NCBI GenBank assembly: GCA_050331735.1
Contig: JBHJGN010000018.1
Location: 1 to 64,000, forward strand
DNA length: 64,000 nucleotides
Reading direction: 5' to 3'
Origin: Cyanophyceae cyanobacterium
GTDB lineage: Bacteria; Cyanobacteriota; Cyanobacteriia; Cyanobacteriales; JBHJGN01
Made by a program: the position numbers and the translations under genes. This document shows, in pieces, positions 1 to 64,000 of this stretch. Numbering within the stretch: position 1 is the first letter of the stretch; each line of letters starts with the position of its first letter. Below the pieces are notes generated by a model, which saw nothing but the letters and a program-made list of their open reading frames with translations, did no database searches and was not told the DNA's origin.

Positions 1-96
1 TGGTTGTACTCGTCCTGCTTCACTACAGCTATAGGCTTTCTGAGTGGCAATCAAGAAGTTGATGTACTCGATGGCAGTGTATTTAGGTGAATTCAT
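1..96 (-). CDS. IS701-family transposase, N-terminal 32 codons (partial)
   Basis: Manual translation MNSPKYTAIEYINFLIATQKAYSCSEAGRVQP; YINFLIA..YSC.EA.RVQP matches the start of IS701-type DDE transposases as I recall them; GGGAGGC immediately before the ATG. Confidence 0.75.
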   Translation of the reverse strand, partial: MNSPKYTAIEYINFLIATQKAYSCSEAGRVQP

Positions 97-139
97 GCCT
101 CCCTTCTATCGCATTTTTTCCTCAACTGCGTAACTCCTG
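1..139 (-). mobile_element. Left end of an IS701-family insertion sequence (continues beyond window start)
   Basis: Minus-strand terminus CAGGAGTTACGCAGTT (139-124), of the type found at cyanobacterial IS701-family ends. It is followed by an RBS (GGAGG) and a transposase-like N-terminus. The kinase reading frame resumes exactly at 140. Confidence 0.8.
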
Positions 140-1510
140 ACAGATAAAGCTTTCTGCATTGTACAGCAGCAAGCCCCCGGAGAATCTTTAGCTCAGTTGG
201 TGGAAACTGGCTGGCGTACCAGTGAAACAGAAGTTAAAAATATTGCCCAACAGATATTGTCTATTCTTGTCTATTTGCACTCCCAAGAACCTCCGGTCAT
301 TCATCGAGACATTAAACCGAACAACTTAATTCGCAGCGATAATGGAGGAATATATCTGGTAGATTTTGGGGCGGTACAAAATACTTATTACAACACTTTG
401 ATGCAGGGTAGCACAGTAGTTGGTACTTATGGCTACATGGCCCCGGAACAATTTCGCGGACAGGCATTACCAGCAACGGATTTGTATAGTTTAGGCGCTA
501 CATTACTATACCTGATAACTCATCGCTCTCCTGCTGAACTCCCCCAAGACACGCTTAAACTTAATTTCCGCCACTCGGTTAATATTTCCGAAAGTTTTGC
601 TGACTGGTTAGAGCGGATGGTAGAACCAGATTTAGATGAGCGCTTTGCTTCTGCTGAGATAGCTTTAGCTCAATTGTTTGCTATCAAGAAAGTCAAGCAA
701 AAAAAACTCCTGACTCGAATTGGTGTTGGGGTTTTAGTAGTCGGTGTGATCGCCGGGATCAATTCTTACAAATGGTGGTTCTTGAGTCGTATAGGGTTTT
801 ATCCTAGCGGTATGTGTAACCTCAGAATATCGCAAAACTATATAGAACAAGGAGGCAAGCTAGATATTATTGCTACGGAGGAAAAATTTTCAACCTTGTT
901 TTGCATGCTCGAAGAAAACGAAGAGAAGGCAAAAATTTTCGAAAAAATAATATTGAGTATAGAAAATATTTCTAAACTGATTAATTATTCAAACAATGAA
1001 AACAAAAGTTTATTACAGAAGGCTGTGCAATACAGCGACTATAATAATTACAAAAGCATTGAGCTTTTAATTAGACTTGATGCTGATGTTAACGCCAAAA
1101 GCAAGAATAATGAAGTCATTCTAATTGATGCAATATTACGATATAATTTGTATCCTTGTGCCGAGTTTTCTAATGCAAATCACAAAAAAATAGTTAAGCT
1201 TTTAATTAAGCAGGGCGCTGATGTTAATGCCAAAAATAGCTATGGTTTAACTGCCCTATTTTATGTTTCTAATCGAGACATAGCTCAACTTTTAATTGAA
1301 CATGGTGCTGATGTCAACATTAGAAATAACGATGGGCAAACTCCTCTATTTAGAGCTGACATTAATATCGCTAAACTTTTGATAGAGCATGGAGCTGATG
1401 TTAATGTCAAAGATAACTATGGCTCTACTCCTTTATCTTCCGCCCAAAAAGATAAAGCTTCACTTTTGATAGAGCATGGCGCTAATGGAGGCGTTAGAAA
1501 TCTGAACTAA
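140..1510 (+). pseudogene. Ser/Thr protein kinase with TM helix and C-terminal ankyrin repeats, 5' part separated by IS insertion
   Basis: HRDIKPNN, DFG and GTYGYMAPE motifs; ankyrin repeats (LLIEHGADVN x3). Frame is open from 140 (TDKAFCIVQQQAPGESLAQL, aligning to YFYIVQQLAYGQSLA of the next kinase), but the Gly-loop and VAIK lysine are missing. Confidence 0.8.
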
Positions 1511-1553
1511 TTTTACTACTATTCGTTTAGGCTTAAATCGTGTAATTAAAACT

Positions 1554-2969
1554 ATGGAGCTAATTGGCGATCGCTATTCCATTATAAGTAAGCTTGGTCA
1601 AGGTGGAAGCAGCATAACCTATGCGGCAGTTGACCTCAAAAGCAATGAAAAAGTAGCGATCAAAGCTTTATCTTTAACCAGATTAGAAAATTGGAAAAAA
1701 ATTGAGCTATTTGAACGAGAAGCCAAAATATTACAGCAGCTCAATCATCCTGCTATTCCTAAGTATTTAGACTACTTTGAAGTAGAAACAGAAACCAATC
1801 TTTATTTTTATATTGTCCAACAGCTTGCGTATGGTCAATCTCTAGCTGATTCGATCGATCAGGGATGGCGACCAAACGAAGCAACAGTTAAAAATATTGC
1901 TGAACAAGTATTAAAAATTTTAGTTTATCTGCAACAACTAACGCCACCAGTCATTCATCGAGACATAAAACCACAAAACATTATTTATCAACCAGATACA
2001 AACAAATTATTTCTAGTAGACTTTGGTTCAGTACAAGATACTTATCACCATACAGTAATGGGCAGTACTGTAGTAGGAACTTACGGTTATATGGCTCCCG
2101 AACAATATCGCGGTGGTGCAGTGCTATCTACAGATCTGTATAGTTTAGGTTGTACTATACTGTTTTTGTTGACTGGAGAATCCCCAGCAGATTTACCTCA
2201 GAAAAAGCTAAAGCTTGATTTTAGAAAAGCAGTGAAAATTGAGCAGAGTTTTGCTGACTGGATTGATAAATCAATTGAACCTGATGTGGATAGCCGCTTT
2301 CCAGATGCAGAATTTGCTTTATTAGCACTCCAGGAAAAACAAACTATACAAGGTGACAACAGCGGAAAAGTCAAGCCTCAGCATAGTTCAATAAGCATAA
2401 GCCAGGACAAACAACAATGTATTATTGATATTCCTCCAGCCTTTCAAAGAAAACGCCTCAGCTCATCGTCTTGTTGGCTAGCATGGGTAATTACATCAAC
2501 GTTAAATAAAATAGCAGCTTTTTTATCCGTTAGTTTAATATTTAAAGTTTATATAATTCTTGGTTTTTATGCCATGTTTCTTAAACCAGATAAGGCTGAT
2601 TCTAAATGGGAGTATTTTTTTCTACTTTTAGTTGTCTGGGATATTGCTCCACAATTTAGTTTTTCTATTCCACTTATTTCTATTTTTCTACTTTTGGCCG
2701 ATGCGTTGATTAAATACTCAGTAAAAGACAATTTTGTGAGAAAATTGTTTTTTAGAACTACTATTCTAATAGAAGATAAAGATTATATCTACAGTTGTAG
2801 ATTCCGACTTACGAGAAAAGATTCTAGAGGCAAGTGTATAGAAATGGTGAATAGCAACTATCTATCCTTACTTCAGGCAATTAATTTATCAAAAACTTTT
2901 ATAACTGCTCAAGAACAAGACTGGGTTGAAGAAAGAATGCGTCAATTTGTTAATCAATCAAAGTTCTAG
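1554..2969 (+). CDS. Ser/Thr protein kinase with C-terminal membrane segments
   Basis: LGQGGSS Gly-loop, VAIK, HRDIKPQN, DFG and APE motifs; hydrophobic C-terminal stretches. Confidence 0.9.
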   Translation: MELIGDRYSIISKLGQGGSSITYAAVDLKSNEKVAIKALSLTRLENWKKIELFEREAKILQQLNHPAIPKYLDYFEVETETNLYFYIVQQLAYGQSLADSIDQGWRPNEATVKNIAEQVLKILVYLQQLTPPVIHRDIKPQNIIYQPDTNKLFLVDFGSVQDTYHHTVMGSTVVGTYGYMAPEQYRGGAVLSTDLYSLGCTILFLLTGESPADLPQKKLKLDFRKAVKIEQSFADWIDKSIEPDVDSRFPDAEFALLALQEKQTIQGDNSGKVKPQHSSISISQDKQQCIIDIPPAFQRKRLSSSSCWLAWVITSTLNKIAAFLSVSLIFKVYIILGFYAMFLKPDKADSKWEYFFLLLVVWDIAPQFSFSIPLISIFLLLADALIKYSVKDNFVRKLFFRTTILIEDKDYIYSCRFRLTRKDSRGKCIEMVNSNYLSLLQAINLSKTFITAQEQDWVEERMRQFVNQSKF

Positions 2970-3053
2970 AGATTAATACTGCTCGTATAGGATTTATTCA
3001 TAAGTACCTCAGCATCAAAATAGTGAAGCTTGAGTAAGCTGGAGAATCAGAAA

Positions 3054-3239
3054 ATGACTTTAGAGCAGCTACAGGCATGGGCACAGGCACAGATTAGTAA
3101 TGGTGCTACACCAGAGGTTAGACTGGATATTAGCGTATCTGTTTTATAGTTAATCGATGAACTAGAGTATCTGCAAAACAAAGTTGAGGAACTAGAAACA
3201 CAGAAGCCTGCTCAAGCCAGCAATACTACATTTGGGTAA
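3054..3239 (+). pseudogene. Small coiled-coil hypothetical ORF with an internal TAG
   Basis: GGAG RBS, ATG 3054, MTLEQLQAWAQAQISNGATPEVRLDISVSVL*LIDELEYLQNKVEELETQKPAQASNTTFG*; in-frame TAG at 3147-3149. Confidence 0.4.
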
Positions 3240-3312
3240 AAAGTAGCGAGTACTGAAACCTTTTCCCTAACTATGCATCCGTTTGAAAAGCCCTAGAACT
3301 GATTGGCTATTG

Positions 3313-3759
3313 CTACTGGGGCAGGAAATTTGGGTCTATTACTTGCTCACGGGTGAACGGCGACGCTGGTGGAAATACATTTAGAGGCATACCTGTTTCA
3401 ATGGCTGCCCCTCGACGAGCGCGGTCATAAGCTTTTTCAAATCCTTCCTCGTACACCTTCTTAAGACTCGGACTGTCAACAATGGCATCTTCAATTCGTT
3501 CTCGATGTTCAGCGATGGTGTAAAGCCAGCTATTGGACCGTTTAGCGGGCTGATATTTCCACTTGAGCAGATGAAGGATGACAATTTTGGTGTTAGAGGC
3601 GATCGCTCTTTTTTGACTTTTGACCATGCCATCAATCTCTTCAGCCAGATTCTCCCAATCTAGGGCGGCATCGTCATGATGGTAAAGGTCTAGAGCCGCC
3701 TGGGACAACCAAGCGTGAAAGTCCTGTTCGTAGAGCGATTGAGTAGAAAACTTGCTCAT
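3313..3759 (-). CDS. DUF29 family protein
   Basis: LYEQDFHAW, LDWENLAEEI, ILHLLKWKYQP..RSNSW, SPSLK signature. Confidence 0.9.
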   Translation of the reverse strand: MSKFSTQSLYEQDFHAWLSQAALDLYHHDDAALDWENLAEEIDGMVKSQKRAIASNTKIVILHLLKWKYQPAKRSNSWLYTIAEHRERIEDAIVDSPSLKKVYEEGFEKAYDRARRGAAIETGMPLNVFPPASPFTREQVIDPNFLPQ

Positions 3760-3778
3760 CGATTTGCGATATTTGTCT

Positions 3779-5203
3779 TTAACCTAGCAAAGAACGACGG
3801 AAGTTGAAGAACTTTCTCAAGATATTCTGTAGCGTTTGATTCTTCGCATATTTCGCTTTAGAAAGCCCGAGGGCAGATTTACTATTAATCTCCGACAGCG
3901 TGGGATAGATATGGATACCGGAAAGGGCAGAAGCCTTGAGCTTATTGGACATTGCCAATACCACTTCGTGAATGATTTCCCCTGCGGATGCCCCAACAAT
4001 ATGTGCGCCGAGAATTTCTCCGCTGCTGCGGGTAATCAGCTTAGCAAAGCCGTCGGTTGCCGCTTCGGCTTGAGCACGATCCACATCGGCATAATCGGTC
4101 TTCAGAACATAAACATCGTCACCATAGCGCCGTCTGGCCTGCTCTTCGCTCAACCCTACTCGGGCTAATTCTGGATCGGTAAAGGTGGCCCAAGGTATCA
4201 CGCGGTAATCTACTTTACTTAAGGGAAAGAACAGAGCATTTTTGATCACCACCGTCGCTTCATGGGCAGCTACGTGGGTAAACTGATAGCCGCCGATTAC
4301 GTCTCCGCAGCCGTAGATGCGGGAATTGGTTGTTTGTAGTTTCTCGTTGACCTTAATGCCTTTTTTGTCGTACTCAACTCCCGCCACTTCTAGATTCAGC
4401 GTATTCAGGTTAGGAGTCCGCCCCACAGACACCAAAATTTCATCAACTGCCACTTTTTCATCGCCGGCATAAAGATACTTTTTGCCGTTAACAACTTCCA
4501 CTTTGTCGGCTCTTGCCCCTCTAAGGATGCGAATGCCCTCCGACTCTAGCTGTTGACCCACCACTGCTGCCGCCTCTGGGTCTTCTTTGGGTAAAATTTG
4601 CTCAGAGCTCGAAACAATAGTCACTTCAGAGCCTAAGCGGTGAAACGTTTGTCCGAGTTCACAGCCAATCGGCCCAGCACCAATGACGGCGAGGGAGTCA
4701 GGGCGTTCTTTGAGGTCAAAGACCTGTTCGTTAGTGAGAAAACCCGCTTCTTTGAGTCCGGGAACGGGGGGAATAGTAGGACGCGACCCGGTGGAAATCA
4801 CGAAGTTGCGAGCCTTGAGCTGTCGACCAGCCACTTCAAAAGTATGCTGGTCGATAAACTTCCCGGAACCAAAGATGACCTCAACCCCTAAGCCGCGAAA
4901 TCGTTCTGGAGAATCGTGAGGCTCAATGGCGGCGATCGCCTGCTGCACGTGACCGTTGGCCTCTGCAAAATTGATTTTAGGCGCATCCGTATAAATGCCG
5001 AAGCGAGAGCCGTGTTTTACTTCATAAGCGACGCGGGAAGCATGAATGAGTGATTTACTGGGAACGCAGCCATACCAAAGACAGTCACCCCCAAGACGGT
5101 CTTTTTCGACTAAAGCGACTTTGGCGTTGAGTTGAGCCGCTGCACTGGCAACCACCAGTCCTCCAGATCCTCCACCGATAATCACCACATCGTAATCAAC
5201 CAT
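3779..5203 (-). CDS. FAD-dependent pyridine nucleotide-disulfide oxidoreductase (mercuric reductase/dihydrolipoamide dehydrogenase-like)
   Basis: GGGSGG FAD motif, GGDCLWYGCVPSK redox disulfide, GAGPIG NAD(P) motif, HIYPTLSE; no C-terminal Cys-Cys. Confidence 0.85.
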   Translation of the reverse strand: MVDYDVVIIGGGSGGLVVASAAAQLNAKVALVEKDRLGGDCLWYGCVPSKSLIHASRVAYEVKHGSRFGIYTDAPKINFAEANGHVQQAIAAIEPHDSPERFRGLGVEVIFGSGKFIDQHTFEVAGRQLKARNFVISTGSRPTIPPVPGLKEAGFLTNEQVFDLKERPDSLAVIGAGPIGCELGQTFHRLGSEVTIVSSSEQILPKEDPEAAAVVGQQLESEGIRILRGARADKVEVVNGKKYLYAGDEKVAVDEILVSVGRTPNLNTLNLEVAGVEYDKKGIKVNEKLQTTNSRIYGCGDVIGGYQFTHVAAHEATVVIKNALFFPLSKVDYRVIPWATFTDPELARVGLSEEQARRRYGDDVYVLKTDYADVDRAQAEAATDGFAKLITRSSGEILGAHIVGASAGEIIHEVVLAMSNKLKASALSGIHIYPTLSEINSKSALGLSKAKYAKNQTLQNILRKFFNFRRSLLG

Positions 5204-5488
5204 GCTTCCTCCTAGAGATAGTCACTTGTTTACTGAGAGGTGCGCTTATTCTCACTCTGATTTAACTGGGGCAAGATGAGTTTAAGATGAGAAGATGTTT
5301 AAATAATGTTGACTCATACAAAATTTCTGAGATTTTAATTTTAGTTTTTTCCTGATTCCTTGAGACTAAGCTGCTAGGTGCAACGAAGAAGACGATGTTA
5401 AGGGTTGTGTTTCGAGAGTCGGGCAAAAGTTTGAGCGTTTTTTCTGCCTGTTCCTTTAACTTTTATAAAACAACCACTTGTCCCTACG

Positions 5489-5998
5489 ATGTCTTTCCTC
5501 ATCATCGAAAATGCTCTCTTTTTTATGACCGCCACGGCTCTATTAATTATTTCGGGCTGGGCATGGAGAAATACTAAGCCCTATAGCCTTCCTCAGCCGC
5601 TTCCTAAATGGTTCAAAATTTGGTTTGGGACGGTACAGGTAGGCGGAGGATTATTGCCCATTGTGGCGCTTCTCTGGGGCTGGTGGCGAGGCTACGGAAG
5701 CGTGTTAACTGCGCTGATTCCCTACTTGATCATGTTAGGGCTACAGATTCTCTCTGAAGTGATCGCGCTACGTCAATTTCACTCGGTCGTCTGGGTGATG
5801 GTTCCCTATCTTTATCTGCCTTACCGTTGGTGGCAACTATATGAAGGGTTGTCGCTCATGGAACCTGCTGATCAGCTAATTTGGGTTCGGTATTTACTGC
5901 TGTTTAATCTGGTTTTGTGGATTGGCAATTATTGCTTAGATGTGTCGCAGCTACCCCGGCTGTTTCATTGGGAGAACAAAGCTCCGTCAATGGATTAG
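5489..5998 (+). CDS. Hypothetical membrane protein
   Basis: 169-aa ORF with several Trp-rich hydrophobic helices. Confidence 0.7.
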   Translation: MSFLIIENALFFMTATALLIISGWAWRNTKPYSLPQPLPKWFKIWFGTVQVGGGLLPIVALLWGWWRGYGSVLTALIPYLIMLGLQILSEVIALRQFHSVVWVMVPYLYLPYRWWQLYEGLSLMEPADQLIWVRYLLLFNLVLWIGNYCLDVSQLPRLFHWENKAPSMD

Positions 5999-6130
5999 AA
6001 AAGGCGATCGCCTTTTATGGGGGCTACATCCTCGCTTGTTGTTGATTGTTCTGTGATGTCCCTGATCTTAGCAGGGTTAGTTGTTATCAATGACAGTTGC
6101 CCGCGCTTCGACTCATTCGAGGGCTCCCTC

Positions 6131-6787
6131 TCAAATCTTCTTCTGCACGGTAAACACAACAAAAGTATAGGAAAGCGCTTGCCAAGTAATGGCTTTTTCT
6201 TGACAGTTAAGTTCCAGGGGACTGGTTAATTCAAAGTCGAATTGAGCGGCGGTGCTCAAGATATCCTGCATATCTGAGCGAGAAAAGATGCGTAGCGGTA
6301 CGCCAAAGGCGATTTTATTCTCGGTGTCAATCGGCTCGTCGTAATAGTCGGTAGAAGTGACCAAAACTCCTCCGGGCTTGAGCAGACGAGACATTTCTCG
6401 GAAATAGTGATGAATATCAACCCCATGTTCAATCACGCTCAGACAGGCGATCGCATCAAAGCTGTTTGACTCATACTTAGTTTGGGTCAAATCCCCATAC
6501 TCATACAGAATTGGTTCTTTATACACCGGTTCTGCAAACGCTAAATTAATGCCAATCAACTGCCTATAGTCATGAAGCGCTAGCCAAGGGAGGATGACAG
6601 AGTAGGTTTCCGCTCCAGCATCAAGAACTCGGGCAGAGGCAGTTGTTCTCTGTAGAATAGCGTTAAGGGCAATGAGGCTATCCCAGTTCTTGGGCAGATC
6701 TTGATGCAGCGGCAGACCTAAGCGAGAAGCTTGTTCAACCGCATCCTGCCAACAGCGACGAGTTTGAAGAACAGTATTTTCAGTCAT
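6131..6787 (-). CDS. Class I SAM-dependent methyltransferase
   Basis: VLDAGA motif I, FDAIACLSVIEH, LLKPGG. Confidence 0.85.
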   Translation of the reverse strand: MTENTVLQTRRCWQDAVEQASRLGLPLHQDLPKNWDSLIALNAILQRTTASARVLDAGAETYSVILPWLALHDYRQLIGINLAFAEPVYKEPILYEYGDLTQTKYESNSFDAIACLSVIEHGVDIHHYFREMSRLLKPGGVLVTSTDYYDEPIDTENKIAFGVPLRIFSRSDMQDILSTAAQFDFELTSPLELNCQEKAITWQALSYTFVVFTVQKKI

Positions 6788-6812
6788 TGGTTACCCATTA
6801 ACGCAGTTGAAC

Positions 6813-6840
6813 TGTTGATTGTTGATTGTTGATTGCTAGT
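6813..6840. repeat. Short tandem heptamer repeat (STRR-like)
   Basis: TGTTGAT x3 plus TGCTAGT. Confidence 0.7.
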
Positions 6841-6940
6841 ATGTGAGTATGATACAATATCACGACTTCTGCTTACTGTTAGTAGCCCGGTCAAACCAAC
6901 GCTCACAATAGCAATCCTCTCTTCTTATTCAACTTAGTTC

Positions 6941-7624
6941 ATGGAGACTAAAGCTTTTAGCGAGCTTTTTCCGTTATTTTCCTCGGCTAACCCAGAAATC
7001 TTAGACTGGCTGCTCTCGATTGCAGAAGAACAGGACTATTCACCAGATGAAAAGGTTCTTGAAGCAGAGACGTGGGGAAGAGCCGTTTACTTTATTGTTT
7101 CTGGCTGGATCAAGATTCAGCGAACCTACAAAGAACAGGCGATCGCCGTAGAAATTCTGGGACGAGGCCACTCGTTTGGGGAAATGGCGATTTTAGATGA
7201 ACCACTGCGCTCAACAGAGGCGATCGCCCTAACAGAGGTGACGCTGCTGAGCATCTCTGCTCAGCGCTATCTCCAATTGCTGTTTAAAGAACCTCAGCTT
7301 CAGCACCGCAGTCATCAGTTGACGATGCGGCAACTGCGTTCCTGGCAAAACCGCTATCTCCTCAAATACCAGACGAGCGGAGAAAGGCTGGCTAAAACCC
7401 TCGTTCTGCTCGCTGAAAACTACGGGCAGGTGACGGAGAAAGGAACAGAAATCTTTAACCTTTCTCGACAGGATTTAGCTCAAGTCGCTGAACTAGAGGA
7501 GGAGGAGGTGCAGAGAATTATGGAAAAACTCCGGAGTAAAGGCTGGGTCGAAATTAACGCTTCAGACCAGATCCTACGCCTGACCAATCCGAAGCAGCTT
7601 ACTCATCTAGCCGGACACATCTAG
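6941..7624 (+). CDS. Crp/Fnr family transcriptional regulator
   Basis: cNMP-binding FGEMAIL...RS motif and C-terminal HTH (LSRQDLAQVAEL). Confidence 0.9.
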   Translation: METKAFSELFPLFSSANPEILDWLLSIAEEQDYSPDEKVLEAETWGRAVYFIVSGWIKIQRTYKEQAIAVEILGRGHSFGEMAILDEPLRSTEAIALTEVTLLSISAQRYLQLLFKEPQLQHRSHQLTMRQLRSWQNRYLLKYQTSGERLAKTLVLLAENYGQVTEKGTEIFNLSRQDLAQVAELEEEEVQRIMEKLRSKGWVEINASDQILRLTNPKQLTHLAGHI

Positions 7625-7628
7625 CACC

Positions 7629-9392
7629 ATGCAATCTACCGCGATTCAACCCGCTCAAGTGGCTAAAACCTCAATCTCCTATGAGGTAGCCATGCCTCAG
7701 CCAACGTCCCATCTCTTTGAGGTGACGCTCCAGATTCAAGGGTGGCAAGCTGCTGTTCTCGATTTGAAAATGCCCGTATGGACTCCTGGATCGTATTTGG
7801 TCAGAGAGTACGCCAAACAGATCCAGGATTTTGCAGCGGCAAACAGCCGCGAGCAGCGGTTATCTAGTTGGAAACTGAGTAAAAATCACTGGCAAATCGA
7901 CACCCAAAATACTGCCGAAATTACGGTTCGCTATCGCGTCTTTGCCAACGAACTCTCGGTGCGAACGAATCACCTTGATGCGACTCACGGCTACTTTAAC
8001 GGTGCAGCCCTGTTCTGCTTTATTCCTGAATTCGAGCAGCAGCCCATCTCGGTTAAGATTGTCCCGCCGAAACCTGACTGGCGAGTGACCACCCCGTTGC
8101 CTGCTGTGGGCAGCAATACTTTTAGAGCCGATGACTTTGATACCCTTGTCGATAGTCCCTTTGAAATTGGTACGCAGCAGCTCTACAATTTTGAAGCTGG
8201 AGGAAAACCGCATCAGTGGGCGGTGTGGGGTCAAGGCAATGCCAATATGCCCCAAATTATTGCCGATACTCGAAGCATTATTGAGGTCGAAGCCGAGCTG
8301 TTTGGAGATCTTCCTTACGAACGGTATCTGTTTCTGCTGCATCTATCCGGGAGCGGTTTTGGAGGATTAGAGCACAAGGATTCCTGTTCGCTTAACTATC
8401 CGCGCTTTGGCTTTCGGGCCAAAGATAAATATCGACGCTTTATGCAGCTTGTCGCGCACGAATTTTTCCATCTGTGGAACGTCAAGCGCATTCGTCCCAA
8501 ACCGCTCGAAAAGTTTGATTACGAGCGAGAAAGCTATATCTCCTCTCTCTGGTTTTGCGAAGGCACAACGAGCTACTACGACACCATCATTCCCCTCCGG
8601 GCTGGAATTTACGATCGCCAAACGTGCTTAGAAAACCTCAGTAAGGATATTACTCGCCTGCAAACGACTCCCGGCAGAAAGATCCAGCCCGTGAGCGAGT
8701 CGGGGTTTGATGCCTGGATTAAGCTCTACCGCCGCGATGCCAATAGCGATAATTCGCAAATTTCCTACTACTTGAAAGGAGAACTGGTTTCGCTGCTGCT
8801 CGATTTACTCATTCGAGCCCGACACCGCAATCACAGATCGCTAGATGACGTGATGCGGCAGATGTGGCAGCGCTTCGGGCGCGCAGAAATTGGCTTTACG
8901 GCAGCAGAATTGCAGGCAACCATTGAATCGGTGGCTGAAACAGCGCTGAGTGATTTCTTTAGCCGCTATATCGACGGCACAGAAGAGCTACCCTTTAACC
9001 AGTATCTCGAACCGTTTGGGCTGAGGCTCAAGAGCGTCTGTGAAGATGAACCCGTTCCTTATCTGGGGATCAAAGTGGTTTCAGATGGCGGGAAGGAAAC
9101 CATTAAGGCGGTGGTCGCCGAGTCTCCGGCGGCGGTGGCTGGACTCGATGCCGGGGACGAACTGCTAGCAGTAGACGGCCTGCGGGTTACTGCTGAACAG
9201 TTGAACGAGCGACTCAAAGATTACCAAGCCGGTGATCGCCTTCAGGTAACGGTGTTTCACCAAGATCAGTTGCTCACATTAGCTGTAGAATTGGCAGAGC
9301 CACAGCCGAGTCGCTATGAGATTGTGCCGATAGATAACCCGACGGATACTCAAAAGCAAAATCTGTCTGGGTGGCTTGGGAGCGAGTCATAG
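7629..9392 (+). CDS. M61 family glycyl aminopeptidase with PDZ domain
   Basis: MPVWTPGSY, GGLEH, AHEFFHLWNVKRIRP zinc motif, C-terminal PDZ (YLGI, SPAAVAGL). Confidence 0.92.
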   Translation: MQSTAIQPAQVAKTSISYEVAMPQPTSHLFEVTLQIQGWQAAVLDLKMPVWTPGSYLVREYAKQIQDFAAANSREQRLSSWKLSKNHWQIDTQNTAEITVRYRVFANELSVRTNHLDATHGYFNGAALFCFIPEFEQQPISVKIVPPKPDWRVTTPLPAVGSNTFRADDFDTLVDSPFEIGTQQLYNFEAGGKPHQWAVWGQGNANMPQIIADTRSIIEVEAELFGDLPYERYLFLLHLSGSGFGGLEHKDSCSLNYPRFGFRAKDKYRRFMQLVAHEFFHLWNVKRIRPKPLEKFDYERESYISSLWFCEGTTSYYDTIIPLRAGIYDRQTCLENLSKDITRLQTTPGRKIQPVSESGFDAWIKLYRRDANSDNSQISYYLKGELVSLLLDLLIRARHRNHRSLDDVMRQMWQRFGRAEIGFTAAELQATIESVAETALSDFFSRYIDGTEELPFNQYLEPFGLRLKSVCEDEPVPYLGIKVVSDGGKETIKAVVAESPAAVAGLDAGDELLAVDGLRVTAEQLNERLKDYQAGDRLQVTVFHQDQLLTLAVELAEPQPSRYEIVPIDNPTDTQKQNLSGWLGSES

Positions 9393-9494
9393 CAACGGCA
9401 AAGAATGAAAATTCATCTTGGTCGGAAGCAGGGTGACAGTGAGGAGAAGAAACTGAAGCTTGATAGATTGATTAGTAAGATTTATTTGAACTAA

Positions 9495-10412
9495 GTGATG
9501 GAAGGATTTTTACCAACGGCCTATTTTAGAAATCAGTTTATTCCGTTTGCTGATGCCCAGATTTCGATTGCGACTCATGCTCTGCACTACGGCACAGGAG
9601 CCTTTGGCGGATTGAGAGGCAACCCCGATCCGCAGAACCCTCAGCAGATGATTCTCTTTCGCTTAGACAGGCATTGCCAGCGATTGAGCCATAGCGCCAA
9701 ATACTTAAACTACGATCTGCCAGCCGATAAAATTCAGCAGATCATTGTCGATTTTGTTAAGAAGAATCAGCCCTCGAAGTCTTTTTATATTCGCCCCTTT
9801 GTTTATACCTCTGGTTTAGGCATTGCCCCTAGGCTACACAAAGTGGAAAAGGACTTTTTCGTTTACGGCATCGAAATGGGAGACTATCTGTCACCTGATG
9901 GAGTTAGCTGCCGCATTAGTTCCTGGTATCGCCAAGAAGACCGCAGTTTTCCGCTGCGAGGAAAAATCAGCGGAGCCTACATCACATCTTCTTTAGCCAA
10001 GACCGAAGCGGTGGAATCAGGCTTTGATGAAGCTATTTTGATGAACGCTCAGGGGAAAGTATGCGAAGCCACTGGCATGAATCTCTTTTTGGTCAGAAAC
10101 GGTCAGCTCATTACCCCGAGCCTCGACCAGGATATTTTAGAAGGCATCACCAGAGACAGTATTCTTACCATCGCCCAAGATATGGGCCTTCCCACAGTCC
10201 AGAGAGCTGTCGATAAGTCAGAACTTTACATTGCCGATGAAGTGTTTCTCTGCGGTACAGCCGCAAAAATTGCCCCAGTGAAAAGAATCGAAACCTATAC
10301 CATGCCGTCGTCTAGACCGATCACCGAAAAACTGAAAGAGAAACTGAATGCGATCGCCGAAAACCGCGATTCAGATTACCAAGATTGGGTTTACGCTGTT
10401 CCCATTTCCTAA
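9495..10412 (+). CDS. ilvE: Branched-chain amino acid aminotransferase
   Basis: HALHYGTGAFGG, GKISGAY (PLP Lys), ILEGITR, FLCGTAA. Confidence 0.93.
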   Translation: MMEGFLPTAYFRNQFIPFADAQISIATHALHYGTGAFGGLRGNPDPQNPQQMILFRLDRHCQRLSHSAKYLNYDLPADKIQQIIVDFVKKNQPSKSFYIRPFVYTSGLGIAPRLHKVEKDFFVYGIEMGDYLSPDGVSCRISSWYRQEDRSFPLRGKISGAYITSSLAKTEAVESGFDEAILMNAQGKVCEATGMNLFLVRNGQLITPSLDQDILEGITRDSILTIAQDMGLPTVQRAVDKSELYIADEVFLCGTAAKIAPVKRIETYTMPSSRPITEKLKEKLNAIAENRDSDYQDWVYAVPIS

Positions 10413-10578
10413 ATCGCTGCGCGACGGGGAAAGGGAAAATTGTCGCGTCTACAAAGAACACAGAGTTCAGAAGCTAATCAAACCCCCTTTCCCCTGTTCC
10501 CTGTTCCCGTTGCGGAGCAACTTTTTTCCCGTTGCGGAGCAACTTCCCCCTTTCCCCTGTTCTCCGCGCCTGCGGCGC
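10413..10578. repeat. Modular heptamer/minihairpin repeat element (copy A)
   Basis: Purine arm GGGGAAAGGGAAAA, then core, then pyrimidine arm TTTCCCC units interrupted by GTTGC-GGA-GCAAC (x2, 10509 and 10531) and GCGCC-TGC-GGCGC hairpins. Confidence 0.8.
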
Positions 10579-11268
10579 TCGATACCAGCGCGCTAGGGTG
10601 GCTGGGGGAATTCCCAAGAAGTAGCCAGCGATCGTCACTTGGTTAATGAGAGTGGTGCGGATGATGCCTAATTTCTGCCAGCGGCGAGCGGACGTTAAGA
10701 CAGCAGCGGGAACAATATGAATGCGTCCGCGTTGTTGTAGCCGCCGAACCAGCTCAAAATCTTCCATGATGGGGAGACTAGCAAAGCCTCCTACGTCTTT
10801 AAATACGTCTGCTCTCAAAAAGAGCGCCTGATCGCCATAGGGAAGCGAGAGCAGGCGCGATCGCCAGTTGACCATTCTCTCCACAAAGCGGAGTAAGCGC
10901 CCTGGAGCGTCAATTTTTAATTCAAACGCCCCGGCAGCCGTTGTGGGAGTAGCTAGCGCCGCCTCAACGAGGGTTGGATAATTGCTGGGTAGACGAGTAT
11001 CAGCGTGAAGAAACAGCAGCACATTTTTGGTGGCCACCGCTGCTCCTCGATTCATCTGATTAGCCCGTCCCGGCGGCGAACCGATCACTCTAGCCCCTAG
11101 AGAACGGGCAATTTCGCCAGTGTGATCGCTGCTGCCGCCGTCAACCACAATGATCTCTAGCTCATTATTCCGGCTGAGATCAGTACTTTGGGGAGCGGTC
11201 AACGAACGGAGTGTTGCCTGAATTTGGGCAGCTTCATTGAGAACCGGAACAATAATGCTAATCGCCAT
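10474..11268 (-). CDS. GT2 glycosyltransferase, TIGR04283-like family
   Basis: ISIIVPVLNE, VVDGGSSD, GRANQMN, FLHADT, PYGDQALF, IMEDFEL, TSARRW. The last ~34 residues are encoded by the repeat element. Confidence 0.88.
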   Translation of the reverse strand: MAISIIVPVLNEAAQIQATLRSLTAPQSTDLSRNNELEIIVVDGGSSDHTGEIARSLGARVIGSPPGRANQMNRGAAVATKNVLLFLHADTRLPSNYPTLVEAALATPTTAAGAFELKIDAPGRLLRFVERMVNWRSRLLSLPYGDQALFLRADVFKDVGGFASLPIMEDFELVRRLQQRGRIHIVPAAVLTSARRWQKLGIIRTTLINQVTIAGYFLGIPPATLARWYRAPQARRTGERGKLLRNGKKVAPQREQGTGERGFD

Positions 11269-11340
11269 ACTACAGTAGAAATGAGTCGGGGCGTTCCGTG
11301 TAGTGTAGCGCCTCTTCCCTAGACCTGTGATGAGAACCAG

Positions 11341-12108
11341 ATGAGATTTTGGAGTGTGCCCCTGATCGTCTTGATTCTGCTGTGGACGATGTGGACAATG
11401 CCGAGGGCGATCGCCCTTTCGAGTACCAGCCTCGATGAATTTTCCCGTTCTAGCGCGATTCAGCCTGCGACCGGAGATTTAGAGTATCCAGACTGGATGG
11501 CGGGGACGTGGGAGGTAACGAGTACGCTCGTCGCAGCCAGCGCCCCCCTAGCCCCAGAAATTGTGTCGCCGGGGTTCGAGAGCAACCGCCGCACCCTGAA
11601 TCAGCCCTTCAAATTTCAGGTTCGGTTTAGGACAAAGTATGCCGCGCCGCGCACTATCCCCGTACCATCATTAACCAAATTACCCGTCGTGGCCGACCGC
11701 GCCTTTAATGGGTTAAAAATCGCGGAGGCTTACCTAGGAGAGGATGCGGTGTTATCGGTCAAAGGCGATCCTGACACCCCGAATCGGCAAATTACCCGGC
11801 TAGCGAGCGGTCAGCTTATTTCAACCATCACTCGACGAGGCAGCCAATCTCCTTCTGCTGACGAGTTTACCGCGACAGAAATCTGTCAGCAAATTTTTCG
11901 CAGCCGCTCCCAAATTTATCTAAATGAGGTAGCAACCACCACCACCTATCGGCATACTGGCGACAGAATTGCAGCCGATCAAACTACCGCTATTTATCTC
12001 TCACCGCAAGATCCTAACTACTTTCGCGCCGCTGGTCGACCGGTGGCCCACTACCGCTATCGGCTAGAGCTAGTGCCAGTCGACCAGTTACGAATGACCA
12101 ATCACTAG
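11341..12108 (+). CDS. Conserved cyanobacterial secreted protein (DUF6816-like)
   Basis: Signal peptide; YPDWMAGTWEVTSTL, VADRAFN, YLSPQDPNYF...RPVAHYRY. Confidence 0.75.
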   Translation: MRFWSVPLIVLILLWTMWTMPRAIALSSTSLDEFSRSSAIQPATGDLEYPDWMAGTWEVTSTLVAASAPLAPEIVSPGFESNRRTLNQPFKFQVRFRTKYAAPRTIPVPSLTKLPVVADRAFNGLKIAEAYLGEDAVLSVKGDPDTPNRQITRLASGQLISTITRRGSQSPSADEFTATEICQQIFRSRSQIYLNEVATTTTYRHTGDRIAADQTTAIYLSPQDPNYFRAAGRPVAHYRYRLELVPVDQLRMTNH

Positions 12109-12184
12109 TGACCAAGAACACGGTAGCGCCGCTCTTCCGTCGAGGGCCATCTCCCGACTAAAACCAGGGGGATGAGTTGATGAT

Positions 12185-12421
12185 TTAGCTCGGCAGGCTC
12201 GTCCACGCTTGCGTCACAATGTTACTAAGCCAGCACCGCTGCCCCCGATCGAGAATACAATCTTCTTTGAGAACCTCGGCGGTCAGTTCGTCTAGAGATT
12301 GACCCTCTCGACGAGCCATTTCCACAACGCCGGCGATCGCAGCGGCGACAATTTCTTCATCGACCGATTCTTGGCGAAGTGCCATAATTTCTTCTGTGTT
12401 TGTCGGAATTAAATCACGCAT
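12185..12421 (-). CDS. Small conserved cyanobacterial hypothetical protein
   Basis: ATG at 12421; DEEIVAAAIAGVVEMARREGQSLDELTAEVL helical motif. Confidence 0.7.
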   Translation of the reverse strand: MRDLIPTNTEEIMALRQESVDEEIVAAAIAGVVEMARREGQSLDELTAEVLKEDCILDRGQRCWLSNIVTQAWTSLPS

Positions 12422-12564
12422 GGTTAAGCTGTCTCTCAAATAAGTAACGAATAAAGTTTTGTTAAGAAAATTAATTTTGATAATTAAAAGTTTAGCTTAC
12501 CTTGACCCCCATTAACTCTGTCCTTGTTAGTAGTTGCCCGATTAAGTGAATCTGTATTGAATCT

Positions 12565-14577
12565 GTGATGAAAGAACTGCTTTATTTAGAAATTCCCACT
12601 GCCGATACTGCAACGGTTCGTACCTGGCTTCAGCAGGAGTGGCAGCCTCAGCGCGGACACAAACGGGTGACTCCTGACGGCGTGTGTTTACAGTGTTCAA
12701 CACCGGCCCTAATCCCCGCAGAACTTGCTATTTTCGTCTGGTCGCTCCAGCGGACAACCTATCTCAAAGTGTTTCAGTGGGATCCCTTTGCTGGCAGTAG
12801 CAAAATCTGTCGGCAGTTAGAGACGGCGCTGAGAGCACGTTTTCCGCAGCAGTACCCAAAACCGCCGAATATTGACTCCCAGCAGTCGATCTTTGACGCC
12901 CTAGCTCCCTACTACCCCCAAACGGTCCACTTTTTCCAGAAAATGCCGCAGGGGGAGTACGATCTTAGGCGCGTCTACTGGTGGGAAAAGCGCTGGCGGG
13001 AAAGTGTACGTCAGCCCAAACAGCCCAAGCCGGTAATTTTTCAAGACCCATCTCGGGCAACAACTCCTCTGAACTACGACATTATCTATATTGGCGGTGC
13101 TTTAGGCGCCATCCATGCAGCGGTCATGGCCCAGCGAGGCTACCGTGTTTTGCTCGTGGAGCGGCTTCCTTTTGGGCGGATGAATCGGGAGTGGAATATT
13201 TCCCGTTCGGAATTTCAAAGCCTAATTGATTTAGGATTGTTTACCGAGGCTGAATTTGAAAGCATCATTGCTAGGGAGTATATCGACGGATACAACAAGT
13301 TCTTTGATGGCACAATTCCGGAAAACCTCAGAGCCGATGTGCTGCATACGCCAACGGTACTCAATATTGCTCTAAATTCCCAAAAATTCTTAGAGCTGTG
13401 TGGCACTAAGCTCAGGCAGGCTGGGGGTGAAATCTGGGACGAAACTGAGTTTATTCGCGCTCATGTTGCTCCCGAGCAAGTCAGTGTTGAACTGGTCCAC
13501 CTCCCGACACAAACAACCAAACGGGTGAGCGGACGATTACTGCTCGATGCGATGGGAACGGCATCACCAATTGCCTGGCAGCTTAATGGCGGTCGAGCTT
13601 TTGATAGCGTTTGTCCAACGGTGGGAGCGGTAATTCAGAGTGGCTTTGAGCCCGGAGTTTGGGACTCTAACTATGGCGATGTCCTCAATTCTCACGGCGA
13701 TATTTCCAGAGGAAGACAGTTGATTTGGGAGCTGTTTCCGGGGGAAGGAGAAGAACTCACTATCTATCTGTTCCACTACCATCAGGTGCATCCCGATAAC
13801 CCCGGCTCTTTATTAGAAATGTATGAAGATTTCTTTACAATTCTACCGGAGTACCGCCGCTGCGATGTGGAACAGCTCGTCTGGAAGAAACCCACCTTTG
13901 GGTACATTCCCGGGCACTTTAGCACGAGTCAAAGCGATCGCACGGTAGCTTTCGATCGTCTACTCGCGATTGGAGATGCGGCGTCTCTTCAGTCGCCGCT
14001 CGTCTTTACCGGATTTGGTTCCTTGGTGCGAAACCTCAATCGCCTAACGAATCTACTAGATACGGCGCTACAGCACGATCTCCTGGAGGCGAAACACCTC
14101 AACCAAATCCGCGCCTACCAAAGCAATGTCTCGGTCACCTGGCTCTTTTCTAAGGGCATGATGGTGCCTACGGGGAAAACTTTAGCGCCGCAGAAAATTA
14201 ATGCGATGCTGAACACCTTTTTCGGACTGCTGGCCGATGAACCGCTAGAAGTTGCCGATACCTTTATTAAAGATCGTGCTAACTGGATGATGTTCACGCA
14301 TCTGGCCCTTAAAGCTGCTCGTAAAAATCCGGCTATCTTGCTGTGGATTGTCGAAATGGCGGGTGTAAAAGATCTAGTGCGCTGGACAGGTTCGTATCTA
14401 GTATTCACCGTGGATGCGTTTACTAACTGGCTGTTGAAACGCTGGTTTCCCCAGTGGCTGCGGCAGTCTCAAACGTGGCTAGAGAAATATCCGGCTTTAT
14501 GGCTGAAGCTGTTGAGTGTTCGGTATGGACTCACGATTAATTTACCTCGAATTTCGAGTAAAAAGGTGACGGGGTGA
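12565..14577 (+). CDS. cruA: Lycopene cyclase CruA (FAD-dependent)
   Basis: YIGGALG FAD motif, GRMNREWNISR, CPTVG, GDAASLQSPLVFTGFGS; N-terminal extension and ~670-aa length fit CruA rather than CruP. Confidence 0.85.
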   Translation: MMKELLYLEIPTADTATVRTWLQQEWQPQRGHKRVTPDGVCLQCSTPALIPAELAIFVWSLQRTTYLKVFQWDPFAGSSKICRQLETALRARFPQQYPKPPNIDSQQSIFDALAPYYPQTVHFFQKMPQGEYDLRRVYWWEKRWRESVRQPKQPKPVIFQDPSRATTPLNYDIIYIGGALGAIHAAVMAQRGYRVLLVERLPFGRMNREWNISRSEFQSLIDLGLFTEAEFESIIAREYIDGYNKFFDGTIPENLRADVLHTPTVLNIALNSQKFLELCGTKLRQAGGEIWDETEFIRAHVAPEQVSVELVHLPTQTTKRVSGRLLLDAMGTASPIAWQLNGGRAFDSVCPTVGAVIQSGFEPGVWDSNYGDVLNSHGDISRGRQLIWELFPGEGEELTIYLFHYHQVHPDNPGSLLEMYEDFFTILPEYRRCDVEQLVWKKPTFGYIPGHFSTSQSDRTVAFDRLLAIGDAASLQSPLVFTGFGSLVRNLNRLTNLLDTALQHDLLEAKHLNQIRAYQSNVSVTWLFSKGMMVPTGKTLAPQKINAMLNTFFGLLADEPLEVADTFIKDRANWMMFTHLALKAARKNPAILLWIVEMAGVKDLVRWTGSYLVFTVDAFTNWLLKRWFPQWLRQSQTWLEKYPALWLKLLSVRYGLTINLPRISSKKVTG

Positions 14578-14688
14578 CAGTTATCAATAATTACAAACGC
14601 AGTTGGGGCTTAATCATCAGCAGATCGCTTTTTTAAAAGATTGCGTTAGCCTAAACAAAATTATCGGAAAAATATCGCTTTTTAAGCC

Positions 14689-16317
14689 ATGAAAGTTATT
14701 CGTCTTCTGCTGAAGAACTCTAGCAAAATCTTTTTATTAGCAGCAGTAACGAGTTTTATCAGTGGTGCGAGTGGTGCTGGGGCGATCGCCGTTATTAATT
14801 ATGCGATCGCCTCTTTGCCCAATTTACCTCATTGGTTACTGTGGGTGTTTCTTGGTCTTTGCCTAATTTTGTGGATTTTTCGGTTTATTAGCTGGGTATT
14901 AATTACTCGTCTATCTCAAGAAGTAATCTACAGTTTACGCTTAGAGATGACGCAGCAGATCTTAGGTTGTCCTTTACAGCATTTGGAAACCGTTGGCGCA
15001 TCAAAGCTATTAGCAACGCTAACAGGAGATATCAACGCCATTGCCACAGCTTCAGTTCAGCTATCGATTGCGATCGTTAATTTTGCTGTACTGGCGAGCA
15101 TCTTTGCTTATTTATGCTGGCTTTCGCCGCTATTATTTTTGATTGTATTGGGTAGTACTGTCGCTGGATATACTTTGTTTAATTTTCTCCAAAGACAAGG
15201 AAACGAGGACTTTAAAAAATTTCGTGTTACTCAAGATGTTTTATTCGGTCATTTTCGCTCAATTACTGAAGGAACAAAAGAATTAAAATTACATCGTCCC
15301 AGAAGAATAGCGTTAATTAATGAAGAATTAAAAGTCAGTGCAGCTCAAGCAAAACACTATTGGGTTAAAGCAGTAACAGCTTTCGCTTTTGGTGGGTCTA
15401 CAGGAACAGTACTATTTTTTGTTCCCATTGGGTTAATTTTGTTTGTTTTTCCTAGCTTAGGAACAGTTTCTCCAGCAATCCTATCTAGTTATACCCTAGC
15501 TGTTCTATATATGATTAGCCCGATTACTGAAATCACCTCTGCTTTACCTCAAATAGCTCAAGCAAATGTGGCATTAAACAACATTGATTCTCTCGGCTTG
15601 TCTCTTGCCAATCCAGTGACGGAACCCGCTTTTCCGACCGAGACTGATTTTGGCGCTAACTGGTCGAGCTTGGAATTAGCAGAGCTTCATCACGTTTATG
15701 GGGAAGCAGAAGAACATCAATTTAGTTTAGACTATATTAATCTTAAGTTTCAGCCTGGAGAAATTGTTTTTATTGTTGGTGGTAACGGTAGCGGTAAATC
15801 TACGCTGGTCAAACTGATTACGGGGTTATATACTCCCGATCGCGGTCAAATCTTATTTGATCATATTCCCGTTACTGATAATAATCGAGAATGGTATCGA
15901 CAGCAGTTTTCAGTCGTATTCTATGATTTTTACTTATTTGAGCGTCTGTTGGGATTACAGACAAACCACCACGAAAAAATACTAAGCTATTTAAAGTTAC
16001 TAGAAATAGATCATAAAGTAACAGTCAAAGACGGAATTTTATCCACGACAAACTTATCTCAGGGACAGCGCAAACGATTAGCATTACTAACGGCTTATTT
16101 AGAAGACCGCCCAATCTATGTGTTTGATGAATGGGCATCCGATCAAGATCCGGTATTTAAAGACGTGTTTTACATGAAATTAATTCCCGAATTGAAAAGC
16201 CGAGGCAAAACTATCATTGCAGTGAGTCACGATGACCGCTATTTTGATCGGTGCGATCGCTTAGTTAAGCTAGAGTATGGTCGCGTTGTTGAAAATCGTC
16301 GGCTTTCTCATCCGTAA
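14689..16317 (+). CDS. Cyclic peptide export ABC transporter (PvdE/SyrD/YojI family)
   Basis: TMD plus NBD; EGTKELKLH, GGNGSGKST, LSQGQRKRLAL, FDEWASDQDP, SHDDRYF. Confidence 0.93.
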   Translation: MKVIRLLLKNSSKIFLLAAVTSFISGASGAGAIAVINYAIASLPNLPHWLLWVFLGLCLILWIFRFISWVLITRLSQEVIYSLRLEMTQQILGCPLQHLETVGASKLLATLTGDINAIATASVQLSIAIVNFAVLASIFAYLCWLSPLLFLIVLGSTVAGYTLFNFLQRQGNEDFKKFRVTQDVLFGHFRSITEGTKELKLHRPRRIALINEELKVSAAQAKHYWVKAVTAFAFGGSTGTVLFFVPIGLILFVFPSLGTVSPAILSSYTLAVLYMISPITEITSALPQIAQANVALNNIDSLGLSLANPVTEPAFPTETDFGANWSSLELAELHHVYGEAEEHQFSLDYINLKFQPGEIVFIVGGNGSGKSTLVKLITGLYTPDRGQILFDHIPVTDNNREWYRQQFSVVFYDFYLFERLLGLQTNHHEKILSYLKLLEIDHKVTVKDGILSTTNLSQGQRKRLALLTAYLEDRPIYVFDEWASDQDPVFKDVFYMKLIPELKSRGKTIIAVSHDDRYFDRCDRLVKLEYGRVVENRRLSHP

Positions 16318-16375
16318 GCTATTGGTGCGATGACAATGGCTTGCATTACCCCTAAGCACTGAAGAAGCTTGCTCT

Positions 16376-17119
16376 TTAATTTGCGGTCTTGCCTGATTTA
16401 TTTTGATGCGATATTTGTCGCCGATCGAGCCAGCGTCGAAAGAAACGATAACTAGCGCGCACTCCATCTAAAATAGAGTGGGGTAATGTCAAGCGATGCC
16501 AAGAAAAGAACGGTAAATAGATCCAGTAGTAAGCTTTTTTCAAATCTTCCCAGGCTAAACAAGGTTCTTCCCGCAAAAAATCTGACACATCGACAACTAA
16601 CCCTCTCCCGTTAGACATCATGACATTACGACCATGCACGTCATGAGGATGCAAATGGCGGCTGCGAGCATATTCCAAAGCATAATCGATATCTTTAATT
16701 ACCTGTTGAGGAATTTTGATTCCCTGATGCATGCAGTCGTATAAGGTGGTTCCGTGCAGTCTCTTGAGAACTAGATAATTATTTTCAGCATACAAACATT
16801 CTGAGAAAGCAGGATGAGAACCCAAACGACAGTACACTTCCAACTCTTCTTCCCACCCCTGCCTTCCGGGAGCGTACACCTTGACAACTAGCTCGCTATG
16901 GTCTGGATGGTAGAATACGCCTGCGTAGTTTCCTGTCCCTAAAACTTGCCAAGGTTCTGGAATATGTTGAACGACAACAGGATTATAGGGGCGGATACTC
17001 TCAATTCTGAGCTGAGGAAGTAGTTCTTGATGAATCTTGACAATTAACTGCGCTAAGTCTGTTTGATTTTGATAAGAGTTGCTAGCAGCAGCAAAATCAG
17101 TTGGAATAAAAAACGACAT
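16376..17119 (-). CDS. Short atypical Ser/Thr kinase-like protein
   Basis: LGTGNYAGVF, VVKVY, HPHDVHGRNVM, VVDVSDF. Confidence 0.8.
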   Translation of the reverse strand: MSFFIPTDFAAASNSYQNQTDLAQLIVKIHQELLPQLRIESIRPYNPVVVQHIPEPWQVLGTGNYAGVFYHPDHSELVVKVYAPGRQGWEEELEVYCRLGSHPAFSECLYAENNYLVLKRLHGTTLYDCMHQGIKIPQQVIKDIDYALEYARSRHLHPHDVHGRNVMMSNGRGLVVDVSDFLREEPCLAWEDLKKAYYWIYLPFFSWHRLTLPHSILDGVRASYRFFRRWLDRRQISHQNKSGKTAN

Positions 17120-17182
17120 CTGCGGTTAAGCTTGTTAAAACTATAGTTAATTTAACTGTTTACAGTTTAGCGGCAGGAAGTA

Positions 17183-17333
17183 ATACCAATTAGAAGAAGT
17201 AATAGGAGACTTGATGAGTTGGGGGAAAGGGGAAGGGGTAAAGGGGAAAGGGAAGCACAGCCGCTTTTTGCCCTTGAACCTCCAATGCTTGGTTAGTTTA
17301 AGGAACTATCTAACTACTTTCGGTAAATGGTAT
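17183..17333. mobile_element. MITE, 151 bp (family 1, copy 1)
   Basis: Imperfect TIRs ATACCAATTA... / ...TAAATGGTAT; near-identical second copy at 37010-37153. Confidence 0.88.
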
Positions 17334-17482
17334 AAGTTTTAAATTGGTTATTATCAAAATTAAGTTAACTGTTTTAACAGTCTACCATTTTCCCCTTGAG
17401 AATTACCGAGAAAACAATTTGGACGCGGCAGATATATTACTGTAGTGGATCTTACCAACAGCAAAACATTAACAAATAGTCA

Positions 17483-18061
17483 ATGGACGATCAAACCCCA
17501 AAATTAGTCAAAAAAATTGAGATTGTTTTTGAAGCAATTATTTGGAACTTTCGTTTTTTTATCCTAGCCCCAGTGGTCTTCAGTTTGCTAAGTGCTTTGC
17601 GCTTGATTATTATTGGAACTTTTGATATTTGGGCAGGACTGGTGTTGAGTTTTGATCCTCAAGATCCAGAAGGTGAAGAAACCATCAAAATTGTTGCCTA
17701 TATCATCGGCGGCATTGATTATTACTTGATCGGAATCGTTTTATTAATTTTTGCTTTTGGTATCTATGAGCTGTTTATCTCAGAAATAGATATCAAACAT
17801 AGAGACGATTCTAGTATTTTACAGAGTGAAACACTAGAGGAGCTTAAAGGTAAATTAGTCAACGTTATTGTAGTCGCCCTGATTGTTAGTTTCTTTAAAC
17901 GAATGCTTAACTTAGAAATACGGCAGGTAAGCGATGTAGTTTACATAGCATCAGCAATTTTACTCATTTCTATTAGCCAGTATCTCTTAAATTTAAATCA
18001 TCTCAATTCTTTAAAGCACAGCAAACCTTCTACAAAGGCTGACTCAGATGCTTCAAGCTAA
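17483..18061 (+). CDS. YqhA / UPF0114 family membrane protein
   Basis: IDYYLIGIVLLIFAFGIYELFISEID, LEELKGKL..VIVVALIVSFF. Confidence 0.88.
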   Translation: MDDQTPKLVKKIEIVFEAIIWNFRFFILAPVVFSLLSALRLIIIGTFDIWAGLVLSFDPQDPEGEETIKIVAYIIGGIDYYLIGIVLLIFAFGIYELFISEIDIKHRDDSSILQSETLEELKGKLVNVIVVALIVSFFKRMLNLEIRQVSDVVYIASAILLISISQYLLNLNHLNSLKHSKPSTKADSDASS

Positions 18062-18063
18062 TC

Positions 18064-18251
18064 AACGTCAGTTCGGGATCAGAATAGCGGTGGGACCGAA
18101 ACCGCTGCGTTGAGACAAAACCGACCATTTCTGTAGCCCGTGAAGTCGGACTTAGTTTGTGTCGCTGCGACTTGATCTTGCTCAAGGCAGACTAGGCAAG
18201 TGCTCTCCGGCGAAACTTTGAGTCGCTATGCGCTTATCCCAAACTCAGGTT
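18064..18251. mobile_element. MITE, 188 bp (family 2)
   Basis: 19-bp TIRs AACGTCAGTTCGGGATCAG vs reverse complement AACCTGAGTTTGGGATAAG (15/19); non-coding interior. Confidence 0.7.
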
Positions 18252-18583
18252 GTACTACTATGGCTAATTGAGCCTTGGTTGACTGTTTTCCCTATTTTCC
18301 TAGTTGCAGATGTTGGAATCTAATACCAAGAGTATTTGTTCTGCAAGCTTGTTTTACCTAGGCGGTTCTGGCTTGCGTACGGAACGAAAACGTCCGCTAA
18401 GGCTGAAAGCAATGCATGGTCTAGACTAGTTTGCTGCTCTAGTCATCCTTCTAGCAAAAACAGAGAATCCCGTAATGACAATACCAGGAAAACCCGTAAA
18501 CTGGCCGGAAGTAAAGTTGAATGCAGAAGGTGGAGTTGGACATCAAAATCTCGGCGATACGGTAAGCGGTTTAGTTCCATTGA

Positions 18584-18647
18584 GAGAGGGACAATTTCCC
18601 CTGTTTCCCACAGCTTCGCTGCTTTCCCCGCGCCTGCGGCGCTTCCC
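18584..18647. repeat. Modular heptamer/minihairpin repeat, half element (copy B)
   Basis: GAGAGGGACAA, TTTCCCC units, CAGC-TTC-GCTG and GCGCC-TGC-GGCGC hairpins shared with the other copies. Confidence 0.65.
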
Positions 18648-18654
18648 GCTATCC

Positions 18655-20541
18655 TCATAAATACTGCTCAATAAAACTTTGAAGCTGTTTCACCTGAAAT
18701 TCTTCAGCGAGCCGAGTCAGCTTTTCCACAAACGGGATGAGCTGCTCCTCCCCTTTTAACGCTTCTGCTTCTTGAATGACAGTATCTAGGTCTCCTTTTT
18801 TAGAAAGCGCGTACAGCCGGGTGAGACAGTTAACACCAGGAGGCACTACCTCTGCTCCTTCTGAAGGGATTGCTCGCTCATCCTCCTCTCGGTAAATCCA
18901 CTCTAGTTCGAGGTGGACGCGCAACAGCTCTAGCAGACGGTCGAACTGAATTGGCTTTGGCAAAAACTCATCAGCCCCCGCTTCAAAACAGATGTACTGG
19001 TCGTTTTCATAAATACTGGCAGACGTGGCAATAATTTTAACGGCTGCGAGGTGAGGAGAGTGGCGCAGATAGTCGATTAGCTCCGCTCCTTCTATCCCTC
19101 CTGACATCACTAAATCAGTGACAATGAGATCCGGATAAAAAGTCAGCGCCTTGATAATCCCCGCTTGTCCGTCGCTCGCTTGAATGACATTAAAGCCGAT
19201 GGGCTTCAGCAAACTGTCCAGCACGGCCAGATTTTCTGGAGAATCATCGATCGCTAAAATGCTGCGCTGCTTGCCTTGGTAGCCCACAATCGTGCCTTGA
19301 TGGGTTACCGCTGCTGTGGCTGACCATTGAGGGGCTTCGGCGACCTTGATTTCAAACTTGAAAATGCTTCCCTGACCGGGCTGGCTCGTTACCTGAAGGC
19401 GACTTTCCATCAGAGCCAGAATTTTTTGACTAATGGCTAATCCGAGTCCAGTTCCCTGAGAGGACTGTTTGCTGTCTCCAGCCTGTTCAAAGGGCAGAAA
19501 AATTTGGTCAAGTTTTCCTGGAGAAATGCCAATGCCTGTATCCTCAACCGAGAAGCGGAGCGTTATTCCGGTGGAACGATCGCGAGAGAGGTCCACCACT
19601 TCAGCTTTAAAAGTGACGCTGCCGCTGTCGGTAAACTTAATCGCGTTACTCAAAAGATTTAGCAAAACCTGACGTAAACGCCTTTCATCGGCTCTAATTC
19701 CGGGTGGCAGTTGAGGGTCAGATCGATAAAGCAGAGCCAGACCTTTCTGCTGAGCGCGGAGGCGACACATTTCGACGACGTTCTGGAGTAGGGAAGGCAA
19801 GTGGAACTCCACCAGGTGCAGCTCCATTTTCTGGGCCTCAATTTTCGAGAGATCCAAAATATCGTTGATCAACGTCAGGAGATAATTGCTGCACTGATAA
19901 ATGATGCCAACGCCTTTTTTTTCATCGCTGGTTAAATGAGGAGAACGCTGCAAAATTTGAGCATAGCCGATAATCCCGTTGAGAGGGGTACGTAACTCAT
20001 GGCTCATACTCGCAAGGAATTCGCTCTTAGCTTGGTTGGCAACGACCGCCGCTTCTTTAGCTTTGTGAAGCTGAAGGGTTCTTTCCTCAACGCGGTTCTC
20101 TAGTTCCTGGGTTAACTCCTCAAGGGCAGCCTGAGCAGTCGTCCGTTCCTTGATTTCCTGTCGTAGCCTCAACTGAGAGCAAATTCGCGCCAACACCTCT
20201 TCCTGTTGAAAGGGCTTGGTGACGTAATCTACCGCTCCGAGGCGAAACCCCTTGACTTTGTTCTCTGTATCCGCTAGTGCCGTCATAAAAATAACGGGAA
20301 CATCCTGCGTAGCCGGATTTTCCTTGAGCCGACGACAGGTTTCAAAGCCATCGATCCCCGGCATCATCACGTCCAGCAGAATCAGATCGGGAAGGCTATA
20401 CTGAATTTGCTCAATGGCGCTGGCGCCATCAATAGCGACTAACACTTCAAACCCAGCGCTATCTAAAAAATCTGACAAGACGCTCAGGTTAGCCGGATTA
20501 TCATCAACCGCCAGAATGCTGCCCGTTTGCTTCGAGTTCAC
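18655..20541 (-). CDS. Hybrid sensor histidine kinase (REC-HisKA-HATPase-REC)
   Basis: N-terminal receiver [36 protein letters not shown]-terminal receiver; GTG start overlaps upstream TGA. Confidence 0.93.
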
Positions 20542-23009
20542 GCGCTCCCCCCATGATGATTAATAAATTCTTTGAGTTCGTTGACCTTGAACCCCTGCAC
20601 CATCTGCTGAAGAGTCTCGGCAAAGGGGGCAAAGCGAGGATCTGCTTTGAGCTGGTCGGCGGCGGCGCTAATGCCTTTGAGGTTGCCCTTCATGGCTAAC
20701 TCCTGAAGCTTGGCTAACTCTGCTTCAGACGGCACGACCAGGGGGCGATCGCCTGGGGAGTCTGCCTCGACCGAAGCCGGATCACATTCACAAATCCACT
20801 CAAGCTGGAGGTGCTGAAGCAGCATGTCAAATAACTCTTCGGCCCGCACTGGTTTGGTGAGAAAGTCGTTACCTCCCGCTGCTTGGCTTTTTTGGCGGTC
20901 GATTTCATAGACGCTCGCAGAGGAAACGAGCACAGGAATCTGCTCTAGCTCCGGGTGCGCACGAAGCTGTTTAATAAAGGTAAAACCATCCATGACGGGC
21001 ATCACTAAATCAGTAATAACGAGATCGGGTTGATGCTCAACGGCGATCACGAGCGCTTCCTGGCCATTCTCGGCGGCAAGCATTTCAAACCCAATGGGCT
21101 CTAGCAAATTGACAATGACTGAGCGATTTTCGAGGCGCTCGTCTACTACCAAAATTTTGGGAGTGCGATCGCGAATCCCGATAATTTTCTCGTGGCTTTG
21201 GGACTGAGTAATTTGTTTTTCGGCGGGCAGAGCCAGCTCCAAATCAACGGTGAAAATGCTGCCTTCCCCCGGTTTACTCCATACTTGAATCTGACTGCCC
21301 ATCAGCTCAACGATTTTTTGACTAATCGACAATCCTAAACCAGTGCCTTCGGCCTGTTTTTGCTTGTCTCCAGTTTGTTCAAAGGCTTGAAAAATCTTTC
21401 CAATCTGCTCTGGCTTGATGCCCACTCCCGTATCTTCTACCTGAAAACGCACCCAGGAGGAGGTCTCCAGGGGAGACTCGGCGCACTGAATTGGGCGAGT
21501 TCTAGCTTCCAAAGTGCCTTCCTGGTGATAGGCGACCCAAGCCCCCGAATCGGATTCGGGGGTCGCGCCTTCACTGAGAACGGTTACCTCAAAAGTCACT
21601 CCTCCTGTATGGGTAAACTTAATCGCATTACTCAGTAGGTTGAGCAAGACTTGGCGGAGGCGGCTCGCGTCGGTATAAACAGACTGGGGCAGCTCTGGAG
21701 ACGATTGAAAGGTAAAGGAAATCCCTTTTTGTTGCGCCTTAATGCGACAAATTTCTACAACCCCTACCAAAAATTCACCAAAGTCGAAAGCCTGCGGACA
21801 GAGATCGAGTTTTCTGGCTTCAATTTTGGCTAAATCTAAAATATCGTTGATTAAGGTCAATAAGTGTGAACCGCACTGATAGATAATGTCGGCTCCGTGT
21901 TTTTGCTTGGCGGTGAGTTCTCGGTCTCGCTGCAAAATTTGCGCGTAGCCCAAAACGCCATTGAGGGGAGTGCGCAGTTCGTGGCTCATACTGGCCAGAA
22001 ACTCGCTTTTAGCGGTACTGGCCACCTCGGCAGCCTCTTTGGCTACCTGTAGTTGCGTTGCGTACTGCTCTTGTTCGCTCAACAGCTTTCTAACGCGCTC
22101 GATCAGCTCGTTAAAAGAGCGCGCTAGGAGTCCTACTTCATCGTCTGTCGTCACCGATGCCTGAAGCATGAAGTTGCTCTCTTGAGTTGACTGCGCTACG
22201 CGGGTTAAATCTTTAATTGGGTTGGCGATCGCTCGACTGGTACACCAGGCAAGGAGAACAGCAATGGCAATGGATGCTAGAGCGCTAGCCAGAGTAATTT
22301 GGTGTCGCAGCCTTTGCGCTCGCTGCAATTCTGCGTCTACTTCCGCAAATTCTTTAGAAATGATTTCGATTAATTTCTCGTTTCTCTCTGTAAATTCTAA
22401 TAAACTGGCGTTGAGCGGTTCCCGACTGAAGGATAGCAGCTCAGATTTTACTTCTGCCCTTCGCTCAGGAGGAACGTTAGGTAACCCTAAGCTATAGAAA
22501 TTGAATTGAGTTTGCCGAAGATAGTTGATGAGGAGATCGTCGTACTCCAGTAGCCCTGCTAAAGCCTCTAGTTCTTCAGCGGTTTCTTCTACCTCCGGCT
22601 CTTCGTAAGACTCCTTTAATTCTTTCCAGGCTTGATTGGCAAGATACATATGTCTGAGGAACAAATTGTCTGCTTCCTGGAGCCGTTCCGGGTCGGATAG
22701 TAAAGCAGCAAATCTATACTGGTAGACCTGAGCTAGCAGCAAGTTATGCTGGATTTCCTTCGGCAAATCGACTTCCTCTTGGGTGTCTTTTCTCTGTTTT
22801 TCTGCTTCCTGTTCGAGGTAATTGCCGATTAAAGCTCCGGTTCCTGTTCCAACAATGGCAATGGAGAGGGCAATGAAATACCCTAAGCTAATTTTTTGAC
22901 CCACCCTGAGATGACTAAGACGATTCCTCAGCCAGATAACAATGAAACTCTCATTAGGGTCCGTTTTCAGCCAGGGAGGTGCTATCGGTTTCCAAGTCTT
23001 CCCGCTCAT
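20538..23009 (-). CDS. Membrane hybrid histidine kinase (TM-periplasmic-HAMP-HisKA-HATPase-REC)
   Basis: Two TM helices, HAMP (PIKDL...[11 protein letters not shown]), [15 protein letters not shown], receiver DLVMPVMDG. Confidence 0.93.
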
Positions 23010-23091
23010 GCGTCACTGTTTGCTTCTCAAGGGATGTTAGAGGTTCAGCTTGTTTAAGAGTTCCCAAAAAGACCGGGGAAAGTATCATTTT

Positions 23092-23353
23092 GGGGAAGCC
23101 GCTGGCGCGGCAGGGGAAAGGGGAAATTGTCCGGTGCGGGACGGGGAAGAGGGAAAGGGGAAAGGAAAATTAGTCGCTCCGCGACGAATAAAGAATAGCG
23201 GGCCGAGATTGAATACTATTCAATTCCTCCCTTTCCCCTTTCCCCTGCGCCTACGGCGCTTTCCCTTTCCCCGTTGCGCAGCAACTATTTTCCCGGCGCC
23301 AGCGGCGCTTTCCCTTTCCCCGTGCCTTTGGCGCTTTCCCGTCGCGGAGCGAC
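23092..23353. repeat. Modular heptamer/minihairpin repeat element (copy C, longest)
   Basis: GGGGAAA arm and TTTCCCC arm around a core; 13-nt hairpins GCGCC-TAC-GGCGC, GTTGC-GCA-GCAAC, GCGCC-AGC-GGCGC, GTGCC-TTT-GGCGC, GTCGC-GGA-GCGAC. Confidence 0.85.
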
Positions 23354-23397
23354 ATCACGGTAAACTGATTGAAGGTAACTCAACTGATTTCCCTTGT

Positions 23398-25536
23398 ATG
23401 CCTACATTTCTCCTCGAAGTTGGTACAGAAGAACTCCCGGCAGCATTCGTCGAGAGCGCGATCGCTCAATGGCAACACCGGATTCCACAATCGCTAGCGG
23501 AGCAGTTTTTGCAGGCGGAGACGGTGGCAGTGTACGGAACGCCTCGCCGTCTCACTGTAGTGGTCACAGGTCTCCCGGCGCAGCAGAGCGATCGCACCGA
23601 GGAAATTAAGGGGCCTCCGGCGCAGGTGGCGTTTAAGGAGGGTCAGCCGACTAAAGCCGCCGCAGGATTTGCCCGGAAGCAGGCGGTGGCGCTAGAAGCC
23701 CTAGAAATTCGGGAAACGGACAAGGGAGAGTTTGTGTTCGTGCAGAAAACCATTGCCGGACGCGCAACGGCTGAAATCTTGTCAGAACTGAGTGTTGAGT
23801 GGATTACTGGATTAGAAGGCAAGCGGTTTATGCGGTGGGGAGACGGAGACCTGCGGTTTGCTCGCCCGATCCGCTGGCTGGTGGCGCTGCTGGATGAAGA
23901 AATTCTAGATGTTCAGCTCGTTAATGGCTCGGAAACAATTAAAAGCGATCGCACCTCTGCGGGTCATCGCGTCCTTCATCCGCAGCCTGTGGCAATTCCT
24001 CACGCTTCGGATTATGTCCAGTGTTTGCGCAATGCCTCCGTAGAAGTCGTGCCGACCGAGCGACAACGGCGGATCGAGCAGCAGATAGCAGCGGCAGCCG
24101 AGCAGTTGGGCGGCACTGCCGATATTCCTGCGGATTTGCTGGGGGAGGTGATTCATCTAGTGGAGTGGCCAACCGCCGTTACCGGTAATTTTGAGTCGGA
24201 ATTTTTAAGCTTACCGCCAGAGGTGATTGCGACGGTAATGGTGACTCACCAGCGCTATTTTCCGGTCCAGGATGCCCAGAAGCCGGAAGCGCTGCTGTCC
24301 CATTTCATTGCCGTGTCTAATGGCGATCCGGCTCAGGCGAAGACGATTGCCGCCGGGAATGAGCGCGTGATTCGCGCCCGCCTCGCCGATGCTCAATTCT
24401 TTTACCAAGCAGACTGCTCCAAGCCCTTAGAAAGCTTCTTGCCTCAGCTAGAGAGCGTCACGTTCCAGGAAGATTTGGGGTCGATGCGGGACAAGGTGGA
24501 TCGGATTGTTAAAATTGCGGGACAAATCTCAGAACAGCTTGAACTAACGGGTTCTGACCATGCTGAAGTTGAGCTGTGTGCGCTGCTGTGTAAGGCAGAC
24601 CTGGTATCGCAGATGGTGTATGAGTTTCCCGAACTTCAGGGGGTGATGGGAGAACAGTATGCGCGAGTGAGCCATCAGTCTGACGCGGTTGCCAAAGGCA
24701 TTTTTGAACATTATCTGCCGCGAGGAGCCGACGATATCCTGCCGCAAACGCTCGCCGGACAGGTGGTGGGCATCGCCGATCGCATCGATACGTTGGTCGG
24801 TATTTTTGGCTTAGGAATGATTCCGAGCGGCTCTTCTGACCCGTTTGCCCTCCGTCGCGCCGCCAATGCCGTTGTCAGCGTGACCTGGGAAGCTCAGCTA
24901 CCGCTCGATGTGGCCCGGTTGATTGAGCAAAATGCCGCTGACTTTGGGGCGACGCACCCGAATCGGGAATCCCCTGCATCTGCCCTAGAAGAGTTTTTTA
25001 TTGGTCGCGTTCGTACGCTGTTACAGGAAGAAGGCATCGACTACGATTTGGTCAATGCTGTCCTCGGAGAAGATCCAGAATATACCGCGCGATCGCTTCA
25101 GGATTTACTCGACGTGCGCGATCGTGCTCGCTTTCTCCAAACCATTCGCACCAACGGCACTCTCGACACCATCTATGAAACGGTCAACCGTTCGGCGCGG
25201 CTGGCGACGAAGGGTAGCTTAGATACTCAGCAGCTCGATCCCGCCGCTATTGTCCGTCCTGACCTGTTTGAGAAAGCATCGGAGCAGTCTTTCTACGAAG
25301 CATTAGTAGAGCTTGTGCCGAAGACGCAAGCGGCTCAAGCTGAACGCAACTATCAGCAGCTCATCGATGCCTTGGCGCAGGTTGCGCCCACCGTCAGTAA
25401 CTTTTTCGATGGACCCGATAGCGTTCTGGTGATGGACGACAACCCCGATATTCAGCAAAATCGCCTCAATCTCCTCGGCTTGCTGCGCAACCATGCGCGA
25501 GTGCTGGCCGACTTTGGGTTGATCGTTAAAACCTAA
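23398..25536 (+). CDS. glyS: Glycine--tRNA ligase beta subunit
   Basis: [51 protein letters not shown]; start moved to ATG 23398. Confidence 0.96.
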
Positions 25537-25613
25537 GAGGAGATCGTCTTTGGCAGGACAGAAACTGTCGATTGATGTCAAGCAGACTACTCGGCTAGTT
25601 TTCTGGCGATCTC

Positions 25614-25827
25614 ATATCAACTCTGTTTAATTAGTTGCAAAATCTATTTCATCGCCATTCTTTTGTTTCCTCCTGCCCCTCTCGGTGCGTAATTCGCCGT
25701 GCAACGGCGACGGGGCTTGCAGGGTCTCGAACTCAATTCGAGACACAGCCCCTCAATTACGCACCGTCTGTCCCCTGCCTCCTGCCTTACTCTACATAAA
25801 TTATGGTTGTTTAACAGGATTTGATAT
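25614..25827. mobile_element. MITE, 214 bp (family 3), with nested REP-like hairpin
   Basis: TIRs ATATCAACTCTGTTTAA vs reverse complement ATATCAAATCCTGTTAA (13/17); CCTCCTG-type heptamers inside. Confidence 0.7.
25683..25766. repeat. REP-like multi-branched palindrome
   Basis: Perfect 12-bp inverted repeat CGGTGCGTAATT / AATTACGCACCG enclosing TCGCCGT-GCA-ACGGCGA, GGGGCT..AGCCCC and GTCTCGAA-N5-TTCGAGAC. Confidence 0.85.
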
Positions 25828-26340
25828 CACTTCTAAAATCCCCCGGTACATATTCATTCCGCAGGCGAACTGGTATCGTCCTGGTTCTTTAGGTGTCAGC
25901 TCAACGGTCGTTACCTGGTCGAGGGCTAGATCTTGAGCGATGCCAAAATCAGCGAGGACAACTTTTTCGAGGCAACTGCTGCGATCGCGCCGGAGGAAAT
26001 TGAGCTGTACAGGCTGTCCGGCTTCAACAACAATGTGACTCGGCTCATAGCCACCATCGACGGTGATTTCTACCTCCTGTACCCCCTGACTCGCTTGGGC
26101 GGTGGCGGCTTTATTCTTACTGAGCAAAAACCACCATAGCTCTAGCCCAATCAATCCCAATCCGCCTAGGGTGACAGCAATTTTCGTGCCGAGCGGCTGC
26201 TCAAGGCGCTGGAATTGTTCGGTCTGTTCAGACTCGGAAGCAGGCATCTCTATATCTAGTTCTTCTTGAGCGAGAACCGCTCCGGAAGAGAGGAGCAGTC
26301 CCACTCCCATGAGGTTTCCAATGAGTTTTATAGTCAACAT
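25801..26340 (-). CDS. Cupredoxin-domain copper-binding protein (CupA-like)
   Basis: ITVDGGYEP, SSCLE, FACGMNMYRG; signal peptide and TM helix; immediately downstream of the Cu-ATPase. Confidence 0.88.
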   Translation of the reverse strand: MLTIKLIGNLMGVGLLLSSGAVLAQEELDIEMPASESEQTEQFQRLEQPLGTKIAVTLGGLGLIGLELWWFLLSKNKAATAQASQGVQEVEITVDGGYEPSHIVVEAGQPVQLNFLRRDRSSCLEKVVLADFGIAQDLALDQVTTVELTPKEPGRYQFACGMNMYRGILEVISNPVKQP

Positions 26341-26377
26341 TTTGGCGATTTAAGGTAAATTCAAGGCCAGAACAGGA

Positions 26378-28618
26378 TTAGGCGTGGAAATTGCGCAGAC
26401 GCAGGGCATTCGTTACTACCGACACCGAACTAAACGCCATTGCGCCGCCCGCAATAATCGGGTTGAGTAACCAGCCAAACACCGGGAACAGAATTCCTGC
26501 TGCAATGGGAATGCCCAAGACGTTGTAGATAAAGGCAAAGAAAAGATTTTGGCGAATATTGCGAATGGTCGCTTTACTGAGTTCAATAGCGGTCACGATG
26601 CCTTGAATATCGCCAGAAATGAGGGTAATATCCGAAGCGGCGATCGCCACATCGGTTCCCGTGCCGATAGCCATGCCCACATCCGCCTGGGCAAGGGCGG
26701 GGGCATCGTTAATGCCGTCTCCCACCATCGCTACTGTTTTCCCCTCCTGTTGCAGGGCCAATACCTGAGCGGCTTTTTGGTCGGGGCGCACTTCGGCAAA
26801 CACGCGCTCAATACCTACTTCAGCGGCGATCGCTTCAGCGGTGGGGCGGTTATCTCCAGTGAGCATCACGACTTCTAAGCCCATCTGCTTGAGGGAGCGG
26901 ATGGCTTCAGTAGAAGAAGGCTTGAGGGTGTCGGCAATGCCCATAATGCCTTCAATCGCTCCATCAACGGCAATCCAAACGACCGTTTTTCCCTGGGCTT
27001 CCCAAGCGTCTTGCTGCTGAAATGTCGTATCAATGTTTAATTCCTGCATCCACCGCTGCGTCCCAATTTGCACCCAGCGGTCAGCAACCATGCCCTGCAC
27101 CCCGCTTCCGGCAACGGCTTCAAACTCTCTTGCTTCTCCCAACTTCACCTGTTGAGACTCGGCGTATCTCACGACCGCTTCCGCTAAGGGATGTTCCGAG
27201 CTGCGTTCGACGGCGGCGGCAAGGGCAATCAGCTTTAATTCCTGTTGAGCGCCCCGATGAATGCTGACGAAATCGGTCACGGTAGGCTTGCCTTCGGTTA
27301 CGGTTCCGGTTTTGTCGAGCACAATGGTGTGAATCTTGTGCGCCAGCTCTAAACTTTCTGCCCCCTTAATTAGAATGCCGTTTTCGGCTCCTTTCCCAGT
27401 GCCCACCATCACGGAGGTGGGAGTAGCTAACCCCAAGGCACAGGGGCAGGCGATAATCAACACGCCCACGGTGGTAATCAGAGCCAGGGACAGATTGCCC
27501 ATTACGTCGAACCAAATTACAAAGGTAAGAATGGCAATGGCAATCACCACCGGTACAAACCACCCCGTCACTCGATCGGCCAAGCGCTGAATCGGCGCTT
27601 TAGAGCCTTGGGCTTGCTGGACTAATTTGACAATCTGGGCAAGCACCGTATCTTTACCAACTCGCGTGGCCCGAAACTTAAAGCTGCCAGTTTTGTTGAT
27701 CGTTGCGCCAATCACTTCATCTCCCGGCTGCTTCTTCACCGGCAAACTTTCTCCCGTCACCATCGCCTCATCAATGGTAGAAGTGCCTTCCACTACTTCC
27801 CCATCTACCGGAATTTTTTCTCCTGGACGCACTAGGATCACATCGTCTACCTGGACTTCTTGAATCGGGATGTCTATCTCTTGACCATTGCGGATTACCC
27901 GCGCATCTCTAGCCTGTAAGCCAATCAACTGACGAATGGCTTCTGAGGTTTGTCCTTTAGCCCGATTCTCAAACAGTCGTCCCAAAAGGATTAAGGTAAT
28001 GACGACGGCGGCGGTCTCGTAATACACTTCCGGCATCAAGCCCTGGTTGATGAAGAAATCGGGAAATAGAGTAGCAAATAGAGAGTAGAAAAATGCTGCA
28101 CTGGTTCCCAGGGCAATGAGAGTGTCCATAGTGGCCGTATGGCGCTTGAATGCTTTCCACGCTCCGGTGTAGAAGCTATAGCCGCACCAGAACTGCACAG
28201 GAGCGGTCAGCGCTAACTGAAACCAGGCGTTGTGAAGCCAAGCAGGGATCAACGGGAACTCAATGCCTGTCATCATCGGTAAGGAACCAATGATGAGGAT
28301 AGCGCTGATGATACCGCCGACGATTACTTTCCGCCACAGGTCGCGGGATTCTGCTTTACGGGCGGCTTTCTCTTCGTCATCTTCTCCCGTGACCATTTCT
28401 TGGTCCTGGAGAGGAGTGGCGCTATACCCAGCCGCATCCACCGCCTTCTGAATTTCCTCCAGACTCGCTTTTTGGGGATTGTACTGGACTGTCGCTTGTT
28501 CAGCACCGAAGTTGACGCTACATTCGCTCACGCCAGGAACAGAGCGAATCGCTTGTTCAATGTTGTTGGCGCAGGAGGCACAGCTCATGCCTCGCAGTTT
28601 CAGAGTATCGGTATCCAT
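26378..28618 (-). CDS. pacS: Cu(+)-transporting P1B-type ATPase
   Basis: GMSCASC metal-binding domain, [42 protein letters not shown]; start moved to ATG 28618. Confidence 0.92.
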
Positions 28619-28646
28619 GATTTGGGACTTGGTTCTACAGTGTCGC

Positions 28647-28776
28647 CTAGGCAGCGGGGTAGCCAGCAGCGGAGAGCGCTTCTTTGAACTTGGCTTCGGA
28701 TTACTGAGTGTCAATCCTGACCAGCTTCGTTATTTTCAGAACAAACAAGTCTAGGAACTTTCAGCGATAGGGTCAT
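28647..28776 (-). pseudogene. atx1: Atx1/CopZ-type copper chaperone pseudogene
   Basis: MTLSLKVPRLVCS then frameshift to [28 protein letters not shown]; internal deletion removes the second Cys of CxxC; TAA at 28703-28701. Confidence 0.8.
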
Positions 28777-28832
28777 GGCTAATAACAATAGTGAAGAGTC
28801 GCTTTTTAGCTTGCTCGCTTGAACCTATTGTT

Positions 28833-28864
28833 AGCTTAAACTCTCTAGTTAACTGGAGAGTCAA
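28833..28864 (-). promoter_or_regulatory. MerR-family metal-responsive promoter/operator
   Basis: -35 TTGACT (28864-28859), 20-bp spacer, -10 TAAGCT (28838-28833); dyad ACTCTCCAGTTAACTAGAGAGT (28840-28861) with one mismatched pair. Confidence 0.88.
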
Positions 28865-28962
28865 GGGTAAGCTGTGATTTTTCAGTGTACGTGTTTGATG
28901 AGGCGTGAATCTGATTTGTACACTCAAATGTGTAATCAAGCCAGATAGCAAGACAGTAAGGG

Positions 28963-29382
28963 TTAAGAGCGAAGCTGACGGACAGAGCGCAGAAGACGTT
29001 TGATAAAGCGACCGAGAGTTGGTGCTAGGGTCGTTGTTGACTCGGGATGGGGAGGAATTCTCGCCATGAGCTCGTAGTACTCATCGAGCAAATCGTGCTC
29101 AATGTCAGAAACACGGTCGTCAGCGATGAGCATACTGGCAATCTCGCTGAGGAGCCGCTGGCGTTCGGTATCGGTACTGTCTTTAAGATACTCCACTAGC
29201 CAAAGCTCAGTTTGTTTGAGCGGGACTGGTTGCTCTAGAAGCGTCTGAAGTTCGGGATTGAGGTGGAGATGGAATCGCTGGAGCAATTGCTGGAAATGTT
29301 CAATTTCTGTCGGTTCGAGACGGCGATCGCTCCAGGCTGCGCCAATCACAATCTTGAGCAGCAGATGTTGTTTGATATCCAA
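28963..29382 (-). CDS. TerB-like domain protein
   Basis: LLKIVIGAAWSD..L.P.E and MLIADDRVSDIEHDLL TerB-type repeats. Confidence 0.75.
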   Translation of the reverse strand: MDIKQHLLLKIVIGAAWSDRRLEPTEIEHFQQLLQRFHLHLNPELQTLLEQPVPLKQTELWLVEYLKDSTDTERQRLLSEIASMLIADDRVSDIEHDLLDEYYELMARIPPHPESTTTLAPTLGRFIKRLLRSVRQLRS

Positions 29383-29577
29383 CTTTAGTATTCCAACGCA
29401 GCTATAGCCAGATCTTAACTTGTCTCGGTTCCAGATTGGCGAGTGTTTTGGCTAGCTTGCCTATATCGCATCACATAGCTTCTGTGCTGCCTGATTGCCA
29501 TAGTTGACAGGACCGGGAAACGCACTGCGAGCTTCACGGTGGCAAAACGGCAACGAACTTTCTTTGGCTCCCTAATC

Positions 29578-31503
29578 CTAAAAGGCTTCCGGTCTACTGA
29601 CAATCCTCTCAGAATCGCTATAGAAAACTGATTTGAGATACCCTGGACCAAGCCGAGCGGGATTAGCAAACTTCCCGCAAGCAGCAATAATTCCCGGCTG
29701 TTCCAGAGGTGTTGGTCTGATGGCCCAAAGCATTTGCCCATCTTCTAAGTCAATTTTATTCGTAATGGTTGTTTGCTCCGGTAGCTGAGACAGTGCTTCG
29801 ATCATTTGAGTTGTGTCAGAACGTCCTCCGTGTTTCTGTTCGTACCGATTGAGCATGTTTCTAAAGTCACCGATCCGAACATGCGGTGCATTCGTTTGAT
29901 CAATAGCGTCATCGGCTACAAGATAAACAGAGGAGCCGCTAGTATTACGAAAGTAAACGTCTTCCATTCCTGCTGGACAACTAATCTTCGCAAAACTGGG
30001 TGGATAACTAACGAACTTAGTGACGATTGTTCCGGCAAACGTCAACAAGATCAGCGCACTTCCCAACAGCCAAAGCAGTAAAGATGACTCTCTAACAGCA
30101 GGAATTTGCTGTAATTGTTGCCAGTTCATCTGACGGACAATCGCAGCGACTCCGAAAGCCGGAATGAGAGCAATAAAGGAAACAGTTGCCATATAGGGAC
30201 GCATGCCAGCATCCCAAGGGGGAACAAAAGGCACAGATAGTAAGATACCAAGGGTGGACGCTAAAATGAGAGAGCCGATGGGAGAGTAACGTTGACGATA
30301 GGCACTCACTAAACCGTAAACACTCAAAATTTGCAGTCCAACGTTAAGTTTTGGATTGTTGTAGTCTGCTGTCGCCACGAAATCGAAGACAAAATCCTCC
30401 CAAAGAAAGACTCTCCAAGCTCTGATACACCCTCTTAGCAAACTCAACGGATCGTCGCGCAGAATCCCAAAAATAATTTGATAAATCCTCTCGGTCGCTT
30501 CTTTGTTCGACAACTCCATTATTTCAGGATGATCTTTAAAAATAGTTTGCCAATTACCATCAACTAATAGACCGTAAAACGAATAGGAAAAATTAGAAAA
30601 TGAGGTCGCTTCAGGCGAGGACACTAGCTTAAAAATCAAAGAATTTAGCAGAAATGCTAATAAAACAAGACTAAATCCTCCTAAAACAAAGCGGCTAGAA
30701 AAGCGATTTGAGCCTTTGAACAGTATTGCACCCCACAAAATTAGTGCAGGTAAGATGAAAAATGTGCCAGCCCGGGTATTTAAGGCCAAGGTTAATAAGA
30801 AAATACCGAATAAACAGGAATTGCTTTGAGATTTTGTCGCGCCTCGCCAAATAAATGCCAGTCCCAATACTCCTAGTGCTAGTCCTAAACTTTCGGTTGA
30901 AACAGTACCTAGATAAACTCGATAATACATAAACGTGACGATAAGCACGAAAACGGCAGGTATTGTTCCATGACTGCGCTGGACTTCGCGAGCGAGGAAA
31001 AAACAGGCGATCGCCGTTATCAGCACGAGTAGAGCGATCGTAATTTGTAAATTCTGCCGAGTGAGTCCGAGTAGAGTCGCTAAAACTCCATGAGCTAGCG
31101 GTCGCCAAGCAGAAATATCAAAAAACGTTCCCCCCTCCAAAAAATTAAGCGCACTGCTGTAGTAACCAGCAGTATCGGTCATCGTTAACAGTCCAGACAG
31201 GACAAAGGCACTTAAATTGAGTCCGCTTCTCCAGATGCCCGATAGTTGAATCCCGAACAGAGCGAGCGTACCAGCAAAACTAGTGAGTGTTCCTAGCCAA
31301 CCGGAAGGAAGATAAGCAAAGTAGAGAAAAATCAGACTTGCAATAAACAAAAAAAGTGTGTCTTCTGATAGCAATAACTGGCTAATTCTACCAGGGACAC
31401 CGACAATCAAAATCGTTGCGTAGAGTAACAGGCTAATGCCTACAATTGCTAGCGGATAGAGCAACTGTTGAAGAGATTTTAATGAAAGCTGTCTTAATTT
31501 CAT
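29578..31503 (-). CDS. Polytopic membrane protein, possible GT-C fold glycosyltransferase
   Basis: About 13 TM helices; loop motifs TDTAGY, WRPL, STESLG, LNTRAG resemble GT-C enzymes; soluble C-terminal domain. Confidence 0.7.
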   Translation of the reverse strand: MKLRQLSLKSLQQLLYPLAIVGISLLLYATILIVGVPGRISQLLLSEDTLFLFIASLIFLYFAYLPSGWLGTLTSFAGTLALFGIQLSGIWRSGLNLSAFVLSGLLTMTDTAGYYSSALNFLEGGTFFDISAWRPLAHGVLATLLGLTRQNLQITIALLVLITAIACFFLAREVQRSHGTIPAVFVLIVTFMYYRVYLGTVSTESLGLALGVLGLAFIWRGATKSQSNSCLFGIFLLTLALNTRAGTFFILPALILWGAILFKGSNRFSSRFVLGGFSLVLLAFLLNSLIFKLVSSPEATSFSNFSYSFYGLLVDGNWQTIFKDHPEIMELSNKEATERIYQIIFGILRDDPLSLLRGCIRAWRVFLWEDFVFDFVATADYNNPKLNVGLQILSVYGLVSAYRQRYSPIGSLILASTLGILLSVPFVPPWDAGMRPYMATVSFIALIPAFGVAAIVRQMNWQQLQQIPAVRESSLLLWLLGSALILLTFAGTIVTKFVSYPPSFAKISCPAGMEDVYFRNTSGSSVYLVADDAIDQTNAPHVRIGDFRNMLNRYEQKHGGRSDTTQMIEALSQLPEQTTITNKIDLEDGQMLWAIRPTPLEQPGIIAACGKFANPARLGPGYLKSVFYSDSERIVSRPEAF

Positions 31504-31524
31504 TTTATACTTTCAATTTAATCA

Positions 31525-32346
31525 TTAATTAAGAAGCGGCTCTCGGCTAAACAATAGGTCAATATACCCTCGTTGCTTAACCAATTTATTCACAAGTTGC
31601 TCGCGAGCAAGTTCCAAGTTTCCCTGCTTTCCGAGAACGTACATAAAATATTCTCGCTCTTGAAAAAAACCGATGATTTTTTCTGGATCAAATCCTAATT
31701 CTTCTACACTAGCTGGCATATATTCTAAGGCAATAACTGCATCGGGATTAGCTACTAAAGTTTCTTTCATTCCCAAGCAGACTGGAAACTCATATCCTTG
31801 AACATCGATTTTAATAAATTTGACCCTAGCACGATCTAATTTTGAGAAGACAAAACTATCTACAGACCACAAATCAACAGTAGAAACTTTTTTTAAATCT
31901 CGCCCCAAGTCTTTAAACTCTTTTGTCGCAATCCGATGGTCAGCATGATGGTTTTGATTGTGCCATAATTGAATAGTGCCTTGCGTTTCTCCCACAGCAG
32001 CTTGAATAGGAATAATTCTTTCTTTTTGTTGATTTAGTTTAATAATTTGTCGCAGGCTGACAGAATTTTGATAGTCAGGTTCAAAAGCATAAACCCGAAA
32101 GCCTGAAGTAATTGCTTTTGAAAAAACAACTGAAGTATAACCGATATTCGCGCCAATATCAAGAATATTACCTCCCTGAAAAAGAGCTGGATACCGCTGA
32201 GTTAGTCCATAAAAAGGATCTTCAAAATGGCGTTTGTATAAGAAATAAGCAGTCCAAAATATTTTTTTAAACCAAGCTTTTTCCAGCAAGCCTAACTTCT
32301 GAAATCTACGATAAATCCACAGCAAAATTTTCTGAAAAACATGCAT
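31525..32346 (-). CDS. FkbM family methyltransferase
   Basis: ILDIGANIGY, VYAFEP, FIKIDVQGYE. Confidence 0.92.
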   Translation of the reverse strand: MHVFQKILLWIYRRFQKLGLLEKAWFKKIFWTAYFLYKRHFEDPFYGLTQRYPALFQGGNILDIGANIGYTSVVFSKAITSGFRVYAFEPDYQNSVSLRQIIKLNQQKERIIPIQAAVGETQGTIQLWHNQNHHADHRIATKEFKDLGRDLKKVSTVDLWSVDSFVFSKLDRARVKFIKIDVQGYEFPVCLGMKETLVANPDAVIALEYMPASVEELGFDPEKIIGFFQEREYFMYVLGKQGNLELAREQLVNKLVKQRGYIDLLFSREPLLN

Positions 32347-32930
32347 ACTATTTTCTTTATTATTAATTTAATTGGACAGAAATAATTTCAGGCATATTTA
32401 CGCAAATTATCGGTTATCGTACTTGAACTTTAGCAAAAAAATAATGCCACTTTCTTGAGTACAGATTCTTAAATCACAAGCCAAATATTAAATTTGCTAG
32501 TCGATAGCCAGCCGTTTTTAATTCATAGTCTTTTCCTTTCGACAAAATAAAGTACGCTACTGTAATAACCTGCGGTATCTATCGGCCATCAGTAACCAGA
32601 AATAAATCAACTATGGTTAATGTTTTTTCGATATAAGCTGAGTCAGCTCCATTTCTAACTTTCAATCTTAATATCGCGCTGTAGTTACTTGAAAATTGGC
32701 TCTTAATCATAATGAATTCGCTCTATCCTCGTTATACGATCAATTTAGCAAAACTTGATCTGAACTACACTAAGGCACGTCTTTGAAAGAGCTGATTTTT
32801 CCTTAACATGCTGAGCACTAGAAATTTCATGACCTTTGAAGCTATGTCGTCAGGAGTATTTTAGTCTTTCTAAATTAGTCATTCAAATTGAATCAAAATT
32901 CTCAAGAGCACATCTCGAAAAACAGTAATT

Positions 32931-34649
32931 TTATGTATACAAATGATATTTGTCTATAGATCTAAGTAGATAAGGAACGAAAAATAATAACAAAAGACTA
33001 AAAATGCTTAAAACAATTCCGATCTTAAAGGCTGGAGTCCATTGATGAAGAAGTTCTACACTATAAATTCCTTCTTCCAGATTTAGTTCTATGGTTCCAT
33101 CTTCAGACATATTAATCGGAGAAGGTTGATTGTTAACATATAAATGCCAAGCTGGATAATAATAAGTGCGTATTCTAATAGTTGATGATTCTTGTACCGT
33201 TACGTCAAATCTTCTTTGATAACTTTCCCATTGGTTAAGCCTGATTTTTGCTTGACCGTCGGTCACAGAAATTTTCGGTTGTCCGATTACAGGTGTAGGA
33301 GGCAATGCTCGACCATCATTTAATAAAGGACGATATTCTTCAACATCTCTTAAATTATTTTGATAAGGAGCATAAAGTATTTCTTTAAAATATGCTAAAT
33401 GTTCTATATTACCTCTACCTGGATTACCAATGGTAACGAATTGACGAGATAATTTGTACCAATATCTAAAATTAGCTAAAAGAATAGCAATAACGAAACA
33501 ATATAAAACTAATTTAAAGTTAAATCTTATTTCTAATATTCCTTTAACTGCAACTGCAAACAAAGCGGCACCTGTGAAAGAAAATATTTGCAAGAATCTC
33601 CAAGGAAACTGAACCATCTGTAGGGTGTTACTAGCCTCCCAGATAGGCATGGATAAAGAAGTCATCATAAATAAAACAGCAACAGACATCAATCCCCAAC
33701 GCCAAGCTTCTTGTCTGACTTCAGCTTGACTTCGACACCAAATTAAGATAATGCCAGCTACAATTAAGATGGCTAGTGTTTGGTGCGTAACAATATAAGG
33801 TATGCTAACTAACTCATTAATGTTAGTAGGAAAGAAAGATAAGCCGGCACCGAGCATAGCAGCTTTAAATCCACCAAGAACTCCTTTCATTATTTCGGTA
33901 TTAACAAAAGATTGTTCTACAATGGCTGGCAATAGGTATAAAGACGCTATTCCTAAACCAATCCCAGCAAAAACGATTGCTGCAACGACATTTTTCCAAG
34001 CGTAATTAAGTAGAAAAAATAGCGTATAAGGTAGCCACACGATGGCACACAGCAATAGGCTAGTAGTGTGAGTTAAAGCGAGAATTGTCCACGATAGGGC
34101 TAAAGCAGTGCGCCATTGAGTTTTTTTTAAAGATTGCTCTGTCACCCACCAAATTAAAGGAATCCATGCTTGAACAAAAATAGAAGCTAAACCTCCTCTC
34201 CAGTAGACATCAAGAGCTAAATAAGGAGCTGTCATGTAAGCCAATGCTCCTAAAAGAGAAGGAATAATTCCACAGCGGGCGCGCCCAAATAAATAAAAAT
34301 TAAACCCCGATAGAAATAGTGCTAGAGAAAAAAGAATAACAACTGTATTTTCTGTACTTAAACCACTAAGTTTAAAGAGTGAACCAAGATAGTAAACTAA
34401 TGGCGGATAGAAAACAAAAGTAGGACTGCCATAGCCATAGTTAGTTCCTGCTAGCCAGCGAGGATACCAAATTCCTTCAGCAAATTGTTTAGAGAAATGT
34501 TGTAGCCAAGTAACATGAGTTGGCATATCAGCTTGACCGTTTAATCCATCACGCATCATGACCAAATTAAGCACTATGGTCGCACATATCAAGAGACCGA
34601 TACACACAATATCCATGGAACGAGAAGTTAAACTTTTTTGCATGGTCAT
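32931..34649 (-). CDS. PTPS-related membrane protein (GT-C fold glycosyltransferase)
   Basis: DMPTH, GIWYPRW....NYGYGSPTFVFYPPL, YMTAPY, QFPWRFL, YYPAW. Confidence 0.85.
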   Translation of the reverse strand: MTMQKSLTSRSMDIVCIGLLICATIVLNLVMMRDGLNGQADMPTHVTWLQHFSKQFAEGIWYPRWLAGTNYGYGSPTFVFYPPLVYYLGSLFKLSGLSTENTVVILFSLALFLSGFNFYLFGRARCGIIPSLLGALAYMTAPYLALDVYWRGGLASIFVQAWIPLIWWVTEQSLKKTQWRTALALSWTILALTHTTSLLLCAIVWLPYTLFFLLNYAWKNVVAAIVFAGIGLGIASLYLLPAIVEQSFVNTEIMKGVLGGFKAAMLGAGLSFFPTNINELVSIPYIVTHQTLAILIVAGIILIWCRSQAEVRQEAWRWGLMSVAVLFMMTSLSMPIWEASNTLQMVQFPWRFLQIFSFTGAALFAVAVKGILEIRFNFKLVLYCFVIAILLANFRYWYKLSRQFVTIGNPGRGNIEHLAYFKEILYAPYQNNLRDVEEYRPLLNDGRALPPTPVIGQPKISVTDGQAKIRLNQWESYQRRFDVTVQESSTIRIRTYYYPAWHLYVNNQPSPINMSEDGTIELNLEEGIYSVELLHQWTPAFKIGIVLSIFSLLLLFFVPYLLRSIDKYHLYT

Positions 34650-34838
34650 GGTTTTATATGCGTAATGAGTTTTATAAAAAACAGTATTAAATTTTAGAGT
34701 AATCTAGTTTCTAAGAGATCTACTGCTGAAAGACAACTGAGTTGACTGCTAATTTACACCACTTATTGATTTCCCTACTTTAGCTGGGCTTGAATTAGTG
34801 ACAAAGCCTTCATCGCTAAAACAAAATCACTGTTAGGG

Positions 34839-36215
34839 TTAACGGAACTTAATCTTTTTCGCTGCGTAAAGGCACATTTTTAAGAGAACTAGTCCCTCCT
34901 TGAAATGCTGAATATTAGAGCTTCCATAACTTCGCGGGTCATATCTAACGGGAATATCTTGAATTTTTAATCCTAATTTAGCTGCGCCAAAGAGTAAGTC
35001 AAAATCTCCAAAAGGATCGAATTCTCCAAAGTAGGAACGATTAGCTGCAACTTTTAGATAGTTTTCCCTTGAGATCACTTTAGTGCCACACAAAGAATCT
35101 TTGATTTTAGTATTAATTAAATAGGAAAGTAGCCAAGCAAAAAAACGATTAGCTAGTCGATTTAACCCAGGCATTGCTGCTGAACTAACAGGATAAATCA
35201 GGCGACATCCATTAGCAAATTCACATTGTCTAGAGGCGATCGCTTGAAAAAAGTAAATTAAATCTTCCGGTCTAACAGTTAAATCTGAGTCTAATATGAT
35301 TAGGACATCACCCGTTGCTGTAGCAAATCCCTGACGCACGGCATCCCCTTTGCCTTTAGCGGTTTGTTTGCTAATTTTAATGTCCCATTCTGCGCCATAT
35401 TGTTGTTGTACTCGTTGGATTTCTTCCCAAGTATTATCCTTTGAATGACCTTCAACAAAGATAATCTCTGTATGCTTACCTAGTTTAGGCATTCGAGTCA
35501 CGCAATTTTCAATGTTCCCGGCCTCATTCCTTGCTGGAATAATTACAGAACAAGTCATATTATTCTGATTAGTCGTATTTTTGGGTCTGGGTTTAGCAAT
35601 AATGTATTCTGTTAAACACAAGTCGTTGATTAGAGGCAACGGAGCCAAAAATTTATTGAATACAGAAAACAAATGAAAAAAGCGGCGAGGGAACAACATC
35701 CGCTTCTCATGATAAATAACTTCAAAATCTTCGAGGTTTAGTAAGTTTTTGATATCTTCAAAACTTAACCAATTAAGATTATCGACAGGCATTCTCTGTT
35801 TCAAAATAGTTGCTACTTTTAGAACAGATTCCCAAGCTGGATTGTGAAAAGTTAAAACAACTTTTGTTGAAGGCTTACATAATTTCTGAATATTATTGAA
35901 AGCCTTTTGAATGTTTTGGAGATAGCTAACGGTATGGGTTAAAAGAATATAGTCGAACTGTTTATCAATTTCAAAACTCTCTGGTTCTCCGACATAAAAC
36001 TGGAAATGGGGAAACCTTTGCTGGGCCATTTTAATGGCTTCTGGATTAATATCAATTCCATAGCCTGACCTTGGTTTAACCGCTTGTAATAAATCTCCTG
36101 TCCCCGTCCCGATAGCTAAAACATCTAAATCGGGAGGAATAAAAAACTGGTACGTTTTTTCAATATCTTGATAATAAGCTAGATTCTTTTTTCTCCATCC
36201 CTCTAGATCCGCCAT
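34839..36215 (-). CDS. Fused SAM-methyltransferase-like / GT2 (polyprenol-phosphate sugar synthase-like) protein
   Basis: N-terminal VLAIGTGTG..GIDI; C-terminal SVIIPARNEAG, GKGDAVRQG, ILDSDL, DSLCGTK, DPFGDFDLL. Confidence 0.88.
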   Translation of the reverse strand: MADLEGWRKKNLAYYQDIEKTYQFFIPPDLDVLAIGTGTGDLLQAVKPRSGYGIDINPEAIKMAQQRFPHFQFYVGEPESFEIDKQFDYILLTHTVSYLQNIQKAFNNIQKLCKPSTKVVLTFHNPAWESVLKVATILKQRMPVDNLNWLSFEDIKNLLNLEDFEVIYHEKRMLFPRRFFHLFSVFNKFLAPLPLINDLCLTEYIIAKPRPKNTTNQNNMTCSVIIPARNEAGNIENCVTRMPKLGKHTEIIFVEGHSKDNTWEEIQRVQQQYGAEWDIKISKQTAKGKGDAVRQGFATATGDVLIILDSDLTVRPEDLIYFFQAIASRQCEFANGCRLIYPVSSAAMPGLNRLANRFFAWLLSYLINTKIKDSLCGTKVISRENYLKVAANRSYFGEFDPFGDFDLLFGAAKLGLKIQDIPVRYDPRSYGSSNIQHFKEGLVLLKMCLYAAKKIKFR

Positions 36216-36269
36216 AACAAATTAACCCCAAACTGTTAATAATGAATAATAATTGTGGATAAAATCAAA

Positions 36270-36641
36270 TTATCGCCAAGAGATTAAAATCACCCCACAG
36301 GTGATAAAGCCCAAACCAATTAAGCGATTGGGAGAAACAGCTTCTTGAAAAGCGAAATAGCCAAAAAGAACTGAAAATACGTAGATTAAAGAGGCTGATG
36401 GCGCAGCAATGCTAAGTTTGACGCGCGTCAGCACCATAATATAAGCAATTGCTCCCAATCCGTAACAAGCTAGCCCGAATAACAATTCAGGAGTTGTTAC
36501 GATTCTCAAAATGTGGCTAACAACATTGCTAGAAGTAACTTTTCCCAGCTTTAATGCCCCTAGCTTTAGGAAGAATTGCCCAAATGCACTAGACAGAATC
36601 GACATTAGCAGCAGACTAAACTCTTGTGGGGTCATAATCAA
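36270..36641 (-). CDS. Small EamA/SMR-like transporter (ArnE/ArnF-like flippase)
   Basis: 123 aa, four TM helices, GQFFLKLG, LTRVKLSIAAP, FQEAVS. Confidence 0.85.
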   Translation of the reverse strand: MIMTPQEFSLLLMSILSSAFGQFFLKLGALKLGKVTSSNVVSHILRIVTTPELLFGLACYGLGAIAYIMVLTRVKLSIAAPSASLIYVFSVLFGYFAFQEAVSPNRLIGLGFITCGVILISWR

Positions 36642-37009
36642 AATTTAAAGTCGTTTTGAAGATTTCCTGAAAAATTGAGTGTTTTAGATCTTTTTATCTA
36701 AGCACTTGTATCGAAAACAACCAAATTTCTGGAAACCAAAGCTCAAAGGTTTCTTTTTAGCTCGGTAATCTCAAATCAATCATGACAATAGATGAATTCA
36801 ACTTTTGATTAGTTTGTTGCCAATTGACTAGTAGTTTGTCCAGTTTACTGCTTACTTACCAAAACCTCCAATAATTGTGTACTTTCTTTGCGAACTAGCT
36901 CTGAGCAGCAGTAGTTGTGCTACATAGAACCTGCGAAAAACTGTCCTGTTCCGCTGGGAGGTAGTTGCGTGAACTTAACTTTCCCGCCGTTCCACGGCAA
37001 CAACAAATA

Positions 37010-37153
37010 ATACCAATTAGAAAAAGTAATCGGAGACTTGATGAGTTGGGGGAAAGGGGAAGGGGTAAAGGGAAGCACAGCAGCTCTTTGCCCTTGAACC
37101 TCCAATGCTTAGTTAGTTTAAGGAACTATCTGACTACTTTCGGTCAATGGTAT
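37010..37153. mobile_element. MITE, 144 bp (family 1, copy 2)
   Basis: Matches 17183-17333 apart from 7 substitutions and one 7-nt deletion in the G-rich tract. Confidence 0.88.
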
Positions 37154-37730
37154 AAAAAACGCTGCAACCGAGCCAATTAAGGTATTTTCTAGTAAAGCTA
37201 AAAAGCTCAGATTGTCTGAGCCTGTGCCGATAAACAGGGTTTGGAAAAGTGACGGCGGGACAAAAGCAGCAATAATGCCAGCGACGGTAAAACCGAAGGT
37301 GACATCTTTCCACACTATTTTCCATTAGAAAATACTTGCGAGCTACCTGTCGCCGTCTCTGGAGGCTGGTAATTTTATCTTTCCAGTCGGGCGCATTTTG
37401 CTGTCCGTTGTCTTGCCCTTGGCGCTCATTAAGTCTCTGTCGTGTTTTTTCGATCAGCTTTTTCGGGCGCGTAAACCGCACAATCAGCCATATAAACCGA
37501 ATTAGCAAGATCCTGCCAACATACTCGTCCACTACAAACTGCCAACTGAGGAAGACGGCGATCGTAAAGCCCAGTTCGATGACCAGATTAGTAGAAGCTA
37601 ACAGAAAAGTCAGGGAAGGAACAAAACCGGCTCCTTTTTTAAACAGAGATTTAGTCGTCGCTAACGCCGCAAAGCTACAGGAACTAGAGATAAAGCAAAA
37701 GAAATTCCCCAAAGCAACGCTTGCTTTTTT
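37154..37730 (-). pseudogene. Permease (DUF318/ArsP-like) pseudogene
   Basis: ISSSCSFAALA, FLLASTNLVIELG, then frameshift near 37320 to VWKDVTFGFTVAGIIAAFVP; N-terminus missing, 3' end cut by the MITE. Confidence 0.82.
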
Positions 37731-37907
37731 GTCCTATTCTATTTCTCGGAAACTGACAGAAGAGGGATAAACAGAGAGAGAAACTAACCACTAGAATGTA
37801 TCTTCTAATAGTCTGTTTCTCTCTATCTAGACGACAGCTTTCAGTTGACAAAACCGCCTTTTAATTCAGGATGCTAATCAAAAGCTTGCGTAAATTTTAC
37901 GCTTTGG

Positions 37908-38507
37908 TTACTGCGACTGAAGCTGAGAAACCAGTTGTTCTCGCAGGTCGCTAGGCATTAATACTCGATTAATCGCGTGAATAACGCCATTATCGGCCTG
38001 AATGTCGGCGTTGATAACGCTGGCATTGTTAACGATGACTCCAGCGGAATTCACCAGAACAGCCACCCCACCACCGAGAGTATCTACAGTTCCCGTTGAG
38101 ATTTCACTGGAGGTCACTTCGCTAGGAACAACATGATAGGTCAGCACCTGCTTGAGCAGTTCCTGATTCTCTGGCTGAAGCAGATACTCGAGCGCCCCAT
38201 CAGGAAGCTCAGCAAAAGCTTCGTCAGTCGGAGCAAAGACAGTGTAAGGACCACCTGAAGCGAGCGTGTCCTTCAATCCAGCAGCTTCAACAGCCTGGAC
38301 TAAGGTATTAAAACCTTGACTGTTAGCGGCGACAGTAACAACGCTATTGCCCATATCGCTCTGGGACTCCTGCTCCATCATTTGCGCTGATGAATCCTCG
38401 TTCATGGATTCTGAAGTATGGTTATCTGCTAAGGCAGGAGCGACGGCTAAAACGCTCATTCCCACAGCACTCGCAAATAGAGCAACTTTTTGTGTCAGGT
38501 ATTTCAT
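37908..38507 (-). CDS. Fasciclin (FAS1) domain secreted protein
   Basis: Signal peptide, TVFAPTDEAF, LTYHVVP, NGVIHAINRVLMP. Confidence 0.93.
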   Translation of the reverse strand: MKYLTQKVALFASAVGMSVLAVAPALADNHTSESMNEDSSAQMMEQESQSDMGNSVVTVAANSQGFNTLVQAVEAAGLKDTLASGGPYTVFAPTDEAFAELPDGALEYLLQPENQELLKQVLTYHVVPSEVTSSEISTGTVDTLGGGVAVLVNSAGVIVNNASVINADIQADNGVIHAINRVLMPSDLREQLVSQLQSQ

Positions 38508-38539
38508 GATTTTTGTAAAGTTTGCTTGACTTTGAATAC

Positions 38540-38575
38540 ATTATACAGTACCAAAATTTTACAAAGCTTTACATC
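38540..38575 (-). promoter_or_regulatory. Putative promoter with HLR1 (RpaB) motif
   Basis: -10 TATAAT (38545-38540); direct repeat TTTACAAA-GC-TTTACATC (38558-38575, + strand) fits HLR1 with one mismatch. Confidence 0.6.
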
Positions 38576-38645
38576 CTACCAGAGGGAGAAAGCTTCCTTC
38601 TCGGATAAGGGTGTTATCGCTTATTAATTCCGTGCAGACTCTTGG

Positions 38646-40043
38646 TCATGAAGCCTCGCCCCCAACCGTAACATTCCGAATCCGCAAACTCGGTCCGCCA
38701 CAGCCGACGGGCAATCCGCTTTGTCCTCCCTTGCCACAGCCGCCCGATTCGTCCCAGTAGAAGTCGTTACCAATAGCCTCAATGCGATCTAAGGTTTTGA
38801 AGACGTTGCCAGAAAGAGTGATATCTCGCACGGGTTCAGCAATGCGCCCGTTACGAATCATCCAGGCTTCTCCCGCACTGAAGGTAAACATCTCTCCGTT
38901 GGTCATGCCTCCACGCCAGTTACGAGCGTAAACGCCTTCTTTGATCCCTGCCAGCAAATCGCTCACCGCCGTTGTGCCTCGCCCAATCCAGGTATTGGTC
39001 ATTCTCACAATTGGCGGATAGTGGTAGCTGAGGCAACGGGCGTTGCCGGTAGGCTGTTCTCCCAATTTACCAGCGGTTTCGCGGGAGTGTAGTCTCCCAA
39101 CGAGAATACCGTCTTGAATCAGTTGAGTTGTGGTGGCAGGAGTGCCTTCATCGTCGTATCGATAACTGCCTCGGTGTCCTGGCGGAGCAGCGCCATCAAA
39201 AATCTGGAGCTCCTGGGGTCCAAACCGTTTTCCCATGCTCATCACTTCCAGAAGCTCCGGGTTCTCGTAAAGCATATCCGCTTCACTAAGATGCCCGAAG
39301 GCTTCGTGGACAAATAAGCCCGTTAAAATTGGGTCAATAACAACGGTGTAGGTGTTGCCCTTAACGATAGGCAAACGGAGAGAATCGACGGCTCGCTGTG
39401 CTGCTCCTCTCACTGACTTCTCTAAACCGATTAGGTCTTCATAGGCTCTGCGGGAGCCTGTGGTTTCTCGCCCGGTTTGAACGGTTTCTCCATCTCGTGC
39501 CGTCGCGGAAAAGCGCATTTCCATATCGACCCAAGCTTGCTCAATCAGCGCGCCGTCTGAAGTGGCCAGCAGCGTTCGCTGGGTGCTGTCGTCGTAGCGG
39601 ACTGAGGTAGTGGTCACCGCATCGCTGTAGCGGCGCAGCAGGTCATTGTAGCGATCGCACAGCGCTTTTTTGTCGGCGAGGGAAACCTGGCGCGGGTCGG
39701 TTCCGGTAAGCGGCAGTACGCAGGATACCTGCACCGGGTCCACCGGGGCCAGGATCGTTTCATCGTCCCCGACAATCCTTGCAGCGGCGATCGCTTCTTC
39801 AACCCGTTCGGCTAGAGTGGAGAGGTCGTTAAAGGTCGCAAAGCCCCAACCGCCTCGGTAGCAAGCTCTCACCTGTCCACCTACCGAAATACTTTCGCTC
39901 AAGGTTTCCACGCGATCGCCCCGCAGCCCGATGCTGGTTCCCTCCGATTCTTCTAAGCGAATGGCGAGATGGTCTACGCGATGACGATAGCGACTGATTA
40001 AGTCAGTCAATCTATTGCGATGCTCGGCAATGAGGTTTGGCAT
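38646..40043 (-). CDS. tldD: TldD/PmbA family metalloprotease
   Basis: FVHEAFGHLSEAD, YDDEG, RMTNT, GGCGKGGQ..PVGCGGP; start placed at ATG 40043. Confidence 0.9.
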   Translation of the reverse strand: MPNLIAEHRNRLTDLISRYRHRVDHLAIRLEESEGTSIGLRGDRVETLSESISVGGQVRACYRGGWGFATFNDLSTLAERVEEAIAAARIVGDDETILAPVDPVQVSCVLPLTGTDPRQVSLADKKALCDRYNDLLRRYSDAVTTTSVRYDDSTQRTLLATSDGALIEQAWVDMEMRFSATARDGETVQTGRETTGSRRAYEDLIGLEKSVRGAAQRAVDSLRLPIVKGNTYTVVIDPILTGLFVHEAFGHLSEADMLYENPELLEVMSMGKRFGPQELQIFDGAAPPGHRGSYRYDDEGTPATTTQLIQDGILVGRLHSRETAGKLGEQPTGNARCLSYHYPPIVRMTNTWIGRGTTAVSDLLAGIKEGVYARNWRGGMTNGEMFTFSAGEAWMIRNGRIAEPVRDITLSGNVFKTLDRIEAIGNDFYWDESGGCGKGGQSGLPVGCGGPSLRIRNVTVGGEAS

Positions 40044-40075
40044 AGTAAACAGAGTGCCACATATTTTTAGCACTC

Positions 40076-40858
40076 TCAGTTTAAGTGGGCACTGACATGA
40101 GCAGGCTGTCGCTCACCGTGTCTTTCCACCCAGAATGGCTGTTGTCGGCGTTGAGAGGACGGCTGAGGACAGGTCATGTTGTTAAAGTCGCACTGAAAGA
40201 TATAGGGCTTTTGCCAGCTCAAGGGAATTTCCAGAAGGTCTCTAGCCCCAGTGAACCCTTGCCCGAGAAAGAGCAGCAGAGCCACGCAGTTCAGAACAAT
40301 ATGAGCCGTGCGCCAGCGGTTCTGCCGATCCTGATAAATATCTTCGACAATTGCCACCGAGAAGAGCATCAGCAGAGCCGCAGCAATGCCAAAATAGTAA
40401 TGGGACACCCACCATTCATTGGTGCGCCGAAACACGCCATCCTGGCAGCCTAAGACTATCAGGCCCATGCCGGTTAGGGTGGCAAAGATTCCCTTCCACA
40501 GCTTCTGCTGCGCTCGCAGCAAAAATACTAAAGAGGCCACCGTCAGCGCCCAGATGAGGCCGATAAATATCACCTGCACAGGACGGCTCTGCCAAACCTG
40601 CTCAGTGATAATGTGGTAGCTAATTGGATAGGTTAGTCCTAGGAGAGCCACGCCGACAACGGCTGCCGTCAGCCAGTGTCCAATTTGAACGTGTTCCCGT
40701 CCGACCACTGGAGGGATTTTGCTTTTCTCTTTACTAGCAACTTTGAGGCGGCGCTGGCGCGTCTGCCAGGCATAGTGGGTGACAATGCCAATCAGGGGAA
40801 AGGCAAACACCACGGCCAGGGTGGGGTGAATCAGAGCAGCAAGATCTGAAGCAGTCAT
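40076..40858 (-). CDS. DUF4079 family membrane protein
   Basis: LIHP, WQTRQRR, EHVQIG, SHYY, RWRTAH, GFTGARDLLEIPL. Confidence 0.85.
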   Translation of the reverse strand: MTASDLAALIHPTLAVVFAFPLIGIVTHYAWQTRQRRLKVASKEKSKIPPVVGREHVQIGHWLTAAVVGVALLGLTYPISYHIITEQVWQSRPVQVIFIGLIWALTVASLVFLLRAQQKLWKGIFATLTGMGLIVLGCQDGVFRRTNEWWVSHYYFGIAAALLMLFSVAIVEDIYQDRQNRWRTAHIVLNCVALLLFLGQGFTGARDLLEIPLSWQKPYIFQCDFNNMTCPQPSSQRRQQPFWVERHGERQPAHVSAHLN

Positions 40859-40877
40859 ATCAGTTATCAGGTATTAG

Positions 40878-43145
40878 TTAAGTTTGAGAGACCGAAATGG
40901 CGTTGGTTTTTGGATGACGGTCAAAAATAACTCTGGGTTTAAATAACACCTTGAGCAGCAGCCATAGAGACTGAAGTTCTCCAGGAATTTTCCGTCGCTG
41001 CCACTGTCCGGGACGACAGAATAGAAGCCGGATTAGCTGCCGCTGCTGGGGCAGTGTCAGGGGCTCAAACGCGACGCGGACGGTGGGAAACTGGCCCCGG
41101 AAGGCTGAGTCAACAATTTGTCCGTCGAGAGTGAGCTGTTCTTCTAGCAGCGTGATTTTTACCGGTAAGGTTTCTCCTGAACTCAGAGGCGGTAGACCAG
41201 CCTGAGTGAGCTCGATCTCTGCTCCCACTTCCGAAATTTGGGTCGTTACTCCCCAAAACTCTCTTGGGGATTCAGCTCTAAGGCGAATCTGTACGAGCCG
41301 CCGCAGAGCAAACCATTCATGGAGATCGGGTTTGGGTACGTCGATTAAGATGAGCAGGGCGGCGCCAAGAATGAGCAGATTATAGGTACTCCAGATCCAG
41401 CCAATGCTGATGCCCCTCATCTGAGCGGCGGGCATACCGTGCATTTCGGCAACGGCGCCGGCACACAGATTCATCCACAGGCTCACTGCCGTAAAGATGA
41501 ACAGCATCAGCAGGGGCCAAGCCAAGCCCCAGTTGAAGAAATAGCGATCGCTTTTGGTGCCTTTCGGCGTGACTTTAAATCCTTTCGAAAAAGGACGCAG
41601 CATCGCTTGGCTGACCGTGAGCGCTAAGGGAAACGTCAGCACTAAGCCGTAAACTCCTGATAGAATAGCCGAGCGAGAGCGCTCGTTGAGCCAGGAAAAG
41701 ACGAGCAGTTGCGTAAGGTAATAGGGCAGGAAAAAGTACAGCACTTCCGGCACCGTTGCCCGCAACGGGATAATGGCTAGAAAGGCATAGGCTAACGGCA
41801 TCAACAGAAAAGCGACGTTGGCAATGCTGGTAAACCAGTGCAGTAATCCTTCTAAATGAGCGAGTCGCTGAAGGAAGTTCAGCCCCGGAATCGTGAGGGG
41901 ATTAGACTGAATAAAGAAGGCCTGGAGCGTTCCTCTCGACCAGCGCAGACGCTGAGTGGCATGGGCTGCAATGTTCTCTGCGGCTAATCCGGCACTGAGC
42001 TTTTCATCTAAATAAACGAGGCGAAATCCTTGGGCCGACAGGCGAATTCCGGTAAAATAGTCTTCGCTCAAAGAATCGGTGACAAAGCCGCCAATGGTTT
42101 CTAGGGCACACCGTCTGACCACAAAGGACGTTCCTGAACAGACGACGCTTCCCGCTCCATCTTTGATGGGTTCTAGCTGTCGATAGAATACTTCTTCTTC
42201 GGGAGTGAGAACATCTTCTAAGCCGAGGTTACGAGCGATGGGGTCTGTATTGTAGAAGCTCTGCGGTGTTTGCACCAGAGCCACGTTCCGGTCTTGAAAA
42301 AAGCCCAAGGTGCGTTGGAGAAAGTTTTGCGTTGGCACAAAATCGGCATCGAAGACAGTAATAAACTCGCCCTGGGTGAGAGGAATGGCATGGTTTAAGT
42401 TGCCAGCTTTGGCATGGCGGTTATCGGGGCGCGTCAGATACTCACAGCCTAACTCTGCGGCTAGCTGAGCGATTTCCGGTCGTCGAGTATCGTCGAGTAA
42501 GTAAACCGTTTTTGGCTCGTATTCAATGGCCTGGGCTCCAATGACGGTGCGCCGCAGAATAAACGCCGGCTCATCGTAGGTGGGAATGAGAATATCCACT
42601 GTCGGATTGAAGCTGCCGTCGGCTACCTGTACCGCCACCTGCTCCGTCTCTCGACGGCGATCCTTAACGTTCAGCATCAAAAACAACTGCAATCCACTAC
42701 TAAACAGCACCAATAGCTCTAGAGCAAATAGGCCTAAGCTAAAAATGCCGTTGAGCGGATCGCTTAAATTGAGAGTCGATAAGGAGCGCCACAGCAGGTA
42801 GCGAATCAGTAAAATCAGCAGAATGACCACAATTAACGTCCGCGACCACAGACGAGGCTGTGGCGAAACCCTCATCACCCAGAGGGACAGCAGAAACAGC
42901 ACCACGGTCGGAGCAAGCAGAAATTCTGTCATTGCCGTGGGGACTTCTATCCACATGGGCGGATTCTCTTGAAGCCGATTAAGATAGGCAAACACTGTCT
43001 CTATTTCCCCGACCCCAGCAACCCAAAGCCCCACTATGAGTGCACAGCTAACGACAATCCCGAGTAAAACCAGGGTTGCCAGTCGAGGCTGAAAGGTTAG
43101 AGAGCGCGGGGATGAAGTTTTTGAGCTCAGATTAGTCGTTTCCAT
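40878..43145 (-). CDS. bcsA: Cellulose synthase-like GT2 with C-terminal PilZ-like domain
   Basis: IPTYDE, LDD, HAKAGNLN, FDADFVP, VQTPQ, LSED, QRLRW, FKVTPK. Confidence 0.85.
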   Translation of the reverse strand: METTNLSSKTSSPRSLTFQPRLATLVLLGIVVSCALIVGLWVAGVGEIETVFAYLNRLQENPPMWIEVPTAMTEFLLAPTVVLFLLSLWVMRVSPQPRLWSRTLIVVILLILLIRYLLWRSLSTLNLSDPLNGIFSLGLFALELLVLFSSGLQLFLMLNVKDRRRETEQVAVQVADGSFNPTVDILIPTYDEPAFILRRTVIGAQAIEYEPKTVYLLDDTRRPEIAQLAAELGCEYLTRPDNRHAKAGNLNHAIPLTQGEFITVFDADFVPTQNFLQRTLGFFQDRNVALVQTPQSFYNTDPIARNLGLEDVLTPEEEVFYRQLEPIKDGAGSVVCSGTSFVVRRCALETIGGFVTDSLSEDYFTGIRLSAQGFRLVYLDEKLSAGLAAENIAAHATQRLRWSRGTLQAFFIQSNPLTIPGLNFLQRLAHLEGLLHWFTSIANVAFLLMPLAYAFLAIIPLRATVPEVLYFFLPYYLTQLLVFSWLNERSRSAILSGVYGLVLTFPLALTVSQAMLRPFSKGFKVTPKGTKSDRYFFNWGLAWPLLMLFIFTAVSLWMNLCAGAVAEMHGMPAAQMRGISIGWIWSTYNLLILGAALLILIDVPKPDLHEWFALRRLVQIRLRAESPREFWGVTTQISEVGAEIELTQAGLPPLSSGETLPVKITLLEEQLTLDGQIVDSAFRGQFPTVRVAFEPLTLPQQRQLIRLLFCRPGQWQRRKIPGELQSLWLLLKVLFKPRVIFDRHPKTNAISVSQT

Positions 43146-43681
43146 AAATAGACTTTTCTACCTCAATCGATTTTTGCAGTGTAAAGGGAAAGAATTCCCC
43201 ATTCCTGCTTGGGGTGATTTAGTGATACTGAAGCTCAACTGGAGAAGCAACGCTGTCGCTCTTGTGAAGGACAAGCTATTTTCAAGCCCATCATAGATGA
43301 TAAAGGGACGCTAGTAGCCGAAGTAGTTGCTTGCAATACCAAAAACACGCACGAGCTACAGTGCAGAAGCGGCTGAAGTAACCGCCCTGTCAAGAGTGGC
43401 AAAGCTTTTATCGTTGCCGCTAACGCTATGCCTAGTGATAGCAAAGCAAACGGGCTCTTAAATGAGAATAAGATTAGAAGATGGGCAGAGTCAGTGGCAA
43501 TCGGGCCCGACTCTTTGAAAGCTTGATAGAGAGACAACTTTTTCTAGCATTGTTGCCATGCCACGCTTTGCTCGCGTTAGCAACTCGCGCGGTCACTAAG
43601 AGCTAATTTAAGATATTGTTAAAAGGCGATCGCCTCAGTTTCCTGCGCTTGAAACCGGACGATCACCAGCACGAGGCCTTT

Positions 43682-43939
43682 CTACACTGGCTTTCCCGCC
43701 GCCACCCAAGCGTCAGGAGTATAGGTTTTCAACGCAAGAGCATGAATAGTCTCGCTGGCTAACGCCTGTTGTAAAGCCCCATAAACAAGCTGATGCTGCT
43801 GGACTCTCGTTTTGCCCTCAAACTCAGCAGAGACGACGATGGCTTCAAGATGATCGCCTCCTTTAAGATCTCTAACGACGACTTGAGCATCGGGTAGCTG
43901 CTCGCTAATCATTGATTCAACCTGTTTCAGGCTGAGCAT
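43682..43939 (-). CDS. bolA: BolA family protein
   Basis: [34 protein letters not shown]. Confidence 0.92.
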
Positions 43940-44002
43940 GGTTCCCCCTCAGTTACTAACGGTTCCTTATCTATTGTGACCCATCCCAGCCAGCAGCGCT
44001 GT

Positions 44003-44587
44003 CTAACTCCCTGATGTAGAGTAGGGAGAGTCAACAAACCCTAGTTCGTAGAGCTGTTGGTAAGATTTTTTACCCAGTTCACTCGTGGGGTTTTGGGAGC
44101 GAATGACCTGAATCAGTAACGGAACGGCTAATTCTGGCTGCTCTTGCGCTCGGTGCACTAAAGCGAGCTTGTAGGTTGCCTCATCGCGCATCTGGCCCGT
44201 TTGGGCAGCAGATTGCCTTTGCGCTTCATAAATTCGGTTTTCGATGCCCGAAAAACTGTTGGCAAGCTGGAGATGAAAATTGGTTAGCTGATTAAAAACT
44301 TGGCGAGCTTTCTGAAGTTTACTGGCTGCTAGCTGATACTCTTGGGAATTAATCGCGACTTCGGCTTCTGTCATGAGCCGTTCCCCGCCCTGTAAACTGA
44401 GTAGGCTGTCTGTCTGAGACGGGGCACGAAGATTATTCGGATCGCTGAGATCTTCTGTTGGCAGCTCCTCTGAAGGGGAAACTTCTGGAGGCTCTTCAAG
44501 GGACGGGACTTCTTGCGCCTGAAGCGACGGCATGACGGCCAAAGCCAACAGCGGCGGCAATAAAAAACGAAATGTTACGGGCAGCAT
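44003..44587 (-). CDS. Conserved cyanobacterial secreted helical (TPR-like) protein
   Basis: Signal peptide; RDEATYKLALVHRAQEQPELAVPLLIQVIRSQ..YQQLYELGF. Confidence 0.8.
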   Translation of the reverse strand: MLPVTFRFLLPPLLALAVMPSLQAQEVPSLEEPPEVSPSEELPTEDLSDPNNLRAPSQTDSLLSLQGGERLMTEAEVAINSQEYQLAASKLQKARQVFNQLTNFHLQLANSFSGIENRIYEAQRQSAAQTGQMRDEATYKLALVHRAQEQPELAVPLLIQVIRSQNPTSELGKKSYQQLYELGFVDSPYSTSGS

Positions 44588-44718
44588 AACATGACTCTTA
44601 TTTAAATAAGCAGGACAATCGAATTTGACTTCAGGTATCCTAGCACTTGTTCCCTCTTTTTTCGTGGTGAATCCGCCACTTTTTCCGCTCCTGCGCTGAT
44701 AGAGTCGGTTGGGCTACA

Positions 44719-44760
44719 CTCGAGGCAGCACCCGGAACTGATTCCAGGTGCTGCCTCGAG
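44719..44760. terminator. Strong hairpin between co-directional genes (terminator or stability element)
   Basis: Perfect 14-bp stem CTCGAGGCAGCACC / GGTGCTGCCTCGAG; no clear U-tract. Confidence 0.5.
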
Positions 44761-44810
44761 CAAGCAGAAGATGAACTCGTTCCTGCCAAATTTAGCAGTT
44801 GCAAGAGCCG

Positions 44811-45692
44811 TTAAAACTGGCTTCTTCTCAGTTCAGCAGCGCTCTGAGCCTTCCGCAGGCGCTTTAGCATTTTGCGCTGTTGTCTGTTCTGTTGCCGGGT
44901 CTGCTGTTCGAGTTTTTCTTGAACGTCTTTGTCAGCGCTGGTCAACTCAAAGTACTTGTCCAAGCCACTAGCTAAACTTTGGCTGGGAAGGGACGGAAGC
45001 TCGACGGTGATGGCTAAAGTCCCGAAGCTACCGATCATCGGTGTGATATCAGAAATCGTGTCAGAGTAGTTTCTCGTGGCAATTAACAGTTCATTTCGGG
45101 GATTTTCAGGCAGATTAGAGGCAAGCCGGGGATTCCCGAAGTCGCTGAGCTGAGTTGAAGAAAAGATATCTCTGCCTGTGCTTCTAGAGAGCCGAGAAGC
45201 TTGCGGTCTTCTCGCTTCAAATTCAGGCCTTCTGATGGTGATATAGTTTCTTCTGCGAGGACCGCTGGTGGGCTGAAAGTCATAAACGCCTCTGAAAATT
45301 TGCGAATATTCCACCTGCGGCAGGATAGGAACGTAAGCTTCGCCAGCAGAAACTGAACCGCTGATTTGTAGCTGACTGAGGGAATCAAGCAACCCATCGA
45401 AATAGGAAGTTGTTCCACTATCCTCCTGAAGCATTGCTAGACTCAACTGCTGGAGCTGATCGACCTCTGTTACAGGATCTACAATGTTTGAAATGATCGC
45501 TGCAAGTTCTGGATCGAGCTCGAGCAAAGCCGCGGGTTCCAGTGCCTCGTAGTCTTCCGGGTAAATTGAAAACTGCTCAGTTGACCAGAAATCTGCTTCG
45601 CCTTTCATCGCAGCTCCATAGGCCAGTGGGCTGAAGAGACAAGGCAGTAGTGCAATCGTGATTCTTAAAGCGGATTTGATCTGGTTAAGCAT
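44811..45692 (-). CDS. Hypothetical secreted protein with Q/R-rich coiled-coil tail
   Basis: Signal peptide ending AYG-A; acidic N-half; C-terminal QQTRQQNRQQRK. Confidence 0.7.
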   Translation of the reverse strand: MLNQIKSALRITIALLPCLFSPLAYGAAMKGEADFWSTEQFSIYPEDYEALEPAALLELDPELAAIISNIVDPVTEVDQLQQLSLAMLQEDSGTTSYFDGLLDSLSQLQISGSVSAGEAYVPILPQVEYSQIFRGVYDFQPTSGPRRRNYITIRRPEFEARRPQASRLSRSTGRDIFSSTQLSDFGNPRLASNLPENPRNELLIATRNYSDTISDITPMIGSFGTLAITVELPSLPSQSLASGLDKYFELTSADKDVQEKLEQQTRQQNRQQRKMLKRLRKAQSAAELRRSQF

Positions 45693-45960
45693 TACGAGTC
45701 TGAGCGGGTTCGGGTTGACGGTGGCGCTGAACGAGCAACATCTGTGCTGCTATTCTAGCCTCTGATACTCATCTCGTTAGCAAATTGCTCTGAAAAATCG
45801 GCAAACTTTGTCAAAACTTTAAAAACCTTATGATCGGGAAAGGGAAAAAGAGAATTCACGATTCCGTCTTGGCCCATTCCGTCGGGGTTGGCTTTCCTCT
45901 GTCAACTGTCCCTCAACGGCCACAATCAGCCGCAGGAAGAGGTAAGAAAGCTCACCTGAT

Positions 45961-47265
45961 TCATCTTGTCGTCGTGGTGTTCTGGCTCAGGGCTGCTTGA
46001 GGAAGCTGGTCGCTGACGGCTCGAGCAATGCGACGAGCGGCTCCCGGTTGACCTCTGGTAGCGAGGAGGCGATCGCGCATAGCTTGGAGCTGATGGGGAT
46101 TCTCCAAGAGCTCTAGAACCTGTCGGGCGATGTCCTGGGGCCGAAGCTCCCCCACCAGTTCCGGGACAATTTCGGAGTTGGCCCAAATATTCGGCCAGGC
46201 GAACAAGCGTCCTTGCTTCAGCACCATTCGATTAATCAGTTTTGCCCACGCAGACCCCAAACCTGGTAGACTCGCGAGCATCCCGGGGAGCCCGTCCCAA
46301 GAACGCATCGCGTCTAGCTGATACGTGGGCAGCAAAACCAGCATCGGGATGCCTAACGCTCCCAGTTCAGCCGTATTCGCGCCGACGGTCGTGATGCAAA
46401 GACAGCACTGCATCAACAGTCTAGTGGCGGGAAATTGAGTGGCGAGCTGGATGGAGACTCCATTCGCTAGCTGGAAATAGGCTGGTTGGTCAGGCTCCGT
46501 CGGCACGACCAGAGTAGCTTTGCTGCTTCCGATACGGGATACCACCGGGTTGTGCTGGGGGTCAGCAAATCGAGCCAGGGTGGGAAGATCGATAGTGGGG
46601 GCGACAGGAATGAAAAATTGAGCTTGAGGGCGACGAGCCTGAATCTGCTCGGCGATCGCCAAGCTGAGAGGAACTCCCTGAGCTAGTTTGGCGGCTTTCG
46701 AGCCCGGTAAAAGCCCAATCCGTTCTGCTGGCGGGGAGGAAGGTTGCTCAAAGCGGCCTGTTGATTCGGCGTTGGCCATCAGATCGCCAACGACCACCAT
46801 TTTCTGGCGATACCGAGGAGGAACTTTGGCAATGACCTGCGGAACGGTGACGCAAAATTGGTCGATCCACCTCACCCAACGAGCCTCCCATTCTGCATAG
46901 ACAACGGTCGCATAGCCCAAGCGGTGACCGATGACGAGGGTATAGAACTGGTCACCGCCGAGAAACACGACCCCCCCTTGCGGTCGCCAGTCCCACCCAG
47001 GAAGATCGATCTGCCCTGTCAACAGAAAGCGGAAAAAATGCCGGCTCTCCAGCACCCGGTCAACTTCTCGATAGTGGCGGGCGATCGCTGCCTCTTTCCC
47101 GGTGGCGTGGGGACAGGGAGAGAAAATGACGGAGATTCTTGTTTGGGAGCGGTCCTGGCCCAATTGCTCCCTGAGAGCCTGTACTACCGGACGCACCCAC
47201 GTAGTCACTTCCCCCGGACCATTAGAAAGGATTAAGATATCGACGGGCGGAACGTTATTTACCAT
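45961..47265 (-). CDS. Lipid-A-disaccharide synthase-like protein (LpxB-related GT-B)
   Basis: ILILSNGPGE..TWVRP, FLGGDQ, LLPGSK, TVGANTAELG, AWPN...IVPEL. Confidence 0.82.
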   Translation of the reverse strand: MVNNVPPVDILILSNGPGEVTTWVRPVVQALREQLGQDRSQTRISVIFSPCPHATGKEAAIARHYREVDRVLESRHFFRFLLTGQIDLPGWDWRPQGGVVFLGGDQFYTLVIGHRLGYATVVYAEWEARWVRWIDQFCVTVPQVIAKVPPRYRQKMVVVGDLMANAESTGRFEQPSSPPAERIGLLPGSKAAKLAQGVPLSLAIAEQIQARRPQAQFFIPVAPTIDLPTLARFADPQHNPVVSRIGSSKATLVVPTEPDQPAYFQLANGVSIQLATQFPATRLLMQCCLCITTVGANTAELGALGIPMLVLLPTYQLDAMRSWDGLPGMLASLPGLGSAWAKLINRMVLKQGRLFAWPNIWANSEIVPELVGELRPQDIARQVLELLENPHQLQAMRDRLLATRGQPGAARRIARAVSDQLPQAALSQNTTTTR

Positions 47266-47289
47266 TTTTGGGTTCCATCTCAATCTGTA

Positions 47290-47430
47290 GCGCCACAGGC
47301 GCGGGAAAAGGGAAAGCGCCTGTGGCGCAGGGGAAAGGGGAAAATGATTAAACTTGTTCCTTAGCCCGGTATTATTTCCCGTCCCGAGAGGGACAAGTTT
47401 CCCTTTCCCCCTTCCCCATCGCGAAGGCGA
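47290..47430. repeat. Modular heptamer/minihairpin repeat element (copy D)
   Basis: GCGCC-ACA-GGCGC and GCGCC-TGT-GGCGC within the GGGAAAA arm; core; TTTCCCC arm with GTCCC-GAGA-GGGAC. Confidence 0.8.
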
Positions 47431-49458
47431 TTAAAACGGCAGCGACACTCCAACGCCTATGGCGGTATCGTTTTGATCTCGAACTCTTAAGTTATGCCAG
47501 GTCGAAAAGCCGACTCGATTTGTCAGGTAGAGCTCAACCAGAGCGCTGTTGGTCATGGTTTCTGGATCAGCACCGAAAAATCGGCTAGGGTTCCAGCGGA
47601 CGGCCACGGTCCAGGGGATGGCGTTATCTCGGCGATCGCCGATGAAGGCATTGCCCTCATCGGCAAAGTTGATGCCGACTTCTCCAACGAAAGCGAACTG
47701 CTCGAAGACCGGAACAGAACCGCCGACGTTGAATCCAGCAATTTCAGCGCCGTTTTGCTGGAGATAGCCAATGGTCGGAGTAAACCAAAAGGCGAGTCCA
47801 CTGTTCAACTGATAATTCAACGGCAACGATAGGGTAACGACGTAGAGCCGAGATTCGTCTGTTTCATCTCCCTGAAGGAGGAACGGCACCTCATTATCGA
47901 GATCGCGGCGGTCGAACTCATCGCGGTCATTGTTGGCAAAGTTAACGATCGGTTGATTGACGATTCCGAGAGTAGCGGCTAGGCTAACCGTCAGCGGATC
48001 TCCTTCGGCCTGATTGAGTAACCGCACCTTGCCGCTTAATCCTTGCTCAGATTCATCAACATCGCTGCTGATGTAGTCTAGGTAGATGCCGGCCTCGAGA
48101 TCTTTGACAACCCCGTAGCGCAGCGAGGTCAGCACACCTTGGCTGCCTCCCTGGAGGGTGAGCAGGAATCTCCCGCTGGGGATCGTGCCTCCGTCAAGAT
48201 AGGCTAGGCCGTCGGTGGTGATGGGGGCGGTGTCTTCCTGGTTTTGGAGTTCAAAATCACTGCCGTAGCGACGATTAGCGCCAATAAAGTCGGGCATGAA
48301 AACGACGTTGGCTCCAATGGCCGTAAACTCTTGGTCGGCGGTGAGAGCTAGGGGGCCTTTGCTGCCGAGGGCGTTGGACGCGAAGACATCAAGGGCAACG
48401 CGAGGATTGACGCGGTAACGGAAGCCGGCATTGTAGGCGATCGCGCGTTCGACCTCGCCAGAATCGCGGTCGATGCTGTTGTTTCCAGTTATGGGAATAA
48501 ACGCATCGCCCCACAGCGCTAACCGCTGATTCAACTGATAGGAAACGGCTCCCGTTACGCCAAACGTCGTCCCAAACTCCCCATCGTCACCGGGAAGACG
48601 AGCGAGGAACAGAGCATTTTCCTCGGAGAAAAAGGCAATAGATGGTGCTACCGTAAGCTGAAGGCGCTCATTAATGGTCGCTGTATACGGAATCTGAATC
48701 CCCGGCACTAGCCCGGTATCTCTGACTTCATCTACTTCGCCATTACGGGAAAACGTCACTTCTCTCGTTCCGAAGGAAAGGGCAAAGACACCGCTCAAGG
48801 CCTGGTTTTCTGAAATCTGCCAGAGTTTATATTTCGCTTCTAAGGTGCCGTCGTTGTCGGCGGTACGAATGGCATTAAAATCTCCCTGACGACCAGGAGA
48901 ACCGCTGTCTACGTGCTGGAACTCTAAAGACAGATCGAGGTTGTCGGTCACCCCCCAGGTAAAGCCAGTTCCAAAGTTAATGGCCGTTTCCTCATCTTCT
49001 CCTCCTTCAGGAAACAACCGACTATAGCCATTGATGACCACTTCTCCCTGACGAAGGGTTTGGGCGGTTGGCTGCTGAAACTGCCCGGTTGCCAGAGGAC
49101 TTTCTGGAACCTCTTCGGCGTCAGCGGGAGCCGCTTCAGGAGACGTTAGCGGGGCAGGCACGTCATCAGCTTGGGCCTCAACCGGAGGAGCCAGAGTGGG
49201 GATGGGTTCGCTGGCGGGGACGACCACCGTTGGGGAAACCGGGGGAGGAGCAGACCACTGAAAAGTGCTCGACGGAGAGACATCAGCCGCATCGTTCCAC
49301 TGGGGGGGAGTGCGGGAGGCTCCGGGAGCGTCAGACCACTGGGGCGAAGCGGGCGCACCAGCGTCGAGGGGAACAAACCGAGGATTAGCCTGGGCCTGAC
49401 GACCGATCGCCGCGAAGGTCAGGATTGCCAGGGGACAAAGAATCAGAGTTTTACGCAT
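47431..49458 (-). CDS. Predicted outer-membrane protein with two tandem beta-barrel-like units
   Basis: Signal peptide (AQA), Pro-rich linker, amphipathic beta-strands, C-terminal Phe, internal duplication; start placed at ATG 49458. Confidence 0.8.
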   Translation of the reverse strand: MRKTLILCPLAILTFAAIGRQAQANPRFVPLDAGAPASPQWSDAPGASRTPPQWNDAADVSPSSTFQWSAPPPVSPTVVVPASEPIPTLAPPVEAQADDVPAPLTSPEAAPADAEEVPESPLATGQFQQPTAQTLRQGEVVINGYSRLFPEGGEDEETAINFGTGFTWGVTDNLDLSLEFQHVDSGSPGRQGDFNAIRTADNDGTLEAKYKLWQISENQALSGVFALSFGTREVTFSRNGEVDEVRDTGLVPGIQIPYTATINERLQLTVAPSIAFFSEENALFLARLPGDDGEFGTTFGVTGAVSYQLNQRLALWGDAFIPITGNNSIDRDSGEVERAIAYNAGFRYRVNPRVALDVFASNALGSKGPLALTADQEFTAIGANVVFMPDFIGANRRYGSDFELQNQEDTAPITTDGLAYLDGGTIPSGRFLLTLQGGSQGVLTSLRYGVVKDLEAGIYLDYISSDVDESEQGLSGKVRLLNQAEGDPLTVSLAATLGIVNQPIVNFANNDRDEFDRRDLDNEVPFLLQGDETDESRLYVVTLSLPLNYQLNSGLAFWFTPTIGYLQQNGAEIAGFNVGGSVPVFEQFAFVGEVGINFADEGNAFIGDRRDNAIPWTVAVRWNPSRFFGADPETMTNSALVELYLTNRVGFSTWHNLRVRDQNDTAIGVGVSLPF

Positions 49459-49619
49459 AGAATAGCAATCCTCTCTCAATCCGCTTGATTTTACACTGTA
49501 GCAGAGTAACTTGTTTGCCTATAGTAATCTAAAACAGGGGTAATTCTAGATACTGCTCCCTTGACAATCCCTTAGATTAGGTAAAAGCCTGGGGTGAACG
49601 GAACCAAACGGGATTTGAG

Positions 49620-50600
49620 ATGACGTTACGAGCATTTGTGACCGGAGGAACGGGTTTCATTGGTGCTAATTTGGTACGAAGGCTCTTGCGCCAGGGATAT
49701 GCGGTTCGTACCCTGGTTCGTTCTACCAGTCGTCTTGATAATCTTCAGTCTTTAGAGACAGATATCGTTACCGGAGACGTTAACGACCCAGAACTGTCTC
49801 GGCAAATCCGGGGATGCCAGGTGCTCTTTCACGTTGCCGCTCAGTATTCTCTCTGGCAAGCGGATCGCAAAGCTGTTTATATTAACAACGTTCAGGGAAC
49901 TCGTAACGTACTCGCGGCAGCTCGTCGGGCTGGCATCGAGCGCACTATTTATACCAGTTCCGTCGCAGCCATTGGCGTTAGCTCCGGTATAGCGGTTGAT
50001 GAAACGTATCAAAGTGCCCTCGCTGATTTGGTCGGTGATTACAAAAAGTCTAAATATTTGGCAGAGCAGGAGGCCAAAGCAGCCGTGGCTTTGGGTCAAG
50101 ATGTCGTGATTGTCAACCCGAGCACCCCCATCGGTCCTTGGGATCTTAAACCAACCCCGACAGGCGCTATTATTTTGCGCTTTCTGCGACGGGAGATGCC
50201 AGTGTATGTCAATACTGGGCTTAACCTGATTGACGTGCGTGACGTGGCTCAAGGCCATCTGCTGGCGCTAGAGCGGGGCCAAACGGGAGAACGCTATATT
50301 CTAGGCCACCAGAATTTAACCCTCAAAGCACTCCTCGACCAGCTCGCGCCCATGACTGGAATGACGGCGCCTCGATACTCGGTTCCCAGATGGATTCCGC
50401 TGAGTGTGGCCTGGATAGAGGAGCAAATCTTGGCTCCCTGGGGAAAACAGCCGACTGTGCCCGTAGACGGCGTACGCATGTCGCGGCAGGTGATGTACTA
50501 CGATGCGTCTAAAGCCGTCCGAGAGTTAGGTTTGCCTCAATCTCCGATTCCGGTTGCCCTTAAGGATGCTGTAGAGTGGTTTCGGCGCCACAGCCGATGA
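49620..50600 (+). CDS. hpnA: Hopanoid-associated sugar epimerase (NAD-dependent)
   Basis: TGGTGFIG, FHVAAQYSLW, YTSSVA, YKKSK, VNPSTPIGPWDLKPTPTG. Confidence 0.88.
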   Translation: MTLRAFVTGGTGFIGANLVRRLLRQGYAVRTLVRSTSRLDNLQSLETDIVTGDVNDPELSRQIRGCQVLFHVAAQYSLWQADRKAVYINNVQGTRNVLAAARRAGIERTIYTSSVAAIGVSSGIAVDETYQSALADLVGDYKKSKYLAEQEAKAAVALGQDVVIVNPSTPIGPWDLKPTPTGAIILRFLRREMPVYVNTGLNLIDVRDVAQGHLLALERGQTGERYILGHQNLTLKALLDQLAPMTGMTAPRYSVPRWIPLSVAWIEEQILAPWGKQPTVPVDGVRMSRQVMYYDASKAVRELGLPQSPIPVALKDAVEWFRRHSR

Positions 50601-50641
50601 TCGCCTCCGCCCTCTGAATTATTTCTCTAGCTCAGGGAGAC

Positions 50642-50683
50642 GTAGTATTAGTCACAATTTTCTCTATCTATTGTCTGTAGGAT
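50642..50683 (+). promoter_or_regulatory. Putative NtcA-activated (class II) promoter
   Basis: GTA-N8-CAC (50642-50655; consensus GTA-N8-TAC), exactly 22 nt, then -10 TAGGAT (50678-50683). Confidence 0.68.
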
Positions 50684-50781
50684 AACGGTATTTTCGACGT
50701 CGTTTGACGCTTGCCGCCGACTTGATTGCTAGAGATTGATGACAACGCCCACCAGCCGTAGCTTTCGCCCATCCCTTGTTT

Positions 50782-51507
50782 ATGACCTTCGTTAAATCGC
50801 CGCTGATCGGTCTCACTACCTACTCCCAAGCACAAACGGGAAGATTTTACGTGCCTGGACTATACGTGGAAGCAGTCCACCAAGCTGGAGGAACACCGTT
50901 GTTGCTACCGCCTGTTCCTACCGATCCTACCTGGTTGCTGACACCGCTGGATGGCTTGGTTTTGATTGGTGGAGGCGATATCGATCCTCAGTTTTATCGC
51001 GGAGCCTTTCATCCGTCTGTATACAATGTCGATCCCCGACGGGATCAGTTTGAGCTGGAGCTCGTACAGACAGCCCTAGAACATCAAATTCCTCTGCTGG
51101 GGATCTGCCGAGGACTAGAAATTATTGTCGTTGCTGAAGGAGGCGACCTCATTCCTCACGTTCCCGAACACTCTACCACCGTCGTTCATCGGACAGAAGC
51201 TTCACCATCGGCTCAACACGCGGTAGAGATTGTCCCGTCTAGTCAACTCGCTCAAGTGATGGGAGTAACGGCCACAACCGTTGTTTCTATTCATCATCAA
51301 GCCACGCAAACTGTTCCGCCGAGGTGGCGCGCTGTGGCTCGGGCTGAAGATGGGATCATTGAAGCCCTCGAACATGAGTCTCACCCCTTTGCCCTCGCCG
51401 TGCAGTGGCACCCAGAACTGTCCCTCGACAATCTGGCCCATTTACAGCTTTTCCAGGGATTAGTTCAGGCTGCTCAAGGTTCTTGCCCTAAAAAGCAAGC
51501 CGCCTGA
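50782..51507 (+). CDS. Gamma-glutamyl-GABA hydrolase family (peptidase C26, PuuD-like)
   Basis: LDGLVLIGGGDIDP, RDQFE, LGICRG nucleophile, SIHHQA, AVQWHPE. Confidence 0.9.
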   Translation: MTFVKSPLIGLTTYSQAQTGRFYVPGLYVEAVHQAGGTPLLLPPVPTDPTWLLTPLDGLVLIGGGDIDPQFYRGAFHPSVYNVDPRRDQFELELVQTALEHQIPLLGICRGLEIIVVAEGGDLIPHVPEHSTTVVHRTEASPSAQHAVEIVPSSQLAQVMGVTATTVVSIHHQATQTVPPRWRAVARAEDGIIEALEHESHPFALAVQWHPELSLDNLAHLQLFQGLVQAAQGSCPKKQAA

Positions 51508-51544
51508 TCGAAGAGCGGCTTGCTCCAGGTCAGCGTGACACTAC

Positions 51545-51708
51545 CAAAGAGCGTCGCAGTGCTCCGCCTATACCGCGCAGCGCTCACCTGGCTGCCGGAG
51601 GTGTAGCGGCGGGATACGCCGTGGTAATGCTTAGCGAGGGGTTAAGGGTCTCCCTAGCGACCGAAGAATCTCCTCTCTGTACCCGTCGGGTCAGAGGGGG
51701 AGCATCAA
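51545..51708 (+). mobile_element. Non-autonomous IS200/IS605-family miniature element (PATE-like) with omega-RNA-like interior
   Basis: Target CTAC before left end; guide AGTG then CTCCG..CGGAG hairpin. Right-end guide GAAT, hairpin CTCCTCTCTG..CAGAGGGGGAG, terminal TCAA. Confidence 0.82.
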
Positions 51709-51767
51709 AAACCCGTTCTTTTGTCATAAGCTAAAAGGGCGATGTTTAACCAAACTCAAGGAAAACC

Positions 51768-53192
51768 GTGCAGTTAGCTGACTACGATCTAGCAGATTTC
51801 TATGATGAGTACTTTGTCGCCCCTGGAAAATCTCGACCGGAAGTGGCGGCGATCGCTCGATGGTTGCAGACGTTATCTCCTCAAGAATTAGTGCGTCATG
51901 AAGAGGCGGCTCAACAAACATTAACAGAGCTGGGCGCAACTTTTATTGTCGATGGAACCAAAAGAACGCTCCCCTTTGATATCTTGCCGAGAGTGATCGC
52001 AGCTTCTGAATGGCAGCAGCTTCAGCTCGGCCTGAAACAGCGAGTTAAGGCTCTCAATTCTTTCTGTGCCGATATCTACGGCGAACAGCGTATCCTTCGG
52101 GACGGTAAAGTTCCCAGAGAAATCATTGAGTCCGCAACGGGTTTTCTCCCCAACTGTCGAGGAATGAAACCGCCTCGGGGAATTTGGTGTCACGTCAGCG
52201 GGATCGACCTCGTTCGCAATCAGGAGGGACAGTGGTATGTGTTAGAAGATAACCTGCGCGTTCCTTCTGGGGTAGCCTATGCGCTTAAAAATCGTCAGGT
52301 TCTTCAGAGTACTTTGCCACAGCTTGTCGAGCAATTTACCCTAGAACCGGTTGAGTACTATGCCCAACAACTGCTTCAGTCTCTTCTCAATTCTGCTCCT
52401 GCTGGCATTAGCGAGCCGACAATGGCGGTGCTGTCGCCAGGACCACAAGAAACAGCTTATTTCGAGCACGCTTTTTTGGCTGAGTCGATCGGCATCGCTT
52501 TAGTAGAGCCCGAGGATTTGACGATTGCAGATGGATATCTACATAGATTGACGGCGGATGGTCCGCAACGCATAGATATTATTTATCGGCGAGGAGATGT
52601 TGATTTACTGGATGCTCTGCACTTGGGCGACCAATATGCTTCCGGGTCTTCGGCATTAATTGAGCTTTGTCAACAGGGACGGCTGACCCTCGCTAACGCG
52701 ATGGGAACGGGAGTCGCCGATGATAAAGTGGTCTATGCCTACGTTCCCGAAATCATTCGCTATTACCTCGGAGAAGAGCCGCGTCTGCCCAACGTACCTA
52801 CCTATCTGTGCTGGCAGTCTGAAGACCGCAACTATGTGCTAGAACACCTCGATCAGTTAGTGGTCAAATCAGCTAGCGAATACGGTGGCAGCGGCATGCT
52901 TGTTGGTCCGAGCGCCAGTCAAGCGGAACGAGACTCGTTTGCCGACAAGATCCGCTCCCAGCCTCGTAACTACATAGCGCAGCCAACGCTCTCTTTATCT
53001 AGAATCCCAACGGTCGTTGACGGTCGTTTAGAAGGACGACACGTTGATTTAAGGCCCTACGTCGTCAGTCGAGCCGAAGATATTTATGTTTATCCAGGAG
53101 GCTTGACGCGGGTTGCCCTAGAAAAAGGGTCTTTAGTCGTCAATTCTTCTCGAGGCGGCGGCACTAAAGATACTTGGGTGCTAGCTGAATAA
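51768..53192 (+). CDS. Circularly permuted type 2 ATP-grasp protein
   Basis: FYDEY, LPFDILPR, GIDLVR, VLEDNLRVPSG, AYFEHAFLA, GVADDK, RHVDLRPY, GGLTRVAL, VVNSSRGGGTKDTWV. Confidence 0.93.
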   Translation: MQLADYDLADFYDEYFVAPGKSRPEVAAIARWLQTLSPQELVRHEEAAQQTLTELGATFIVDGTKRTLPFDILPRVIAASEWQQLQLGLKQRVKALNSFCADIYGEQRILRDGKVPREIIESATGFLPNCRGMKPPRGIWCHVSGIDLVRNQEGQWYVLEDNLRVPSGVAYALKNRQVLQSTLPQLVEQFTLEPVEYYAQQLLQSLLNSAPAGISEPTMAVLSPGPQETAYFEHAFLAESIGIALVEPEDLTIADGYLHRLTADGPQRIDIIYRRGDVDLLDALHLGDQYASGSSALIELCQQGRLTLANAMGTGVADDKVVYAYVPEIIRYYLGEEPRLPNVPTYLCWQSEDRNYVLEHLDQLVVKSASEYGGSGMLVGPSASQAERDSFADKIRSQPRNYIAQPTLSLSRIPTVVDGRLEGRHVDLRPYVVSRAEDIYVYPGGLTRVALEKGSLVVNSSRGGGTKDTWVLAE

Positions 53193-53481
53193 TGGTATTT
53201 TTGACCGTGAAGAATAGTTTTAGGAGGCTGTTTTTTGTTGATGGCTCATGGTTGATTGTTAATCGTCCGAAAAAATAGGTCAAATCTTTCTCACCAGTTA
53301 TTTTCTGCAATCTTCCTTTCCCCAAGACATCAACTTACATAGCAGCTAAACAGAAAGAAATGATAGATTCATGGCTGACAGGATTATTAGCGAGCCGTCC
53401 TGCGATGAGAGCCCTCTTCGGCATGTCTTGAGGATAATAAACCATAAACAATCAATAGCAAGCCAGTAGGCGATCGCTTTT

Positions 53482-54012
53482 TCACAGCCGATAGGTTGTC
53501 AGAGCGTTTTGAATCGCCTGCCGCTGTTCGCTGTCGTAGCCCCAACGCTGTAGAAAGGCTTGGTAGTCGCCTGATTCGGTAGCCAGACTTTCTTGCAATT
53601 GCTTTAGCTGACTGGAAACGGGGGTGAGCTTTAGCTGTTCGATGAGTGTGGCTGTTCGTCGAGTGACTCTGCGGGAGCTATGCTCCATAGATTCGTTGTG
53701 GTTCCGTCGATGCGTTACCGCCATAGCTGCTGACATCGCCACGTTTTTAACCAGCAAATCGCTAACGATAGCTGGCGAAGTCTGCAAGGCCCGGATAATG
53801 GCCTGGGGAGGAGAATCCGCCAAGGAACGCTCATCTGTAAGATACGTTACAAAGAAGCCTCTCGCCCCATTTTCACGCTTGACTAGGGCGCTGACTATTG
53901 CCTCGATTTCTGCCTCGTTCAGTTGGTTGGCGGCAATTTGAGCAAGCAACGTCTGAGTGAGGGCGATCGCTTCTGGAAACGTAACGGACTTGGGAATGCT
54001 GAGCGGGGTCAT
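53482..54012 (-). CDS. Conserved cyanobacterial hypothetical protein
   Basis: TFPEAI, NGARGFFVTYLT, LLVKNVAMSAAM, FLQRWGYD. Confidence 0.8.
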   Translation of the reverse strand: MTPLSIPKSVTFPEAIALTQTLLAQIAANQLNEAEIEAIVSALVKRENGARGFFVTYLTDERSLADSPPQAIIRALQTSPAIVSDLLVKNVAMSAAMAVTHRRNHNESMEHSSRRVTRRTATLIEQLKLTPVSSQLKQLQESLATESGDYQAFLQRWGYDSEQRQAIQNALTTYRL

Positions 54013-54248
54013 GGCTGTCTTTTCTCTTTAGTCGTTGATCAAGCTTATCCCACGGCTAGAGAACCGCCAAGCGGTTGTCTCTCTGTCAATGGACAGATAA
54101 GCGGATCAGTCAGTATTGAGCCCAAAGACGGAGCTAGCGTAGTCTGAGAATTCAACAACTGGAGGATGACTGAGTAGAACGGGATTAAGTAATAATTTAA
54201 TTTAGCAGATAAAAACTTAATGCTTCTTAATCAATTAGAGCTAATTTT

Positions 54249-55271
54249 GTGAGCGACTCTCTAACCGTTAATGTTAGTTTATTCGTGCTAGCCGCTGTCG
54301 TAGTTGCTGTAGCTGGCACCAGACTCGCCGCCGTAGCGAATCGTCTCGCCGCCGTAACGGGATTAGGCGAGGCCGTTGTTGGGGCTCTCTTTCTTGGCGG
54401 CAGTACTTCTCTACCGGGAATTGTGACTTCAATTGTGGCCGCTACTAATGGCCATCCAGATTTGGCTGTCAGTAATGCCCTCGGAGGGATTGCAGCCCAA
54501 ACCGCTTTCCTCGGCATTGCCGATGTCGTTTACCGACGGGCTAATCTAGAACACGCGGCTGCTTCCCTGGCCACCATTGTCCAAGGGACGATGCTAATTG
54601 CGCTGCTGGCGATGCCCTTAATGGCTATGGCGGCGCCTGCTGTGGCACTGCTTGATGTTCATCCCGCTTCGGTTCTGATTCCCCTGGGGTATATTTTTGG
54701 CTTACGTCTCAGTTCGGACGTGCGTGATTTCCCCATGTGGAAACCTCAATATACTAAGGAAACAGCCGTTGAAGAGGACGAAGACAACGGTAGCGGAGAC
54801 AAATTAGCCAAGCTAGGGCCGATTTTCGGAGTCTTGGCGGTCGTGATTGGGGGGGCTGGGTATTTAATCGCCCAAACAGGCATCAAAATTGCTAATCAAA
54901 CCGGATTTTCAGAAACCTTTGTGGGTGGATTGTTCACCGCTATCTCTACCTCGTTGCCAGAACTCGTGACTTCAGTGGCGGCTGTGAAGCAAGGAGCATT
55001 GACGCTCGCTGTTAGCGGCATTATCGGAGGAAATACGTTCGATGTGCTGCTGATTTCTCTGTCTGATTTAGCGTATCGTCAAGGTTCAATTTACCAAGCT
55101 TTGACGCAACAGCAAATTTTTGTTGTTTCCCTGACAATTCTGATGACGGGTATTTTATTGCTCGGGCTGCTGCGTCGGGAGAAATACGGCATTGGCAAAA
55201 TTGGCTTTGAAAGTTTCTTGATTTTAGTTCTCTATCTGAGCGGATTTTCGCTGCTGTTTTGGTGGAAGTAA
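54249..55271 (+). CDS. Sodium:calcium antiporter family (CaCA) protein
   Basis: Two alpha-repeats STSLPGIVTS and STSLPELVTS..IIGGN; ~10 TM helices. Confidence 0.9.
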   Translation: MSDSLTVNVSLFVLAAVVVAVAGTRLAAVANRLAAVTGLGEAVVGALFLGGSTSLPGIVTSIVAATNGHPDLAVSNALGGIAAQTAFLGIADVVYRRANLEHAAASLATIVQGTMLIALLAMPLMAMAAPAVALLDVHPASVLIPLGYIFGLRLSSDVRDFPMWKPQYTKETAVEEDEDNGSGDKLAKLGPIFGVLAVVIGGAGYLIAQTGIKIANQTGFSETFVGGLFTAISTSLPELVTSVAAVKQGALTLAVSGIIGGNTFDVLLISLSDLAYRQGSIYQALTQQQIFVVSLTILMTGILLLGLLRREKYGIGKIGFESFLILVLYLSGFSLLFWWK

Positions 55272-55317
55272 ATTGCTCTTGTCATCGAGTCTCGGTCGAG
55301 CTAAAGCAGTTTGCATT

Positions 55318-56118
55318 TTACTGAAACGTCAGAAATCTTCTTAAGGCAGACACCATCTGCGGGGGCCAGCGGCGAGTTTTTTCGACCCACTCTAAATCCT
55401 GATAGCGATGATCGATACCCATAGCGGCGACCCAGTTACTCTCTGCTTCTCCCTGATTTCCCTGGGTCCACAGCACAGCCGTCAGCGCCGCCCGCATATC
55501 GGGGAACATCGGATATTTTCTCACTAAGTTTCGCATAGTGCGGAGAGCTTCCTCTTGTTCTCCGACCTGATAAAGCGCAAGGGCGGCGTTCGCGCGAGCG
55601 ATCGCAAACTGGGGCGCTAAATCAGCCGCTTTTTGGTAATCGGCGATCGCCTCTTGCCAGCATCCCTGTCCCGCTCTGGCATTGCCTCGGTTATTGTAGG
55701 CCATGGCATCTTCTCCATCAATTTGCAGCACCCGATTGTAGTCAGCGATCGCCTCTTCGTAACGTCCCTGCCCTTCATAGGCAATGCCTCGATTGAGATA
55801 GGGATCGGGAGCATCCGGGGCTAGCTCAATGGCTTGCTCAAAGTCAGCGATCGCCTCTGCTAGTTTATTTTGGCTAATGCGAGCGTTGCCTCGGTTACTC
55901 CAAACAGCAGGGTTACTGGGGAACTGTTCAATCAGCTGCGTCCAGTACTGCTCCGCTGTTGTAAAATCCCCTTTCTCTGTTGCTTCAAAAGCACGCTGGG
56001 CTAGCTTATCTCCCCGCTGTAGCTGTTCTTCGGTGATGGTATTGGGCTGTGCGTATGCAGTGGGCATCGATACGAAGATCAACAACACGCACAATAAACG
56101 GATTATCCAGCGAATCAT
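55318..56118 (-). CDS. Tetratricopeptide repeat protein
   Basis: Signal peptide; repeated WSNRGNA / YLNRGIA / YNNRGNA..AIADY TPR motifs. Confidence 0.92.
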   Translation of the reverse strand: MIRWIIRLLCVLLIFVSMPTAYAQPNTITEEQLQRGDKLAQRAFEATEKGDFTTAEQYWTQLIEQFPSNPAVWSNRGNARISQNKLAEAIADFEQAIELAPDAPDPYLNRGIAYEGQGRYEEAIADYNRVLQIDGEDAMAYNNRGNARAGQGCWQEAIADYQKAADLAPQFAIARANAALALYQVGEQEEALRTMRNLVRKYPMFPDMRAALTAVLWTQGNQGEAESNWVAAMGIDHRYQDLEWVEKTRRWPPQMVSALRRFLTFQ

Positions 56119-56195
56119 GAGGGTTATCTTTAGTATTTATTCCCTATCTATTGTGGTTCAAAATCTCGGAAGCAATGCAAATTCCCCCTTTTCCC

Positions 56196-56723
56196 TCAAT
56201 GCTTCTGTTGCAGATATTGCTGATAACCGAGCTGCTCTAGCTGTGCTTGCTTCGTCACCACCGACTGCCCTAGGTCTTGACGATACTGCTGGACCTTCTT
56301 AAGCAGTTTCGGTTGATGAGCGGCCAGCATTTGCACCGCCAGTAACCCTGCATTGTTGGCGTTGCCAATGGCAACGGTGGCCACGGGAATTCCTCTTGGC
56401 ATTTGCACAATGGAATAAAGAGAATCGACTCCGCTGAGATGCCGAGTCGCTACGGGAACGCCAATGACGGGAAGTGGGGTGAGCGAGGCTACCATTCCGG
56501 GCAAATGGGCCGCTCCTCCGGCTCCGGCAATAATGACCTTCAGTCCTCGCTGATGCGCTGTCTGGGCGTACTGAACCATTCGCTCTGGAGTGCGGTGAGC
56601 AGAAACAATGGCCACTTCATGGGCCACCGCAAAGTCTTCACAAACGGCGATCGCTGCCTGCATCGTGGGCAGGTCGGAGTCGCTCCCCATAATAATGCCA
56701 ACTAAAACATTTGTTTGGGTCAT
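56196..56723 (-). CDS. purE: N5-carboxyaminoimidazole ribonucleotide mutase
   Basis: [42 protein letters not shown]. Confidence 0.97.
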
Positions 56724-56939
56724 TAATTATCGTCAGAAAATCGATTTTTGCTTGTTGAATTTTAACAATGATGGTATTCTATTTAAGACAGGATTCTTCA
56801 AAATCGAAATATAAAAACCTTCAAAAAAAGTTAAATTATTGGCATTATAAAATAATTTTATCATAAACTTGAAAGCAAGCCAAGCTTTCAACATTAGCCT
56901 TTTTTGTGTCTTTGCCTACTCCCAAAAAGCTAACGATTA

Positions 56940-58091
56940 ATGTGTGCTCTAGATATTATTAATGCTCGCTTACCGCACTATGAAGGTTTGCAACAAATTA
57001 AGATTAACGATCAGGGAATCATTGAGACTATCAAGCCATTTAATCCGGCATCTGGAGCGGAAATAGCTGCGTTAGACGTATCAGGAGACTGGCTTTCTTT
57101 GGGAGGCATCGATCTACAAATTAACGGAGGTTTAGGATTAGCGTTTCCAGATTTAGAAGAACGTCATCTGCCGATGCTGGCCAAAATCTGCGAGTTCCTG
57201 TGGCAGCAGGGAGTTGATGGATTTTTACCAACGATTGTAACCACGGCGGCTGATAAAATTCGGCGCTCTCTGTCTACGCTGGCTCAGTTCATGGCAGCTC
57301 AAACATCGGGAGCCAAAGTCTTGGGGGTTCATCTAGAAGGACCATTTCTCAATCCTCAAAAGCGAGGAGCGCATCCAGAAAAATCTTTGTTACCCTTAAC
57401 AATTGATAACCTCAAGCGGGTGTTAGGAGGGTATGCTCAGATTGTCAAAGTCATTACTTTGGCACCCGAACTAGACCCGACCGGAGACGCCATTACTTAT
57501 CTCCGTGCTCTCGGAATGACTGTTAGTCTTGGTCACTCTTTAGCGACCGCCCAAGAAGCAAAACAAGCTTTTGCTCAGGGAGCATCAATGGTTACCCATG
57601 CGTTTAACGCCATGCCTCCCCTGCATCATCGCCAGCCGGGATTACTGGGAGAGGCCATTGTTAGCAATGACGTTTATTGTGGCTTAATTGCTGACGGTCA
57701 GCACGTTCACCCAACGATGCTCACTTTATTACTGCGGGCTAGTCACTATAGTAACGGTATTTTCCTCGTCAGTGACGCTCTTGCTCCCATCGGATTAGCT
57801 GACGGTTTTTACCCCTGGGACGAGCGGCAAATTGAGGTCAGGAACGGGACCGCAAGGCTAGCAGACGGAACTCTAGCAGGAACAACTCTCCCGCTATTAA
57901 CTGGAGTCGAAAACTTGGTGCGGTGGGGATGTGGGGTGGGAGAAGCGATCGCTCTAGCAACCGAATCGCCGAGAAAGGCGATCGGTCTTCCCGGTCTTTC
58001 TCCCGGACAGCTAGCCAAATTTCTGCGCTGGCATTGGGATGAGGAAAAAACAAAGCTAATTTGGCGGCGATGGAGCTCTAATACAAGTTAG
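56940..58091 (+). CDS. nagA: N-acetylglucosamine-6-phosphate deacetylase
   Basis: IDLQING, PTIVT, GVHLEGPF, GAHP, TLAPE, SLGHS, THAFNAM, ADGQH, LVSDA, LAGT. Confidence 0.95.
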   Translation: MCALDIINARLPHYEGLQQIKINDQGIIETIKPFNPASGAEIAALDVSGDWLSLGGIDLQINGGLGLAFPDLEERHLPMLAKICEFLWQQGVDGFLPTIVTTAADKIRRSLSTLAQFMAAQTSGAKVLGVHLEGPFLNPQKRGAHPEKSLLPLTIDNLKRVLGGYAQIVKVITLAPELDPTGDAITYLRALGMTVSLGHSLATAQEAKQAFAQGASMVTHAFNAMPPLHHRQPGLLGEAIVSNDVYCGLIADGQHVHPTMLTLLLRASHYSNGIFLVSDALAPIGLADGFYPWDERQIEVRNGTARLADGTLAGTTLPLLTGVENLVRWGCGVGEAIALATESPRKAIGLPGLSPGQLAKFLRWHWDEEKTKLIWRRWSSNTS

Positions 58092-58180
58092 GGGGCTGCT
58101 GGCTGCTAGAATGTTGCTAAGTTTTAAAGATGCTTTTATAGTAATAGCAAAGAATTAAAGGAGTAAGCACACATTGATTT

Positions 58181-58208
58181 CTAATGATTTCCTTCTAATG
58201 ATTTCCTT
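58181..58208. repeat. 14-bp tandem duplication
   Basis: CTAATGATTTCCTT x2. Confidence 0.7.
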
Positions 58209-58728
58209 GGTTTTTTTAAGCTACCAACTCAAGCCAGGTTGCTTTCTAAATTGTTACAAGGATAGTCGTTTTTCATAGACATAAAAGAATTTCTATTCTT
58301 TTTACTTTTGTCCAGTAAACTAGTGCTCTCCCTTTAAAACTGTAAACATTCTTTACGATTTTAGGAGATTATGTAAAAGATTCAATGTAAACGCTCTAAA
58401 TAAAAGTGCTTTTAACGATAAAAGCACAAGTTTGTAGGGAATTTCTGTTGTACAAAAAGTTAGCTACAGCCTCAAGCTTTTACTTTATGAAAAGCAAAGA
58501 TTTGATCTATTTTCGAAGTCAAAAAAGAATTGAAAGGTGTAAAAAAACAGTATTCATGATTTTAAACAAGCTCTATGTAAGCTTGCCTTTCTAAAGATGT
58601 CGTCGAAATATAAAAAAAATTCTTTTGTTTTTAAGTTTATCAAGATACAAACTGCATTTTTTTGGAAAATTCAATTCTAGAAAGATGTTAGCAAGTTAGG
58701 TATCTAGTACTAGTAATAGGGAGGGCAA

Positions 58729-60111
58729 ATGAAAAGAAGGTTGGGATTGGTTGAACAGGGTTTTACCACTATCGCATTAGTATTGTTCACCGATGGACCA
58801 CTAAGAGTTCTCCTGACTGGAGGTGCAAGCCAAGGGGATGGAAGTGAATCATTAGGCAGTAGTTCGCTGATTCAGCTAGTATTTTTGGTTATTTACACAG
58901 CAGTATGTTGCTTACTAATAAGAAGATGGAAGCAGAGCGTTAATTTACTGCTCCAAGAAAAGTTTATTTTGCTGCTCATAGGTTTGGCTGTCGCTTCCGT
59001 TGCTTGGTCCTATGCTCCTGCCATAACTGTGCGCCGTACTGTCGCTCTTGTTGGCACCACATTGTTTGGTCTCTATTTTGCAACGCGCTACAGTATCAAG
59101 CAGCAACTAAAGTTATTGGGATGGGCACTTGGCATTGCTACAATACTCAGTTTTTTGTTTATTTTATTTCTCCCTAAATATGGAATAATGGGTGGACCAA
59201 TTCATCCAGGAATTTGGCGAGGAATTTATACTCATAAAAATAATCTTGGGAAAGTGATGGTGATAGGCGTCATTGTCTTTTTGATTCTCTCAACAAATTT
59301 TTCAAAGCATCGCTTTGTTCTCTGGTGTGGATTTAGCTTTTCAACCCTTCTCCTAATCTTCTCAACTTCAAAAACTAGCTTAATTATTGGCATCTTATTC
59401 TTACTGTTTTTCTGTCTGTACTATGCCGTACAGCGTCGCTACGGTATTACGCTTCCGCTAGTCGCCGCTCTGATACTTGTGAGTGGAGCTTTCTCTGCCC
59501 AGGTAGCAGCTAAAATATACCTGCCCATTGTTCTATCGGAGACAGGTTCAGCTATTGTCGAAAATCTTCCGGTATTATCAAAGAATGAAAATACAGTCAG
59601 TAGTCAGCCTCGTCAAGAAGAGCAGTCGCCACAGAAAGCTACGCTCGAGAATATTCAAACATTGACGGGAAGAACTAAATTATGGCCGCTGGTGCTGAAC
59701 AGCATTAAAAGACGTCCATGGCTAGGATACGGATACAGCGGGTTCTGGCAAGTTACACAAGAAGGAAAAGAAATTTCTCAGGCGGTTGGTAGCTGGGCAT
59801 CCCATGCTCACAACGGTCTCTTAAATGTTTGGCTCGATCTAGGAATTGTAGGAGTTCTAATATTTCTAGCGAGTTTTACTCTTACCTGTGTCAGGATTCT
59901 CAACCAGTTAGCTAAAAAAGTAACGTTAGAAAATGTTTGGGCCCTATCTTATCTAGCATATATGGTGCTCGCCAATTTAACTCAGACCACTCTACTAGAG
60001 CGAAACAACATATTTTGGCTTCTATACGTGGCGGTGGTATTCTCTGTGCTTCTCAAGGAGAATGACCAGCAATCGCCTCGTATGAATTCATATGCATTCA
60101 GTGAAAGTTAG
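58729..60111 (+). CDS. O-antigen ligase / Wzy-like polysaccharide polymerase
   Basis: Multi-TM; WRGIYTHKNNLG, SKTS, TLTGRT.LW, RPWLGYGYSGFW, HAHNG. Confidence 0.88.
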   Translation: MKRRLGLVEQGFTTIALVLFTDGPLRVLLTGGASQGDGSESLGSSSLIQLVFLVIYTAVCCLLIRRWKQSVNLLLQEKFILLLIGLAVASVAWSYAPAITVRRTVALVGTTLFGLYFATRYSIKQQLKLLGWALGIATILSFLFILFLPKYGIMGGPIHPGIWRGIYTHKNNLGKVMVIGVIVFLILSTNFSKHRFVLWCGFSFSTLLLIFSTSKTSLIIGILFLLFFCLYYAVQRRYGITLPLVAALILVSGAFSAQVAAKIYLPIVLSETGSAIVENLPVLSKNENTVSSQPRQEEQSPQKATLENIQTLTGRTKLWPLVLNSIKRRPWLGYGYSGFWQVTQEGKEISQAVGSWASHAHNGLLNVWLDLGIVGVLIFLASFTLTCVRILNQLAKKVTLENVWALSYLAYMVLANLTQTTLLERNNIFWLLYVAVVFSVLLKENDQQSPRMNSYAFSES

Positions 60112-60169
60112 TCTTAGTACCAAGCAGTGCTCACCCATTAACAATCTCGCTGAGTTAGGTAAAACAGAA

Positions 60170-61213
60170 ATGCCAGAAGAGCAAAAACAAGATCGCGCTA
60201 TAGCTCAATATCTCAAGCTACTTTTTCGCTCGCTCAAAACCTCACCGACAATTACGGGAATGAGAACGGCGTATGAACGAGTTACTCAATCTCCAAACAT
60301 TAATATAATCAACGCGCAGAGGACAAAAACAGCACCATCTCTTGAAGAAGCAATTAGCGCCTTTTCGATGAGATGGCCGGAGGTTGAAAGTCACTTTACT
60401 TCTAATCCCGTTTTTATTTTTTCGGCTGGCTGGAGAGCCGGTTCTACTCTCTTGCAGAGACTAGTAAGTTCTTCAGAAAAAATCGTTATTTGGGGAGAAC
60501 CCTATGGTCATTCGGGTCTAATTGAACACTTATCAAGCCCAATGAGAGTGTTTACTTACCGCTATCCTCGCTCCGACTCGTTTATAGGTGAGGCAGGCGG
60601 GAACAAATTGGCTAATCTAGCGGAAACCTGGATTGCTAACCTCAATCCAGATGCTAAGTATTTTCTGGAGGCTCAAGCAACCTACTTGATTAATCTGTTC
60701 GAGAAACCCGCACAAAGTTACGGCGCCTTAAGGTGGGGAATTAAAGAGGTTCGCTTAACCATTGATCACGCAATTTACCTCAACTGGCTGTTTCCCAACT
60801 CAAAGTTTCTTTTTTTGTATAGAAATCCCTATCGGGCCTATAGCTCGTATCGAGAATTTGGTAAGTTTAACGTCTGGCCCTACGATTATTGGTACAATAC
60901 TTGGCCCGACGACCCTATTGATACACCTAGCCGCTTTGGCCAACATTGGAAAACCCTACTGGAGGGATATCTGTCTGGTTATCAGAAAGTAAGCAGCATG
61001 GTGGTGAAATATGAAGATTTAAGTAGAGGAGAATTAGATTTTAAGGCTTTAGAAGAGTTTTTAGAGATTAAGCTAGATAAAAGTATTCTACAAAATAGGG
61101 TTAAAGGAGCGCCCAAAAGGAAATCTGATGCTTCCTCGATCCAGCTAGAAGAACTTAAAAGTGCAGTGGAGCCTCTAGCAAGTCAGCTTGGGTACGAATA
61201 CCCAACCGCGTAG
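60170..61213 (+). CDS. Sulfotransferase family protein
   Basis: PVFIFSAGWRAGSTLLQR (5'-PSB loop), WGEP, WGIKE, LYRNPYRAYSS (3'-PB), VKYEDL; start uncertain (60092 or 60170). Confidence 0.85.
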   Translation: MPEEQKQDRAIAQYLKLLFRSLKTSPTITGMRTAYERVTQSPNINIINAQRTKTAPSLEEAISAFSMRWPEVESHFTSNPVFIFSAGWRAGSTLLQRLVSSSEKIVIWGEPYGHSGLIEHLSSPMRVFTYRYPRSDSFIGEAGGNKLANLAETWIANLNPDAKYFLEAQATYLINLFEKPAQSYGALRWGIKEVRLTIDHAIYLNWLFPNSKFLFLYRNPYRAYSSYREFGKFNVWPYDYWYNTWPDDPIDTPSRFGQHWKTLLEGYLSGYQKVSSMVVKYEDLSRGELDFKALEEFLEIKLDKSILQNRVKGAPKRKSDASSIQLEELKSAVEPLASQLGYEYPTA

Positions 61214-61308
61214 AAGTAAGTTTAGCTGAAATTTAATGTCAGAAGCTGACTGAAAGAGCTTTGAGCTAGATAATTCTAGAAACTATTAGTTTTTTAGGAA
61301 TTTAATTG

Positions 61309-62364
61309 ATGCGTATCGTAGCACAACCAGCTTTTAAAGAGCGGTACAAGAATCCGTATACGTGGCTACTTCATACTCACCTTGAATCTTTAGGGGGTAA
61401 TGTCGATGAGTTTTCCCCCGTCAAACTGTTAGAGAGGAACTATGATATTTGGCATCGTCACTGGCCAGAAAGAGTTTTGAACGAAACCAACCCTGCTGTG
61501 GCAATCGCCAAGGTTTTGAGCTTGATGCTTCTCACTAAGTTTGCTAGAGGACGGGGAACAAAGGTAGTGTGGACCATTCACAATCTGGCTGCACACGAGC
61601 AGCTCTATCCCCGTTTAGAAGACTGGTTTTGGAAAAATTTTCTTGGCCAGCTCGATGGATACATCAGCCTCAGCAAGACTGCTATGATAACAGCCCAGCA
61701 GTACTTTCCTGAGCTAAAAAAACTTCCGGGATGTGTCATTCCTCACGGGCATTATCGAGGAGAGTATCCAGATGAAGTAAGCCCTCATGAAGCGCGAGCC
61801 AAACTAGGACTGTCGCCTTCTGCCAAGGTAATACTTGCATTCGGTCAGATTAGACCTTACAAAAATTTTCCCAAACTCATCACCGCTTTTCGACAGCTTG
61901 CCGACCCAGAAGCTGTTCTCTGTATTGCTGGTCGTCCTCGCTCTGCTGCCATAGCAGAAGAAATTAAAGCAGCGGCGGCTTTAGACCCGCAGGTGCAGCT
62001 TCATCTGGATTACATTTTTGAAGACAATGTACAGACGTACTTCCGCGCATCCGACTTGGTAGTATTGCCATACCGTGAGATCCTTAATTCTGGTAGTGCT
62101 CTGCTGGCCCTCTCATTCGATCGACCTATCTTGGTTCCACTAAAAGGATCTCTGAGCGAACTTCAAGAAGAAGTAGGAGTAGAGTGGGTGCATACCTACG
62201 AAGGAGAAATCGCTCGCGCACACATTGAAAAAGCTTTAGAATGGGCTTTAAACACACAGCGACCCGAGAAGGCTCCCCTAATGGCTTATGAATGGCAGAT
62301 AATTTCTCAACAAACACTCAGTGCCTATGAGCATATTGTCGCTATTTCGGCAGGAAAAATGTAA
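61309..62364 (+). CDS. GT4 family glycosyltransferase
   Basis: NPY, HRHWPE, WTIHN, IPHGHY, FGQIRPYKN, VVLPY..ILNSG..LLALS. Confidence 0.9.
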   Translation: MRIVAQPAFKERYKNPYTWLLHTHLESLGGNVDEFSPVKLLERNYDIWHRHWPERVLNETNPAVAIAKVLSLMLLTKFARGRGTKVVWTIHNLAAHEQLYPRLEDWFWKNFLGQLDGYISLSKTAMITAQQYFPELKKLPGCVIPHGHYRGEYPDEVSPHEARAKLGLSPSAKVILAFGQIRPYKNFPKLITAFRQLADPEAVLCIAGRPRSAAIAEEIKAAAALDPQVQLHLDYIFEDNVQTYFRASDLVVLPYREILNSGSALLALSFDRPILVPLKGSLSELQEEVGVEWVHTYEGEIARAHIEKALEWALNTQRPEKAPLMAYEWQIISQQTLSAYEHIVAISAGKM

Positions 62365-62674
62365 GTCCTGTTGAAAAGTGATCGTTAATCTGTCCACAGT
62401 TGTGCTTGATGGACCATAATCTTGCTAAACATTGATCAAAAGACTGTGTTTAAGCCTGAGAAGCAGCACCGCCTGCCTTGAAGTTTGGTTCTGCTAGAGA
62501 ATTATTAAAAAAACCGTTGAACCTGAAGGAAATTGCACACTTGATAGAAAGTGAGCCAAAAATGCAGATCTATATTAGAGATCTTTATCTCGAGGAAGAA
62601 ACTATGGGAATAAGGCAACGCTTCCATCTTTATATGATGCTTCAAGAGTTTCTCCTTCAACTTCGTTTTTTTTA

Positions 62675-63988
62675 ATGAGCAAAAATCTGAATCGGAAACA
62701 GGTAGATTCTTTAAGAAAACGGCTTGCCAGAAATGCTTTAGGGTCATTTGGGCTCAAGATTACTTTTGTTGGTTTGGCATTCGTCACCAGCGTTGTCTTA
62801 GCTCGCTTGTTTGGCCCTGAAGGGTACGGAGTCTATTCCTATGCGATCGCTTGGCTGTTCGTTCTGCAAATTCCCGCAGAATTAGGCATGAGAGCGCTCC
62901 TGGTCCGCGAGGTCGCGTCTTACCAAGCTCGGTCAGAGTGGGGTCTAATGCGTGGTATCTTGCGCTGGGCAAATCGAGCGGTTTTGATCGTCTCGGTCGG
63001 TATCGCTCTCCTGGCGGCGATCGCGGCTCGGCTGTTGCAAGCAGAGGCTAATTTACAGCTCAATGTTTTTTTGTTAGCCTTGATTGCGCTTCCTTTGCTA
63101 GCCCTTAAGTCTTTGCGGCAGTCAACGCTACAGGGGCTACATCGCGTTGTTGTCGGTCAGTTACCAGAAAACTTAATCCAGCCCAGCTTGTTTATCATCT
63201 TCCTCGGTTGTGCCTATGTGCTTCTGGGAGAAAGACTAAGCGTTTCTTGGGCCATGGGTATTCGAGTATTTACAATTGGCGCTGCGTTTGCAGTCGGGGC
63301 CGAGTTTCTACGTAGGACTTTGCCTCAAGCAGTCCAGCAAGCCTCTGTAGAATATAACACCGAGGCTTGGATGCGCAGCGTCATTCCTTTTATGCTGATT
63401 AGCTGCATGAACGTCATCAATAATAGAACAGACGCTATTATGCTAGGAGCCATCAGAGGTCCTGAGACCGTAGGACTTTATGTTGTTGCTGCTCGGGGAG
63501 CCGAGCTAATTTCGTTTATTTTAGTAGCCGTAAATCAGGCAATAGAGCCTACTATAGCTAAACTGTACTCAGAAGGCAATCATAGAAAACTGCAACGGCT
63601 CATTACCAAAAGTTCTCGGATTATCTTTTTTACCTCTCTGCCCATTGCCTTGGCCTTCATTCTCTTTGGTCACTGGTTTTTGTTCATTTTCGGTCCAGAA
63701 TTTGCTCAAGGACGCGCAGCCCTTGCTTTCCTAGGCTTTGGTCAGCTAGTTAATTCCGCTACAGGTTCGGTGGGGAAACTACTCAATATGACAGGTCACG
63801 AGCGCGATACTGCTGTAGGAATTGGAGCGAGTGCAGTATTAAATATTATTCTTAATGCCGTGCTGATTCCTCGATTTGGACTAGAAGGTGCCGCCTGTGC
63901 AACAGCAATTAGCACCATCGCTTGGAATATTTTACTGTTTAGTTTTGTCAAAAAAAGGCTAGGAATTAATACAACAGTAATTGGTTAA
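62675..63988 (+). CDS. Wzx-like oligosaccharide flippase
   Basis: LARLFGPEGYGVY, TDAIMLG, VGLYVVA, LNAVLIPRFGLEGAACAT; ~12 TM helices. Confidence 0.9.
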   Translation: MSKNLNRKQVDSLRKRLARNALGSFGLKITFVGLAFVTSVVLARLFGPEGYGVYSYAIAWLFVLQIPAELGMRALLVREVASYQARSEWGLMRGILRWANRAVLIVSVGIALLAAIAARLLQAEANLQLNVFLLALIALPLLALKSLRQSTLQGLHRVVVGQLPENLIQPSLFIIFLGCAYVLLGERLSVSWAMGIRVFTIGAAFAVGAEFLRRTLPQAVQQASVEYNTEAWMRSVIPFMLISCMNVINNRTDAIMLGAIRGPETVGLYVVAARGAELISFILVAVNQAIEPTIAKLYSEGNHRKLQRLITKSSRIIFFTSLPIALAFILFGHWFLFIFGPEFAQGRAALAFLGFGQLVNSATGSVGKLLNMTGHERDTAVGIGASAVLNIILNAVLIPRFGLEGAACATAISTIAWNILLFSFVKKRLGINTTVIG

Positions 63989-64000
63989 GCTGAATATTTT

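Follow-up and report, generated by a model that had tools for sequence, protein, structure and literature searches.

The DNA analysed here is a 64-kb window, positions 1 to 64,000 of contig JBHJGN010000018.1 from the metagenome-assembled genome of a Cyanophyceae cyanobacterium (GCA_050331735.1), and all coordinates refer to it. Within this window, a gene for an amidotransferase of the Peptidase_C26/GATase type (50776-51507, + strand, E 1e-58) is followed by a gene for a circularly permuted ATP-grasp protein (CP_ATPgrasp_2, 51768-53192, + strand, E 9e-149), and the 260-bp spacer between them holds an IS200/IS605-type mini-element of 164 bp (51545-51708, + strand), which is in sense orientation with both genes and lies 60 nt upstream of the ATP-grasp start codon. 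A 9-bp GC-rich stem (GCAAGCCGC...GCGGCTTGC) with no T-run extends over the peptidase-C26 stop codon at 51491-51527, 17 nt upstream of the element. No protein is encoded by the element itself; the sole open reading frame of at least 40 aa that overlaps it is a 47-aa frame on the minus strand. A preliminary description of this locus had called it a protein-less IS200/IS605 mini-element, and this is correct: all of the sequence strings it listed are in place, both end types are present without a reading frame of their own, and homologous full-length elements exist in other genomes. That 51545-51708 is a deletion derivative of the IS605 family is practically certain.

CTAC and TCAA delimit the element. 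The target tetranucleotide CTAC (51541-51544, + strand), which constitutes the left cleavage site C_L and would act as TAM for the TnpB of the family, stands directly 5' of the first base, as expected for the tetranucleotide insertion, with neither target duplication nor terminal inverted repeats, that characterises IS200/IS605 elements. TCAA (51705-51708, + strand), the right cleavage site C_R, forms the final bases and terminates all 17 aligned relatives, whose flanks diverge immediately beyond it. Because two copies in a relative's genome (G011) are common only from CCTAC to TCAA, the boundaries of the element are fixed. The left-end remnant (51545-51611, + strand), recognised from the left ends of the family and from DNA folding, starts with CAAAGAGCGTCGC (51545-51557) and consists of the CGCAGTGCTCCGCCTATA motif followed by a disrupted subterminal hairpin; the left guide G_L, AGTG (51558-51561), is invariant in the family motif and sits 5' of the hairpin foot, where CTCCG (51562-51566) and CGGAG (51596-51600) are found. 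At the opposite end, the right guide G_R, GAAT (51666-51669), belongs to an AAGAATC shared without change by all 17 aligned copies, and it is followed by the subterminal hairpin CTCCTCTCTG...CAGAGGGGGAG (51670-51702, + strand), which is seen in the DNA fold and supported by covariation.

The two pairs of guides and cleavage sites can be judged against IS608 of Helicobacter pylori. In the accessible text on that element, the right-end pairs are C-3/G-35 and T-4/A-34, and the left end is described, by analogy, as pairing T-4 and T-3 with A+16 and A+17 (He et al. 2011, PMC3201880). These pairs place position 2 of the cleavage site opposite guide position 1 and position 1 opposite guide position 2, and the letters of IS608 suggest that position 4 would pair with guide position 4. 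AGTG, which had been assigned to CTAC on this scheme, indeed fits the rule with the pairs T-A, C-G and C-G, and GAAT and TCAA are letter for letter those of the IS608 right end. As far as the accessible text allows the comparison, both elements also place a guide tetranucleotide 5' of the hairpin foot and follow the same positional rule, TTAC/AAAG in IS608 corresponding to CTAC/AGTG here. They differ, within the same text, in the left cleavage site itself (CTAC in our element), in the distance from C_L to G_L (13 nt, as against 19 nt between TTAC and the foot of the hairpin in IS608), in the distance from the right hairpin to TCAA (2 nt versus 10 nt), and in their hairpin sequences, which are unrelated. 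By eye, a further TnpB family with the C-terminal motif MLGEGL (L030, L048, L052, L057, L050, L049, L044) combines TTAC with AAAG and CTAC with AGAG, a co-variation of target and guide such as the IS608 rule predicts. As a by-product, the tetranucleotide pairs of these families are thus consistent with the guide and cleavage rule in the published IS608 text.

In spite of the correct guide letters, the earlier view that both ends look functional is not supported, given that the hairpin of the left end appears degraded. Its DNA fold has a z of +0.30 and is equalled by 127 of 200 shuffles, whereas the left ends of a partial copy on contig C15 of the same genome (z -2.58) and of the copy at locus L059 (z -3.56) each form a defined hairpin, and the right-end hairpin of the element (z -2.18) is intact. 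The left end retains the motif and AGTG, diverges from the family consensus after ...TATACCGCG, and contains about 12 bases (CACCTGGCTGCC) in excess of that consensus. The hairpin that remains is not the canonical one of the family.

The interior is, as had been supposed, the 3' tail of a tnpB gene together with its omega-RNA scaffold (51599-51708, + strand). We built a covariance model, R1 (103 positions, 26 pairs), from 15 tnpB 3' ends of other genomes with the window excluded, and on searching both strands of the 64 kb it gave a single match, at 51599-51708, covering model positions 1-103 of 103 with 61.8 bits (E 1.3e-13), far more than chance would give. On the same scale, the training members score 107-126 bits, a truncated copy (L035) 83.2 bits, a full-length element discussed below (L123) 63.9 bits, and all remaining matches at most 24.3 bits. 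As the scaffold matches R1 over its full length and scores like L123, it is not badly degraded. With 51597-51712 as the query, matches were found in 17 of 401 genomes of the same order, our own genome counted; in full-length copies, the aligned stretch includes codons of the TnpB C-terminus (...MQRGLAAVGxTVKMLGEGLSVGSP...) and reaches ...GAGTGTCAA, after which the flanks diverge. The scaffold thus has the layout of a TnpB omega-RNA, which overlaps the 3' end of tnpB, ends at the right boundary and takes its guide from the flank. From position only, the 16 nt of AAACCCGTTCTTTTGT (51709-51724, + strand) would serve as the guide, provided that the scaffold is expressed and loaded. An Rfam scan of 51000-52300 returned chance-level matches only, none of them on the element.

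The fold of the scaffold is documented by its relatives. For 17 copies, RNAalifold predicts 26 pairs, nine of which show compensatory changes, in a structure composed of stem 1, stem 2 with an apical extension, and stem 3, identical with the hairpin of the right end. When 27 copies were aligned by fitting them to the model, a procedure that biases the counts towards structure, both-side changes occurred in 21 of 30 pairs and 92.6% of cells were paired as against 74.6% in shuffles, while sliding the partners by one to three columns reduced the pairing to 40-52%. Stem 1 (GCGGCG-GGATA-CGCCGT, 51606-51622, + strand) is intact and has compensatory changes in relatives, and stem 3 has both-side changes in six of its eight pairs. 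ATGCT (51627-51631) and AGCAT (51701-51705) had been taken for a pseudoknot, a label that we reject because the pairing encloses stems 2 and 3: it is nested and closes a three-way junction in the minimum-free-energy folds of the window, L190 and L123 alike. The four pairs of this closing helix, ATGC/GCAT, are formed in 80.2% of cells across the 27 copies and vary on one side only (G-U to G-C, U-G to U-A or C-G), never on both. Two lesions set the present scaffold apart from that of L190. In stem 2 (CTTAG, 51630-51634, with CGAAG, 51662-51666, + strand), A51633 and G51663 are mismatched, the G standing for a T in L190 and disrupting a position paired as A-U in L190 and L123 and as G-C in the MLGEGL family; the apical loop is shortened as well, as a 3-nt gap relative to L190 removes a small apical helix. 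Judged from its sequence, the scaffold could conceivably still be active with a compatible TnpB. As a by-product, R1 provides a covariance-supported three-stem omega-RNA model for a cyanobacterial TnpB lineage. Locus L035 (G014:C3, 1479-1555, minus strand) is a second truncated copy or a right-end-only remnant: its scaffold begins at ...CGATGCTTGG, has no stem 1, and is preceded by unrelated sequence.

Elements with the same left end that do encode proteins occur in other genomes, where the left ends of tnpA/tnpB elements are 80-86% identical to that of the window over 32-41 nt. Since the first matches of the left end and of the scaffold lay in different sets of genomes, and since the MLGEGL family has another left end, both ends had to be sought on a single element. 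Two such elements were found outside our genome, both carrying tnpB only. L123 (CAVRCJ010000005.1, an uncultured cyanobacterium MAG) consists of CTAC, the left end, a 394-aa TnpB and a scaffold ending in ...GAGCGTCAA. It has a total length of about 1.37 kb and agrees with the window at 33 of 41 positions of the left end and 88 of 117 of the right part. L190 (JGI12048J13642_10168874, a metagenome contig of 1361 nt) starts partway into a left end of this type and has ...GAGCATCAA as its terminal sequence. Its TnpB, of 398 aa, shares 88% identity with the L123 protein. The contig matches the window at 91 of 116 positions overall and, over 51627-51708, at 73 of 82 plus the 3-nt gap. Both share with our element the left-end type, the right-end hairpin type, the ...GAGC(A/G)TCAA end and the three-stem scaffold, with 75-78% identity over the last 112-117 nt. 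The difference lies in between, where they have the 394-398-aa TnpB and a spacer from the left end to tnpB, and the window element lacks about 1.2 kb of interior. A chimera of two unrelated IS families, which we had considered, was rejected as L123 and L190 bear both end types on one element. Promoter scans of the spacers between left end and tnpB found no site in either L190 or L123.

In its own genome (5.57 Mb in 99 contigs, 99.98% complete) the element is alone. BLAST with a 172-nt query returned the element itself, one partial match at C15:8120-8164 (84% identity, query 1-44, E 5.5e-6) and four chance matches of 15-25 nt with E of at least 0.8, and a more sensitive blastn search added no sibling copy either, the C15 fragment being the one further trace in this genome. 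We found no second copy in the 99 contigs that would indicate multi-copy mobilisation, and a joint left-end-to-scaffold pattern had no match in the genome contigs of one genome per species. Next to the C15 left end, a Y1 transposase gene (C15:7776-8069) runs in the opposite direction and covers only profile positions 26-121 of 121; beyond it lies a TnpB N-terminal fragment (C15:7495-7713), which shares 70% identity with residues 1-73 of a relative's TnpB. The partial tnpA and the tnpB fragment mark this as the broken remains of an element in which a reversed tnpA and then tnpB followed the left end. Extending over C15:7393-8164, this broken sibling of the parent element is preceded by CTAT instead of CTAC, has a well-folding left hairpin, and borders on an ABC-transporter gene.

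These data bear on whether the 164 bp might still be mobile as a PATE, with a Y1 TnpA from another locus of the genome, for instance that of an element on contig C16, excising and reinserting it. Both pairs of guides and cleavage sites are intact and fit the rule in the IS608 text, as is the right-end hairpin, and among the eight Y1_Tnp matches of the genome, the one on C16 shares 60% identity with a TnpA from a relative whose left end is of this type. Moreover, short derivatives with this left end do occur: independent mini-elements of 124, 248, 367, 369 and 450 bp were found at five other loci (the regular expression used is certain to have overlooked others), and one of about 420 bp with the ...GAGCGTCAA end lies at approximately 131-553 of locus L040 (G030:C1:315600-318600), between reading frames whose translations resemble kaiC and kaiB by eye. 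However, there is one copy only in this genome, no copy of the same architecture was found in the scan of one genome per species, and the left-end hairpin needed for TnpA binding looks disrupted. An intact matching TnpA was not found in the genome either: the sole tnpA adjoining a matching left end, on C15, is truncated, and the left end of the C16 element has, by eye, a different hairpin sequence and a CCAC target. We therefore regard continuing mobility as improbable, and the element shows no sign of having moved as a mini-element; it may rather have arisen by deletion within a full-length copy at its present site.

A PATE in the descriptive sense it nevertheless is, with both ends and no protein gene. 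Such palindrome-associated transposable elements, protein-less derivatives of IS200/IS605, were reportedly first named in Haloquadratum walsbyi. They have been found in Geobacillus stearothermophilus, where, in the accessible text, both ends are kept, there is no open reading frame, and an omega-RNA region lies beside the right end (Meers et al. 2023, PMC10055086). The window element has the same organisation and differs from what that text describes in being single-copy, in its damaged left-end hairpin, and in having no matching TnpA or TnpB in its genome. The use of PATE-encoded omega-RNAs in trans is in print as well (Meers et al. 2023, PMC10055086; Altae-Tran et al. 2023, PMC10691335), and the accessible part of the latter summarises earlier work on standalone omega-RNAs that share their genomes with effector loci and act in trans (Altae-Tran et al. 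2021). Our scaffold resembles the stand-alone OMEGA RNAs of that summary in having no adjacent effector and drawing its guide from the flank; those, however, co-occur with compatible effectors and were shown to act in trans, while ours is predicted from sequence and no compatible effector was found. The proposal that a PATE of this kind may be a stand-alone guide-RNA gene for a TnpB encoded elsewhere is therefore sound as a type and, going by these texts, already published.

For this locus, such a gene would have its scaffold transcribed by read-through from the upstream operon and loaded by a TnpB in trans, which would then cut CTAC-AAACCCGTTCTTTTGT, the empty donor site. The full-length R1 match, the intact stems 1 and 3 and closing helix, the sense orientation with both neighbours, the lack of any terminator-like site between 50400 and 52000 in a simple scan, and the published trans use of PATE omega-RNAs in the texts cited above all speak for it, as do the 13 TnpB zinc-ribbon family matches of the genome, 12 of them above the cut-off, with about eight other tnpB frames of at least 400 aa still open. 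None of these is of the matching lineage. The TnpB nearest to that of L190 is encoded on C81 with 48-53% identity and is interrupted, and the next, on C61, has 33%. The C81 gene (C81:13393-15948) is 68-73% identical to the TnpB of the G011 element and is split at 13947/15151 by a 1.2-kb insertion with an IS630-like transposase reading frame on the opposite strand; its own ends, CTAT|CGAAGAACC... on the left and ...GAGTATGTCAA on the right, are present. Across the whole genome, R1 scores beyond the window reach only 22.7, 21.8 and 16.8 bits, at the 3' ends of tnpB genes on C74, C15 (46.5 kb) and C87, and the TnpB elements on C55, C74, C87 and C15 (46.5 kb) have only the terminal module, GAATC-hairpin-GAG..TCAA, in common with the window. 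A TnpB with a matching omega-RNA was thus not found in this 99.98%-complete assembly of 99 contigs, in which, given the number of contigs and several tnpB genes at contig ends, a repeated cognate element could be unassembled.

Further points tell against a guide-RNA gene. One stem-2 pair is broken and the apical helix is lost; the A/T-rich stretch that the parents have between left end and tnpB is deleted; no promoter-like site was found by a simple scan of the + strand from 50400 to 51708; and the damaged left end means that the targeted donor joint would rarely form. There is no other target for the guide in the genome, AAACCCGTTCTTTTGT having no further site at 0-1 mismatch and four sites at two mismatches, none of which follows CTAC. 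The earlier proposal that guide production could be nitrogen-regulated placed the element in a putative NtcA-driven transcript. We found one GTAN8TAC match, at 49540, before an epimerase gene (49620-50600), 2 kb and two genes upstream of the element, which is not evidence of NtcA control. Taken together, a guide-RNA gene in which read-through transcripts are loaded by a TnpB in trans is unlikely, and we would put the chance of a working trans guide, as judged from sequence, about as low.

The same scaffold could have been kept, once the left end had decayed, for a different reason, namely because TnpBs of sibling elements in the mat community load it when they enter the cell. In low-depth contigs of stromatolite metagenome runs (X1-X3, of which X1 may be the source of this DNA) we found a sibling of the left end with another flank (51541-51582, five differences) and a sibling of the tnpB tail and right end, again with another flank (51605-51709, 11 differences, three gaps), and these siblings imply that related full-length elements and a compatible TnpB are present in the community. 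If such an immobilised guide-RNA gene existed, it would represent a fixed guide expressed by read-through, and one under nitrogen control if the upstream NtcA-like site were real. We consider this even less probable than continuing mobility.

The position of the element just upstream of the ATP-grasp gene also raises the question of whether its GC-rich hairpins have been co-opted in cis, modulating read-through or stability of the transcript into that gene. The element is in sense, 60 nt from the start codon, and strong hairpins are present; but a simple scan of 50400-52000 detected no terminator-like site, the RNA fold of 51597-51728 is ordinary for its composition (z -1.39), and nothing requires such a reading. 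Nor is there conservation to lean on. The ATP-grasp gene has matches of up to 62% identity in 22 of 41 genomes, our own included, and the peptidase-C26 gene was absent from the flanks of the ATP-grasp gene in 13 of 13 relative loci examined. Regulation in cis is accordingly the least likely of the alternatives considered. With a gene pair that is not syntenic at any of these 13 loci, no empty-site comparison is possible. A joined-flank pattern for the empty allele had no match in metagenome contigs, and no joint across the element was seen in X1-X3, which says nothing either way, since assembled contigs drop rare variants.

We conclude that the element is probably a single-copy relic of a deletion in place, slowly decaying, that neither moves nor guides anything. 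In the scenario we favour, a full-length IS605/IS1341-type element of about 1.4 kb, of the L123/L190 lineage and with the parental order of left end, tnpB with overlapping omega-RNA, and right end, would have inserted 3' of CTAC in what is now the 260-bp spacer. A deletion would then have removed about 1.2 kb, with its endpoints in a short stretch of the left end and a similar one close to the tnpB 3' terminus. This would have joined some 65 nt of left end to roughly the final 105 nt, in which the omega-RNA scaffold and the right end are contained. The stretch 51597-51622 (+ strand) resembles both the L190 left-end segment GGTGGTGAAGCGGCG... (20 of 26 positions) and the L190 tnpB 3' segment GGAATTGCAGCCGTGGGAT..., from which we infer that the deletion took place between them and that its junction falls within this zone. 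Decay would have followed, damaging the left-end hairpin and introducing the two structural lesions of the scaffold. Comparison with L123 and L190 thus identifies the 164 bp as an internal-deletion derivative of a TnpB-bearing element of their lineage, and its present state makes inactivity the probable outcome. It is a decaying, PATE-like relic and one further case of a type already published. Its importance beyond annotation is slight, adding another gene-less IS605 derivative with an omega-RNA scaffold, from a cyanobacterial MAG, though it does show how such a derivative would originate by internal deletion between similar short stretches.

A by-product of this work is a CTAC-targeting left-end motif common to IS605-type elements of several phyla. 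Scanning one genome per species for CGCAGTGCTCCGCCYATA returned at least 121 stretches; those among the matches listed are mostly from cyanobacteria, the rest from Ectothiorhodospiraceae, other Gammaproteobacteria and further phyla. The loci examined among the matches listed numbered 80, with 83 occurrences of the motif, 79 of them unique. In 68 of these 79 the motif is preceded by CTAC at a distance of exactly 10 nt, in agreement with the assignment of CTAC as target and TAM. The other 11, again among the matches listed, comprise two copies in which CTAC is shifted by one base, three with the variants CCAC, CTAA and TCAC, and six without the rest of the left end, which are chance matches by eye. 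The same left end is found with different gene contents: at L039 it is followed by reversed tnpA, tnpB and the right end, in G051 by reversed tnpA and then tnpB, and at two sites in G011 it stands 5' of tnpB. Exact 18-nt copies of the motif occur in cyanobacteria, Halorhodospira, Ectothiorhodospira, Thioalkalivibrio, Arhodomonas and other MAGs (loci L058-L137), which suggests that one IS605 lineage has spread widely by horizontal transfer, often among organisms of salt lakes or mats. Two of the loci are of unusual build. L070 (OY970368.1) has a tandem left end with its motifs 80 nt apart, the second after CTAA, followed by reversed tnpA and tnpB, and at approximately 2590-2660 of L116 (JAAUOZ010000011.1) a left end is fused within about 60 bp to a right end running into ...GGGGGGAGAGTGTCAA, with TCAC 5' of the element.
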